Under the pieces are notes generated by a model. The model was not told the origin of the DNA. It ran no database searches and saw only the letters and a program-made list of their open reading frames with translations. Both the position numbers and the translations under genes were made by a program. A DNA stretch of 63,932 nucleotides, the filler included, from Salisapilia sapeloensis CBS 127946 (Eukaryota; Protista; Oomycota), in NCBI GenBank assembly GCA_023334545.1. It is 14 parts of 14 records of this genome, joined end to end, with 100 filler letters (N's around TTAATTAATTAA, not from the genome) between each part and the next. Parts side by side here need not be neighbours in the genome. Positions count along the whole stretch, not along the records: positions 28,191 to 32,597 come from JAADVB010000671.1; 13 more parts are not named here. The stretch is one strand, 5' to 3'. This document shows positions 1 through 63,932 of the stretch, piece by piece (the stretch's first letter is position 1; the number at the start of each line of letters is the position of its first letter).

Positions 1-91
1 CGGGGAACTGGAGGCCGGCCTTGGCAGAACGCGTGCTGCTCTTTCCCTTCTTACCACGACCACCGGTAGCTGCTTTTCCCTTGCCAGACAT
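1..91 (-). CDS. H2A: Histone H2A, N-terminal part (truncated by window start)
   Basis: Reverse complement of 1-91 reads MSGKGKAATGGRGKKGKSSTRSAKAGLQFP, the H2A N-tail plus the SxKAGLQFP motif. Too short to appear in the ORF track. Confidence 0.95.
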   Translation of the reverse strand, partial: MSGKGKAATGGRGKKGKSSTRSAKAGLQFP

Positions 92-186
92 GATGAAACT
101 TGTTCTTGCTTGTTGCTTGCAAATCGAATTATGATCGCTTTTGGCTCGTGATTTTTTTTCAAGTTTGTTTACCGGGTGTATACCAG

Positions 187-341
187 CCAATCAAATAATG
201 TATAGGGTAACTTCCGCCAATTAAAGAGTAGATTGTCAATCGAATTCAGTCAGAGTTGGATCATTTTGGTTTTAGGAATGGGTTTAAGCTGACATTTGAC
301 CACCAATCAAAAACAGGTATGGGTAGAAATCCGTCAATTGG
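187..341. promoter_or_regulatory. Cluster of four CCAAT boxes upstream of H2A
   Basis: CCAAT at 187-191, 217-221 and 303-307, and ATTGG at 337-341, all within 250 bp of the H2A ATG. Multiple CCAAT boxes are typical of histone promoters. Confidence 0.5.
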
Positions 342-718
342 ATGGTTTCCCGCGAAAGCGATAGATTTAAAAGTGATACATAGCAGCGGAGCGTAGAGAT
401 GGAAGTCTTCCTTATCATGTACCTGCCTCATATTACTTTTAATACAATCTCTCGAGCCATCCATTTCATCTACCTTTAGTTATATACAAGTCTCCTATCG
501 TTCTTATCCTTATGACAATCTCGTCACTTGATTACATTTCGATATTCGGCACAATGGATAAACCGAACTCTTCCTCTTTCTCTACCTCTATGAACACACC
601 ACCTACGCTCGAAGGAGAAGACCCTTCCCATCTGCAGCAATCTCTCCAATCCATCCGTCAATTCTCCAAGGACCTCGAAGCCTTTCGATCGAGAAAACAA
701 TAAAAGTCCAACGTTTGT

Positions 719-2698
719 CTATTGCAATTTATGCTCAGCCATCATCGCCTCAATCTTCTCTCGCAAGTGCTCATACAGCGTCTCTTTCGTCGCAGCAAAT
801 ACCTTCCTAGCATACGTGTGCATCCCAATACTCGAGCTATTCAAGAGCATTCGATAGATCGGAACCGAAAACTTTTGCTTGCCCTGCTTCTTCAAGAACC
901 AGCCAACGTACTTGAGTCGTCCTTCGACCTCGTTTTTCACGATCAACTGGGCAAAGCGGAACATGAGTTCAAAGTTCTGCGTATGGAGCAGACCCATCAC
1001 TTCGCCAAGACACTCCACTACTTCCTTATGGGCAAACGGAGCTTCGCAGCAACAGTCTAAAAAGTACATTTGCTGTGCCACTGGCCACTCTCGAGCTTCC
1101 TTCGACAGTGCCAAGATATTCGGCTGCACGGGCATCACACCAGCTCGCCAGTAGAACGCCAAGGTTTCACATTTTTGCATCGGATGCTTTGCAGCAGACA
1201 GATCCGGCGTGTACGTAGGGAAGCCGGGTGTATGCAGCCATGTGGAGAACTTAATGTCACTATTCAGCTCGTCTCCATCAGCCAAGTTAGGGAACTTTTG
1301 GAGAAAGTAAGACATCATCGTTTCAGCTGGAATGGAACGGTAGGCAAACTCGTGACAATACTCTCGTAGGAAACTATCAAACGTCTCGGTCGATCCGACG
1401 AGGTGTTGAAGATAGCTAACAAAGGCAAATCCTTTCTCGTACGCACACTCGTTGTAGCAATCAGCTGGGTCAATGCCTTCTTCCAACGGCACGCGCAGAC
1501 GAGATAAAGGTGCGTCTTCGCCCATCGCAAGGATCTCTTCCCGTAACACAGCTTCTCCGACCTTGGCTTCCAGACACATAATCGCACTAGGAAGAAACAT
1601 TAGAGAGTGATAGAGAGAGCTCTGGTGATAGAACGCACCGTCCATCCGTCTCTTCAATAAGACGACGTTCCGCGTACATGGTGAATCCTTCGTTTAGGAA
1701 GAAATCCGACCACGTTGCATTCGTCACGAGGTTTCCAAACCAGGAATGCGAGATCTCATGCGCAACCACTAGGAACATAAGCATCAGTCATCTGGATATG
1801 AAAATGAACAAAAGAATGGCATACGAGAGCATAGAGACTTGTCGCCAGCAATGACTGTAGGCGACACGAACGTTAGTCGAGGGTTCTCCATGCCTCCGTA
1901 ATGTAGAGACGGTGGCATGACCACGAGATCATATCTCTCCCATCGGTATTCACCCCATAACTTCTCTCCGATCTGCAGATACCTCTCTGGCACACCATCA
2001 AACTCATTTCTGGCTGCTTCTAGCATACATGGCTCCGTCCAGACACTCGAACGAGGTCCGATGTCGGCCTTTTCGAGGTTTCCAACAGCCATCGCGACCA
2101 AGTACACTGGAATCGACTGCTGCATTTTGAAGCCAAACGTTCGGCGTCCATCCGGCAGGTCCTTTGGACCCAAGTGCTGAGCACTCATGACACAGACAAA
2201 GCCAGACGGGACCGTCACCTCTGCATCGTACGTGATTCGGACGCTGGGAGAGTCTTGGCATGGGAATATACTACGATTTAATACTTCCTGACCGGTGGTG
2301 TACATGTACGGATGGGTCTTTCCAGCCGTCTGCTCCTTGGTCAACCACGCGATACCAGGTCCATCCGGCTGTGTGTCGTAGCTGACAACCACTTGGAACG
2401 TCTCGTTGGTGGCGACGGCCGGTGGCAATTGTATCACGAGTTTGTCACCGAAACTAGTAAATGGCTGGACTTGGAAAGACGCATTGACGCTGGCATCTTC
2501 GCTGGATGGAGAGACTTGCACGGAGTGGACTTGTAGACGAAAGATGTCGAGAATAAGTTCGTCGGTTTTGGCTTTCGACGTCATATAGAGCGTCGCAGTG
2601 TTGTGCATGACTTTGCTGTCCATGTCGACATCCATAGACAGAGACAGGTAGTGCATCTGGAATGCATCTAAGTCGGCGCATGTTGCTGGGTCCTTCAT
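719..2698 (-). CDS. LTA4H: Leukotriene A4 hydrolase / M1 zinc aminopeptidase, 3 exons, about 623 aa
   Basis: Motifs [21 protein letters not shown] and NEGFTMY, plus YEKG. Introns 1769-1824 and 1587-1638 join the three ORF pieces in frame. Confidence 0.95.
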
Positions 2699-3496
2699 TT
2701 TCCTCGCGTCTCGTACTCGGAATATCTATCTGACAGATTCGCTTGGCAGGTGCGTTCAGTTATTAACCAAGGTGTTAGGACCGTTAGATGGGATGGTTAA
2801 TGTAGCCAAGTGAGATGTCGGCGGTTGGAACGAGGGGATCGATGCGAGGACGCTAGATAGGAAGATACTTTTGCTAGTTTAGCTTGTAGGTACTTTCTTA
2901 GTGACTGAATGTTGAGATGGGGTGGTTGCTTAATAGATATTGTCAAGTGAAAAAGATTTCGTATTGGTGCCACCGTCTGATGTCTACGCGCTCTTTTTTA
3001 TGGTGAATGATGCCAACCCAGCCTTGAGCTCTATGGGGTACTTTAACTGAGAGTTGTATTTCGTCAGCGGCAAATATGTAATTAAGTAGAATCGGACTAT
3101 ATTTGGGTTGTTTATAACTGTGGTGATCTGATCCTGGAAGGAAGTGTTGAGCGACTAGTCATCCTTCTTTCATATCACATGGATATAAAGGCATTTTTTA
3201 TCGCCGTAGTCATGGGTTCTCTCTAGAAATTTACGGAAACAAGCCAGCACATCATCGGTATTCGTGTAGAAGATTTAGACCGTCTTCATTGAGTGAATAA
3301 TCGGGCATTATACCCAAGTCTTTGACCGTTCGTCCTACTCTTATATCATTATCAACCTTCCCTTTCCTATCCACGTATATCGTCCGTCCCTCTGTCATGC
3401 TTTGGCGGGAATAGCACGGTGCATATCGTGGGTTATCGCCGGAAGTCTAGGTTGAAGTTGCATTCGATGTACTTGCGCTATTGAGCTCCTCGCCAA

Positions 3497-3596
3497 NNNN
3501 NNNNNNNNNNNNNNNNNNNNNNNNNNNNNNNNNNNNNNNNTTAATTAATTAANNNNNNNNNNNNNNNNNNNNNNNNNNNNNNNNNNNNNNNNNNNN
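3497..3596. other. Artificial contig-joining linker, first of 13 (others: 6480-6579, 9852-9951, 12945-13044, 14064-14163, 18410-18509, 20717-20816, 22531-22630, 28091-28190, 32598-32697, 48422-48521, 59326-59425, 61588-61687)
   Basis: Each copy is an identical 44 N + TTAATTAATTAA + 44 N. The 12-mer is self-complementary and places stops in all six frames. Confidence 0.98.
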
Positions 3597-3752
3597 CGAG
3601 GTGCCAGGCACGACTGCATCCGGTATGCGGACACTACCGTTGCTCGATCGGAAGGACCACATCTCGAGCGGTACACGAGCGGCATCACCGATTGCCACAG
3701 CAGTCGCTGACGTGAGCAAGCCGACTGTTCTCCAAACGCTGCTGCTCCGCAT
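3597..3752 (-). CDS. Probable secreted GH2 beta-mannosidase, 5' fragment
   Basis: Signal-peptide-like start followed by WSFRSSNGSVRIPDAVVPGT, resembling the W..NGS...A.VPG N-terminal motif of beta-mannosidases. Runs into a linker. Confidence 0.55.
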
Positions 3753-3987
3753 CCTTTGTTAACTGACTACGAAAGGGAGGATCTTTAGGGATTCCAAAGA
3801 GCTAATTCAATAGAAATCATTGCCACAAAAAAAAGTTAATTGACTACCACAACTTCAAGTGGCGGTCGTAAAAGCGCGGCAACATCCAACAGTAAGATAT
3901 CTCGTACAAGATATCCGGTACAGTAGACACTTCTGGAATGTATGCAGCAAACCACCACTCACAAAAGGAAAGAAGAAAGAAAACTTT

Positions 3988-4001
3988 TCATTTCCCAATT
4001 T
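3988..4001 (+). promoter_or_regulatory. Oomycete core promoter (Initiator + FPR element)
   Basis: TCATTTCCCAATTT matches the oomycete consensus TCATTYYNCAWTTT exactly, 20 nt upstream of the kinase ATG at 4021. Confidence 0.75.
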
Positions 4002-4020
4002 CTCACGCGATACCACTAGG

Positions 4021-5588
4021 ATGGCAAGCATGGTCGCTGCGCCGTCAATGCCTCAGTCTGCGCACCTGCATGCCGGTCCAGAAGCTCCTTCGTCACCACG
4101 CATGGTCCTGCAGTACCAAGTACTCCAGACGCTCGGCTCTGGACTGCAAGGCAAGGTTAAACTCGGACTGGACACGACCACGAACGAGCGTGTGGCGCTT
4201 AAACTCATCGACAGCTCGGCGCTCAACCGCAAGAGCCTGCTGAACGTCTACCGAGAAGTAGAGGCCATGGGTCGTGTGCGCCACCCCAACGTCCTGCGTC
4301 TCTCGGCCGTCCACGACGATGTCGTGTACCCAAAGAAGGACGGAACGCGCAGGCCGGTGATCCTGATCGTGCTGGAGCTCGCTACAGGCGGAGAGCTCTT
4401 TGACTACATGATGTACACTGGATGCTTTAGCGAGGATGTGGCTCGCACCTACTTTCGTCAGCTCGTGTCTGGATTGAGCGCATGCCATCGCATGGGCGTC
4501 TACCACCGCGATATTAAGCCTGAGAATCTGCTCATGGACGCCGACTTTACACTCAAGATCGCCGATTTTGGGCTGTCTGGTCTTCGTGAAGGACCGGATG
4601 GAGCGATCACGGAGCTGTATACGCAATGTGGCACCCGGTCGTACATGAGTCCAGAGGTGTTGAGCGGATATCCGTACGAAGGCGAGCCTGCAGACGTCTG
4701 GTCCGCCGGTGTCGTGCTCTTCATCATGCTAGCAGGCTTCCCGCCGTTCCAAATGGCCACGAAGCAGGACTGGTGGTTCCGTGCGTGTGCCGCGAAGAAG
4801 CATCAGGCTTTCTGGGCTGCCCACCAGCGCTCTGCTGTCTTCTCCGATGGCGCGATGAACTTACTTACGCGAGTCTTCCAGACGAATCCGGAGGATCGTA
4901 TCACATTGGACGAGATGAAGGACCATCCGTGGTTCCAACAAGGCTCTGACGTCTCTGGCGCGGTCTTCCGAGATGAACTCGTACGTCGGAAGATGCAAGT
5001 GGAGCACGAAAAGCGTCGTGAGAAGGAAGAGAAGATGCAGCAGCGGAAACACGTGAGTGGAGAGGAGTACGATCCGTTCGATCGAGACGTCTCGCGCTTC
5101 GTTTCGAGTCACGAGGAAGCGACAGAGTACATGGAACAGGCGCCTGAATGTCCTCGCGAGTGCGTCTACGTCCACACGCAGTTCGATACGAAGCACACGC
5201 CTGCTGAAGTCCAGACACGACTGGAGCAGGCACTGAATGAGCTAGACGTTACTTTCACGACGAACAAAGATGCATGTAAGATCAAGGCCACAGATGCATC
5301 CACGGACGTTGCCATCGCCGTACAGATCTACTCTCGTCCATCGGTACGCTCTCATTATAATCGATGTATCGTTCCAAATCTCATTTATATTCGTATGACC
5401 AGGGACATGGATGGCGGGTCGAGTGTCGTCGCACGCGAGGTGACTGTCTCGAGTATCGGAAGCTGTACAAGGCGCTCAGCGACGCCGTCGCGGACCTCAT
5501 TTGGATCGACGCTGAGTCGGACGATGATGACGATACGACCGACTCGTTTGCAGAGGAACTCATTTCGGACGAAGCGCGCATGATCTAG
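4021..5588 (+). CDS. CAMK-group (SNF1/MARK-like) Ser/Thr kinase with a C-terminal KA1-like domain, 2 exons, about 502 aa
   Basis: Motifs GSGLQGKV, VALK, HRDIKPEN, DFG and YMSPE. Intron 5344-5402 joins to VECRRTRGDCLEYRKLY (KA1-like) and an acidic tail. Confidence 0.92.
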
Positions 5589-5672
5589 TCACGTTTTCAC
5601 CTCCTTCACTTTTATAGTTTAATTGTTCAAGCCAACACGAGCTTTCTTTCGTTTGACATTGTCCTTACGTTC

Positions 5673-6479
5673 CTACAGGATCCGGAGAGACGACACACCG
5701 AACGCATCGTCCTCTGCTTCTCGCGTCGGAAATAGCTCTGCGCGCATGAGTTCATCGAGGGCTTGCAACGCTCTCTTCGCGTGGTACTGCACTACTTCGT
5801 CCTTGTCCTGACGCTCGACGACTTTAAGTGTATGGTACAGAGGCTGCAGTTGCTCCGGAACGAGCTCCAGCACCTTGTAGCCGAGTAGCTGGAGGAGGTA
5901 GAAGATGAGGAACGCCGCGCCACGACGTACTGCGACGGTCGACTTGTCCGTCGTGTTTGCTTCCACCTGTAGCACACCGAGCGCGCAGGTAACGACATCC
6001 AAAGCAAACGGATGCACTGCCCATTGTAAGAGAGCGCACATCTCTGCTAGGTTGGACAGACAGCTTGCACGTAACGTCGCGTCTTCGAGCGCTTCAGACG
6101 TGGTCGAGTCGACTTGATCCTCGTCCTTTGATTTCTCTGTGTCGACCTCTTCAATCAGCTTTGGTGCTGCAGATACCGACCGCTTCGTCTTGGGCGGTTG
6201 GACGCAGCTCAAGTAGGCATGGACGAACTTGGACGCGTACTTCGGCAGCGTGTCTCCGCATCTGCGAGCGGAGAAGAGGAGTGCTTCGCTCAGCTTGATG
6301 CGCTTCTCGACAGATGCTGTCTTGTCTTCCAACGCAGCTACGAGCATCGGGATAGCAACATCCGGATGAGCATCTGCAAGCGACGACAGACCATTCACAG
6401 CTGCGAGGAAGACGTAGCTCTCCTGGTCTTCCAACTGCTGCAGGAAGATGGCGAGTAGCTGCTGCACTCTGCTCTGCCA
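5673..6479 (-). CDS. TANGO6: TANGO6/RTP1-like HEAT-repeat protein, C-terminal part (5' truncated)
   Basis: LQQLEDQESYVFLAAVNGLSSLAD...RIKLSEAL and LRASCLSNL match the RTP1 C-terminal region. Open to the linker. Confidence 0.75.
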   Translation of the reverse strand, partial: WQSRVQQLLAIFLQQLEDQESYVFLAAVNGLSSLADAHPDVAIPMLVAALEDKTASVEKRIKLSEALLFSARRCGDTLPKYASKFVHAYLSCVQPPKTKRSVSAAPKLIEEVDTEKSKDEDQVDSTTSEALEDATLRASCLSNLAEMCALLQWAVHPFALDVVTCALGVLQVEANTTDKSTVAVRRGAAFLIFYLLQLLGYKVLELVPEQLQPLYHTLKVVERQDKDEVVQYHAKRALQALDELMRAELFPTREAEDDAFGVSSLRIL

Positions 6480-6579
6480 NNNNNNNNNNNNNNNNNNNNN
6501 NNNNNNNNNNNNNNNNNNNNNNNTTAATTAATTAANNNNNNNNNNNNNNNNNNNNNNNNNNNNNNNNNNNNNNNNNNNN

Positions 6580-9500
6580 CTTCCAGTAATCTCGTTGGTA
6601 CCACACCGTCGTGCCGTCACTTGGCTGAGTCTCTGCCATCGCAAAGGCATCGTCGGGGCAGCGGCTGCGTATTGGACGGACTTCCACTGCTTCCGGTACC
6701 ATTTGCGTGTGAATTGTCGTGGCTGTGTCGTCTTGTAGACGTAGCGTTTCTAGGGCTGTTATCAGTCCTTGACGACTCGGTCTAGTTGGCGCTCGTCTGG
6801 AGGTGCTCTGACGAGTCAAGTTGTCTAGTAGAACGTCAATGTCACTGCTCCCATCGTCTGCGCCGTACTCTTCTACCCGCTCCACTGGTCTCGTCTGCTG
6901 CCTCCGATTGCGATGTCTGCCACCTTGGCTGTGTCTTCTGGTTTGGTTCGCGTTCGAGAAAGAGTCTTGCCGAGTACGGAGCACTTGCTCGAACTGCGAG
7001 TGGAGCAGTCGCAGCTGATCGTTGATAGAAGCGAGTTGTGGTGCAGGAACTTCTGGCTGCGGCACAGGCGCAGTTACTGGCTTGTCCTCTTTCTTCGCTT
7101 GCTCTGGCGTTTGGCCCAGACGACTCGCTGGCTCCCACGAACGGACGGAAGCAAGCTGGTCCAGAAGACACTTGTTCCTGTCCTCTGCCCGCTGGAGTTC
7201 CCACTCGATGCTCCGGTTCTTCGTCTTGGCACGCTCCCATTCCTTGGACAAGACCGCCTGCTCTGCCCGCATCCCGTGCAGCTCTCGCACGAGCTCTGCC
7301 TTCTCCGACTCGCTCTGCGCTGCCCACTGCGCCTTCACTCTCTTCAACGTTTCTTCGCACTTGGTAACCCATCGGGCATTCGCGGCCTCCAGACACTGCT
7401 CCGTCAAGACCTTTGCCCTTCGTTCGTAGTTCGACTCCGCCTGCGCCACTCGCTCCTCCGCGGCCGCCGTACACTCGTGGGCTTCTCGCAGCGCACTCTC
7501 GAGACTGGACAGTTTGTCTGCTAAACCCTGCCGAGACTGCTTCAGCTCCAAGATCTCAGCATCCTTTCGGCCCTGCTCGGCTTCCACAGCAGTGTTCTTT
7601 GCTTTCGCCAGCTCCTCCCGAAGACGATACACCTCCTTCTCTCTCTCTTCAGCACGCTCGCTTTCCTTCTGCCGCCACCGCTCCGCTGCGCTGACCTTGT
7701 CCTCCAGCCGCTTGATCCGGTACTGCTTCTCTTCTCCGCCCGCCTCCAGCTCTCGCATCGCCCTCGACAAACTCGCGACGTCATCCCGCTTCTCTTGCTG
7801 CACACGGCGGCTCTCGGACTCGGCGCTTGCTGCTCGCGCCTCCGCAGCCGCTTTGTCCTGGAGCAGGAGATGGCACTGCGCCTCCTGCTGCGCCACTCGA
7901 TGCTTGGCAGACTCCTCCGACGACTTGCAGCTTTGCATTTCTTGCGACAGCCGCTCCAGTCGTGTCTCCAGACCATGCGCCTGGTCTTCAAGGGCCTTCT
8001 TCTCGCGCTGCACCTTTCTGGTCTCGTCCTCAGCGGCAGCACAAGCCTCTTGCAGCTTAGTAATCACTTGCCGGTGGCTGTCCTGCATTTCATCACGCAC
8101 GCGCTCGACCTGGGCTCTGGTATCTGCATCTGCAGACTCTAGCTTCTTCTCACTCGCCTTTAGCTGCACCTCTAAACTCCTGGATCGACTTTCTTCCTCT
8201 CGTAGTTTCTTCTCTACGTCCGATAGCTCGCTCCTGAGCTCCTCGATGGTGCTGTTGCTGCCTTCCCACTGCCGGCTTTTACTTTCCGCCTCGGACTCTA
8301 GCCGTTGCTGCTCTTTCAGTGCGCTGTCGATCGTTTCCTGCAGCTTGGTCACTCTGCCTTCCGCCTCCAGTAACCTGGCGCTTTCCTCTCTCTTCTGACG
8401 CTCCACTTCTGAGAGTTGGCTCTCTCTCTCATCCAGTTGGGCTTGAAGCTCTTTTGCTCGTGCTTCCGACTCTTGCCGGAGCTTTCCCTCCAGAGTTACC
8501 ATCCTGGTCTTTTCCTCCTCGACGGAAGAGCGTGACCGATCGAGCTCCTCTCTCAGTGACGCCACCTGCTTCAGTAGCTCGCTCTTTTCCTTTGTCGCTG
8601 ACTCCAACGCTCCGTCCCCGCTCTGCTTTTCCTTCGATAGCTCTTCTTGTGCCGAACGAAGCGCCTCTGCTACCTCACTCTTGGCCTTCTCCAAATCCTC
8701 ATTCTTCTCTCTCTCCAACGCCAGACTCTGTCGTACTGCCGCCAGCTCCTTCTGCACCTGCTCTTCCGCTGCTTTCTTGTCGCTGACCAATTTCTTTTCA
8801 AGCGCCTCTAGCTCCTTCTTGTGCGACTTCTTCAGATCGTCCATCTCGCTTGCGCCCGACGTCTTTCTCGCCTTTAGATCCGCCACCTTCATCTTCAAAT
8901 AGTTCGCTTCCTTCGCATCCGCCACAGCCTTCTCCAGCTTGGAAGACAGCTCCTTCACCTCTGCTTCTAGTCGAGTCACGTCTTCACTCGACTGCTTTGA
9001 AGCCGGATACGTCTTCGATGCTACGGACGGCGTACTGTCAACCTCCTGGAAAGACTTTGCGACCGACGCTGCCGAGCTCGCAGTTATAGCACCTCTTCGA
9101 CTCGGTTTCATGGAGAAGGACGACACGGAAGGAAAGTCGTCGATCTCTTCTAGCTCCATGAGCGACGTGCCACCTGGAGTAAAAGACGGTGAGGAGGCCG
9201 AAGGTTTGCTCAAGCTACTTCCTGTGACTGAATTACCGAGAAGAGAAGATGCGCCTGCTCCTCCGGAACTGGTGGCAGGCTTCGATGCATTCTCTACAAG
9301 AGGCTTTGCAGGTTTGCCAAAGGAGCTCACCGTGTCGAATCCATCCTCCTCCGGTTCCTCCAGCAGCCACGATCGGTCTCGTCCAAAACCCATCGACTGA
9401 GGTGCCTGCGGTGCTGCAGCTTTTGCAACAGGAGACTCGGCCTTGCTGCTCGTCCTAGCCTTCTCCATCTCGGCTTTCCTGTCTTGGATCAGCACCTTGT

Positions 9501-9723
9501 AGTGGTCGTCCAGAGGATGGTCCCATCGACTCTCGCCCGTGTCGCCGTTGAAGTAATACAGCGTCCCGTCTTCCGTTTCTCCTTGCTCCCACGGGTCTGG
9601 CAACGGAGCCAGCAGCGCCTCTTCCACGAGACCCAGCAACTCCGTCTCCTTGTCAGGATCGACACCGAGTGCCCGAGCATGGTCAGCCAGAGCCGACTGG
9701 AATTCGAGACTGCTGGTATCCAT
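6580..9723 (-). CDS. CEP164-like protein: N-terminal WW domain plus long coiled coil (3' truncated)
   Basis: ARALGVDPDKETELLGLVEEALLAPLPDPW...YYFNGDTGESRWDHPLDDHYK closely resembles the CEP164 N-terminus. Extensive heptad coiled coil follows. First ATG is at 9723; the track start at 9747 is TTG. Confidence 0.8.
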
Positions 9724-9951
9724 GCTGCCGCTCTCGTCTACATGCAATCGAGCATGTCATTGCAGGCAAAGATGAAACGGTCAGTGCCTTCGCTACTTAG
9801 TAAGAGACAAGCATCCTATTTCAAGACCAAGCTCAGTTTCCACACACGCTCNNNNNNNNNNNNNNNNNNNNNNNNNNNNNNNNNNNNNNNNNNNNTTAAT
9901 TAATTAANNNNNNNNNNNNNNNNNNNNNNNNNNNNNNNNNNNNNNNNNNNN

Positions 9952-12560
9952 AATCTGATGTCTTCCAGCGGATGTTTCCGGTCGTAAATACCAGAGAAAG
10001 TTTTTCTGGATGTTCTCAAGTTGCTTTAGATGAGTTGCTGACGGTCTTATCCACTGAGCCGTATACAGGATACTTGGTAGAAAGATGCTATTCAGGATAG
10101 CGATCCGTCACTGAATACTATTGGTTACTCGGCCTGCCCTCCACATCCTTTTCTTAACCATATAAATCCTTTTTCCCCAGTTTTCTTCTTCCATGTCTGT
10201 CAGTCCCACCTGTATTCCAAGATATCTTGCCGTTTGGTTCCTGGCAAGACGTGGGATCCCTTGATACATTGTTTCTTTGACTGCCATATTTAACGGAATG
10301 TAGGCGCTCTTCTTTGGCTGTACCTCCAGTCCTGCTAGCTCAGCAAATTGTTCCAAATGTTTAATTATTTTTGGCATATCTCTTCCTCTATCAAGAAGCA
10401 CTGCCGTGTCATCGACAAATGATGAGACTTTGTGTTCTTCCGAGCTCTTTGTTGCAATTTTCATTCCCGCTATGGATCGGTCATTCGTTATTGCCTGTCC
10501 TAAAATTTCCACTGCCAACAGGAAGAGTAAGGGTGCCAAAGAACATCCTTGCTTAATACCTGAGGATATTGGATTCTTTGATTAAAGGCAATTATTCACT
10601 TTGAAGGACGCTTTTGTGTTCCTATGCATAGAATTGACTATCTGAACGAATTGTTCCGGTAGTCCGAGATATTGCATGGCTGCTGCCAGAAAGGTTCGAT
10701 CTACCGAGTCATAGGCTTTTCTGAAGTCTAACAAGGTTATACTTGGACAATCTTCGATTCCTTGATGCGTGTCCTTGTATTTCTTTTGCAGAACTCGTTG
10801 CATTAAAATCAGCGACCGGCTGATCTGGCGTCCTCTCACAAAACCTTGTTGTCTGTGATGCACAATTTTACTCAACACCCCTTGAAGTCTCTCTGCATAT
10901 ACTGCTGCATATATCTTATATATCGACTGCAACAATGGTATCGGATGATAGTCTAACGGGCTAGGCGAGTCTCCATTTTTTGTATCGGAAGTATCATCGC
11001 CTTCTGAAGTTGAGTCGGTAACTTCTTGTCCTCAGTCCACCTTTGGAAGTACTCCACCAATAATGGGGCGATCTGCTCCTCATGATCTTTATAAAAGTCA
11101 TTGCTTATACAGTCCGTTCCAACCGCTTTATGTCGTGTCAAGTGTTTAATTGCTTTCTTGACATCTTCTAAAGTTATGGGTTGTACCAGATGCTGTCGGT
11201 CATCTTTCGTCATCCTCGGATTTTTTCTTGGTCCATTCCTTTATTTCCTTGAGTACCTCTTTTTGTTGCTTTATGTGAGGACGGTGATTGAGTATCGGTT
11301 GCCATCCTGCTGCCATCAGATTTGCCGATTCTTGACTGTCCGACGATATCCTCTCGTCCTTCTGTATCGTCGTGATGTACTGGTTGGAATCCCATGCAGA
11401 TACTCTTCTGTAAAAGTGTCTATCATCGTTTGGAAATTGAGTTAGATCATCCCCGAATCGCGCTTGTGCCATTGCTCTTCTTGAATTTTCGTTATGCTTC
11501 ACTTCATCCTTCCAAGAGGTAATCGGCTCATGCTTTATTGCTCTTCGCTTCCTTCGTTTTCGCATACGTTGTCTTTCCGCTTGCCGTTCTTTTTTCAGGA
11601 TGTTCTGCAACTCGTTTTCTGTCTCTGTTCATGGTTGTATCGGCTTCTCGCTTAGTACTCTCTGACTCCATTCTTCCATTCTGGTTCGTAGTCTACTGCT
11701 TATTGTTTCCGGGTTTGAGCTTTTGATCGGATACAAGGCTACCTTCGGTCTGTTCTCCTTCTTATATGGCTCCAGTTTTGCTATTTGCAGGACTACCATC
11801 ATACGATCGGTTTTCACCCTTGGTACTGCTGTGTGGAGGCTCCGTACTTCCCATGTTTCCGTTAATGTGCAATAGAATCGATCTAATCTGCTGGCACCTT
11901 TCTTCGTCCAATAGGTAAACCAGTGAATCGCGTCTCTTCTGTCGTTCTCTTCCTCCTCAGAGACTGATGCTGTTGTGTCTTGGAGTACTTGCTTACGCAG
12001 TAATCTCTTCAGTGCTTTACTCTCTGATTTTCCTTTCACTGTACAGTAATTTTTTATCCGATCCACAGTTGGTTGTACAACACAATTGAAGTCACCTCCC
12101 AATATGCTTGGCTCATCTTTCGGTAATAGTGCCTAAAGGGTTGTCTACATTCTCTCTCGGTTCCTTCCTCTTTGAGGTCCGTATATGTTTACTAATATGA
12201 AGGAGTTGTAGCGAATAGCTAGAACATGCCCTGGGATGGATAGTGTCTCATTTACTCTTATCTTTCCTTTGACATGGGGGGAGACCAATATACCGACTCC
12301 TGCTGTTCTGTTCCCTTTTGCTGACCAAAATGTCAGTCTGTGGGATATGGCCACTTGACCCCAGATTCGTTTCCAATACTGTTCAATCTCGTTTTGTTCA
12401 TTTTCCGTTAGGCAGTGTGTTTCCTGTAAGAACAGGATCTCTGCCCTTTGAGCCCGTGGAAGCATTCTCCAGTTTTCCAACCATTGATGTCTCTGCGTCT
12501 TTGCAAATCCTCCCACATTCTACGTCGCAATTGTGATTCTGCCTTGCTCATGCCTAATTT
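9952..12560 (-). mobile_element. Decayed non-LTR retrotransposon (L1/Tx1-like) ORF2: AP endonuclease plus reverse transcriptase
   Basis: Endonuclease motifs LQETH, VNIYGP, GGDFN and SRLDRFY. RT motifs QQGFVRGR, LDFRKAYDSVDR, GIKQGCSLAPLLF, FVDD and RYLGI. In-frame stops near 12145, 11629, 10582 and 10108, and two compensating frameshifts near 11210 and 10960. Confidence 0.93.
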
Positions 12561-13044
12561 TTTTTTGTTTTTTGTTATCATCTTCATAGTAGAGTGCGTT
12601 CAAATTCATGTAATTGGCGAAGATATCTTCCTTCTCTTCGCTTGTTTTCGTAGTCCTATCATAATTATTATTGAGAGGAGCCCGTGGCTCTCTTATGAGC
12701 CGCTAGCTTCTCCCAAATCCATAAGTCAAATACTTTCCAGGTCGAGTTGTTGGCCGCAATCTGTAAGACTTTTAGAAGATCTGGTGTTGTAGCACAGAGT
12801 CTGAACATTTGAACCATCGCACTCCATGGTTCGTGCAATAGATTCATGCCACACTTATAAAGTTGGTTAAGGTCTCTCTCATACGTTCCTATCGTTATAA
12901 TCCAAAATGCCAGATCTTCTTGTGTTTGCTGCCCAAACCACCTANNNNNNNNNNNNNNNNNNNNNNNNNNNNNNNNNNNNNNNNNNNNTTAATTAATTAA
13001 NNNNNNNNNNNNNNNNNNNNNNNNNNNNNNNNNNNNNNNNNNNN

Positions 13045-14063
13045 AGGCAGCATCGTCACATCACCCGTGCGCACCTCGTCCATATCCTCCGGGTACTCAA
13101 ACGTCGAGCACGCTTCTTCCCCGAACACAAAGCATTCGAACATGTTCAGACCATGCAACGGGCGCACAGCAGGCACCATGTGGCCGGCACCCTTCACCGT
13201 CTTGAACGTGAGACCTTCGTACTCCTGGACGTACCCAGCGACCTGATGATCCGGACCGTACCACGGCTTCCACTCATCCACGACTTTTAGCTTGAGTCCT
13301 TCGTCTCCGATCCAGCGCTCAGTGCCTAAGAAATTGACAACAGAGTCCGCATCGCCACTGTAAATCAATGCCTTGTAGCCTGTAGATATTAAACAGGTCT
13401 GTCAATGGGTAGAAGGGCTTTTCATACAATATATAGACGCACCTTGGTTAAGGATTGTATGATACTTGGGCAATGCGCTGAAGGCCCGAGTGTAGCGCAT
13501 ACCTACGTCTTCGTTGCATGCTGTCCACTTCCGACTGTGGTGGACGTGTAGAGCTTCCTGCACTTCCTTCTGGTTCAAGTACACCTCCGTGAACTGGTCT
13601 GCACATGGGCCAATTTGAACACGCTCATCTGCAGATTGCGGGTAGCTCACTCGGTTGTGCAAAGACTTTGCTTGTTCATTCGTCAACAGGCAGACGTCGC
13701 CATAGAGATAGTACGGGTTCAAATGATCATGCGCTGCAGCTTCCATGACTGAAGTGATGGCCTCATCGCACTCTTTCGGGCATGAATCGGCATCTCCGTG
13801 CAAGCAGTAGCCTGCCGCCTCTCCACAAATCCTCTTCATTTTGTGATATCCTTCCATCGGCATCAAGGCGTGCGACACATAGTAGTCAAAGTACGCAAGA
13901 CCGTCGATCGGTTGGTCCGTGAACGGGTTTCCAATGGCGAATCCCTTGAAGTTGACGTTCGGGATGGGCGACTCGGCCAGCAGACTCACGAGGTACGGGC
14001 CGTAGATGCCGACGTACGACTCGCCCGTGACGTAAAAGTCTCGGTTCTGGAGCTCCGGGTACG
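13045..14063 (-). CDS. Serine carboxypeptidase (S10), internal fragment truncated at both ends
   Basis: Catalytic motifs GESYVG, YSGDAD and GAGHMVP, plus KGFAIGNP. Intron 13380-13442. Confidence 0.93.
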
Positions 14064-14956
14064 NNNNNNNNNNNNNNNNNNNNNNNNNNNNNNNNNNNNN
14101 NNNNNNNTTAATTAATTAANNNNNNNNNNNNNNNNNNNNNNNNNNNNNNNNNNNNNNNNNNNNAATACTACTTAGCAAGACAGATATTGCGATGATCGAA
14201 AGTTCATCGGTTACCATCGCGAGCGGATCGCTCGCACCATCAAGGAAATCTAGCCTCAAGCTAGCTTTCACTGACTATACCCACAAATCAATATCAGACT
14301 GTCTTATAGGCAATCAACTTTGAGTAGCGGTTCAGAAATATGTCCCAGGTTCCCATTTACTGTTTTGGAGTACCTGTCAGTAAGATTGCGCACGTCGCAT
14401 TCAGATGGATCGACTGAGGTAATTTATCTAGGCGGGGCATTGACACCATCGCTAGCAGCGTCATGAGTCTTCCGTCTAAACCAAAAAGAGGTGAGATAAA
14501 GCTTGTCGATGGACAGAGCCACGACTACGGCGATTACCACTGCACACAACAGCATCAATCAAGGCTTCGTCTCGCGCAATAGTGGCATGAGTACAAAGCA
14601 AATATGCCATGCCAAGCAAGCAGCCTCCTCCTTGTGACCACACATAGATTGAAGTTACATCAAGATAGAAACTCGAAAAGCAGAATGCAGCACTCGAGAC
14701 TCGGCCTAAAGAACTACTTTTGTTTTGTGTGCTCCGTCGCAGCACTCGTAAGATAATCCAGAAAGAAAGCTCCTTTCGCATACTCCGACCAAGCTCCGAC
14801 GGACCAGTATACAGACCCCCTTTGGACTTTGACAGACAAAGCTTGAAACGCCAAATGGAGCGAAAGCGAGCTCGAGCCCAAGGCCATCGGAGCTCTACGT
14901 GCCGTCGTTCGTCCGTCAGGTCGCTGGATGAAGACGCCGAGAAAGCCACGGAAGGA

Positions 14957-15929
14957 ATGGGACTCCGACCGCTCGACTTCGGCGTGGTCTTCGCGTCCTC
15001 CGCCGGTACGCGCGGCCAGGTTACCAATCTCCGGACGTACTCGAGGTCGAGCGCTTGGGAGAGCTTTTCCCGGCGCCAGAAGGAGACGGTGGTTCTGGAG
15101 CTGTAAGTGTTTGGAATATAGTGTGATATGGCTTGGGGTGTCCAAGTGGATGGACGACTCCTCTGACACTTTGCTCCGGATGCCGATAGATCCAGCAAGG
15201 CGCTCGTGTCGGAGCTCTGCGTGCTCAACAAGGTCTTTTTCCATTAAGAGCTTCTGTATAAACACCAGTTAAACTTGCTGAATACCAGAACGCATGCCGA
15301 ATGGACGTGAGCGTGGCGATGCGGAACAAGCGACGCTGCTACATGGACGGTGATGCCCGTGACACGGAATGAAAGGACGGGTAGATGACTGTATCTTGTC
15401 AATAGTGAAGGAGCTGCAGCACCTGCCCCATGAGCGAGAGGTGCGAGTGAACTTGGGCTCCATCCCGTGCAACTTTATCAAGTACCTTGTCACCTTTGCC
15501 TACTGCAGCAGTCGCACTCATGCTCACGCTAGACTCCAGTTCACGCTCGACCGACGGACGTCCATCTCGGTCTACGGGTATTTCATTTCAACATCCCTCT
15601 AGCCTTTTTCTACTGAATGAGCGAGAGACGACAGCATCAAGTGCGTGGGCGTATCCAGCATGGACCTCGAGAGCTCCTCGGACCCGTCTCTGACGGAACT
15701 CGTGAGCTACACGCCGGAGACCATCCTCTTCGGCCCGTCTCTCAAGGCCAGTCAGCCGACTGAAGACTTTTTGAGTGACCACCGGTCCGGGTACGCGTAT
15801 TCATTTGTATTGCCGGCCGTCTCGTTTGTGCTGACTGTGCTCCATAGGTCGCCAGAGTGGATGGCGAAGCGAGGGAGGAGCCTCCTCGACGAGCGCATCG
15901 CGAGGCTCGAGGCTGTTCTCTTTTCCTAG
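14957..15929 (+). CDS. Uncharacterised 7-exon gene (about 202 aa) with a predicted galactose-binding-like beta-sandwich and C-terminal helix
   Basis: Exons 14957-15102, 15190-15232, 15289-15349, 15406-15481, 15533-15577, 15635-15790 and 15848-15929. Six GT-AG introns of 51-87 nt are all phase-consistent and give one stop-free ORF. The start could lie further upstream. Confidence 0.72.
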
Positions 15930-16158
15930 GTTCGGCCTCTTGTCCGTACAGACATTGGGATACCGACGGATGTGATACCAGGTGTGGAAGACAAACATTG
16001 ACGGTCTTCGAGTGAGCTCATCCTGACATTGACGCTTGCACGCGTGCGCCTATCAATCGAGAGGAAAGCCATGACAGAAAGTAGTAGAGCAGCCAGCCAA
16101 AGCAAATAAAGCTTCTTCCACCTCTCCATTATAAACCTCCTTCCGTCCGTACGCAGCC

Positions 16159-18298
16159 TCACTCGTCCATGCCAATCTTCCCGATATCCTGCGTCGAGCT
16201 CCGATTGAGGTCCCGAGCCAAGTGACAGGCCTCGAGCTGCTCCCTCGCCGTCGGAAGGTAGTCGTCGTCGATGTTAGTCTTCCGGTCAGTATGCCTAGAT
16301 CTTTCGTGACTACAGGACAGGGTAAGTGCCTGCGGATCACACGTAGATGGTGGATGATGACACAGCCGAACGTACCCCTCACGCGTCTTCTTACCCACAG
16401 CTTCCACATTCAAACGGACGGAAGAACAAACGAGAGCAGACTTCCTCGGACTCGGACGAGCCGCCAAGCCAGCCGGCATGAAACCACTGCACTTGCCATT
16501 GTCCTTCACCAGGTGACCGCGATGGCCGCATCGAGAGCACGGGAGCTTCGAGACACGCATCAGCGACCACGTTCTACCTCGACAAAAGTTAGCCGAATAT
16601 CCTACACGCAGTACACAAAGGACGCACATGTTGATCCGAGCGTCTGGGTACGTCAGCGCGCACTTGATCCGCTGCTGCCGCCACTCCTCCCGTTCCACGC
16701 ACAAACCTCGCAGCTTCTTCATACTCGCCTTTGCTTCCCGATGCGACTGGGCATTCGCGCTCGCGATCTGGTTCTCGAACGCCTTCCTGTCCATCGCGAG
16801 AGTGTGCACGTCCGTCTTGGCTCGAAGGTCGAACGGAACGCTGCGCTTGTTCTTCACGAACGGAAGCTCGCCGACGACGTCCAGCGGACCCAAGAGCGCG
16901 AGCTCGACCGTGATCCTGCCTCCGGGAAGGAAGATGGGGCTACTGCGTCGGATGGGCGGCATCTTCTCGCTCGATTCAACCGTCACGCTCGTCTGCTCCA
17001 CGACGTGGCCTTCCGTGATGACAAAGATCCACCTGGCCTCCGCTCCGGCGCGATAGAGGTAGTCCTACGAGTGGAATGGGTGAGTCTTCTATCCGAACGG
17101 AAAAAGAAGAGCAAACGTACGTCTGCATTGAACCGGATCGACCGCATGGCACTGATGAGACGCATCTTGCCTACACAGGTGTGAGGATCATCCATCCTAT
17201 CGACAGAATACGAATGCAGACCAAGTTACCGTGCTTGGTCCAGTCACTGAAGAGATGCATCTGGTCCAGGATACCCGCGTGGTTGTAGTGCGACGCCTCC
17301 ATCGATGACGTCCGCACGAGCCGAATGTACTCGGCCCGGTCGAGACACACCAGGTCCGTGCTGGCCGTGAACTTGGACGCGATGATGGTCGCGTTCCGCT
17401 TCGCAGTCGGGTTGTTGAAGACCACTTCGCCGAACATGGCGCCGGGGCCGAGGTTGGCCACCATCACGCCATAGTCCGGCGCGAGGAGGTCAGTCCTGGT
17501 TGCGGCCGGGAGGAGGCGGCCAGGAGGAGGCGTGGGCGTCACGGTCGCAGCGACGTTGGCGGCCGCCAGAAGAGCCTTCTCCTTCTGCACGTGGACGTCC
17601 ACGATGCCGTCCACCACGACGTAGCACCGGTCTCCGCTGTTGCCTTGTAGGATCACCACCGACTGACTCTTGTACGACAGTAGTCGCATCTGTCGGCAGA
17701 TCTCTCGCCGGATGTACTCGGGGGCCGACGCGATGATGTTATTGCTATGCTAGTCCGACTGTCAGTTCTTTACTCGTAGACATGGATGCGCGAGTGTGAA
17801 AGCTTGGGGTACCTGGGAGCAGTGGTCGATGACCCATTGATAGACGAGGTCCACGTTCTCCTCCGTCCGATCGACGGGTGGAGACAAGAGCACGGCCTTG
17901 ACTTGATCGACATGCGCTTGCTGTTCGGGCGTCTTGTTGATGAACTGGATGAGGTGTGGTGGAAGTTCGGGAATGAGAGGAGCTCCGGCGATGTTGCGTG
18001 CAGAGGATAGCGTCCGGAGCGACTTCTGAAGTAATAGCGATCCTTTGGACGTGCCCCGACGACTGAGTTTGCGTGCGCTGGAGAGATCGTTGTTGGACGG
18101 CTGGAGGTCTTGCTGGAGCTTGGCCTTGGTACTGATACGACGGAAGGCTGTTTCGACGAGAGACGACTTTCGACGAGCAACCTCATCCTTGGAGCTGATA
18201 CGACGAGAGTCTGTCTGCTGGGCGAGCGACGACTTCCGGTTTGTATTTCCGTCGCTCGTGCCGGGTGCGTGAATGGCAGGCAGAACCGGCGTGAACAT
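16159..18298 (-). CDS. Multi-exon protein with two cyclic-nucleotide-binding domains and a zinc-knuckle-like motif
   Basis: cNMP domain 1 reads VILQGNSGDRCYVVVDG...FGE...RNATIIA; domain 2 reads YLYRAGAEARWIFVITEG...VVGELPF. CSRCGHRGH(X7)C follows. Several 50-70 nt introns; the 3' end is uncertain (16159 or 16053). Confidence 0.8.
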
Positions 18299-18509
18299 CG
18301 TATCACGTGTCTGGAAGCTGTGTTGTGTACCTCTTGGATCTATTTTCGTCCAGGTTTCCACTCATCTATCCATCTTAAGTTTCCAAAAGATACGTGAGGA
18401 TGCTTGTAGNNNNNNNNNNNNNNNNNNNNNNNNNNNNNNNNNNNNNNNNNNNNTTAATTAATTAANNNNNNNNNNNNNNNNNNNNNNNNNNNNNNNNNNN
18501 NNNNNNNNN

Positions 18510-18610
18510 ACGGAGTCATCCTGTTCAGGGCTAAATCCGGAGCTGGTTGAATTTTGTGCTGCCACTACGGTAAATAGTAGCGAGCAAAGAAGGATGGTTA
18601 AACCTCTCAT
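18510..18610 (-). CDS. Possible secreted protein, 5' fragment only
   Basis: MRGLTILLCSLLFTVVAAQNSTSS looks like a signal peptide with an A-A|Q cleavage site. Truncated by a linker. Confidence 0.35.
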
Positions 18611-18789
18611 GAGTTGTACGGGGCAAAAGTTGGAATGAGGTAAATAGTAGTTGTATCCAATCGGTATTAATATCTTGTCCATCCATCAGAGTGTACTTTC
18701 TATACTGCATTTCCTGACATCCTGCCCGACTCATATGGATTATTTCGTGAGAAAATTATGTGCAAGGGCTTTGTGTCTTACGTTGACAG

Positions 18790-19190
18790 GATCTCGTTCT
18801 GTCCTACACAACTAAGGTATCACCCGATAGTTTTCATTCTTCTGCATTAATTATCGTACCCTAGGACCAGTTGCGTCTACTTACTTTATGGTCCACCTGG
18901 AAACATCGTAACTCAGTCACCCTCGAAAGTTGTACTCCACGTCTTCCACCTTTCGCCCTTTGGCAAGTATATGCCTTTTCGCTGTCTCTTGTGATTCATG
19001 GATCCACCAGATCCAGCAGAGTTACTCTTTCTACTCGACGTTCCGGCTTTAGATAGCGCATTTGATCGTTTGAAACGATACCATCCCCATCTTTTCCGAC
19101 AACGCCACCTTCGATTCAACCTAGGCGACAACGGAGCTTGCCCGGACATTTCCGCTACAGCACTTGTTTACACTATGGAGTGATCCTCTT
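18790..19190 (+). mobile_element. Possible decayed 3' end of a non-LTR retrotransposon ORF2
   Basis: LRLLTLWSTWKHRNSV fits the W.xW..RN motif found downstream of RT in L1-like elements. Interrupted by stops. Confidence 0.35.
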
Positions 19191-20816
19191 ATAGCTTTCA
19201 AGAGTCATGTATTTAGCTAGTAGATTTGGTAGTCTAACTACAAACGTTGATCAGCTTTCAAAGGCTAGGGCTTTTTGTCTATAAAATATCCACTTTAGAT
19301 CGGTAGTCACCATACTAACAATCCTGCATGATATCTCTTTGAGCTCTACTTCATTTAAATCGAAAATTGTTTGCCTATAGAAATCTTGCTTTCATCACTC
19401 AAATGGAACTTGTGTAATTTTCGAGTTTCATGTCTAACTTCGTGCGCTGGAAATCTCCGATGGCAACAAAATTCACTTTGTCTGTTCTCTTTGCAGAAAG
19501 CACAAAACCCTTCCTTGAGAGCAGGATCGTCAATTCGGTACTGGATACCAACTATCATCTGGCAGTTGACGTAGTGGTAGAGGTGCATGAATGCTACTGT
19601 GACTGGCTTTGCGAACTTGATTCCCATCCATATGGCAACTATAGAATATAATGCGCAGTAGGCCGTGGGACACAAAGCAAAGGATCTTGATATTGCTGAA
19701 CTAATTGCTCTCACCGGCCAATGCGGCGATGGATGACAACAGCGCGGGAAGCAAAAGAGCATTATATGCTTTGATTGTAGTCTTCGAAATGAGAATCTAA
19801 AAGTAACTCTGAAGAGTACTTCAGGTCACCTGACCTAGATATCCAGAAAATTGGAATACTTTCTTGTGTGTGAGAATGCAATTTACCTCCGTCAGCGGTG
19901 CTATATGAAGGTTTTAAACTCTTTAAGCCTTTTACCTGGAGCATATAGAACGATTCAAGTTGATCGCACGACTGTGCTTCTAGCACACTTATATCCATCT
20001 ACTTTATCCAACGTGCAGCACTTCTGACACTTACCTCGTCAACTCAACGCGAGCTAAAGACTGGTATGAAAGAGCATTGAGAGCACTCCATAAGTTTATT
20101 CTATACGATGCACATACCAAGGTGCCAGATATTTGTGACCGTTGCTTACTTTCAAGGCATAACGCAATATAACACAAATTTTCTTCTTCTTCCCCTCCTA
20201 CTTGTAAATGTAACATGCTAAATTGATAACTTGTGAACTTTTGTCTGAGGAACAAAAAGTGTAGGAAAGGATTACCCATGTCATTTAAAGCAAAGGTTGT
20301 ATCCATCCTCTGGTACGAAGTATATCAAATGAGTCGGGCTGTCGATTGCTTACCTTGGTAGATATACACTAGTTGACAATTCGTACAACTTAATGTACGT
20401 TCCATTGCTGTGGTCATCGTTCAATAGAGCTGATGGACAGTCACTCTACCTGCAGTTACCACCTTCAAACACTTTCGGGAAGCCAACATGCTCTCTATGT
20501 CAATCAGCATCCTGTCGAAGTTCTTTCATTCGTGCATCAAATCAACGTCGATCGGTTCATTCTATCAACTAGAGCCTACGCTCACTCCTCTTATCACAGC
20601 TTATCTTACAAGTGATTAAAAGCAGAGCTATCCCCGACGAGCACTACCTAACGTCGGAAGAACACATACGACCTTGTAAGATACCGTCGCCAAGTCCCGC
20701 AGCATGCTTGAAGCAANNNNNNNNNNNNNNNNNNNNNNNNNNNNNNNNNNNNNNNNNNNNTTAATTAATTAANNNNNNNNNNNNNNNNNNNNNNNNNNNN
20801 NNNNNNNNNNNNNNNN

Positions 20817-22404
20817 CGGATAGTCTGGAATGTCGACGGTCGGAACGTCTGCCGTCCATTCCCGGATGGCTTCCTCTTGTCCTTGCCGTCGGAGGCGAAG
20901 ACCTGCCAGAAACGGAGCGTCTCGTCTCCTGCGCCCGAAACCACTGTCGAGCCGTCCGGAGAGGCAGACAGGTGCAGCACCCGAGCTGTGTGGCCCGTCA
21001 GCTCCTTGAGCTTGGTCATGTTCGGGTACTTCCACAGACAGATCTGGTTCTGAGAGTACCCGTGGGACGACAAGAGCTCCTTCTCGTGGAGAGACCAGAC
21101 GAGCGAACACACTTGTGAACCAGTCGCCTTTGAGTTCAACAGACTCCCGGTCGACGCCTTCCAGAACTTGATCGTCTGGTCCGACGTACCGCCGCCCGTC
21201 GCCAGCGTGTGACGCTCCCACGGACACCACGCGATCGCCTTCACTGCCGCCGTGTGGTGCTCCAGACGGTGCCGAGGAGACGTCGACGCGCCGGAAGACA
21301 CGCCCGCGTCCCACAGACACAACGCATTGTCGTTCCCGCCAGACGCCAGCGTCGACCCGTCCGGAGACCACTTGAGCCCACACACCTCCTGCGTATGGCC
21401 CTGCAGAGTCGACACCACGTGCGCTCTCGAACGAACGTCGTGGTTCACGATCCGACTGTCCCTCGACCCAGAAGACAGCACGTGGCCGTTCCACGACAGA
21501 CTCCCGACGCGAGACGAGTGGCCGTCCATCGTACGCACCTTGCGCCCGGCAGACGCGTCCCACAGCTGCACCAGAGCGTCGCTCGTGCCCACCGCCAAGT
21601 GGTTCGAAGAGCTCCACTCCACCGAGCTGATGTATTCGTTGTCCTCCACCGACATGAGCTCCTCGATGCCGCCCGTCTCGGCGTTCCAAAGGTACACGCA
21701 CTGCCCCAGCGCCACCGCCAGCGTGTTCGAAGAGCCCCACGATAACAAGTTCAGGTAGTAGTCGTCCATCAGGTCCGGCGCGTCCAGCACCTTGGACGGC
21801 TGCGACGGAATGTGCCGACGCAGCTTCTTGCTAGAGAGCTTCTCGCTCGACACCGTCTTGTTCGCAGAGTACTTGGACGCCAAGAGCGACCGGAACGACT
21901 CGGCCGGACCGTCGCCCAGACGACGGCTGAACTGCAGCACGTTCGGCTTCCCGCGCGTCGTCTCCTTTCCGCCCAAGAGCTCTTGCTTGAGGATTCGCCG
22001 CTCGGACTTGGCCGAGGAATCGGCGTCGTCGTCATCATCTTCGTCTTCCTCCTTGTCTTCCTCGTTGTCCGAAGAGCCCTCCGCCAGCTCCAGATTCGAC
22101 GACGCTCGACTCGCGATGAATCTGTCGGCGTACTATTGCACCACCGTCAATACGATTGATACATATATATGTATGTCAGACATTCAAGACGCACCACTAC
22201 TCGACTTGACTTCTTATACCCAACACTCGAGCTGTGGCGAGGCACAGACCCACGGCGCAACCCGTGGACGTACGACCCGGGAGAAGACGGCGATGCGTCC
22301 GACAGACCTGCCGACGACGCACTCCGCTTCTTGGATATGTTGTCGGACTGGACGGTCGAGTTATTTGCTCGAGACGGAGGCGACACTGCAGTTGAAGGCC
22401 CCAT
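20817..22404 (-). CDS. CDC20: APC/C activator CDC20/Fizzy, 2 exons; contig ends inside the last codon of the IR tail
   Basis: C-box DRFIASR after intron 22133-22200; VLDAPDLMDDYYLNLLSW; seven WD40 repeats (GHTQEVCGLKWS, AVKAIAWCPW, GAGDETLRFW); ends ...QTI-cg (IR motif). Confidence 0.95.
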
Positions 22405-23120
22405 ATCTCGATGAATCACAAAAGATACCAAGACGCTGACAGCAAGACGAGGACGAGCTCTAGCCCAAACTCCTTTCTGTCGAAGCAATCGATGGCGCGT
22501 TTGAACTTTCAAAAGGGATGAGCGACCTTCNNNNNNNNNNNNNNNNNNNNNNNNNNNNNNNNNNNNNNNNNNNNTTAATTAATTAANNNNNNNNNNNNNN
22601 NNNNNNNNNNNNNNNNNNNNNNNNNNNNNNACACACTTTGTCGTGTCACCAAAGTCAACACGGTACAATTCACCCTGCTGCTTTGATAAGCCGGATCCAC
22701 CTTTTGGTAATGCGGCTGTGATCGTTGACCCATGATGGACCTCAACCCGTCGTACCAAATCGGTCGAAAATACCATCACGATGACTATTTCTTGGATGGC
22801 ATACGCAGTTAGCTCGGTATCATCTACAGCAGAGATTTAATCCAGACGTAACTGTTTCAAAGAATCAAATGAAGTAGCATAAAGTCATTACTTTATCAAC
22901 TGGTTTGTTAGAGGAATACCATGATGTGAACATATGCGATTGGAAAAAACTTTTGTTTGACTCGATAAGGGCTCTCGACAAAAAGAGCGTTTAACGATTA
23001 ACGATGCTTTGCTAGAATATCGAGGAGCACCTTGATTAAAACGACTCTTCTGTAGATGAGCTGCCACATTTTTTCCATGTAATTGAGACTGCCAGATTAC
23101 CACTTGGATCTTTTTGAAAG

Positions 23121-25628
23121 ATGGTATCCAAGCGACGTAAGACATCCTTGGTGGCCGCTGCTGCCGGCGAAAATCATCAAACCAAGGCAAACACAGACGA
23201 ATGGAAAAGGCCTCACGTGTACTGTATGGTTGAAGTAGCTGGTGGTGGTGTGCTAGGAGCTATAGTCCTCAGCATTTACGTACGAACTCTGTATCCGTCT
23301 ATCGCAGGAGGAGACAGTGGGGAGCTTGTAGCTGAATCATGTCAACTAGGCATTGCACATCCACCAGGCTATCCTCTTTATACGATGTTAGTCCATTTGT
23401 TTACAACATACCTACCTGATAAGCAGTCCCGAGCTTGGAAAGCAAATTTCTTCTCTGCAGGTACTACTTTACTTCATTCTCTAGATCGTTTTCATTTCAC
23501 TGAATACTCCTTTACAGTTTGTGACGCTTTAGCAACTCAAATGCTATATTTCTCCATTTTGCACTGGACAAAGTCGACAAACGCCAAATATCGCCTTGCG
23601 CCAGCGTTCACATCAGCCGTAAGAAGACTGTGTATACTTTAAGCATGAGTACCTTAACATCGCTGGTTTCTAGGGCTTATTTGCGCTCTCTCCGCTTATC
23701 TGGACGTATGCCATTGGTGCTGAGGTGTTCGCGCTGAACAACTTGTTCACCGCGTTGCTGATTTATCTCTGTCTTCAATACGCTTCAACTCGCTCGGCTT
23801 CCAAAGCTGTCCAAGGAGCATTTGTATGTGGCTTAGCGCTATGTAACCAGCACACGATCATCCTCTTCGAAATACCACTCATCGTGTGGGTTATTTCGTC
23901 CGTCACTCGAAGTGATGATCGACCTCTTCGATCTATTGGATGCTGTGCTCTAGCTTTCTTCGTTGGGCTACTACCAACGCTCTATCTACCTATATCTGCT
24001 CATTTCGACCCCGTCGCTGGATCATGGGGAGATCTAACCTCTGTGAAAGGTGTCTTGCATCACCTTCGTCGAGCAGACTACGGCACCTTTCGCCTCTTTG
24101 CAACAGACAACCCTACAGAAAGTCTAGCTACTCGCTTAAGACTGTACGTGCTCGACTTGGCAACAAATCAATCACCTTATTATTCAGCTATCGTACTCGG
24201 ATGCATTGGGATGGTATCCACCCTTGTACAGCGTAAAGCAAACCCGTCAAGACGGGCGAAGAAGACAAATATGACCACCACAGGAGCAATTTTTTTCGTT
24301 ACCTACATCTTCTACATGGTCGTCTTTCACGCATTGTCCAATCTTCCATTGGATGAAGGCTTGACGTATGGTGTCCATTTACGATTCTGGCAGCAACCCA
24401 ACGTCTTTGTTTTTTATTGGGTTGGTATTGGACTCACACATGCGTTAAACGTGAAGGCTCTCGACAGAGTTGACAGTCTACAGATCGGTCGAACACTCCT
24501 TTGTCTTGCTATTCTATCCAACCAGTTGTCATCCTGGTATGATGATACCGACCGGAGTGAAGCATGGTATATATACAACTACGGCCGGGCCTTACTAGAG
24601 CCGTTACCAAAGGGAGCTGTGCTGTTCGCTGGATACGACCTTCAATGGACATCTCTGCGGTATCTGCAGCAATGTGAACAAGTTCGACCTGACGTGACGC
24701 TGTTGAGCATGACGATGATGACGTACAAATGGTTCAACACAAAACACGACGATTATCCCAATATTACATTCCCTAGCGGCGCTCTGTCACAGCACGGTAG
24801 ACAGGTGGACCGATTCACTTTATCCGACTTTGTTTATGCGAACTTGCCACGACGTAGCCATGAAAAGAAGGATAGAAAGCGGGTCTTTTTCGGCTCAAAA
24901 CCTCCATTCCATGATCCTGAGTTTAACAGCAAGTTCACTCTTATTCCCTACGGTCTCGTGGATGAAGTGCGAGACAATCGTTGGGATCCGCTTCCACTGG
25001 CAAAGTGGTACTCATCTCAACAACGTGTTCAAAAGCTTATACACCAATGGCTGAATGAGCTTCCACCAACTTACAAGTATAATGATGAAACATGGGAATG
25101 GACCATTGTAAGCTTATTTTGATATATATGATGATAATGTCTATAAACATTTTACTAGGCACGAGATTACGGCATGAAAGCAACTTCATGGTCAACACAT
25201 TTGCTTGACAGAACGATGGACGAAAGCCCGACGAATTTAGCACTGATCGTCCAATCAACCTATGCTCTTGAAGCCACCTACCAGTATGAACCTCGTACGT
25301 TCTGGAGCCCTGTGAGTCTTCTAAAGAACCTAGGGTTTGCCTACGCCCAGATCGTCAAGTCAGACCAAGACTTTTCCGACATTCAAACGCAGGTGCCACC
25401 TATCCTTGCCCATGTCAACAATACGCCGGTCGTTTCCACTACCAAGTACGTACATGTACCATCCTCCCTCCATACGATCTACCACTTATTCCTTGCAGGT
25501 ACAAGGACTTTGCGACGCAACGTATGCTTCAGCTATGGCGTGAGTGGGTTGAGACACCTGGTGCGAAGGATGATCCTGGCTACAAGGCTATCTACAACAT
25601 TGTATCTCGATTTCAATCAACAGACTAA
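23121..25628 (+). CDS. TMEM260: TMEM260 / DUF2723 multi-pass protein O-mannosyltransferase-like protein, 5 exons
   Basis: Motifs YPSIAGGDSGELVAESCQLGIAHPPGYPLYT, AEVFALNNL, LALCNQHT and HHLRRADYGTFRL. Introns near 23461, 23619, 25108 and 25446 splice in frame to TAA at 25626-25628. Confidence 0.92.
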
Positions 25629-25667
25629 GCAAGAAAGCCAATACAAGTTTCTTTTTATCTTCTTGTG

Positions 25668-26822
25668 CTACTGGTAAAGCTTGATGAGTTCATCCGAGAC
25701 GGCGGATGGAGTGAGGATGCCCAAGTCCGTGAACATGAGGGAAATATAGGTCGGTGGCGTGTAATCCGAGTACGGGTTTTGAAACGAAATTTCTTTCTTG
25801 GCATGCTGCGAGTCAGTCTGATCGGCATCATTCGTGCCAGAGGCAGAAGGCAGCTGCTCCATGTACGTCTGAGGCACATCTCGTTGGTTCAACGGGTACA
25901 GACGAGCAAACTTGTAACTCTCGGCTGCAACGTAGAAGGGCTTCTTCATCGCCTGTGCCAAAACGGCAATGGAGAACGTTCCGATGGAGTTGACGATACC
26001 TCCATTTTCCACCACACCTTCTGCACCAACGACCACAAGGTCGGTCTGCTCCATGTAATAGCCGACTGCCGAATCAAGAATGACAGTGGACGGAATACCA
26101 GCTTCCGCTAAAGCCTCCGCAGTCTCCACACTGTAAAAGAGAAGTGTTATTGATAGGGAGATAGATGGTAGAGAATTGGAAGGTACCCAGAGCCACGTGA
26201 TCGACCTTCCGTCACGAAGACCGTAAAGTGCTTTGTCTTTGCAGCTTGAGCCAAGAGAGAAGTGACGACTCGGGAGTTTCCATGCGTCAGTACCCGCTAT
26301 GAAATGCATTTTGTCAGGCAAAGGACGAAGGAGAAGCAGCCTTATAGTCGTATACCATGCCATCTCGAACGAAGCTGTGACCAAGATCAGCAATGCGCTT
26401 GCGACTGTTAAGAGATGTCTCGGCAAATAGCTTTCCACGCTCGATCAATTGTGCTTTGCACTGCTCAAAATCCTATTGCGAGCGAAATGAGCTACGTGAT
26501 TGAAAAGAAAAGGATGTATCACAAGTACGTCAAACTCTAGGAAGCATCTCGTGACATATCGAAGGAAAAGCTGGCACCCAGCCGTAGTTGCAATCGCATT
26601 GTGGCGATGGTGGTCGCTAAAAGCGTCCCACTTTTTCAATTGCTGCGCTGCCTCCTGTAGCTCACCTTCCATCTGCATCATCGTGTGAGCTTCACTACGG
26701 TGGATGACACCTGTGAGAGCCTTGATGGCAGCGACTGCAACAGCTACATCCGGATCCTGAAGGAATTTCGTAAAGTCTTCCACCACTTCCGGAGGCACCT
26801 CGTTTGTATCTCCCATGACCAT
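25668..26822 (-). CDS. EIF2B1: Translation initiation factor eIF2B alpha subunit, 4 exons
   Basis: Motifs [72 protein letters not shown] and [31 protein letters not shown]. Confidence 0.95.
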
Positions 26823-26939
26823 TAAGCTTGAGAAATTCGATTTGGTGTTTTATTATGCTGCGTTGTAATTTAGTCCAATCATATACCCATATGAAACATA
26901 TTGTCCAATGGCAAAAAGGTCGACAACTTCATAAAAGCG

Positions 26940-27860
26940 ATGGCGATAGGAAGTGGGTACCATGCGATTGCATTGCCACTACCTCACAGTGCATTCAACC
27001 GCTTTTGCTATGTGAAAAAGCATGAAGAGAAGAAAGCTGACTCAGAGGACCATAGTGAATCAATCCTAGTGGCTGGACGCACAGCCTACATTGTAAATTT
27101 GCCATCGGAAGTGGATGATGAATGGCTACGTGATGCGATTCAGAACGAGGTCGGCAATGTACAGCATATCATCATGCACTCCAGCGACAATGACGTCCAT
27201 TCCGGCGATGCAGATGCAATGGATGCAACGATCACAGCTCACATCGTCTTTAAATCCAAGACGAGTCTAGCGAAACTAGTGGCTTTGGAAAAACTCGATT
27301 CCGTCCTACCGACCAAGACAAAAGGACTTGAGCGTACATTGCAATCAATATCTTTTGTCTTTCGTCTGGCTAACATATATCATTGTACTAGACTACTTGG
27401 ACGAGTACAGACAAAGTAGACCAGGCTTAAGTGCTGTCAAGGAGCTCGCAGATCAGTTTATGGGCGCGTTTGATGCTGATGAAGAAGAAGTATGTATTTC
27501 ATCCATACTGGTCGTAATGAATCTAATGTGTTGTCTTGTAGGATCAACGTCGTCGAGAGGAACTGCAGAATAAGGTTGACGACGACGGATTTATGACCGT
27601 TGTAAACACCAAGAAGCGGACACAGGATGCACCGGAAGTCGTGCAACCAGCAAAGAAGCAAAAGAAGAAGGAATTAGAAAACTTCTACCGGTTTCAAATG
27701 CGGGAAAAGAAACGAGATCGTACGCTTATATATTGTCAGTCGACTACAAAGCAGTAACCAACCCTTTGTTATAGAACTCAAGTCATTGCGAGAACGATTT
27801 GAAGAGGATCGACAGCTTGTGGACAAGCTCAAGAAAGCTAACAAGTTTAAGCCCGAGTAG
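26940..27860 (+). CDS. RRP7: Ribosomal RNA-processing protein 7, 4 exons
   Basis: N-terminal YVKKH and RRM-like region; C-terminal DDDGFMTV...KKELENFYRFQMREKKR...LRERFEEDRQ..KLKKANKFKP across three short introns. Confidence 0.92.
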
Positions 27861-29589
27861 AATAGACAATTTCTATCTGAATACAGCCAGATTTTACTTG
27901 CATGAATTTGTTCATTGGCATTAAGTGCTAGATGTCTAGAAGCCTCTCGTGTGTGTGTTCGATGGAAATTTGGAGTACTCGTATGACGATTTGGTGGAGG
28001 GTCTGGTCAAGATGGACGAGCTGGCGCCTGGTCGACACACGTTCCAGATGCGAGCTCAGACGGCGGAGGGGGAGACGGTGCAGTCGAACGNNNNNNNNNN
28101 NNNNNNNNNNNNNNNNNNNNNNNNNNNNNNNNNNTTAATTAATTAANNNNNNNNNNNNNNNNNNNNNNNNNNNNNNNNNNNNNNNNNNNNATATGAAAGT
28201 TTGTATGCTGTCCCATTATATTGACTTTACTTTAGTTATGTCGCAGCCATCTAAACTTGTTTTTTGTATGCTAGTCTAGGCAACGCTTCCGAAACTTCAA
28301 TTGTTAATACAAACCACGTATTTGATATCACCGAGGGGAGTCTGTGTCCTACTGCGACCGCCCAACTCTACCTGTTTCCGGAGATAATCCGACAAACAGA
28401 CTCCAGGCGAGGGTGTACATTTTGTCTGGCGCGGAGCGTAGTCGTACCTGAATGAGGCCTTAAAGATTGGTAAGGAATTGGAGTCGAGATTAAATTTTCG
28501 AGCCAGGGCCATTCGATTTCGAGCGGGCTTCAATTCTTCAGCCAAAAGCTCACCTGCAAAGGCTTTATATCCATTATTTAATTTGGGTACGAAAAACCAT
28601 TGGGCGCGCATATTGCACGGGTGGTGACTGCACAGACTTGTCGCTGGACCAACTCGCTCTTGAGTGTTTTCGATTGCTTCATTGAGGTTAGTAACAGGGG
28701 GCGTTGGATAACCGAAGCTTGCTCGCTGTTAAAACTCAGTCGTTTTGGCTTTCATAGTGGTGATGATTAAAAGTAGAAAACTTTACGAATATCATGGTAA
28801 CCCGGAGAATTTAAAATCTATTTTTAGCGTGTTTATGGCTTCTCAGATCTTATGGACATGATATCATTGGGCAATTTACCAGTAGATGCAAGAGGATTGA
28901 ACTGTGGTGCAAGCAAGCATCTATAGCGTTGCCTATGACAAGAAAATAGGCGCATACAGTTTATTTAGAGGTGTCTACGACCAGTGGTGGGTGCTAGTTG
29001 TAGGGATCAGATACGATTCTTGTTTTAAGTGTTTAGGATGCGTTGTTCCTTCAATTAGGTTGCACATGGGCAATTTTGGCCCAAGCTGGAGTATCACCAT
29101 GTTCTTGCCGCCTTGACTCCGTTTCTCGAACTATTTGTATGCTGAAGCGTTGTCAAATACAGTAAAAAATTTACCCGCAAGGCTGTCTCGATATTTCTTT
29201 GATTATTCTACGAAATTATATATATCCTATACAAAGCTAGCATTCTCATTCATTGTAATTGATCCACATTGATAATGCCAATGTACGACATTAACAACGG
29301 TCGAAATCGCGCATTGGATCTGAAGGTTGATTCCCTTCAATAACATTTACTGGAGCGAAGTGCTGCTTCGCTTTTTGGAACGACCTTGAGTGCGGGCATA
29401 ATAGATATTTTATTTTGTTTCTTCATACTAAACAGCATAATTACCATTATCTATATTCTCTAAAAGTTGCTTTGTAAAGTCTTGCCACAGTGTTTTGTTG
29501 GCTTAACTGTTGCAACTAACAGACTAACAGACTCGACTCGTAACTAAGGTAGTACACGTACATAAGCATCGTTATCGCATAAGAAACAT

Positions 29590-29953
29590 TCATAGTTACC
29601 TTCTGTGCAGTGTAGAGGGCACCACATAGACAGCGACTGACTGTACTCCGTGAGATCCGTACATCGAAGTCTTCGATGACCATGTCGGAGACCTCTTGCA
29701 GCGTCAGAATACAGTCACCGTCGAGTTACTTCTTCAGCGCCTCGATGACCTCCCGCATCGCCCTCGTCCGTGTGGCAGCGGCACTACCACGACGCTTGTG
29801 CTCCATCAAGTCACATTTCACTAGACACCACGCCATTGTCGCAACAATGCTACTGTGTGCCGCAACAGCTTTGTAGTCGAGGCCATTGGTGGAAGCGTCG
29901 AGAACTCGCTGCTTAGCGGCGGTGTCTCGTGTCTTCCTCTTTTCCACCAACAT
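29590..29953 (-). mobile_element. Tc1/mariner/IS630-like transposase N-terminal (HTH) relic
   Basis: KQRVLDASTNGLDYKAVA...RRGSA...CILTLQEVSDMVIEDFDVRISRSTVSRCLCGALYTAQKV is the oomycete-type Tc1 HTH pattern. Premature TAA at 29726-29728; no DDE domain seen. Confidence 0.65.
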
Positions 29954-30871
29954 CACTTACAATTTACATTGCTAAAAAGGTATGAACAGGAGGAACTGAT
30001 AACCACTCGCACTCGTAGATTTCACTTTGATTGGCAAGGTTACTGAAATATCCTTTGTTATATCTACCTTTATCAAGCCCACTCCACTTCGATTGCAAGC
30101 TTTTGCACTTCGGTCGGGCAATATTGTAGAATACCCAATAGGCGTGTCTGCGTTCTCTAGCCAGTTTCCGCTAATATTTCCGCGTGCAGCGTTTTGACGG
30201 ATTAGTAGGTGTTTTATTTGTTTCTGGGTCGCTGCTTGAGTAAGCAATTTGTTACATTTACTCAATGTAAGTGCCAAAGCAGATCCTTATAAGCTATCAA
30301 TATTTTAAAATGGGTTCCTTGTCTAGTGACACGCGATAACCGCAAAGTCGGCGACTAGCGTGACTACCATTTGCGTTTGTTCCACACTACCGTAGGCGGA
30401 CTAAGAGCATCCTATATCCTTCCAGAGCATGTGCTAACTATCATCCGGATGTATGAAGACTTTTCCGAGGAACTCGTGCGCAAGCAGCTTTTTATGGCTT
30501 TTGTTTGATCTGGCCACTGCCCAGGTTGTCATTGCACTACTTTTCTGCTTAGACTAGCAACTACTATATTTCAAAGTCACTATTCCTTTTGAAAATGGTA
30601 CAATTTAGCTATTGCAAAACAAAGCACACGTCATTTCGCTCGAATCGTGCATAGGCAGAACGTAACACGTTAGCATCTAAAACCTTACTTACCTTAGCAT
30701 AGAGATAATTGAAACAAAACTGTACCGCAAAGCAAGCTTTATATTGTTTTTACACTTTTATTTAAATGCTTTGATAGATCAAAATACGTTAGTAGCTTGA
30801 CAAATCTTATAGATGTCTTTTCCTTTCTGATCAAGCGGGTCTTATCCAGGTAGTAGAAAGTATATAGAAAA

Positions 30872-30952
30872 GACAGCTTGGCCGAGTGGTTAAGGCGATA
30901 GCCTCCTAAGTTGTTGGGGTAACCTGCGTGAGTTCGATTCTCACAGCTGTCG
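30872..30952 (+). tRNA. tRNA with a tRNA-Ser(GCT)-type body (long variable arm, G73) but a CCT (Arg, AGG-reading) anticodon
   Basis: Perfect acceptor stem GACAGCT/AGCTGTC; D arm GCCGAGTGGTTAAGGC; anticodon stem ATAGC/GTTGT with loop CT-CCT-AA (anticodon 30905-30907); 13-nt variable arm TGGGGTAACCTGC; T arm GTGAG-TTCGATT-CTCAC; discriminator G. Confidence 0.85.
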
Positions 30953-31261
30953 ACCTCGGTCTTGAAGCAAACTTTAGCAGGAATACCGTATGCGCGTCAC
31001 TTTCCATCATTCGGCACTGGTCTATCATCATTAGACCTGTAGTATATTCTATGTTTTATTGTCTGTTTAGTAAAGTAAGCAAGGCAAAGATGATCATAGC
31101 TTAGCCTATAATGTAATGCTTTTAACGTGATTTTTCCGTCACGTGCATATCTATATAAAGCTTTGCGCAAGTAGCATTCTTGTCTGTATGGCACTCTATT
31201 AAGTTAAAGCACTTACAAAGATATATATTTATATATAACAATGAGCACAATTAGACAACAA

Positions 31262-31334
31262 GCCCGTCTAGCTCAGTCGGTAGAGCGCAAGACTCTTAAT
31301 CTTGTGGTCGTGGGTTCGAGCCCCACGGTGGGCG
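31262..31334 (+). tRNA. trnK-CTT: tRNA-Lys (CTT), copy 1
   Basis: Canonical 73-nt cloverleaf GCCCGTCTAGCTCAGTCGGTAGAGCGCAAGACTCTTAATCTTG...GGTGGGCG, followed by T-rich Pol III terminator. Confidence 0.97.
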
Positions 31335-31595
31335 CTTTCTCTTTTCTTTTTTATATTAACACCAATGGAGAGGAAATCATTTTATTAAACAGAGCTATTC
31401 CATAGACCAACAGCGCGCAGTCTATTTTTGCACTTGAGCAAATATTCAATTACACATAATCTCCATCATGAATATGCAGGATATGCATGTGTAAGCAAAG
31501 AGCTTGTAAGTGAAAGCAGATCGTCCAAATTGTTTAAATTTGAGATATTTTTTTAAATATATTTTTATATGATATTGACCAAGCAATTATGTATA

Positions 31596-31668
31596 GCCCG
31601 TCTAGCTCAGTCGGTAGAGCGCAAGACTCTTAATCTTGTGGTCGTGGGTTCGAGCCCCACGGTGGGCG
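31596..31668 (+). tRNA. trnK-CTT: tRNA-Lys (CTT), copy 2
   Basis: Identical to copy 1, with TTTTT terminator a few nt downstream. Confidence 0.97.
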
Positions 31669-32697
31669 ATCACTTTTTCCTTTGCTTCAGTTTACTTGCT
31701 GTCTGCATGCTTGCTTTTATCCACAACGACTCGGTTGTCTACCGTATCACCAGAGCTCATTCTACCGGTGCTGCGTTCACTATTTTACTCAACGCACTCC
31801 ACCACAGTTACCATCTGACCCATTACCCCCGTAATAAAAATCATAATGCATATCGTAAGACCTAGCTTCTGGTGTTTTCAAGCAACATACAGACTCAATA
31901 GCCGCTAACCTTTCAATTTCTCGAGGGACATATTATAGTTGAGTAAATTAGCAATACAAATTCAAAACCTTTCGTTCACTTACTATCTCCGCTTTACCAT
32001 TCTATCCTGAAACGCATTATAAATTTGTTCGGGACTGGAATAAAGCACGTATACGCTTTCCTATTTATCGTGCTCTCATCCCTGACATGGACCAGAACTG
32101 CTACCACCGTTCCTACATGAAAATGAACCCAGCCTCCAATTGCGTATAAGAACCACACGCACCTCTCTCCTTTCCAAACTTCCACTCCGCTACTCTACCA
32201 TTTCGTTTCCTCCCTTAGATCAGCTCAGCCAAGAGCGAAGAACAAAACTGTATACTTGAGACCGAGTGATCGATGCCTCCTTTATCCTCGGTCTCACCCT
32301 GTATCCGCGATCTGACTAAGTCATCTCATTATCGCGGAAAGACTCCATGTACCCAACAGACAATCAACCAGGATGCGCCGAGGAGATCGTTAAAGTCAGA
32401 GAAGAAGTCGAATAGATATGACCGACTGAAAACTGTGAGCGGAGAGCAAAAGTGTCGAATATCCGTGTCTGCACCGGATACGAGCGGTCATCAACTGGCC
32501 TAACCTTCCGACCATACCTCTCCACATCGTCAACGCAAAATCCATACCCATATGTGCATGTAGGTCATCACAAGATCAAGTCATAATATCCATCAAANNN
32601 NNNNNNNNNNNNNNNNNNNNNNNNNNNNNNNNNNNNNNNNNTTAATTAATTAANNNNNNNNNNNNNNNNNNNNNNNNNNNNNNNNNNNNNNNNNNNN

Positions 32698-33220
32698 CAA
32701 TAGCTCACTCAACGTCAGTAGCTACGTTTTGGCCAACTTCTTTGCAGCGCTACCAGGCATCTTCCTGATTGCACTGATATCATCTATACTGGTGGTCTAC
32801 TTGGCTGGATTAAATGCCTTTGGATGGTTCTTGCTGAATCTGTTCCTGTCGCTTGTTGCAGCTGAAAGTATGATGCATGTCATCGGCGCCGCTGTACCAC
32901 ACTACATCATTGGTATTGCTCTCGGAGCTGGGTTCTTTGGCATGTGTATGCTATGCGAAGGCTTCATGGTGCCCCGACACGTGATCCCGGACTACTGGAT
33001 CTGGGGCTACTACCTTGCATTCCACTCGTATTCGTTTGAGTCGTTCGTGTACAAACAGTTTGTGGATGAAGAGTCGGAAGCTGCACAAGGTATTCTTAAC
33101 CGATTGGGCATGGAAGACGTCGACGTGCCTCGTGATATGGCTCTGCTTGTAGTCTACGCTATCGGATTCGAGCTGATCTTTGCCGCTATCTTGTACAAAT
33201 TTCACACTGGTAGACGCTAA
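32698..33220 (+). CDS. ABCG-family transporter, C-terminal membrane domain (5' truncated)
   Basis: LVAAESMMHVIGAAVPHYIIGIALGAG...YWIWGYYLAFHSYSFESFV...KFHTGRR, the oomycete ABCG half-transporter C-terminus. Confidence 0.9.
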
Positions 33221-34477
33221 TTGATATGATACTTTGGCAAAGATAATACACCTTTTCATTGCTCGTAATCTCTTCTCGAAGTTGTTCAACTGAAACCCAA
33301 AGCATTTTTTAAAGCATAATCAATATGGAAATCACAGACGTGCGAGGTTTCCATGGTGTCAAAGCTAGAGATTCTAGTATTCATCTAAAACGACGTACAT
33401 GCCAGAAAGATACAATCTAGTCTATGCCTATTTTGTTCTTGTTTCAACACCACAGGCAGCCTTGTTCTACTGTAGCAATCAGCTCATTAATATCATTACA
33501 GGTCAATGCATTGTATGTTGGCATGATCGACTACAGTAGTATTCCTTCCCTTAAATATGGTTATGATCTTTTGAGCTAGTCAATTTGCGTTGTTCAAGAT
33601 GGAATTGAACCCTTTGGGAAGTTAATTAGAAAACGAAGAAGTGCACTTCCTCTTCATACATGTGTATGTATGTTGAACGTTCAGAAGAGAAGGTGAAGGA
33701 ACCATTGAGAGTGTGCTAAAACTTTAGAGTACAATGCATAATGCCATTTTGGGTACCTATACGCTTAGTTTCTTCAATAGAAGAGAACTTCTACCTAGAA
33801 ACATGTAGGAGGGAGTGAAACTATAAATTGATCACAGATGGGCATGGTTACCTACCGAAAGTGTACCTTTAATTGTAGGTGCAAATAAAGCATGGCATTT
33901 AAATACGCTCCATGAAGCTTTCGACCATAAAAGCAACCAAGTACAAGAGGCAATTGTAACTTGCCATCTACTACTGACCACACTTGCACCCAATGTCAAG
34001 TGAAGCAAACACTAGAAGAGTTATTGTGCGTTTTACTCAAACTTTCCAATTCGGATTCAATCAATCATGCGAGCAAAATCGTTCAAATACATTTTTCCTA
34101 TTGTGGGATCTGTCTCATGTTTATGCAATTCGATTAATATAAAAACTAAATTATAACCAATCAGACAAAATGCGCGCAGGACAAAATTATTCAAGGTAAG
34201 GAAATTTGGCCGAAAAGCTCAATACTTTTATCAATACAACCTCAGCTGACTTTAAAACACCAACATGTCGGCTACAAATAGACAGAATCTAGATACCGAA
34301 TCACTTCAACTACCCTCGCTCATCGTGAACATGTCAGTATCTGCTTATCTAAACTTTAATTTGTCCTTCTTTACATGGTCTTCCAATACAAAAGCCAAGT
34401 CCTTCAAGTGAAGTAGCCATAAAAGTTAGAAACAACTCCAAGACAACACATTCGTTTTTTCTAACACAATAATAAAC

Positions 34478-37400
34478 ATGGAGGAAGCGGAGCACTCGAT
34501 ATTCGACTCGCCCGCTGCATCTGGGACGACTTCTCCACCTTGGATGGACACAGGAGTTCAAGGTCATGATGGGGACCAACCTATGAGAGCTGCTAATCCG
34601 TTTGATGTAAGTGACACGGAGCAAGATGGCAATGATTTCCAGGAGACTCCCCCTCCGCCGGCATTCGACTTCTTATCGTCCTCTCCTTCCGCTTTCAATG
34701 CTACTACTGCCGTCAGCAATGATCTCTTGGGTGAATTTCAGCCTGATGCAATGCCCTCGGTGCCTACAGCATCAACAGCGCCAGTGGACGATCTCTTATC
34801 CTTCGATTCGCCTGATCTCGACTTTAATGCTGCTCAGAGTAACGGTATTAGGTCGACTAGCACCCACGCCAATGGATCTCTTCTAGACGATGATATCTTC
34901 AGTCTGTCGATGCCTCCTCCAAAAGCAGAAGCGACAGAGAACGACGTTCCTACAGATAACAGTATACCTACAGACGTCTCTCCCTCTCATTTCGATCCTA
35001 TCTCTTCCATAAATCCAGAGGATGAGGTTCCTTTTGGTAGTAAAACTTTAGATACAGGTTTCTCTCCGTCTCAATCGTCACCTTTTGATCCGTTCGATTC
35101 GTCTGCAGGAGAGAGCAGTCCATTCGATGAACAAGACGTGGAAAGCAGCGATCGAAACGAGAGACATCAAGACTATGATGGCCTCAGCAAAATGTATGAG
35201 CCATGGCCTGAGGAAGAAACTAGTCAGAGAGCTGTAGACTCTATAGCTGAGGTAGATAGCTTTCCTTCCGACATGCCTCAGGAAGGAGACGTTAAAGAGA
35301 GTAGTGCAAACCCTTTCTTTGACGACATGAATGAGACAGGGTATGTAGAGCATAACGAACCGTTTGGAGATCACGTAGAAGGTAGCGATAGAGACTCTAA
35401 GATACAGGAAAGACAGTTGGGAAGCAGTGATGACGATGAATACAAAACCTCGACACCCACTACAGAGAACGTGATGTACGAAGGGTATGCGTCTTCGATA
35501 GAGGAAAGTGAAGGAGCGGAAGCGTATGCAGAGCTGTCGTCTCCTGGACAAGAGCAGGAGATAGAGGACGATAATCCGGTCGAATACGTACCTCTAGGTG
35601 CTTCCGATGGTTCTCTACAAGATAATGAGTCGAGTGCAGATGAAAGTGGCTTTGCATTCATGAGCACAAGCTCCTACTCCCAACCGACAGATATGAATGC
35701 GTCTGACATGCAGCCAAGGAACGATACAGGGGACGTTGTTGATCATGACGCCACGAATGATGATCAGGCTTTCCTCCAAGGCATGTCTTCTGATCATGTT
35801 CTAGAGACTGAGGACTTGTCCATAGCTAAAGATACTGCTGACGAAGATGAGACGCAAGTAGCCGCTGAAGAGATTCTAGGCATGGAAGAGGACGTGTGGA
35901 CAGAGAGCAAGTCACAAGAGAGTATATCAAATCCGGAAGATACATGTACGAGTCCTAGGGAGACAAGAGAAGAGGACGAAGTGCTGATGAACGATCTCAA
36001 AGTCGATGAGACGGAAGTACAAACAGACATGGCAGTTGACGAGAGGAACGCTTCGTCTCTCATGTCCGATGAATCTCTTGTAGATGGAAAAGTTGACAGT
36101 ATGCAAGAGCAGGAGAATACTCCAGAAGAGTCTTTTACAGCATTTGAAGACGTAGATAGTAAAGAAGAAGAGATAGATGCGTTTGGTAGCTTTGGTGAGT
36201 CTCAGGAACAAGTCGCTAGAGGAGACACGGATGCCTTTGCAGCGTCTAAGAACGCTCTAGACCAAGACGATGGCTTTCATGACTTTAGTGACGACGATTT
36301 CGGCGACTTTGCTGAAACGACACAAGAAGTCGCGTCTGACATGGACGACGATTTTGGTGACTTTGAGGAGCCTGCTCCTACACCAAAGGAGTATCCACCT
36401 ACAGCCTCCGTGACTAAATCTATCTCAACGGTATCTGTGGAACACCTTGAAGACGTCTTTACGTCTGGACTAGCGACTCCATCAGTACCTCTCATTCCAT
36501 TCTCTACGCCTCTTCCAGACGATACGACATCAGATGCGTCTTATATGCTCTCCCATGAGGTACTTGTGCAGGTACCTTCAACCTCTAGACGTAGGACTAA
36601 TCGATTGTACCTTGTAGAACGCACCTGATAGCACTCATCCGACGGACATTTACACTGCCGAAATGAAAAAATACTGCTTGATGGTCGCATCTGCGACGCC
36701 TCCATGTACCACCCGCACGGCGTCTGTTTTACAAGGTGCCAAGGAAGACCAACTACTTCGACACCTTCGCTTCGTTCTCACGGAAAAGATCGAAGAGGCT
36801 TCTCGTCACGACGGCGTCTTTCCCCATGGATCCGACGGACACACGTCTCTTGTATCGATCGCGAATTCAGGCGACTCTGATAAGATGCAGGAAGCACTCA
36901 TAAAAGTACAAAATGCCTTGTTTGATCATTCTGTCCAAGATGCCATGCTGCGCATGGCACAGCAGGCAGCTTTGAATGCTCGAGCGAAGATCGCAGAGCA
37001 GACTGCACACCAGCAAAGCATGCATCGTGGCGGTATTTTCGGCCCCAAGAGACCATTCTGGCCTCTACCCGTAAGTGCCCCTACCGCGCCTTCTGTCGTG
37101 GAGGACGGTCGAGAACCAGCAGTCGAGTCGTCTAGCTCGAATGGTCAGAAGGATATGTCGCTTGCTGGTAAACAGGAGAAGGAAGAGGAGGAAGTGAGTA
37201 GTAGCCGAGAAGAGTCGAGTAACGATAGCTCCATGTCAGAAGACGCGCCTCCCGAGAGCAGACAGTCTCCAAACACTAGTGTCCCGAGTCGGAGTCCTAC
37301 CTCATCTTCCTCTAGCACGTCTAGTGGGGGCTTTATGAAAAAGTTCCAAGATAGATTCTCTCCTTTCTCCAACTCTCGCTATCGTGCTAAGACGGTGCAA

Positions 37401-37688
37401 TTACGTCGTGTCGGTGACGCAGATGAAAAGGTAGTTCAGATGGAGTTGAGGATGGACCAGATCAATGGTGGCTTCGATGAAGTCAAGTGGCGATGTGCCG
37501 AGTTCCTGTATGATCATGATGAAGTCGCACGCGTCGCACCCGCTCAAATTCAAATCCGGAGCTACCCGAGTAAACAGCCACTGTCGTCCAAGAACGGTCG
37601 AAGTGCGTTGGTTAAATTTTTTAAACCTGGCTACGTCTGGACGGTCGATATTGGTGCAAACGGAGAGAATATCATCAACGAATGGTAG
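34478..37688 (+). CDS. Acidic, largely disordered protein with adaptor-binding motifs (aftiphilin/synergin-like), 2 exons, about 1054 aa
   Basis: A 46-nt intron (36572-36617) joins the two track ORFs in frame. Motifs include NPF x2, DPF, DLL x2 and DDFGDF x2, with a folded-looking C-terminal segment. Confidence 0.75.
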
Positions 37689-37748
37689 CGAGAAACTAGA
37701 AGTAGAGCATAAATGTAGCGCAATTGGCATTCTTAAGACTTGGTGCTT

Positions 37749-40700
37749 TCATACGGTCGTATGGACACTCGGACACATGGACGCGATTGTTCTTGCTGCC
37801 TTTGCGATATGATCAAGTAGCTTGGACTGGCCTTGAGAAGCGTGTGTGTCGTGAGTTTCCTGATCAATGCGTACGACGTCATGCATGATATGACGATGGG
37901 TGTTGAGCCAGCGTGCTGTGATCTCTTCCTTGTCGTTTCGTAGACAGTATTTGATTATTAATAAGATGTGGAGTGTTAATGAGCTAAACTTCTTGTCGGA
38001 GCTTAGACACGTTCCGATAGATCTGGACATGGAAATGATAGGCAAAAGTGTATGATGTGGGAGATCTCATACGTACTTGGCAGTAGCGTCCATATTTTCT
38101 TCTGGTTCATTCTGATTGCACTTGGAGAATAGAGTGACTCTTGCTTGTTGCGGAACCATCTAGACAAGGAGAAAGTATCCTATACGTCAGCATCAACTAG
38201 GAGAAAAGAGCAATGTCGTACAAGTACCTTGCAGAGTAGGATGAGGCATCGTGAAGCGAGATCAGCCGTCTCTTTGTATACTTTACCAGGACTATTGTCT
38301 GTATACTTTTCAAACGTGCGAGAGCATATCTGGATCAAAGTAGGCGACACGTTGACAACACATTCCAGTCCGGATGAATGCATAGGGAGCAAATTATTCT
38401 CTTGTCTACTTTCTGTCTGGTAATACTGACATAGTTCATACAAAAGTGTGACAAGTGCCAGCAAAAGACTTGGCAGATTTCTTTCCGCAGCATCTTTTAC
38501 TAAATCGTCCAGCTTGGAAAAGAAAGAGTTTTTGGCAGTGAAAAGCACCGCTTGTGCTTCTGGTCGAGCTTCCATAAGCACACGGATAATCCTCGCCATC
38601 TTTGCTGCTGTATCGTTCTTCATTCCAATAGCTGCATCTAGTGTGTATTCAGCCATCGTAGCAATCGTATCATCCTTAACTCCAGACAGTAAATTGACAT
38701 TCGAAGTAAACAACTCGAGAAAAATTTCTCCACCCACAAAGTACACGCGTTTACGTCCATGGTTCCTTTTAAAGACACTCATGAAGAGCTGAGGTATATA
38801 CTGCATACTGACGACATGGTCCCAATCACTTGGTGCAATATCATTCCCAGGCGTCAAGAGAAGATAGACGATATGAAGGCAATTTACAAGTGACTCATCT
38901 TCACTCCTATCGTCCTGTGCATCACCAATATGATTCACCAATGCTGGTAGTAAACGAGAATACAGAACCTCCGTTTCCATTTCCAAGAGATTACTCTCGT
39001 CATCATCATTTACGTCCAGTACCTTTCGCAGCACATTGCTCACGTGTGTACCAACAGATCCTGCAACTTTACTCTGTCCGTCCGTCGCTGTCATGCGTTC
39101 ATTTGCAAATGTCGACAGGAGTTTCGACATGAGCTTCAAGAAGAACGTATACTCTCCACTTTTATTCTCACCAAAGTACTCGACAAGTTGCATCCGACAA
39201 ATGTCGTTCGATAAAATCAAATCAAATTGTAAGAACGGGAGTGCGTAGACAGCATTCTGATTCACCGTATCCTTCCCTCCAATCGAAAACATACAATCAG
39301 CACTTAGCTTCAGTGCCATTCGAATGGAAGCTCGTACCACAAGCATAGCACACTGTACCACATGCGTCTCGCCTTCCTCTCTCCTGTTCTTAAGTAACAA
39401 TTGATTGACTTGATCCAAGTAGCGATTGCGTATGCAGGCAGTGAGGAAGGGTCGGCTACGAGAGATTCCAAAGTACAGAAGAAGTAGAGCCTTGGCTTGG
39501 ATCGAGAGAACCTGATCAGACTGCGCCTCTTGTTCATCGTCCTGTAGCAGTTGCTCTACTTTGGCAAAAGACAGTAGCTTGTCCGTCAGTAGTCTCTTTC
39601 CGCCCTCCAACGACGGCAAATTGTTAATGGACAAGTCGAGAAAAGTGTTCAGGAGGTTAAGAGACGACAGGATCAGCTCCTGATCCTTATAAGCTTGACA
39701 GCCCTTCCACCAGTGTTCAAGTATATTCTGTCTTGTAATCAATTTCAGTACCTGTTCCTGCTCTGATTTATATATTCCTTTCGTCTGTAGCAATATCTGC
39801 ACTAGTGTCTGTCGTAGAGTGACTTGGAAGCTCCCAGTCGCTTCTTCTATCTGTCTAGTAACCACTTCCACCGCTTGCACGAACGGAATAGCTTCCACAA
39901 CGCCTTCCGAACCTTGCGTAAGTACGTTACACAACGTTCGACAAGCATAATGTCCAACGACATGATTCTCACTACCAACAAGCTCTACAAGCGTATTAAA
40001 GCACGTTTTAGACACTTGGATCTCTTTCATCGTGGTCATATAAAATAGAATCTCTCCAAAGCAAGCACATGCAGCTACTAGACAAGAACTAGATGCATCC
40101 AATCTTCTCAAAACACTCGTCAAGGACTCAAGAATCCCTTTTAAATGATTCATCGCCATTGATGCAATGCGTCTTGCATATCGGAACAAAAGACCAAGGA
40201 CAAAGCAAACGAGTTCAAGTGTCCAGGCAGCATCCACATCTACATCTCCTTCCGATGCATATGCACCAATGATCGTTGCTAAGAGAGGTAGAATGGAGCT
40301 ATTGACAATAACATTCGACAATCGAGCGTTCGAACAGAGCGTCGTGAGATACACTAGCACTTGCTCTCGCTCTTCCTCCGATGTCTGAGGCGACTTGAGC
40401 TTTACATAGACGTTCTTCAGCTGCTTTTCCAAGTCATTCGTCGTGTTCGCCAAGAGCTGGGAGGCTGGAATAGGTGTAAAGCTTAGTCTACTAGTGTCCA
40501 CATCAGGTACTTGCATCGGACGCATGTGTTCATTGCCTATAATTGGCTGCACAAACGTATCTGCTGCTGTCAGGATGAGTCGACTAGGTCGAACGAGTGG
40601 TTTCGACACGATTGAAGCGCTTCGATTCCGTTTCGTGTCGTTAGTAGGTGCTAAAAATGCTTTCGTAGATGCCTGTGGAGCTGTATGAGGCGCTTTCTTA

Positions 40701-42326
40701 TGCTTCATTCCTTTCGTTGGTGCATCTAAAGCCTGATTATCTATGGTTTCTGTCTGGATAGCTGATACAGGAGCTGTAAGAGGCCGTACTTCTTCATACG
40801 ATTCACTCGATTGTTCACTCTCTCTGCTTTCTCGACGTACCTTTTGGAATATTTTACTCTTTTCAACTAAAGCTCGTTCATCAACCGATGACGGAGGATG
40901 TTCTACTTTCTCATATGAATCACTAAGACTACTTTCCACGTGCATATCACTTTCATCAGATGGAGGTGGATCCTCCGGTGAGGATAATACGATAGCCTTT
41001 TCCTGTTGAGCTCTATCATACAAACCATAAGTTTATCTCTATCCAGTGATTACTTGGGTAAGCTACTTACTTTTCTTCACGTAACAAATCGAATCGATCT
41101 TGTCGAGGCATGGAGACGCTTGGAAGGGGAGGAAGACCATGCCAGAATGGATGCTGAATAACTTCTTCCCTATCGTATCCCACACCTGACTAAGAATCCA
41201 AGCTAACGACTGACGTGACATACGTACCAAGTGATTCGATCGAAGGGGTTTTTGATAAGCAGTTTCGAAATGAGATCCCAGAAAGCTTCTGAAGCTACAA
41301 CACCTTTGACTGGGAGTTCTATCTCCTTAGTCCGTATCTGTAGACAGCATACATTGGTTTATATCGTAAGTAGCTCTATGTGTACGGAATATCGATATGT
41401 TACGATGTGAGCTAGGGCTTGGAAGTCCGTGTGGTAGAAGGCCTGGGAGTTCACACAAAGCTCGTACAAGAGACATCCCTAAATGGAGAATTTATAAGCC
41501 AACAGAGAAAGAAGACGATGGACGAAACGTACAAAGGCCCAAAAGTCCGACGCGAAGCTATGCATCGGCGGCTGCTGAAACAGTTCTGGCGCCATATAAT
41601 TCGGAGAGCCAGGACCTAGCTATATGCCACAACGATGTAATTTATAATGAGGAAGATGGAAGCGCTCGATGTCAATAGCACGAACTGGTTTTGGAGGTGT
41701 GCCGCCCTTGTTCGGGATTCTTCGTGCCAATCCAAAGTCTGCCAGCTACATACGATCATAAGGATACAGCTACAAGTCCTGTAGTAGACAGACGTACCTT
41801 TAGCGAGCCGAATTCATCGATCAAGATATTGGCAGGCTTGAGATCACAGTAGAGGATGCCGTTGGAATGGAGGTACTGGAGACCAGATAGAAGTTCATAG
41901 CCAAAGGACTAGATTTTTATACGTTATTTTCCTTCTAATTGATTGGATATCTAGTCATAACAAAGACTTACCTGGATGGTAGTTTCTGGAAGACGCTTGT
42001 CCTGTGTAATGAGATTAAGCAGATCACCGCCAATACAATACTCGGTGATGACCCACAAGTGGTTCTTCGACTCGTACCAATTGTGGAACTTGAGTACATG
42101 TCGACTATCGAGTTTATGGAGCAATTGAACCTCATTCAGGATCTAATGCACATGAAATCAATCGTCTACTAGCCTTGTAAGCCATTTTATTACGTCCTAC
42201 CTTGTCCATACGGCTTTTCGTAGTCGATTTCACAGCCACATATTCAATCGTACGCTTCCGTCTAGCCTTGTAGACGAAAGAATGTGCACCTCGACCAACT
42301 TCATCGTATATATTATAGTTTTCCAT
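37749..42326 (-). CDS. ULK4: ULK4/RUNKEL-like kinase with long ARM/HEAT C-terminal region, many exons
   Basis: MENYNIYDEVGRGAHSFVYKARRKRTIEYVAVKS, HNWYESKNHLWVITEYCIGGDL, YCDLKPANIL, LADFGLAR and GSPNYMAPEL over short exons, then a 947-aa helical exon. Last exons near 37749-38180 are only tentatively assigned. Confidence 0.88.
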
Positions 42327-42714
42327 CGACCTCCCTTCCTTCCAGGATCCGAATGTAGTGTGAAAAGCCGCATGGCATGTGCGATCGCAGTGGATCGATA
42401 AATTAGATCCAATTAAACTATGATTTTGTATACGTAATGGGACAGTCGAAATCAGATACGAAAAGCGAAAGCGAACGAGGAAGGAACGATAAGCTCGCGA
42501 CATCGACGTCCATATCTCTACCTACATCAAGGTACGATACATCGAATCTTCACTAGTAGATGTAGAAGAGATGTGGCAAGACGTATATATACGTTCTATT
42601 ATCATCTGATCAGTGGCGGGTGTGGGAAAAGCGCCTACCACGTCTCTCTGCCATTCCATTTCATCGACGCGAATACTCATTTTCTTGTCTACTTGCAGCT
42701 ATTAGGAACTAGTC

Positions 42715-43463
<749 letters not shown>

Positions 43464-43526
43464 TTGCACGAGGTAGGACAGCCAGATAAGATGAATGCAT
43501 TGAGTTGGCTCGACATGCTCCGCGAT

Positions 43527-43572
43527 TGTACCGTTCGTTCCAGTAGTGTACCGTTCGCTCCAGTAGTGTACC
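43527..43572. repeat. Tandem repeat, 20-bp unit x 2.3
   Basis: TGTACCGTTCG(T/C)TCCAGTAG at 43527-43546 and 43547-43566, plus a partial copy to 43572. Confidence 0.85.
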
Positions 43573-43599
43573 ACCGACATAGAAGTAGACCTGGAGAGG

Positions 43600-45298
43600 A
43601 TGGAAGAGGATGCAGCAGCTCAGAGCGCTTCCATGTTTGTCTTCACGGCGTCCAAGGCCGGGATGAAGGACGTGGATAAGCGAAAAGTGGAGCAGGTCGT
43701 GTATGACGCTTCAAAAGACTCGGCGTACTTCCATAATTCACTCAAACAGAACGATCGAGTCGATGCTCGTATTCACGAGATGCAGCAGCGACTAGAAACG
43801 TTGACAATCGGCACGAGAGACCGTATTCAATCCAAAGTAGATAGCCAAGTAGTACCAAAGCTCGAAGCAGAGCGACAATTACATCGAACAATCGTCATGG
43901 TAGCTCTAGACACATAATAGTCTTATGACCAATACTAATCGCTCGTAGATCGATATGGACATGTTCTACGCTGCAGTGGAGATGCGAGATAATCCAAAGC
44001 TTAAGCACGTACCTCTCGCCGTCGGAGGCATAGGTATGATCAGCACCACGAACTACATAGCTCGCAAATTCGGCGTTCGAGCCGCCATGCCAGGTTTTAT
44101 CGGGCGCAAACTCTGTCCGGATCTCGTCTTCGTACCTGTGAACATGTCTAAGTACAGTGCCATCGCGAAACAGATTCGAGCCATCTTTGCCGACTTTGAT
44201 CCGAACTTCCGACCGTGCAGTCTCGACGAAGCGTGCTTAGACATTACCGACTACATGGCGGATCAATGGCGAGCGTACACGACGTCGAGTATAAGTCAGT
44301 CACAGACAGAGGAGCATATAGAGATGGATGAAATGGAGGCAGTGCCTGAGAGTGTGCGTGAGGAAGTAGCTAGTAACATCGTACAAGAGATTCGTAAGCG
44401 TATCTATGATGAAACACAATTAACAGCTAGTGCCGGCATCGCATGCAACACGATGCTCGCGAAAGTCTGTTCAGACATGAACAAACCAAACGGACAGTAC
44501 CTCCTTCCATTCACAAGAGAAGCTGCCGTGTCGTTTGTACAAAACTTGAACGTACGAAAGATTGGAGGTATTGGGAAAGTCATGGAGAAGATGCTACAGG
44601 CACTTGGCATCACGAATGGCAAGGAGCTTTTTGATAAACGTATCGAGATTCATCATGTCTTCTCGACGAAGACAGCCATGTGGTTACTACGTACAAGTCT
44701 TGGGTTAAAGGAAGAACGAGAGTCGACAGCAAGAAAGAGTTATAGTCGAGAGCGAACGTTTAGTGGTCTAAGTGACCCGGAGAGACTACGTCGTGTCTGT
44801 CGAGAGATTTGTGAGAAACTAGCGACAGACATGAGTACAGGTCGGATGGGCACTAAGACTATCACGTTGAAACTCAAGAGCATCGACTTCTCCGTACGCT
44901 CTCGAGCACTCTCCTTTGCCTCTGCCTGTGCTTCTGCAGATGAACTATACGACAAAGCAGTAAGTCTCTTAGACAAAGAGCTGCCTCTCCACCTACGTCT
45001 CATGGGCGTCCGAGCATCCGCTCTCGTGTCCATGGACACGGACAAGGGAGCGTCGAAGCGACAGCTAGACATCAGTGCCTTTGCAGACACCGAGGCGGCA
45101 GATACATCGTCGAAGAAGCCTCGTATCGACAAGGAGGCAGCGAGAGAGCAAGATGACTTCCAGCCATGTCCGATCTGTAGCAAGTTAATCAATACGAGCA
45201 ACAACATCGCCATTAACCTCCACCTGGATGCTTGTATCCAGCCCAAGCGCCCCGTTCATAAGCCAGGAACGCTAGATGGATACTTGCGTCCTTCTTAA
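43600..45298 (+). CDS. POLK: Y-family DNA polymerase kappa, 2 exons
   Basis: N-clasp KAGMKDVDK, IDMDMFYAAVEMRDNP (across an intron near 43900-43948), SLDEA, C-terminal UBZ finger CPICS...HLDAC and PIP-like TLDGYL. Confidence 0.96.
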
Positions 45299-45338
45299 GA
45301 AAAAGAATTTCCTTTTTATTACGAGAAACTCTTACAGT

Positions 45339-46016
45339 CTATTTGCTGGCTTTCACGACACCCACTTGCGCCGGACGGAGCACACGCGAGTTGAGCGTGT
45401 AGCCAGTCTTGAGCATCTGACCGATCGAACCAGGCTCCAAGTTCGGATCCTCATACTCGAACATGGCTTCATGGACGTTCGGGTCGAACTTGTCGCCCAC
45501 TTGACCGACGGACGAAATGTTAAATTCGTTAAAGACCTTACGGAGCTGACCGTCCGTCATGACGACACCTTCATGCAGCGTCTTGATGGATTCCTGCGCC
45601 TGCTCCGCCGTAATATCTTCTAGCGACACGCTCGTATGGGCACGCTCGAGGTTGTCCGAGACGTCTAGCAAGCTCTTGGCGAACTTGCTAATGGCGAACT
45701 CTCGCGCGTTCTGGACATCCTGCTTCGAGATACGACGAACGTTCTCCGTCTCTGCAAGTGCACGCAAAAGACGAGCGTTCAGGTCTTCATTCGCAGCCGT
45801 AAGCTCTTCCACCTGCTTTTGCAATGGGTTCTGCGCCTCGGCTTCGGCAGCAGGTTCTTGCTCTTGCTGCTCTTCCGATAGCGTCTCCGCTTGTTCACCA
45901 GTAGTCTCGTCATTCTTCTCGTCCTTGCAAAGGTGGATGGATTGAGAGATTGATCGCGAAGCTGGTGCTACACGCACCGCCGCAGACGCTCGGGACAGCA
46001 CTACTCGTCGAAGCAT
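45339..46016 (-). CDS. grpE: Mitochondrial GrpE nucleotide exchange factor
   Basis: Transit-peptide-like start MLRRVVLSRASAAVRVAP (ATG 46016), LRALAETENVRR, KFAKSLLDVSDNLERA, FDPNVHEAMF and GYTLNSRVLRPAQVGV. Confidence 0.95.
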   Translation of the reverse strand: MLRRVVLSRASAAVRVAPASRSISQSIHLCKDEKNDETTGEQAETLSEEQQEQEPAAEAEAQNPLQKQVEELTAANEDLNARLLRALAETENVRRISKQDVQNAREFAISKFAKSLLDVSDNLERAHTSVSLEDITAEQAQESIKTLHEGVVMTDGQLRKVFNEFNISSVGQVGDKFDPNVHEAMFEYEDPNLEPGSIGQMLKTGYTLNSRVLRPAQVGVVKASK

Positions 46017-47667
46017 TTCTCGAATTTCGATTTTGAGTGGCAAGCACGACGTCGTCCGGATAATCCGTATCCGGAAGGTTGAAGATGGGCGGCTTGCAGT
46101 TGGACGAGTATACTCATGCTTGTCATCAAGTGTTTCTTGGGGTATTAAAATTGTAGGTGGAGTGCATAGGCTTTGAAAACGTTTCTTGGATGTAGTAAAT
46201 TGATATAGATCGAACCAATGGTAAAAGGAAGATGTAGGAGATGCTTTCATGTTAAATGTAGAAGTAGCTGCTGTTTTGAAGTTTGTGCATTCGGAAATGA
46301 TGTTTAAAAACACGTGTAGGAAGACAGAGCTTGGAACTGAGAAAGTAGTTTTGTCTAGGAATATGCTTTCAGCTTGGATGTATAAGGCAAATCTATATTG
46401 TAATGGCGCGTTAATACAGAGAAAAGATTGAGAGGGGTCTTGGGCCGAGTGATGTGGCAATCTACACTGTTTTTTACCTGTTATAATCGCATTCGAGACA
46501 TATTTACTTTCGATGAACAACTACAGAGTTTGTGAATGTACCAGTATATGCTTTGCATACTTCTGAAGCGCTAAAGAGTTACCTTTACTATTTAAATCAT
46601 GGTCAGAGACTTTGATTATTATCGGCTCATGCTCCATGAGAAGTTTATTAGTGTTGTTGTCTTTACTAGAGCAACATGCGCGTAAGTGGTCAAAAATTTT
46701 AGATGCCGATAATATCCTTTACAAATATAACAATGAACTCGATTTGATGGAGTCTACTCTTCATGTTTTCGTTATGTGATCTACAAGTAAATACGCTAGG
46801 TAAAAGCCAGGTTACCGTATCTTATACTCACTCAAGTTAACGAAATATTGAACAAATATAGACCACATGTGGAAGCATCAATTCATAACACAAAGCATCA
46901 AACGCTAGCTATTGACTCCAGAACTGAACTTTCTTCCATTAAGACCTTCCTTCCGAATGGCGTACGGCAATGGTACCGGTACGGCCCACTGGATATACCT
47001 GAGTCCGCTCAGTTCAATACCTAGCTCGGCCCTCTCCTGTTTGTCGGGTGCTGTCTGTTCTCTCACCAGTAGCCCCCAGCGGCTATTAACATTCACTTCT
47101 TTAGATTTCTAGATAAGCAGTTATGTAATTGACCCTTTTCTCGTTGAAATACAACCTTTTTTATTTTTTCTTCAAGAATTTTGAAAGTATTGAATTCTAT
47201 TGTACAGTAGATGAAAGTGTCATTGCTGTAAAAGCAGCCAGAAGCGACATGGCAGTCGTTGGTCGTAGCATGTCGATTTAAAGGCTTTAGTAGCGACTTC
47301 ATCTCCAGATTGAACAAAACGAAAGAGGCCAGTAGCTTGATACTATGTTTGGCGGCTTCCAGATCCATGGCGACTGCTAAGAAGATTAAAAAGGATGGAA
47401 AGGCGCATCCTATCTGTTTAAAAGAGTCTGGCCGTGGCGTAGCAACATTCTGCATTTGTGCTTTGCATACCTTATAGTGGTACAAGCGCCTCTTTGATGC
47501 ACCGAATTCAATAGTTTCCTTTCTTATCTTTTACCAATACTGTTGCTCGATTGATTTAGAATTAACTACTACAATGATCAACTTGCTTGACTTTTCGTAC
47601 ATGTTAATGTTAATGACTCTAAAACACTACCATGGAAAATGCAATTGCCGAAATGGGCGTACAGGAT

Positions 47668-48421
47668 CTACTCAAAGTATCGACTGTGGTCATCGTGACC
47701 TCTGCGAATCTTTCCACCTTGCTCGAAATATCCGCGTTGAGCATGATTTTCTCCACCCCAGCCGTTCTTGTTATTCATGCCATCATCCGCTTGTGGGGTT
47801 GCTGCATTGACTTCCTCTGGTTCCCCAGGAACGGGGGTTTCCATGTAAGTGTAAGAAGTTGGGGTAGGAGACTCATTAAAGCCAGGGGCAATGTTAGATG
47901 CATAAGATTTACCACGGACTTTGCAACGTGGTTCCTTCATTTGAGTGTCCGATTTGTTGTTTCCAGCGCCGCCAGCGCTGCCACCCTGACTAGCTCCATT
48001 ACCTTGACCAGCATCACTAGCATCACCATCGACTTCAGAACCGGACAAAATTTCACCACCACATTGCTCCACTTCCGTGGGCACTCCGAAGAAGTAATGA
48101 TCCTTGGCCTCTGCTTCCGAGTACTTCACCTCTTCTGTACTAAAATCAGGCTTGTCGAAATAGTAGCATACATCCGTCTTATCCGGTCCATATTCCATCT
48201 TCGTAACGCGATCCCCGCCGCTGAAAGACGGGCAACTCGGCTTGGAGCTGGCACCGTCGGTCGTCAAACGAATATGGGCGCACGATCGATAAGTTCCGGT
48301 GCTCCATCCGATATTGCCGTAGCTATGACCAGCAGCCAGCCATGCCCACTGAAGAGTGTAGTCTCCAGCAGGGAGGTGGTCCGGCAATTTGATCTTACTA
48401 CTGCAGTGCTGACCGTGCTCA
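47668..48421 (-). CDS. C-terminal part of a probable secreted LPMO-like/chitin-binding-type protein (5' truncated)
   Basis: KLPDHLPAGDYTLQWAW...YRSCAHIRL resembles the beta-sandwich tail of LPMO-like proteins. It is followed by a Cys-containing module and a G/S/P/T-rich linker. The N-terminal His is not visible. Confidence 0.5.
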
Positions 48422-48687
48422 NNNNNNNNNNNNNNNNNNNNNNNNNNNNNNNNNNNNNNNNNNNNTTAATTAATTAANNNNNNNNNNNNNNNNNNNNNNN
48501 NNNNNNNNNNNNNNNNNNNNNATAGAATTAGCACAATTATGAAATTAGTACATTACCACTAGTCTGACATGGAAACTTGGAGCTGTGACGGCTGCCAGTC
48601 TCGGAGCTCAACCGCACGACTATAAGTAGCAGCGAAAATACAACGAATAGTCCACGATACAAGATAAGTTATTCTGCGATTGAATGC

Positions 48688-51600
48688 CTACTTCTTAAGA
48701 GCTCTTGCTGTGGAACTGCTAGTCTTTCCTCGCGTATCGCCTAGATCGGCGCTAGAACTATACAATTGCCTGATCTTTTCAGCCTCTTTCTCCTTCAGCT
48801 GATCAATCGATTTGAGAATTTTCTTCCGATGTAGTTGATGCTCAACACCAAGAGTATTCTTTAGGTCACTGTCATTTAAATGTAGCAGCAGAGCGCCGTC
48901 AACTGCTGCATCACTAAACGCCTGCTTGTATTGTCCCAACGCCAACGTGTGCAGCCATCTGCCAATATCTTCCACACTCCAAGCTGCCACCTGAAACGGT
49001 TCCTGCTCTGGAAATTTACCAGGTAGACTAGCTGCTCTAAATTCTGGATTACTGGATACATTAGCTGCTTCATCATATTCCGGCCAGCGGTGCTTGGATA
49101 CAGCTGCAGCACTCTCCAGCGTCATGTGCTCGGAACCAATCTTGCGCATAGCACGCACGAGGTTCATGCTGCTAAAGTATGTCATGGACATGGACATGAA
49201 TCCGAACTTCATCATCGTCTCTGTGCTCTCCATCAGTTGTCCGACCTCTTTTCTCTGCTGAGGACTAAACTCATTCATCTTCGAAGACTCCTTTGCCAAC
49301 ACGGACGGAACACTGTCCATGGCACCTTTTCCATCCGACGGGACTAAGCCCTGTACAAGGTTTGTCGTGGTCTCTTGCTTCTTCTTTACTTGATTGAGTT
49401 CCTCTTGCTGTTCTTCCAAGAGCACAACAAGTTTCTTTTCCAACCCTCTTAACTCATCCTCCTTTGCAATTCTGCATTTGTCCAGTTCCTGCAGTTGCTT
49501 CTCCAAGACACTTAATTTCTCCTTGCGACTAGCTAGCTGTGCTATCATCTGTGTAAACTCACGATCAAGTCGCATCTTTTGTTCACGCAATTGCCATCGC
49601 GCTTGTTCTGTCATGACTGCACCAGTTTGCTGAGACTCGAGTTGTGTTAGAGACTGCATCTCTCCTTCCAAGAGCTCGACACCTTCATCAAATTCACAAA
49701 TCTCGCGGACGACACACTCTGCTTCTTCCTCTAGCTTCTTCTTCTCTTGTGCTAAGATCTCTACTTCACTCTGGAGTTTCGTTCCGTATAGCTTGTATTC
49801 CATCAACATTTGTTTTCCAAACTGAACTGCACGTGACTGTGATCTGGACAGTAAATACTTTTCCTTTTCGTTCACGTATCTCCTCTTCCCCAAGACTCCT
49901 CGGTAGATGCGTTGGATATCGATAGCTGCATACTTTCGCTTTTTTTCCCAAAGTGCTCGTCGACGACCGACAAGTCCTCTATAGCAGCTTTGAATCAACG
50001 TGCAAGCCATATTCCATAGCCTTCGCATACGCTTGACATGTCTTCTCGCCAGCCCTCCTCGAACGATCCTTTCGATCGCTCGCGCAGACAAGTATTGAAG
50101 CATCCTTTCCTTGAAGCTTGCTCGACCGAGCTTACCTCTCCAATTGCGCTGCACAAGTCTGACAGCCCAGTCTTCGCGGCGCATACCGGCATACATTCTT
50201 CGAGCTACTTTGGCTCTCCAAACTCGCTGTAGGTCAATTGCGCAGGCTTCTTGTTTTATCCGAAATGCTTTAAGGCGTTCATAAAAGTCACGAAAGCAAC
50301 GTTGGATGATGACGGCCTTTCGTTCCATTCGCTGCAGCCGCGCTTGGTTCCGCTTCACTCGCCATTGCATGTACTCCTTGACTTCTGGCAGATCCTGTGC
50401 ATCTCTTAATTCCTGATAAATCTTGCTACCTCCACCAACTTTGTAAATGAGATTGGAACTAATACGCTCAAACGCTGGTACGTGCGGATTAAAAGTGTGC
50501 TTATCTTTTTCCAACGCATTCACTTTGTGCTTTACGAGAGGATTCCTTTTGGTTGGTGATACAGTTGCGTCTGTCGTCTCGACAGATTGCTGAAATTGTT
50601 GCCACTTGTCTGAGTCATTCGGGTTATTGTTGGATCCACGGGATGCTGTGCGTTCGCGAGAGCACGGTCTGGCGACAGCCGATGGCGTCGTTGGATGATT
50701 ATGAGATGCGTCTTTGACTGTTGATAAGATACTATCGATAAAGTTTCCTTCAAAGAGAGGTTTCTGCTGCTTCTTTTCCGTCTTCGAAGGACTTTCGTGC
50801 ATTATAACTGCTTCGTGTACCTCATGGAAGCCAGTGGCAAGTTGCTCTAGTAAGGTCAGTATGTCCTCCTTACGTTCTTGGAGTACTTCATGACCGCTCT
50901 TGAGCCATATTTCACACGTGCGGCGGATGACCTGACTAGAGTGTAAGACCTTGGAGATACTATCCGTCCATGTATCACCTCGACTCGTCGCCAAGCTACG
51001 TACTTGCTCAGAAGGATTAAAGAGACCGTTCTCCGATGCACAGACGCTAAAGTATGGTACATGCAGATGGTGTGCGAGTGTCCTCACGTCCTTGTTCGAC
51101 AGAGCTCCGTGACACAGTGCTTTCCTGCCTTCAAGAGTAATCGGATTGGTGACAGCAGTGTAGAGGTTCAAGGCAAAAGAAGAAGTCACTTGGGACAAGT
51201 AGTCGGTCGAGAAGAGGTAGCGGGTATGGAAGTAAATCGGGAGATCTGGTCGGGACGCTGGAGTGCAATCGAATACTTTTAAACAGTCATGGAAGAATTG
51301 AGCTAGTGAAGCGTCGACGTACAAGAACGGATTAAGTAGCACGAGCGATCTCAAATTCTTATCAAGCGGAGGCGATTGTGCTGCGAAGGTCGTGGCGATA
51401 CTACCGCCATTGCCAATACCTATGAGATTGTAGGGTGCATTGCGAAAGTATCCTCGACCTCCTTCGCAGCCAACGAACTGGAGTAAGCTATGGAGGCAAT
51501 GAGACAGATATACGTTGTTCAGCAACGTGTCTTTCCTCCACGATGAATATGCTTGACCAGGATAATTCCACAGTAGCACTTGGACAGCACCACGGTATCT

Positions 51601-53571
51601 CGTTACGATCGGTTGCAACAAGACCTGCATACGTTCCCACGTGTCAAAGATGTCATGTACAATCACAAGATTAAAGAAAGTATTCGGTGACCCTCGACTT
51701 GCCGTCGTAGCCGACGCTCCCATAACGCAAAAAGGAATGGATGTATCGGAATCGAGCTGGAAAATGCCATGAACATAGTCCTCTTTCCCTTCCATCCCTA
51801 TGATGCCTGGCAACGACAGTATCTGTGCTGCTTCCAACCGCCTCCGTCTGTTTAACCGACGCACCTGCTCTTCCCTTCGTCTCGCGAGAGCTTCCATTGC
51901 GGCAGCTACCGCGTCCTTTGGTTCAGAATATGCGACTTGAAGTGTGTCTTCTGGACCCTTAGCAAGTGCCAATTGCACGGTACGATTCAACGCATCCTTA
52001 TCTACAGGTTTACCAATGCATCCATTAAGTCCACACCGTTTGTATAAATCAAGATCCGGTGAGGCCGTCTTGTGTGTCATGCACAGCACAGGCACCTGTC
52101 GATCACTCGACTTGGACTGTTCTCGAAATTGCTTCGTGAATTCGATACCATCAATGTCGCCGTGCAGCTCTCGCTCGCACAAAATGAGATCGTACTCGGA
52201 GTGAGACGTTTTTTCTAAAGCGTCCTGCGCGGTGCTGGAGATGGTCACTCGCAACGTATACAATAAAGAGCAAGATAATAAGAGCTTTTCAATCCGAAGA
52301 GCTGCTTCCGTGTCGGATTCGACCATTAGAATTCGTTTTGGTTGATCACTTTCAACTGTTTCTTTCCGATTATTGATGTCATTTGTCTTGTGTTTTGGGA
52401 TCGGAGTGACGTTTGTTGTTACTTGAGATGACTTACCACGCAAGTACTTGTCAACATTGACGCATGCACTACTATTTACTAGAGGCTTTATCTGCATCGG
52501 CTTGGAGATAGATCGAGGTGATTTTGACAGCACTGGCATGCTCACACTTGTCGCTAACGTTTTAGACTGTTGGGCTACTGGAGACGAAACTTCGTTATCA
52601 AGTCTAGGCGTGCTTTCCTTCTGCACTGTAATCACTGGTAAAGATACAACTTTTTCGCTCACACTATGTACGAGATCGTGCTGAGACTTTTGTCGCTTTG
52701 CAGGAGGCTTCGATTTACGCAAGTAGATCTCCTGTTTCCTATTTACCTCTTTCTCCACAACTTTTTCCCATTCCTTTTTAACTGCTTTGGATACATGAGA
52801 TGCATCCTTGCGAACGGGACTCTTATTCTTGTGACCTGCCAACACTTCCCTCGCTCGATCCAGTAATGAGTAGATGGAATAACAGTTCAAACATACTCGT
52901 ACTTGCCTATAGTAATTTGAGGTTCCGTCTAGTTCATGCTGCTGTCGAGAACGAAGGTCTTTCTGTAGCTGATGGGAAGTCGTAAGTGCCAGCACTCCCG
53001 TTCGTTTCTCTCGCTTCTTCTGTCCATCCGCACCTGGAAATTCAACCGACTCGGATGTAATTTTAGTCGTCTCGACTGATCCTAAAGTTCCATCCAGTGA
53101 GTGTACTAGACGCTGCTTGTTCGGCTTGGCTAAAGCGATCGATCGATACGTGATCACTCGGAGTTCTTTTTCAGTATTTTGCTTTAACAATTCTTTTTGA
53201 CGCAGTTCTCTAACTTGGAAAGATGAAAGTACTTTAGAAATATTGTCTTCTTGAAGCGCATTTACTTCGTCTGGATGGAAAAGGTGCTGTAAAGCCGTTG
53301 CCGTCGTCGAACCCGGGCGGTTACTGTATCTGGACGTCAATGTAGTAGAGTTCGACTCGGGCATTTCTTTCAATTCAAAGTGGCAAAAGTCACCATAGCA
53401 GCGAAATGGAGTCGGGTATGCTACTGCTGACGATCTCGGCTGTCGTGTAGATGCTGCCGATATGCGCATTTCGATCGTTGCAGGCGATTCTTTGCTCATA
53501 AGATTACGACTACTAGCATTAGCTGACTGGAAAGTCCTCGTATCGCGGAAGCTATCGTCGTTCGTGTCCAT
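48688..53571 (-). CDS. 1627-aa single-exon multidomain protein: receiver (REC)-like, alpha/beta-hydrolase-like, about 6 IQ motifs, coiled coil, SAM
   Basis: REC-like RILMVESD...YDLILCE...GCIGKP (about 51990-52345); hydrolase-like LVIVHDIFD...LWNYPGQ...GIGNGG...GHE (about 50860-51690); IQxxxRG repeats (about 49870-50340); SAM WSVEDIGRWL...LGVEHQLHRKKIL (about 48790-48990). Confidence 0.88.
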   Translation of the reverse strand: MDTNDDSFRDTRTFQSANASSRNLMSKESPATIEMRISAASTRQPRSSAVAYPTPFRCYGDFCHFELKEMPESNSTTLTSRYSNRPGSTTATALQHLFHPDEVNALQEDNISKVLSSFQVRELRQKELLKQNTEKELRVITYRSIALAKPNKQRLVHSLDGTLGSVETTKITSESVEFPGADGQKKREKRTGVLALTTSHQLQKDLRSRQQHELDGTSNYYRQVRVCLNCYSIYSLLDRAREVLAGHKNKSPVRKDASHVSKAVKKEWEKVVEKEVNRKQEIYLRKSKPPAKRQKSQHDLVHSVSEKVVSLPVITVQKESTPRLDNEVSSPVAQQSKTLATSVSMPVLSKSPRSISKPMQIKPLVNSSACVNVDKYLRGKSSQVTTNVTPIPKHKTNDINNRKETVESDQPKRILMVESDTEAALRIEKLLLSCSLLYTLRVTISSTAQDALEKTSHSEYDLILCERELHGDIDGIEFTKQFREQSKSSDRQVPVLCMTHKTASPDLDLYKRCGLNGCIGKPVDKDALNRTVQLALAKGPEDTLQVAYSEPKDAVAAAMEALARRREEQVRRLNRRRRLEAAQILSLPGIIGMEGKEDYVHGIFQLDSDTSIPFCVMGASATTASRGSPNTFFNLVIVHDIFDTWERMQVLLQPIVTRYRGAVQVLLWNYPGQAYSSWRKDTLLNNVYLSHCLHSLLQFVGCEGGRGYFRNAPYNLIGIGNGGSIATTFAAQSPPLDKNLRSLVLLNPFLYVDASLAQFFHDCLKVFDCTPASRPDLPIYFHTRYLFSTDYLSQVTSSFALNLYTAVTNPITLEGRKALCHGALSNKDVRTLAHHLHVPYFSVCASENGLFNPSEQVRSLATSRGDTWTDSISKVLHSSQVIRRTCEIWLKSGHEVLQERKEDILTLLEQLATGFHEVHEAVIMHESPSKTEKKQQKPLFEGNFIDSILSTVKDASHNHPTTPSAVARPCSRERTASRGSNNNPNDSDKWQQFQQSVETTDATVSPTKRNPLVKHKVNALEKDKHTFNPHVPAFERISSNLIYKVGGGSKIYQELRDAQDLPEVKEYMQWRVKRNQARLQRMERKAVIIQRCFRDFYERLKAFRIKQEACAIDLQRVWRAKVARRMYAGMRREDWAVRLVQRNWRGKLGRASFKERMLQYLSARAIERIVRGGLARRHVKRMRRLWNMACTLIQSCYRGLVGRRRALWEKKRKYAAIDIQRIYRGVLGKRRYVNEKEKYLLSRSQSRAVQFGKQMLMEYKLYGTKLQSEVEILAQEKKKLEEEAECVVREICEFDEGVELLEGEMQSLTQLESQQTGAVMTEQARWQLREQKMRLDREFTQMIAQLASRKEKLSVLEKQLQELDKCRIAKEDELRGLEKKLVVLLEEQQEELNQVKKKQETTTNLVQGLVPSDGKGAMDSVPSVLAKESSKMNEFSPQQRKEVGQLMESTETMMKFGFMSMSMTYFSSMNLVRAMRKIGSEHMTLESAAAVSKHRWPEYDEAANVSSNPEFRAASLPGKFPEQEPFQVAAWSVEDIGRWLHTLALGQYKQAFSDAAVDGALLLHLNDSDLKNTLGVEHQLHRKKILKSIDQLKEKEAEKIRQLYSSSADLGDTRGKTSSSTARALKK

Positions 53572-53901
53572 AGTTGTAGAGCTACGCGGAGACCAGCAAC
53601 TCTATTACGTCCGGATATCGACTTTCGCTCGAATAGCGCTCCTCATATATCTAAATATAGAAATTCATACATGTTGGCATCTTCAGGAAGCATGAATGCA
53701 TCCGCCAGTGTTGCGGACGACTCTATAAAGTCGTACGGGGCTTGACAATCGCCTACCACCTTGCTCGGCCCATTAGCTTGTCACCAGGACTTATACGTGA
53801 TCAAACCTCATGTTGGACAGTTATATACGTAAACCAAGTCAAAATGTTTATAGTATATGAACCCAAGAGGAAGACTTCCTAGACCAGTAAAGAGATTGGC
53901 A

Positions 53902-54405
53902 ATGGCATTGGCACGACGTCTTACCTCGCTGCGTGCGTCTCGTACGAGCGCACTCGCTTTCTCGACGCAGCTTCCTGCGCAGCAGCACGCAAAGGCGCCC
54001 ACACAGCGTCATAACAACTTGGTGCTACACTCGCAGCAAGCTTCGCTCATCCATTCTTCCGCGAAACGGGAAAATGCGATTCTTGTCGGCGGCTTAGGCG
54101 TCGCGGCAGCAGCCATGGGCGCCAAGTACATTTTAGAAATCTACCAGAACTACCAGAAAAAGCCAAAGAGTGAAAAGTCAAAGTGGAAGTATCGCAACTT
54201 TTACGATGGTCCGTTTGAAGAGAAGATGACGCGACGAGAAGCTGCGCTTATTCTAGGCGTGCGAGAGCATGCTTCGGAAGAGCGTATTCGTAACGCACAC
54301 CGGAAGCTTTTGATCCTTAACCATCCGGATACTGGTGGCTCGACGTTTCTTTCTACCAAGATTAACGAAGCCAAGGAAATGCTGCTTTCAGGTGGCAAAA
54401 AGTAA
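53902..54405 (+). CDS. PAM18: Mitochondrial import motor J-protein PAM18/TIM14
   Basis: TM segment [46 protein letters not shown] and KINEAK. An upstream in-frame ATG at 53857 is possible. Confidence 0.93.
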
Positions 54406-55844
54406 GCGCCATGGAGAATAGAAAAGTCTTGGGTTGTTCTTGTTTGTGTTGACCAGCGTTGTGCTTTAATCCGTTGTAGAGATTATTGTTTACAATATGG
54501 AAAGTGTTTAGTGCTAGAGCAAAAGCCACGACGCTTTATGCGTGCTCCTTTCGCCGAGCATCGTTTTATCTTCATTTATAGTCCCAAGATGAGGCTCTAC
54601 CGAGTGACTTGTGCTCGTTGTTTAGATAGATGCGTAGCATCCAACACTCTATACTTTCCTTTACTCTTTACCACATACAGGTATCTAGGTAGGCATCGAC
54701 TATAGGATTGATAAACTTCTTGTCTAAAAGCGGGTCAACTAAAGCATAAGATGGAGAAAGGATTGGGACTGAAAAGAGTTCAAGGTACAGAGAAAGCTAG
54801 CTTGTAATGCAAGATATAAGAATGTGCTTGCGGGATTTTAAAGGAAGACTCGTTAAAAAGCGGTCAAGCATTGACGGAAGCAAGGATGGTCGTGAGGTGG
54901 CGGGGATGAATGAAGATAGAGCAGGTACACCTTCTGCGTATCACAGTATCTACCCCCATCATCGCAAAGAATCCTTGTGCAGATGGGGATTGGAATCGCA
55001 TAGTGGATTATACTTTACTTATCTAGCTTTGGTATCCGATTGAAAGCTCGATCTCTCTGAAAACGTGTTGCGATCCACATGTTGAAGCTACAGCTGATGT
55101 CCTGTCAAGTGAACTGAACAAGTCACTTTTGGGCATCCAACGCACACGACCGTCGTCTTTGATCAGAGTTTTAGTGTATACTCAGCTTATAGCGTTCTCT
55201 CGTCGGCACGACCAAAGTATCGCCTGCTCATCTATCATTTCTTGTGCCTTTAGTCGAAGCCAAGGTTGACGTGGATGATTATGGGGAATCCAGTTCGTGT
55301 CACGAGTAAAACACTTTCAGAGCGACTCTTTTTCCCATAGCAACGTTCTCATAGATATTCCATATCTTGCTACCACCAAGAGTATTCATGTCTTTATTAC
55401 TTCGAGTTGTAGTCGATTGAATCGGGCAGAGGGGAATCTACCTAGCACTAACACTCTCCCACTCCAAAGTAGACAGTCAGATCGAGCAAATGAATAGCAT
55501 GACCATCGAATTCGGCTTTGATGCAGAAATGAAGATCTTGAGCCACCCACTATGGATCGATTCTTCATCACCAAGCTGCGGGCAAGATCGTTCGATAAAA
55601 AGGTGGTCAGATCAAGCGGCATAAAATCCAAGTATACTACATCTCCGATAGCAGGTTTTGTTGTCGAATTTTGTATAGAAACTTGGACCTAAGACTCGGA
55701 AGCAACATTAGGTATAAGAGGTGGACATACCATCCGTATCGAAGCCAACAAGGTGTCCAACCCCTGCCTTTGTACGCTTCGAAGAGATCACTTTCCATCC
55801 CACCTCTACCATCACAGGTACCAATAGCAAGAAGAAATAAGAGA

Positions 55845-57650
55845 ATGCCGTACGGCCAGCGCCCTAACTTGCGCTTCAATTATCAGGAGCAAGCGGAACC
55901 TGCTCGGTGGTCAAGTCGCCAGTCCAATCGCAGATACACACCTTACGAAGAGTACACGACACCGTCCGCAACCGAGTATAATCCTGACGCAGAGTTCAAC
56001 ACACCGATCACTTCCGAGACACCTTCCTATCCTTACCACGAACACTCCTTTCAACAGTATTCTTCTTACGAAATGAACCAGTCGAATTTCGCACCTGTCA
56101 CGGACGCTCAGCCGTCCGCATTAACTCCTTCCACCTCCAGTAAATCGCTAGACCAGCCTCCTGTGGTGCCACTTCCGAAGCAAGAGTCAATGATGCTACA
56201 GGAACAACCTGAAGACTCTGGACCGGAGCGAGAATGCCATGATGTCTTTTTCTTGTTAGTTTTCTTAGCACTCGTCGCCACAACAATTGTCTTCACCTGC
56301 ATGTATGGGAAAGACGTGATCGAAGCAACTCACTTGGATGATGTAAGTCAATCATCTGGTATTCAGCTAGTGCTGAGCAACATGGCGCAAGCAGGTTTCG
56401 CTTCCTTGGGCATGTCCGTCGGTTGGATTTTACTCATGATCCTCTTCGGCTCCTTTTTGATCTGGACAGCCTTGGGCGGAATCATCCTTCTCAATGTCGC
56501 TGGTGCTGTCTTCTTCGTGAAGAGAGGGCTGGATAAAGATGAAACTATCTACTATTACCCAGCAGCACTCTTCGGTGTCATGGCCCTCCTCGTTCTTTTG
56601 TTCGCGTTTGTTGTGCGGAAAAGGATCAGGTTTGCTGCGGTGCACTTAAAAATCGCTGGCAATGCCATCTTCCGTCTGCCCATGACCATTGTTGTCGCTA
56701 TTTGCATGGCCTTGGCGCAATTGGGATGGGCCATCGCATGGGCGCTTGGTGCCTTTGGCTTCATGTACAACGTCGGAGCGATTGAAATCGCGAATGCCGG
56801 CGGAAAGTGTACGCTTCAAAACTGCGATCTGGATGTAAAGATCGGCACGGCACTGGGTCTTGTAGCAGCTTGCTTGCTCGTGTACTTTTGGGCGAATTTT
56901 GTTCTACGCAACGTCATCGCTGTGACCGTCGCTGGCACTGTTGCTGCATGGCAAAAAGCCTCTGACAGTCCAATGATCACACTCGGTGCATGGTTACGTG
57001 CGGTTACGTTGAACATTGGTAGTATCTGCTTTGGCTCATTGATCGTCGCGATCTTGGAAACGATCAAAGAGATGCTGAGGATCGTTGCATGGATGTCCAA
57101 GCGCAGTGGGAACTGTGTTTTGGCTTGCATATTCGGTTGTGTCTCTTGTCTCGTCGGGTGCATCGAAAGGATGCTGGAGTTTTTCAACCGCTTTGCGTTT
57201 GCGTACATTGGCTGCTATGGCTTTAGCTTCATCACTGCGAGTCGGCACGTGGGCCAGTTGCTGTCAAGCAAAGGATGGACTGTGATCGTGAATGACAGCT
57301 TGACAAACAACGTCTTCTTCCTAGGAAATTTGGTGATCGGCGGACTCACGACGTTCATTGCCATCCAGTTGCTTTCGGACGATGAAGAGGAGCGATTAAA
57401 GATGCTCGTCCACCCAGAAGCTGTCATTGGCTTCTTAGCTTTCGTGATGGGCTATGCGATAAATAATCTACTCATGACAGTCGTGTCGAGTGCCGTGACC
57501 ACAGTGTTTGTATTATGGGCAGAGGACCCTCAGAGCTGGCAGGCGACTCGACCGAAACAATTTGAAGATCTGCATCAGGCTTGGATGAAGATCTACCCGA
57601 AAGAGTATAATAATGGCTACGGCAAGCAAGAAATGCAGTCCGAGGTCTAA
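55845..57650 (+). CDS. Choline transporter-like (CTL/PNS1/SLC44) membrane protein
   Basis: DVFFLLVFL, RKRIRFAAVHLKIA, NIGSICFGSLIVAILE and FNRFAFAYIGCYG.SF..AS with about 10 TM helices. First ATG is at 55845. Confidence 0.92.
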   Translation: MPYGQRPNLRFNYQEQAEPARWSSRQSNRRYTPYEEYTTPSATEYNPDAEFNTPITSETPSYPYHEHSFQQYSSYEMNQSNFAPVTDAQPSALTPSTSSKSLDQPPVVPLPKQESMMLQEQPEDSGPERECHDVFFLLVFLALVATTIVFTCMYGKDVIEATHLDDVSQSSGIQLVLSNMAQAGFASLGMSVGWILLMILFGSFLIWTALGGIILLNVAGAVFFVKRGLDKDETIYYYPAALFGVMALLVLLFAFVVRKRIRFAAVHLKIAGNAIFRLPMTIVVAICMALAQLGWAIAWALGAFGFMYNVGAIEIANAGGKCTLQNCDLDVKIGTALGLVAACLLVYFWANFVLRNVIAVTVAGTVAAWQKASDSPMITLGAWLRAVTLNIGSICFGSLIVAILETIKEMLRIVAWMSKRSGNCVLACIFGCVSCLVGCIERMLEFFNRFAFAYIGCYGFSFITASRHVGQLLSSKGWTVIVNDSLTNNVFFLGNLVIGGLTTFIAIQLLSDDEEERLKMLVHPEAVIGFLAFVMGYAINNLLMTVVSSAVTTVFVLWAEDPQSWQATRPKQFEDLHQAWMKIYPKEYNNGYGKQEMQSEV

Positions 57651-57908
57651 GATTCTTTCGAGATATGTAATATAAGCTGAGGCAAAGATTGGGAATATAA
57701 CTGGAAGCTTTGGTGATGAACAGATCAACCGTTTCACTTGTCGAATATTTCTGGAGAGTACTTGTATTTCAGTTCAATGAAATTTTGAAGACATCATGTA
57801 CTTCATGCAAGACAAGAGCGCATTATCTTTCACTTTAACTAAACAATAACTTGGGACTGGTGTCCATGCAGCTTTCGCTTCTACTCAATTAGTAGAGGAA
57901 GCAGGTTC

Positions 57909-59325
57909 TTAGATCGCGAGCTTGAAGAGAGCGCCAAAGGCAGCCGCCACAAGACCGGCAATTGGAAGCGTGAACACCCAAGCAGCCACGATCTTACCAG
58001 CCATGCCGAACGAAACCTTCTTTGGCCCGAGAGCTACCATACTCACAAAGATGACCGCACCTACTTGACAGTGGGTCGTGGATACCGGGAGCTTGAGCAG
58101 TGACGCGATGATGACCGTGACGGTCGACGCGAGCTCCATGCAGAAACCTCGGTGCATGTTCACGATCGAAATGCTGCGGCCGATCGTCTTCATGACACGG
58201 TGGCCCTGGATGTTAATACCGACGAACACCATGAAGCCAGCAATAGCCATGATCCACACAGGAGTAGACTTGGGCTCGCACGAGTCGAGACCGTTGTCGT
58301 AGACATTGTACACAGCGCTGAGAGCACTGGTGGCGTTGGCAGTGTCGTTCGTTCCGTGCGCATACGACTCGAGCGCAGCTACGAGGATGATGAGGTAGCG
58401 GAATGTGAAGAGAGCGTCCTTCTCTTCCTTGGACTTGGAGTCCTCTTCCTCACGGAACTCCTTCTCGGTCTGGCTGACGACGCTGTCGGTGACAGACATG
58501 CGGTTCTCAGCTTCTTCGCCTTCCGCCACCTCGTCACTCTTGTCCGCACCGGGGGTGGTCATCAGCTTGTGCGAGTTCCCGTTGTCGGCGTCGAGCCCTC
58601 CGCCGTTGGAAGGAAGGCGCTTGCGGATGAACGGCACGAGGACGAACTGAGCAACACCGCCGACGACCACCATGAGTGCAGCGGACACGGCGATCATGTA
58701 GCCCTTGTTCCACTTCTTCGTGTGCGAAGACTTGAGGAGGATCATGAAGAGCAGAATGAACGCGACCACGCCATAGAGCACCGGGACAGCGATCATCGCG
58801 TTACGGTCCGGCGTCTTCGTTCGGAAGATGGCAAAGTCCGTGATATAGTAGATGACGACGCCGATGATGCCCGAGAGCACGGGTGAGATGACCCACGACG
58901 CGATGATGCCGCCGAGACCACCGCTGAAGGCCCAGTTGAGGCAGCTGCCGCCAGCACCCCAAATCGTCACACCGACGACACCACCGACGATGGCATGTGT
59001 CGTGGAAACTGGCAGACGGGTAAAGGTCGCGAGCATGAGGAAGATGCCAGCGCCGCATAGAGCACCGAACATGGCGACACCAAAGACACTCACGTTTGAG
59101 TCGCAGTAGCCGCACGCCCAGCACTCGGGATCTTCCAAGTCGGACACGCCTTTCTGGATCTTGGTCGACACGCCGTAGCCGAGTGTGACGGCGCCCAGCC
59201 AGTTCATGAGACCAGCGATGATACATGCCCACCGGACGCTGATAGCTTTGGACCCGACACTCGTACCCCAGGCATTCGCGACATCGTTCGCACCAATGTA
59301 GAACGCCATCAAGGCCATGATGAGG
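57909..59325 (-). CDS. PiT/PHO4-family inorganic phosphate transporter (5' truncated)
   Basis: Signature GANDVANAWGT, LPVSTTHAIVGG, HGTNDTAN and LPVSTTHCQVGA. Confidence 0.95.
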
Positions 59326-59425
59326 NNNNNNNNNNNNNNNNNNNNNNNNNNNNNNNNNNNNNNNNNNNNTTAATTAATTAANNNNNNNNNNNNNNNNNNN
59401 NNNNNNNNNNNNNNNNNNNNNNNNN

Positions 59426-60242
59426 CCATTCGCAAACGCTTCCGCTCTTGACTCTCGCCTTCCTCACTGCTTTGAGATTCGCCATGTGTAGAAGAAAGTG
59501 GGGCAAGCTCGGCACGCCACGACACTGAACGACCATCTGCACGACCACTTAAGAGGTAAGGTACTCCAGAAACCGGGTGACTGCCCTGCCACGACCTCAA
59601 GCCACTAGACGGAAAATATACCGACTGCCGCTCATCGCTACGTTCGGGAATGCGCTGTTGCCTCGATGCAGGCAACGACGCCGATCTCGTCTGCGTCGAC
59701 TCAAGCTGTTCATCGACTGCTCGAGATGGTTGTATTGAAACTTCACGTTGTGCTTCAGGCGTATATTCTGCGTCTGCATTGTCACGCACTGCTCTACTCG
59801 GAGAATCTGCGCGCCCGGGACCTAATATTTCTCGCCTTCCATACATAACATGCTGTAAATCGTGGAAATAGCGACACATTTTCAGCACGTGGCGCCCGAC
59901 TTCAGCTGTGTTCAGGTTTGACTCCCTCACATCAAAGCCGTTCGCACCCAGCCACGCCACAGCAGACGCATACGATCGCTCGAGCTCGTTAATCTGGGTC
60001 CGAATGTTGGCATTCTCTCGATGGAATAGTCCCTCTTCTTCCATCTCCTCCCGGATCTCTGTACACAGCTGCTCACGAGTTTCACCTCCGCCGCGCGCCT
60101 TAGACCCACACCATCGTTCATAGTTCTCCGGCACCATGAGCCAGTCTAGTAAGACTCGGATGGACGTTCGACCATCCACGCGGGCACTGTCATTGTCCCA
60201 CATGATGCGCTTCCGCTTCGGCTCCACAGGCACGCGACGCAT
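59426..60242 (-). CDS. Myb/SANT-like (trihelix-type) domain protein (3' truncated)
   Basis: WDNDS...SIRVLLDWL..PENYERWCG...TREQLCTEI..EM...G..RENANIRTQINELERSYASAVAWL matches a family I recognise from oomycete and rust-fungus hypothetical proteins. Followed by a disordered tail. Confidence 0.6.
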
Positions 60243-61687
60243 GACTGAGCTCGTGATTGGAGGAGCAAAATGTTAACAACAGGCGATCTCACAAGGTCAA
60301 AAGACTCTTCCTTGGATCACGACGAATACTGCTCATGTTCCACGGACGCTAGGACGACGATACCTACTTGGACCACTCCTCGCTTTTAATAACTGGAACT
60401 TACAGTAGTGGCAAATTTTATACAGTCAGGCTACACCACTAGGCCTCGACAGAGCAAGCACTTTATGAGCAGGACGAGTTCTCGTTCGATCTAGTGAACA
60501 TCACCTGAGGTCACTCGTAAGATCTACGAGAAACCCCACATCCAACGCACGCCAGACTAGCACACATCATATAGCTTTGATGAAGTCATTGTTGATTCGG
60601 AGCACACGCCCTAGTACAGCCAGAATCGATAGGAGAGAAGCATTTCTTCGATACGAAGGAGACATACAGCACACTTCGCTTTCACTGCTTAAATGGGTGC
60701 GGTGCTATCTATCTTGATGCACCCACAAACAAATGCATGCACATACATAATATATTAGCAAAGCATTCCTTCGCGCCCCAGCTCTTGATGTATGCTATTC
60801 ACGACGATCATCCTGGCTTGCTTACGTGGACGATAGTGGAGACTCTGATGAAAGCACCTGTGCATACTTTGGCCAGCTCATGCATTTGAGTGGCTAAATC
60901 AAACCTTTATTAAATAAGGCCGCATGCTCTCTCTGATGAATATCGAAGACCGGCTGAGCCGAGTCGGCGTTGATAGAGGTGCGTGCTCGATCTGGCAAAG
61001 GCATAGGCCTGGACATGACTGGACATTCTCCGTCGAGTTTCGCCTCTACTCAATAAACAAAGAGCTTGTGCTTTGAGAACACTGCAGAACCTAGCAGCTA
61101 TTTATTGCCCTCTCGCGCACATCCTGCCGGTGTGCCGATCGGGGAGATGGTGCCTGTACTCGTCGGTAGAGGCAAACGAAATACTATCATCTTCTTTGCT
61201 GCCGAAGATAATATAAAAAGCTAGGAGAGGTGATCAATACGAGCGACGACTGAGCGAACACGACCAAAAACTTTGTCGGTTCGCTCCCATATACTAGGAT
61301 GCGCACAAAAGTGGTAGCTGTTGGGTACAAACAACGTTCTCCAGTCATAGCTCGTATGCGTCTGGACGCCGACTGGGCGGTCCTTGCATTACTTTGCCAG
61401 GATAAGGCTTCCGACACGATGAAGACTATTGACTGACAGCATGAGAGATTAAAGGCAGAGGTGGAAGGAGATATCTACAGCACCATGCTCTGCGCACATA
61501 TCATGCTGTGGAGCAGGGTATAATGCGAGCCGCCCAAGCATTGATTCGGATGAAAAGCTCCCTGCTACCCACAAGGCAAGGAGAGCCNNNNNNNNNNNNN
61601 NNNNNNNNNNNNNNNNNNNNNNNNNNNNNNNTTAATTAATTAANNNNNNNNNNNNNNNNNNNNNNNNNNNNNNNNNNNNNNNNNNNN

Positions 61688-61828
61688 TGCCAGACCTATC
61701 GGATGGCCGTAGCGGAAGAGTCGTTTCATAGGCCATTCGTGTGCAGTTGCTGGGAAATGGGATCGAGATGGTGGAAATTTACAACAACCATGCAGAGACT
61801 TTGAGTACAATAGATGAAATGGCAGGAA
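61688..61828 (+). repeat. Left arm of a perfect 141-bp inverted repeat bounding the last contig
   Basis: 61688-61828 is the exact reverse complement of 63792-63932. Confidence 0.97.
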
Positions 61829-62614
61829 AGGAGATAGTTAGAAGACGAGTTATGTTAGATTGTCAAAGTCCGCGTTCGGATTCTGTTTTGCTAGCAATGG
61901 TCGGGCCATCAGGGTCCCATTGAATTCAAGAGCTAGCTGAGCACAGTTTGATGAGCTATGTTAAAGTAAGCCCATGGTGTCGGCTAGAAGCATTTTATGT
62001 CTAGATGCTAGGTGATGATGTTGTAAAGTAGACCGTGCTTCATCACAGAAACGAAATAATGTGCAGCAGAAAATTTGGAGACGTTGTTGCAGCTCTTGGT
62101 AGCATATGTGTGATTGTGAGACTAAGTCGATGAAGCAATAGAAGCACTTGAAAGTCTAGAGAACTAGTACTCAAAGCTACGATCGTTAGAATGCAAAGAG
62201 CTTGTACTTCAAGCTATATTAACAGTATTCTTCCGAGATAGTTTTCAAACTTTGTCTGCTTCATATTCGTACCAGGGTTTGGAATATAAGCATGCAGAAT
62301 GAAGGGATGTTTGTATTTTCGACTATATCTATAATGATACCATTGCTTTTTGGCGAAGGATTCCATAAAACTAATTGGCCGAGTTGTACCCATGGCATAA
62401 ATTTAACTTGATACATAGTTGTACCACATCCTACAGCTATAAAGGTGACGTTGTGAAGCTTACCAGCTGCAAGCTATTTTTATGTAATTGAGAGATAATT
62501 TTTCAGTATTAGACCAGTGGCACACCTCCACTCTGGTAAATATTTATGCCATGTGAGCGATGAAAACCAATTCGGCAGATTTGGGATTCGCATGTAGTAA
62601 GTCTAGTCATGATA

Positions 62615-62660
62615 ATCGAATCGGGCAATTCCGCGTTCTCTGAGAATTGCCCGATTCGAT
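62615..62660. repeat. Perfect 17-bp hairpin with a 12-nt loop
   Basis: ATCGAATCGGGCAATTC (62615-62631) and GAATTGCCCGATTCGAT (62644-62660). Confidence 0.92.
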
Positions 62661-63791
62661 CTATCACTTGTCATTGCGAGCCTAACGTGACACTTCAATA
62701 CGACTTTCCCGCCAAACTAGTGCAGAAGCAAGTGATCGTTCATTTTTAATGCAACCAGGAGGAAACGATCTTCGAGAAGACGTCAAGTAATGCTTAGTGC
62801 TCGAAATGTGCGAACTTGAAAAAGCGCGCGAAAGACTTGGTAAGCTCTTCGCTATTATTTCGGAACTGGCGTAGTACAGTGGTGGACGAAATAATTGGGC
62901 GATATTTGCGACTCGCATGGTATCCGTCCCAGTGAAATGGCGAAGAGCTCAATGTTACAAGTAAATCGAATGCAACTTCAACCTGAATGACTTCCGATGA
63001 TACGCTCGACAATACTCCCGCCAAAGCGTGACAGAGGAGCGGGCAATACACGTGGATAGATAGGAATAGGGAGATGGATAGCAACGTAAGAGTAGGACGA
63101 ACCGCCCAAGACTTGGCCATTGATTCCTAGTACAATGCATCCATGTTTTTCCCCACATTACCTACAATGCCTTGCATAATACCCGATTTTCTGCTAAATA
63201 AGCATAACCTTTACTACGCTTGCTTACTCTTGTTTATCCTGCCAGGTTGAATTTTAGACATACTGACAATTTGCCCTCAAACAGTACCCTGATTTCTTAT
63301 CTCCCTTTATGACCGTGATATATGGAGAATGATGGGAAATGGACGGGGAGAAATTACAAACCCTGGTTTGTACTGCCCACTTGTAAATATGACGACAAGC
63401 GCAAAGTCCTCCTCGCTCCTTTATTTGAAGCTAATGTTCTCCGAGCTAGCAGGCTCCAAATCAAAACATAAATTAGACCTTTAACATTCGTCCTTCGATT
63501 GCTTTGTGTATACATTTTTCTCAAAGAAGCAAAGTTTCTATCGCTTGCCGTGAATTCCAGAATAAAGTAGATGTAGACGATACCCTTGCATTTCACAAAT
63601 GACCCATTCGTGATGACTCTTTATATTTATATTGATAAGTTTGCGCAGTATATCTTTACGCTTAGCTATACGCAACGTGCACTCTCAACGAATACTCACA
63701 ATTCACTTAATACATCGCCAGTTCAAAAGCAATTCTGCACGCCTAGAGGATTGTATCCATTGAAGCACAGCAACAAGCAGTCCTATTTCTC

Positions 63792-63932
63792 TTCCTGCCA
63801 TTTCATCTATTGTACTCAAAGTCTCTGCATGGTTGTTGTAAATTTCCACCATCTCGATCCCATTTCCCAGCAACTGCACACGAATGGCCTATGAAACGAC
63901 TCTTCCGCTACGGCCATCCGATAGGTCTGGCA
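63792..63932 (-). repeat. Right arm of the 141-bp inverted repeat
   Basis: Reverse complement of 61688-61828; ends on the last base of the window. Confidence 0.97.

Follow-up and report, generated by a model that had tools for sequence, protein, structure and literature searches.

A structurally intact tRNA gene with a tRNA-Ser(GCU) body and the anticodon CCT in the oomycete Salisapilia sapeloensis: probably a young duplicate of low activity

The window studied here is a stretch of 63,932 nucleotides from the genome assembly of Salisapilia sapeloensis CBS 127946, and the locus lies in its 4.4-kb piece at positions 28,191 to 32,597 (JAADVB010000671.1). In this piece, ARAGORN called three tRNA genes, namely one labelled 'Arg'(cct) and two tRNA-Lys(ctt) genes. 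The Rfam model RF00005 matched all three, and the gene with the CCT anticodon (hereafter, the CCT gene) scored 55.6 bits (E 1.9e-10), with its variable region appearing as a 10-nt insertion in the alignment. The features of the locus are collected in Table 1.

Table 1. Features of the CCT gene and its surroundings (positions along the window)
Feature	Position	Strand	Basis
Class II tRNA gene, 81 nt, tRNA-Ser(GCU)-like body, anticodon CCT, G73	30872-30952	+	ARAGORN, Rfam RF00005
Anticodon CCT, reads AGG; position 34 is 30905	30905-30907	+	ARAGORN, Rfam, contig support
Variable arm GGG-GUAA-CCU, main serine identity element	30916-30925	+	Rfam insertion; role from PMC9976931
A box TGGCCGAGTGG; D arm the same as in eukaryotic tRNA-Ser	30879-30889	+	Same stretch in at least 120 environmental tRNA-Ser genes
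B box / T loop AGTTCGATTCT; T54, T55, C56 and A58 kept; position 59 is U	30931-30941	+	Sequence comparison
Trailer without T4: TTT at 30973-30975 and 31001-31003; first TTTT at 31054-31057	30953-31057	+	
Stretch under contigs of runs filed as RNA	30779-30997	direction not given	0 differences
tRNA-Lys(CTT) copy 1, followed by T runs	31262-31335	+	ARAGORN, Rfam
tRNA-Lys(CTT) copy 2, identical tRNA, followed by T5	31596-31668	+	ARAGORN, Rfam

The two tRNA-Lys genes stand in tandem, 334 nt apart, and their flanks are unrelated except for the one preceding base and the downstream T runs. A contig of 1059 nt (depth 49.3) from a run filed as RNA (X3, see below) starts in the 3' half of the second tRNA-Lys gene and runs downstream. 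From 31639 to 31900 and on toward 32597, no open reading frame longer than about 77 codons was found, and this transcript may be untranslated or non-coding. We found no convincing coding gene in the 4.4-kb piece, only weak leads to transposon-like relics. Two short stop-free stretches lie on the minus strand, at 29516-29956 and at 28297-28725. The former gave a marginal Pfam helix-turn-helix match at 29516-29683 (HTH_ABP1_N, E 0.13; LacI, E 0.008), which we take to be a broken helix-turn-helix like that of Tc1/mariner or pogo transposases, and the latter gave weak Atlas leads to relatives of FAR1/MULE/ZSWIM-type transposases. Both stretches are probably transposon relics.

The CCT gene can be folded into a complete cloverleaf. 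The acceptor stem (GACAGCU/AGCUGUC) has seven base pairs without mismatch, and the D arm reads GCC(G)-AGUGGUUA-(A)GGC, followed by G26. The anticodon stem (AUAGC/GUUGU) consists of A27-U43, U28.G42, A29-U41, G30.U40 and C31-G39 and encloses the loop CU-CCU-AA, and the T arm (GUGAG-UUCGAUU-CUCAC) has a 5-bp stem without mismatch. No non-standard pair occurs in any stem, and the variable arm is formed by three standard pairs. The discriminator base is G73 (30952), and position 20 is U. The invariant bases U8, A14, G18, G19, A21, U33, T54, T55, C56, A58 and C61 are retained, and the A and B boxes, which form the internal promoter, are both intact. A preliminary description of this DNA, made from the sequence alone, had reported here a tRNA with a CCT anticodon, a long variable arm, G73 and U20; ARAGORN and Rfam find the same tRNA. 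The other details that it gave, namely the perfect acceptor and T stems, the GGG/CCU variable arm and the two G.U pairs, are each matched by the sequence.

As the unusual feature of the gene is a single base, we examined whether the C at 30905 is genuine by placing the Logan contigs of four runs on positions 30300-31900. Run X1 is a DNA run of organism A, probably the source of the window; X2 and X3 come from the same organism in a different study and were filed as RNA by guess. The X1 contig (2977 nt, word depth 80.4) showed no difference over 30300-31284, and the contigs adjoining it have depths of 65.9-80.7. Because its depth equals that of the adjoining contigs, the locus is regarded as single-copy and nuclear, neither organellar nor a contaminant. 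In X2, a contig of 187 nt covers 30811-30997, and in X3, one of 217 nt covers 30779-30995; both are without differences, with depths of 2.9 and 5 across the CCT gene. Positions 30300-30778 and 31002-31217 are without cover in these two runs filed as RNA, so the cover is local to the gene and not a uniform trace of DNA. Furthermore, a 61-nt query, built so that each 31-mer crosses 30905, was searched against the indexed runs. The complete anticodon-arm query was present in five runs, all of organism A and four belonging to the second study; the exact anticodon arm was absent from the indexed runs of any other organism at the level of 31-mers.

These data bear on the possibility that the gene is an artefact, whether through erroneous sequencing or assembly, foreign DNA or an organelle gene. 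A sequencing error at 30905, which the preliminary description had kept as one way out, is ruled out by the DNA contig, which has the usual single-copy depth and no differences, and by the runs of the second, independent study. The other way out, a contig from another organism, does not hold, as the depth is like that of the neighbours and the gene is also found in the runs of organism A filed as RNA; the gene is probably not foreign DNA. An organelle gene is ruled out by the same depth and by the cytosolic type of the body and of the adjoining tRNA-Lys(CTT). We therefore regard the chance of any such artefact as negligible. A SINE or other multi-copy repeat was also rejected: the flanks have the single-copy depth of 80.4, and the sole repeat in the piece is the pair of tRNA-Lys genes.

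In order to identify the body of the tRNA, we searched the JGI metagenome contigs for a Ser-type D arm, leaving the first anticodon base free, and obtained at least 120 loci. Among the matches listed, 114 genes were usable, with 89 distinct canonical sequences, and ARAGORN predicted 664 tRNAs for comparison across all the environmental loci fetched. Position 34 of the 114 genes with the same D arm was G in 111 and A in three and never C or T, so that the anticodons among the matches listed were GCT (111) and ACT (3), with no CCT or TCT. The D-arm pattern with CCT fixed gave no match in the whole JGI metagenome collection or in the viral collection. The nearest canonical gene among the matches listed was a tRNA-Ser(GCT) (locus L071), identical at 75 of 81 positions and with the same acceptor stem. 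By isotype, the top identities among the 664 tRNAs (again for the matches listed) were 0.90 for Ser, 0.74 for Leu and 0.67 for Arg. The 57 Arg tRNAs compared are all 72-76 nt long with a short variable loop, whereas the CCT gene has 81 nt, a length of 81-82 nt being found in 104 of the 114 canonical Ser genes among the matches listed. At position 20, also among the matches listed, 53 of 56 Arg tRNAs carry A, whereas all 152 Ser tRNAs carry T, like the CCT gene, and G73 is present in 110 of the 114 canonical Ser(GCT/ACT) genes listed. Two side observations were made in this collection. A few environmental eukaryote-like contigs among the matches listed carry a tRNA-Ser with ACT and the same D arm (3 of 114 by pattern, four by ARAGORN). 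In addition, five loci (L033:24-2780, L044, L078, L108 and L115) are dense eukaryotic small-RNA arrays with about 10-25 tRNA genes per 2-3 kb; L033 also holds 5S rRNA, U2 and SRP RNA, L044 holds 5S rRNA and U6, and L078 holds U6.

Canonical tRNA-Ser(GCT) genes were also available from closer sources, and the CCT gene differs from those of organisms A and B at five to seven places. The gene of organism A (a 76-nt contig, depth 188) has G34, A42, G43 and C at the position of 30920, with three further differences near the ends of the match. That of organism B, from the same study, has G34, A42 and C at 30920, with two further differences near the ends, and is followed by TCTTTT. The Ser(GCT) genes of organism A, organism B and L071 thus have G34, A42 and C49, where the CCT gene has C, G and U. 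Compared with the 89 canonical sequences among the matches listed, the only unusual bases of the CCT gene are position 34, two positions in the variable loop and position 59 in the T loop, where 81 of the 89 have A and the CCT gene has U. Since identity, length, position 20 and G73 all side with Ser, the body of the gene is, as judged by sequence comparison, that of tRNA-Ser(GCU), with G34C, A42G, a C-to-U change in the variable loop and A59U as the apparent derived changes. These comparisons with the contigs, L071 and the 664 tRNAs agree with the preliminary description, which had recognized a tRNA-Ser(GCT) frame with only position 34 of the anticodon altered. It had also noted that the Ser identity elements are present and A20 is missing, and the counts at positions 20 and 73 and the published identity rules (PMC9976931) bear this out. 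The anticodon CCT does not correspond to a serine codon (the Ser anticodons being NGA, GCU and ACU). The loop CTCCTAA is identical in all six type-I Arg(CCT) genes compared among the matches listed, and AGG decoding by the CUCCUAA loop is structurally plausible because the loop is the same as that of the genuine type-I tRNA-Arg(CCT). The pair C35 and U36 is present in the CCT gene as in canonical tRNA-Ser(GCU) and hence does not discriminate.

A second locus in organism A was found in a contig of 5540 nt (depth 41.8), which matches 30872-30937 with seven differences and is also included in RNA contigs of 336 and 989 nt. It has T at the positions of both 30905 and 30906, giving the anticodon TTT, and diverges into ATTTATCTTTT in place of the 3' acceptor strand, followed by GACCTCAGTCTTGG. 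Because the 3' acceptor strand has been lost, the TTT copy appears to be a pseudogene, a decayed duplicate. GACCTCAGTCTTGG resembles the 3' flank of the CCT gene, GACCTCGGTCTTGA, and this flank common to both copies suggests that the duplication from which they arose extended into the flanking DNA. The TTT copy has half the depth of the CCT gene (41.8 vs 80.4). The contig of organism B matches the CCT gene over the tRNA only, and a comparison with all the fetched environmental loci revealed no similarity of the flanks beyond the tRNAs. The CCT gene has so far been found in organism A only.

We then considered whether the gene is active. The first TTTT lies 101 nt downstream of the gene (31054), compared with 7 and 5 nt downstream of the two tRNA-Lys genes; the absence of a T4 run here and its presence after both Lys genes had already been pointed out and are confirmed by reading the sequence. 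Among the matches listed, TTTT occurs within 20 nt in 79 of 100 canonical genes and is missing in the other 21. A TATA-like stretch is located at about -16 to -9 at the CCT gene and at about -25 to -45 at the two tRNA-Lys genes, in a reading by eye. As the next Pol III terminator is about 100 nt away and the TATA-like stretch lies closer to the gene than it does at the Lys genes, the output of the gene is probably low, judging by its anatomy alone. The contigs from the runs filed as RNA start 61-93 nt upstream of the gene, their strand not being given; this is unlike a typical Pol III start, and the contigs are no proof of a mature tRNA. Their depths of 2.9-5 resemble the 3.3-4.8 that these runs show at canonical Ser and Lys loci, so transcription of the gene may not be below normal.

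Other features bear on whether the gene is still under constraint. Canonical genes score 53.6-65 Rfam bits, and the 55.6 of the CCT gene is a low value among them. When substitutions were placed at random outside the anticodon in a simulation, all the stems and invariants were kept in 7.7% of the trials with three changes and in 3.3% of those with four, and a cloverleaf that is intact after three to four changes is a hint of continuing constraint or gene conversion. The usual marks of a pseudogene, namely broken stems, lost invariants and many copies with the same flank, were not found, whereas the loss of a Pol III terminator was. A weak anticodon stem was also considered as a device that dampens decoding and was rejected. 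The nearest-neighbour energy of the anticodon arm is -0.7 kcal/mol for both the CCT gene and L071, and two G.U pairs are also found in 7 of 100 canonical genes among the matches listed; the two G.U pairs should consequently not be read as a sign of weakness, as had been proposed. In summary, this is a genuine single-copy gene with an intact structure, and it lies within a locally transcribed stretch.

What such a tRNA would do depends on the synthetase that recognizes it. Serine identity resides in the variable arm and, in human and maize, also in G73, and it is independent of the anticodon, whereas arginine identity relies mainly on A20 and C35 with U36 or G36 (PMC9976931); in yeast, the Arg determinants are chiefly C35 and U36 or G36, and position 20 matters little (PMC9976931). 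A tRNA-Ser with the anticodon CCU, tS-R(CCU), is highly toxic in yeast on accumulation (PMC6125640), tRNA-Ser(UCU,G26A) causes 3% Arg-to-Ser substitution (PMC8473984), and human tRNA-Ser anticodon variants such as tRNA-Ser-AGA-2-3 G35A are reported to mistranslate (PMC12993449). Anticodon shifts between isotypes, including those across synthetase classes, are documented across eukaryotes (PMC3923123). The 2014 survey by Rogers and Griffiths-Jones contained a single anticodon shift involving Ser/SeC (PMC3923123), and the fixed isotype switches in Caenorhabditis populations include Ser backbones (PMC13010820). Our literature search found no paper naming a nuclear tRNA-Ser(CCU).

The explanation that we prefer, with a probability of about 0.6, is that the CCT gene is a young, low-activity, anticodon-shifted duplicate of tRNA-Ser(GCU) and at most a weak mistranslator that places Ser at AGG. 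A nuclear tRNA-Ser(GCU) gene would have been duplicated, and its first anticodon base would then have changed from G to C in an alloacceptor shift. Since SerRS is blind to the anticodon, a mature product should be charged with Ser, pair with AGG and thereby insert Ser at Arg codons. ArgRS would be expected to reject the product, given that A20 is missing and that the Ser(GCU) body with C35 and U36 is rejected already: as canonical tRNA-Ser(GCU) must already escape ArgRS with these two bases, the change at position 34 should not create an Arg acceptor. Such a gene could be tolerated only if its output were low or AGG rare, which fits the absent terminator and the single copy. Because the output is probably low, the gene is most likely a tolerated variant, near-neutral or slightly harmful, or a gene beginning to decay, and it would at most cause Ser to replace Arg at AGG at a low rate, with no recoding of the codon. 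Of the original proposal that this is a candidate AGG-to-Ser mistranslator or codon-ambiguity tRNA, the Ser body has stood, and an adaptive role in codon ambiguity is unsupported.

The gene could instead be a silent pseudogene that gives no mature charged tRNA, the RNA contigs reflecting read-through or pervasive transcription. The missing T4 terminator over 101 nt, the RNA contigs that begin 61-93 nt upstream without a given strand and an Rfam score near the bottom of the canonical range would all fit such a gene, and the TTT sister copy without its 3' acceptor strand indicates that this lineage of copies does decay. Ser-body pseudogenes with a mutated anticodon also exist elsewhere; for example, a metagenomic gene with a Ser body (L114:1348-1430, 51.4 Rfam bits) has the anticodon GAT ('Ile'), TTGG for TTCG in the T loop and a mutated D arm, and appears to be a pseudogene of Ser origin that carries a foreign anticodon and is decaying. 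However, in the CCT gene the stems are without mismatch, the invariants are kept and the A and B boxes are intact, a state with a chance of only 3-8% after three to four random changes, and the RNA contigs are confined to the surroundings of the gene, with a depth like that at canonical tRNA loci. We consider complete silence somewhat unlikely. In the opposite direction, the gene might be a maintained and possibly regulated mistranslator, selected for a statistical reading of AGG as Ser or Arg in the manner of CUG in Ascoidea asiatica, a precedent of dual decoding (PMC6041473). The cloverleaf that is intact despite several substitutions, the locally transcribed stretch and the anticodon loop shared with the genuine tRNA-Arg(CCU) are what selection might leave. 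Nevertheless, the gene is single-copy, has no terminator nearby and was not found in organism B, the other indexed runs or the metagenomes; moreover, tS-R(CCU) is highly toxic in yeast (PMC6125640), and the nev-tRNAs of C. elegans exist without detectable mistranslation (PMC4300185). Selection for ambiguity is accordingly improbable. The preserved fold, the anticodon loop of Arg type and the RNA contigs confined to the locus are compatible with an active, Ser-charged AGG decoder, but that this protist nuclear genome possesses one beside a normal Arg decoder is, in our estimation, quite improbable. If it were true, AGG would be read as Ser at a measurable rate, and the case would represent standing ambiguity or early reassignment of a sense codon outside yeasts.

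Two further readings were considered. A remoulded Arg tRNA, charged by ArgRS through C35 and U36 and decoding AGG normally, is conceivable in view of the yeast determinants, C35 with U36 or G36 (PMC9976931), and of the documented alloacceptor shifts across classes (PMC3923123). This reading is very unlikely, as ArgRS must already discriminate against canonical tRNA-Ser(GCU), which has C35, U36 and the same body, A20 is missing, the long variable arm and G73 favour SerRS, and no changes of the body toward Arg were seen. Full reassignment of AGG from Arg to Ser in the nuclear genome is suggested by nothing but the existence of the tRNA, and is opposed by the finding of a single young copy that lacks a terminator and was not seen in organism B. 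AGG was also seen at conserved Arg sites, by the reading of the preliminary description only. Its judgement that full reassignment is unlikely is upheld by the copy number, the missing terminator and organism B, and we regard such reassignment as exceedingly unlikely.

tRNAs that join a Ser body to a foreign anticodon are recognised as causing errors throughout the proteome. To our knowledge, the only nuclear sense-codon reassignments are those of CUG in yeasts, for which such tRNAs are the raw material. A Ser(CCU) gene that is natural and intact corresponds exactly to the construct that is highly toxic in yeast, and the CCT gene would show how a cell tolerates it, whether by weak expression, poor maturation or the rarity of AGG. 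If active, the gene would represent a rare instance of natural Arg-to-Ser ambiguity. Its value is that of a documented example and of a caution for annotation, since the label tRNA-Arg is unsuitable.

Among the known systems, the CCT gene is most readily compared with the alloacceptor shifts (PMC3923123, PMC13010820), in which a duplicate keeps the body of one isotype and gains the anticodon of another by one substitution. The G34C change is likewise seen against three independent canonical references. This case differs in that the shift is from Ser(GCU) to CCU in a non-nematode eukaryote, and an unshifted syntenic ortholog was not seen among the fetched loci. The nev-tRNAs also combine a class II body with a class I anticodon, including Arg(CCU), that is neither Leu nor Ser; their body, rather than the anticodon, decides the amino acid with which they are charged, they correspond to rare codons, and they are expressed and matured without detectable mistranslation in vivo, as shown for the conserved ones in C. 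elegans (PMC4300185). However, the nev-tRNAs are Leu-derived, multi-copy and conserved across nematodes, and carry A73 (115 of 115; PMC3333845), whereas the CCT gene is derived from Ser(GCU), has G73, and is single-copy in one organism. It shows neither A73 nor a Leu origin, and conservation was not seen within the limited reach of the indexed runs, organism B and the metagenomes.

The yeast tS-R(CCU), tRNA-Ser(UCU,G26A) and the human variants share with the CCT gene a Ser body and a foreign anticodon, but they were either engineered in the laboratory or found as human polymorphisms, and their misincorporation has been measured, whereas for the CCT gene charging with Ser is a prediction. The CUG-Ser tRNAs of the CTG clade and of Saccharomycopsis/Ascoidea (PMC5951914, PMC6041473) are Ser-type nuclear tRNAs with the anticodon of another amino acid. 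Unlike the CCT gene, those tRNAs are described as conserved in their clades, with the cognate tRNA-Leu(CAG) lost or weakened and codon usage changed (PMC5951914, PMC6041473). The marks of reassignment at the level of a clade were not seen here, and the CCT gene fits only the broad class of alloacceptor anticodon shifts, a kind that is already known and has been described in flies, primates, nematodes and humans.
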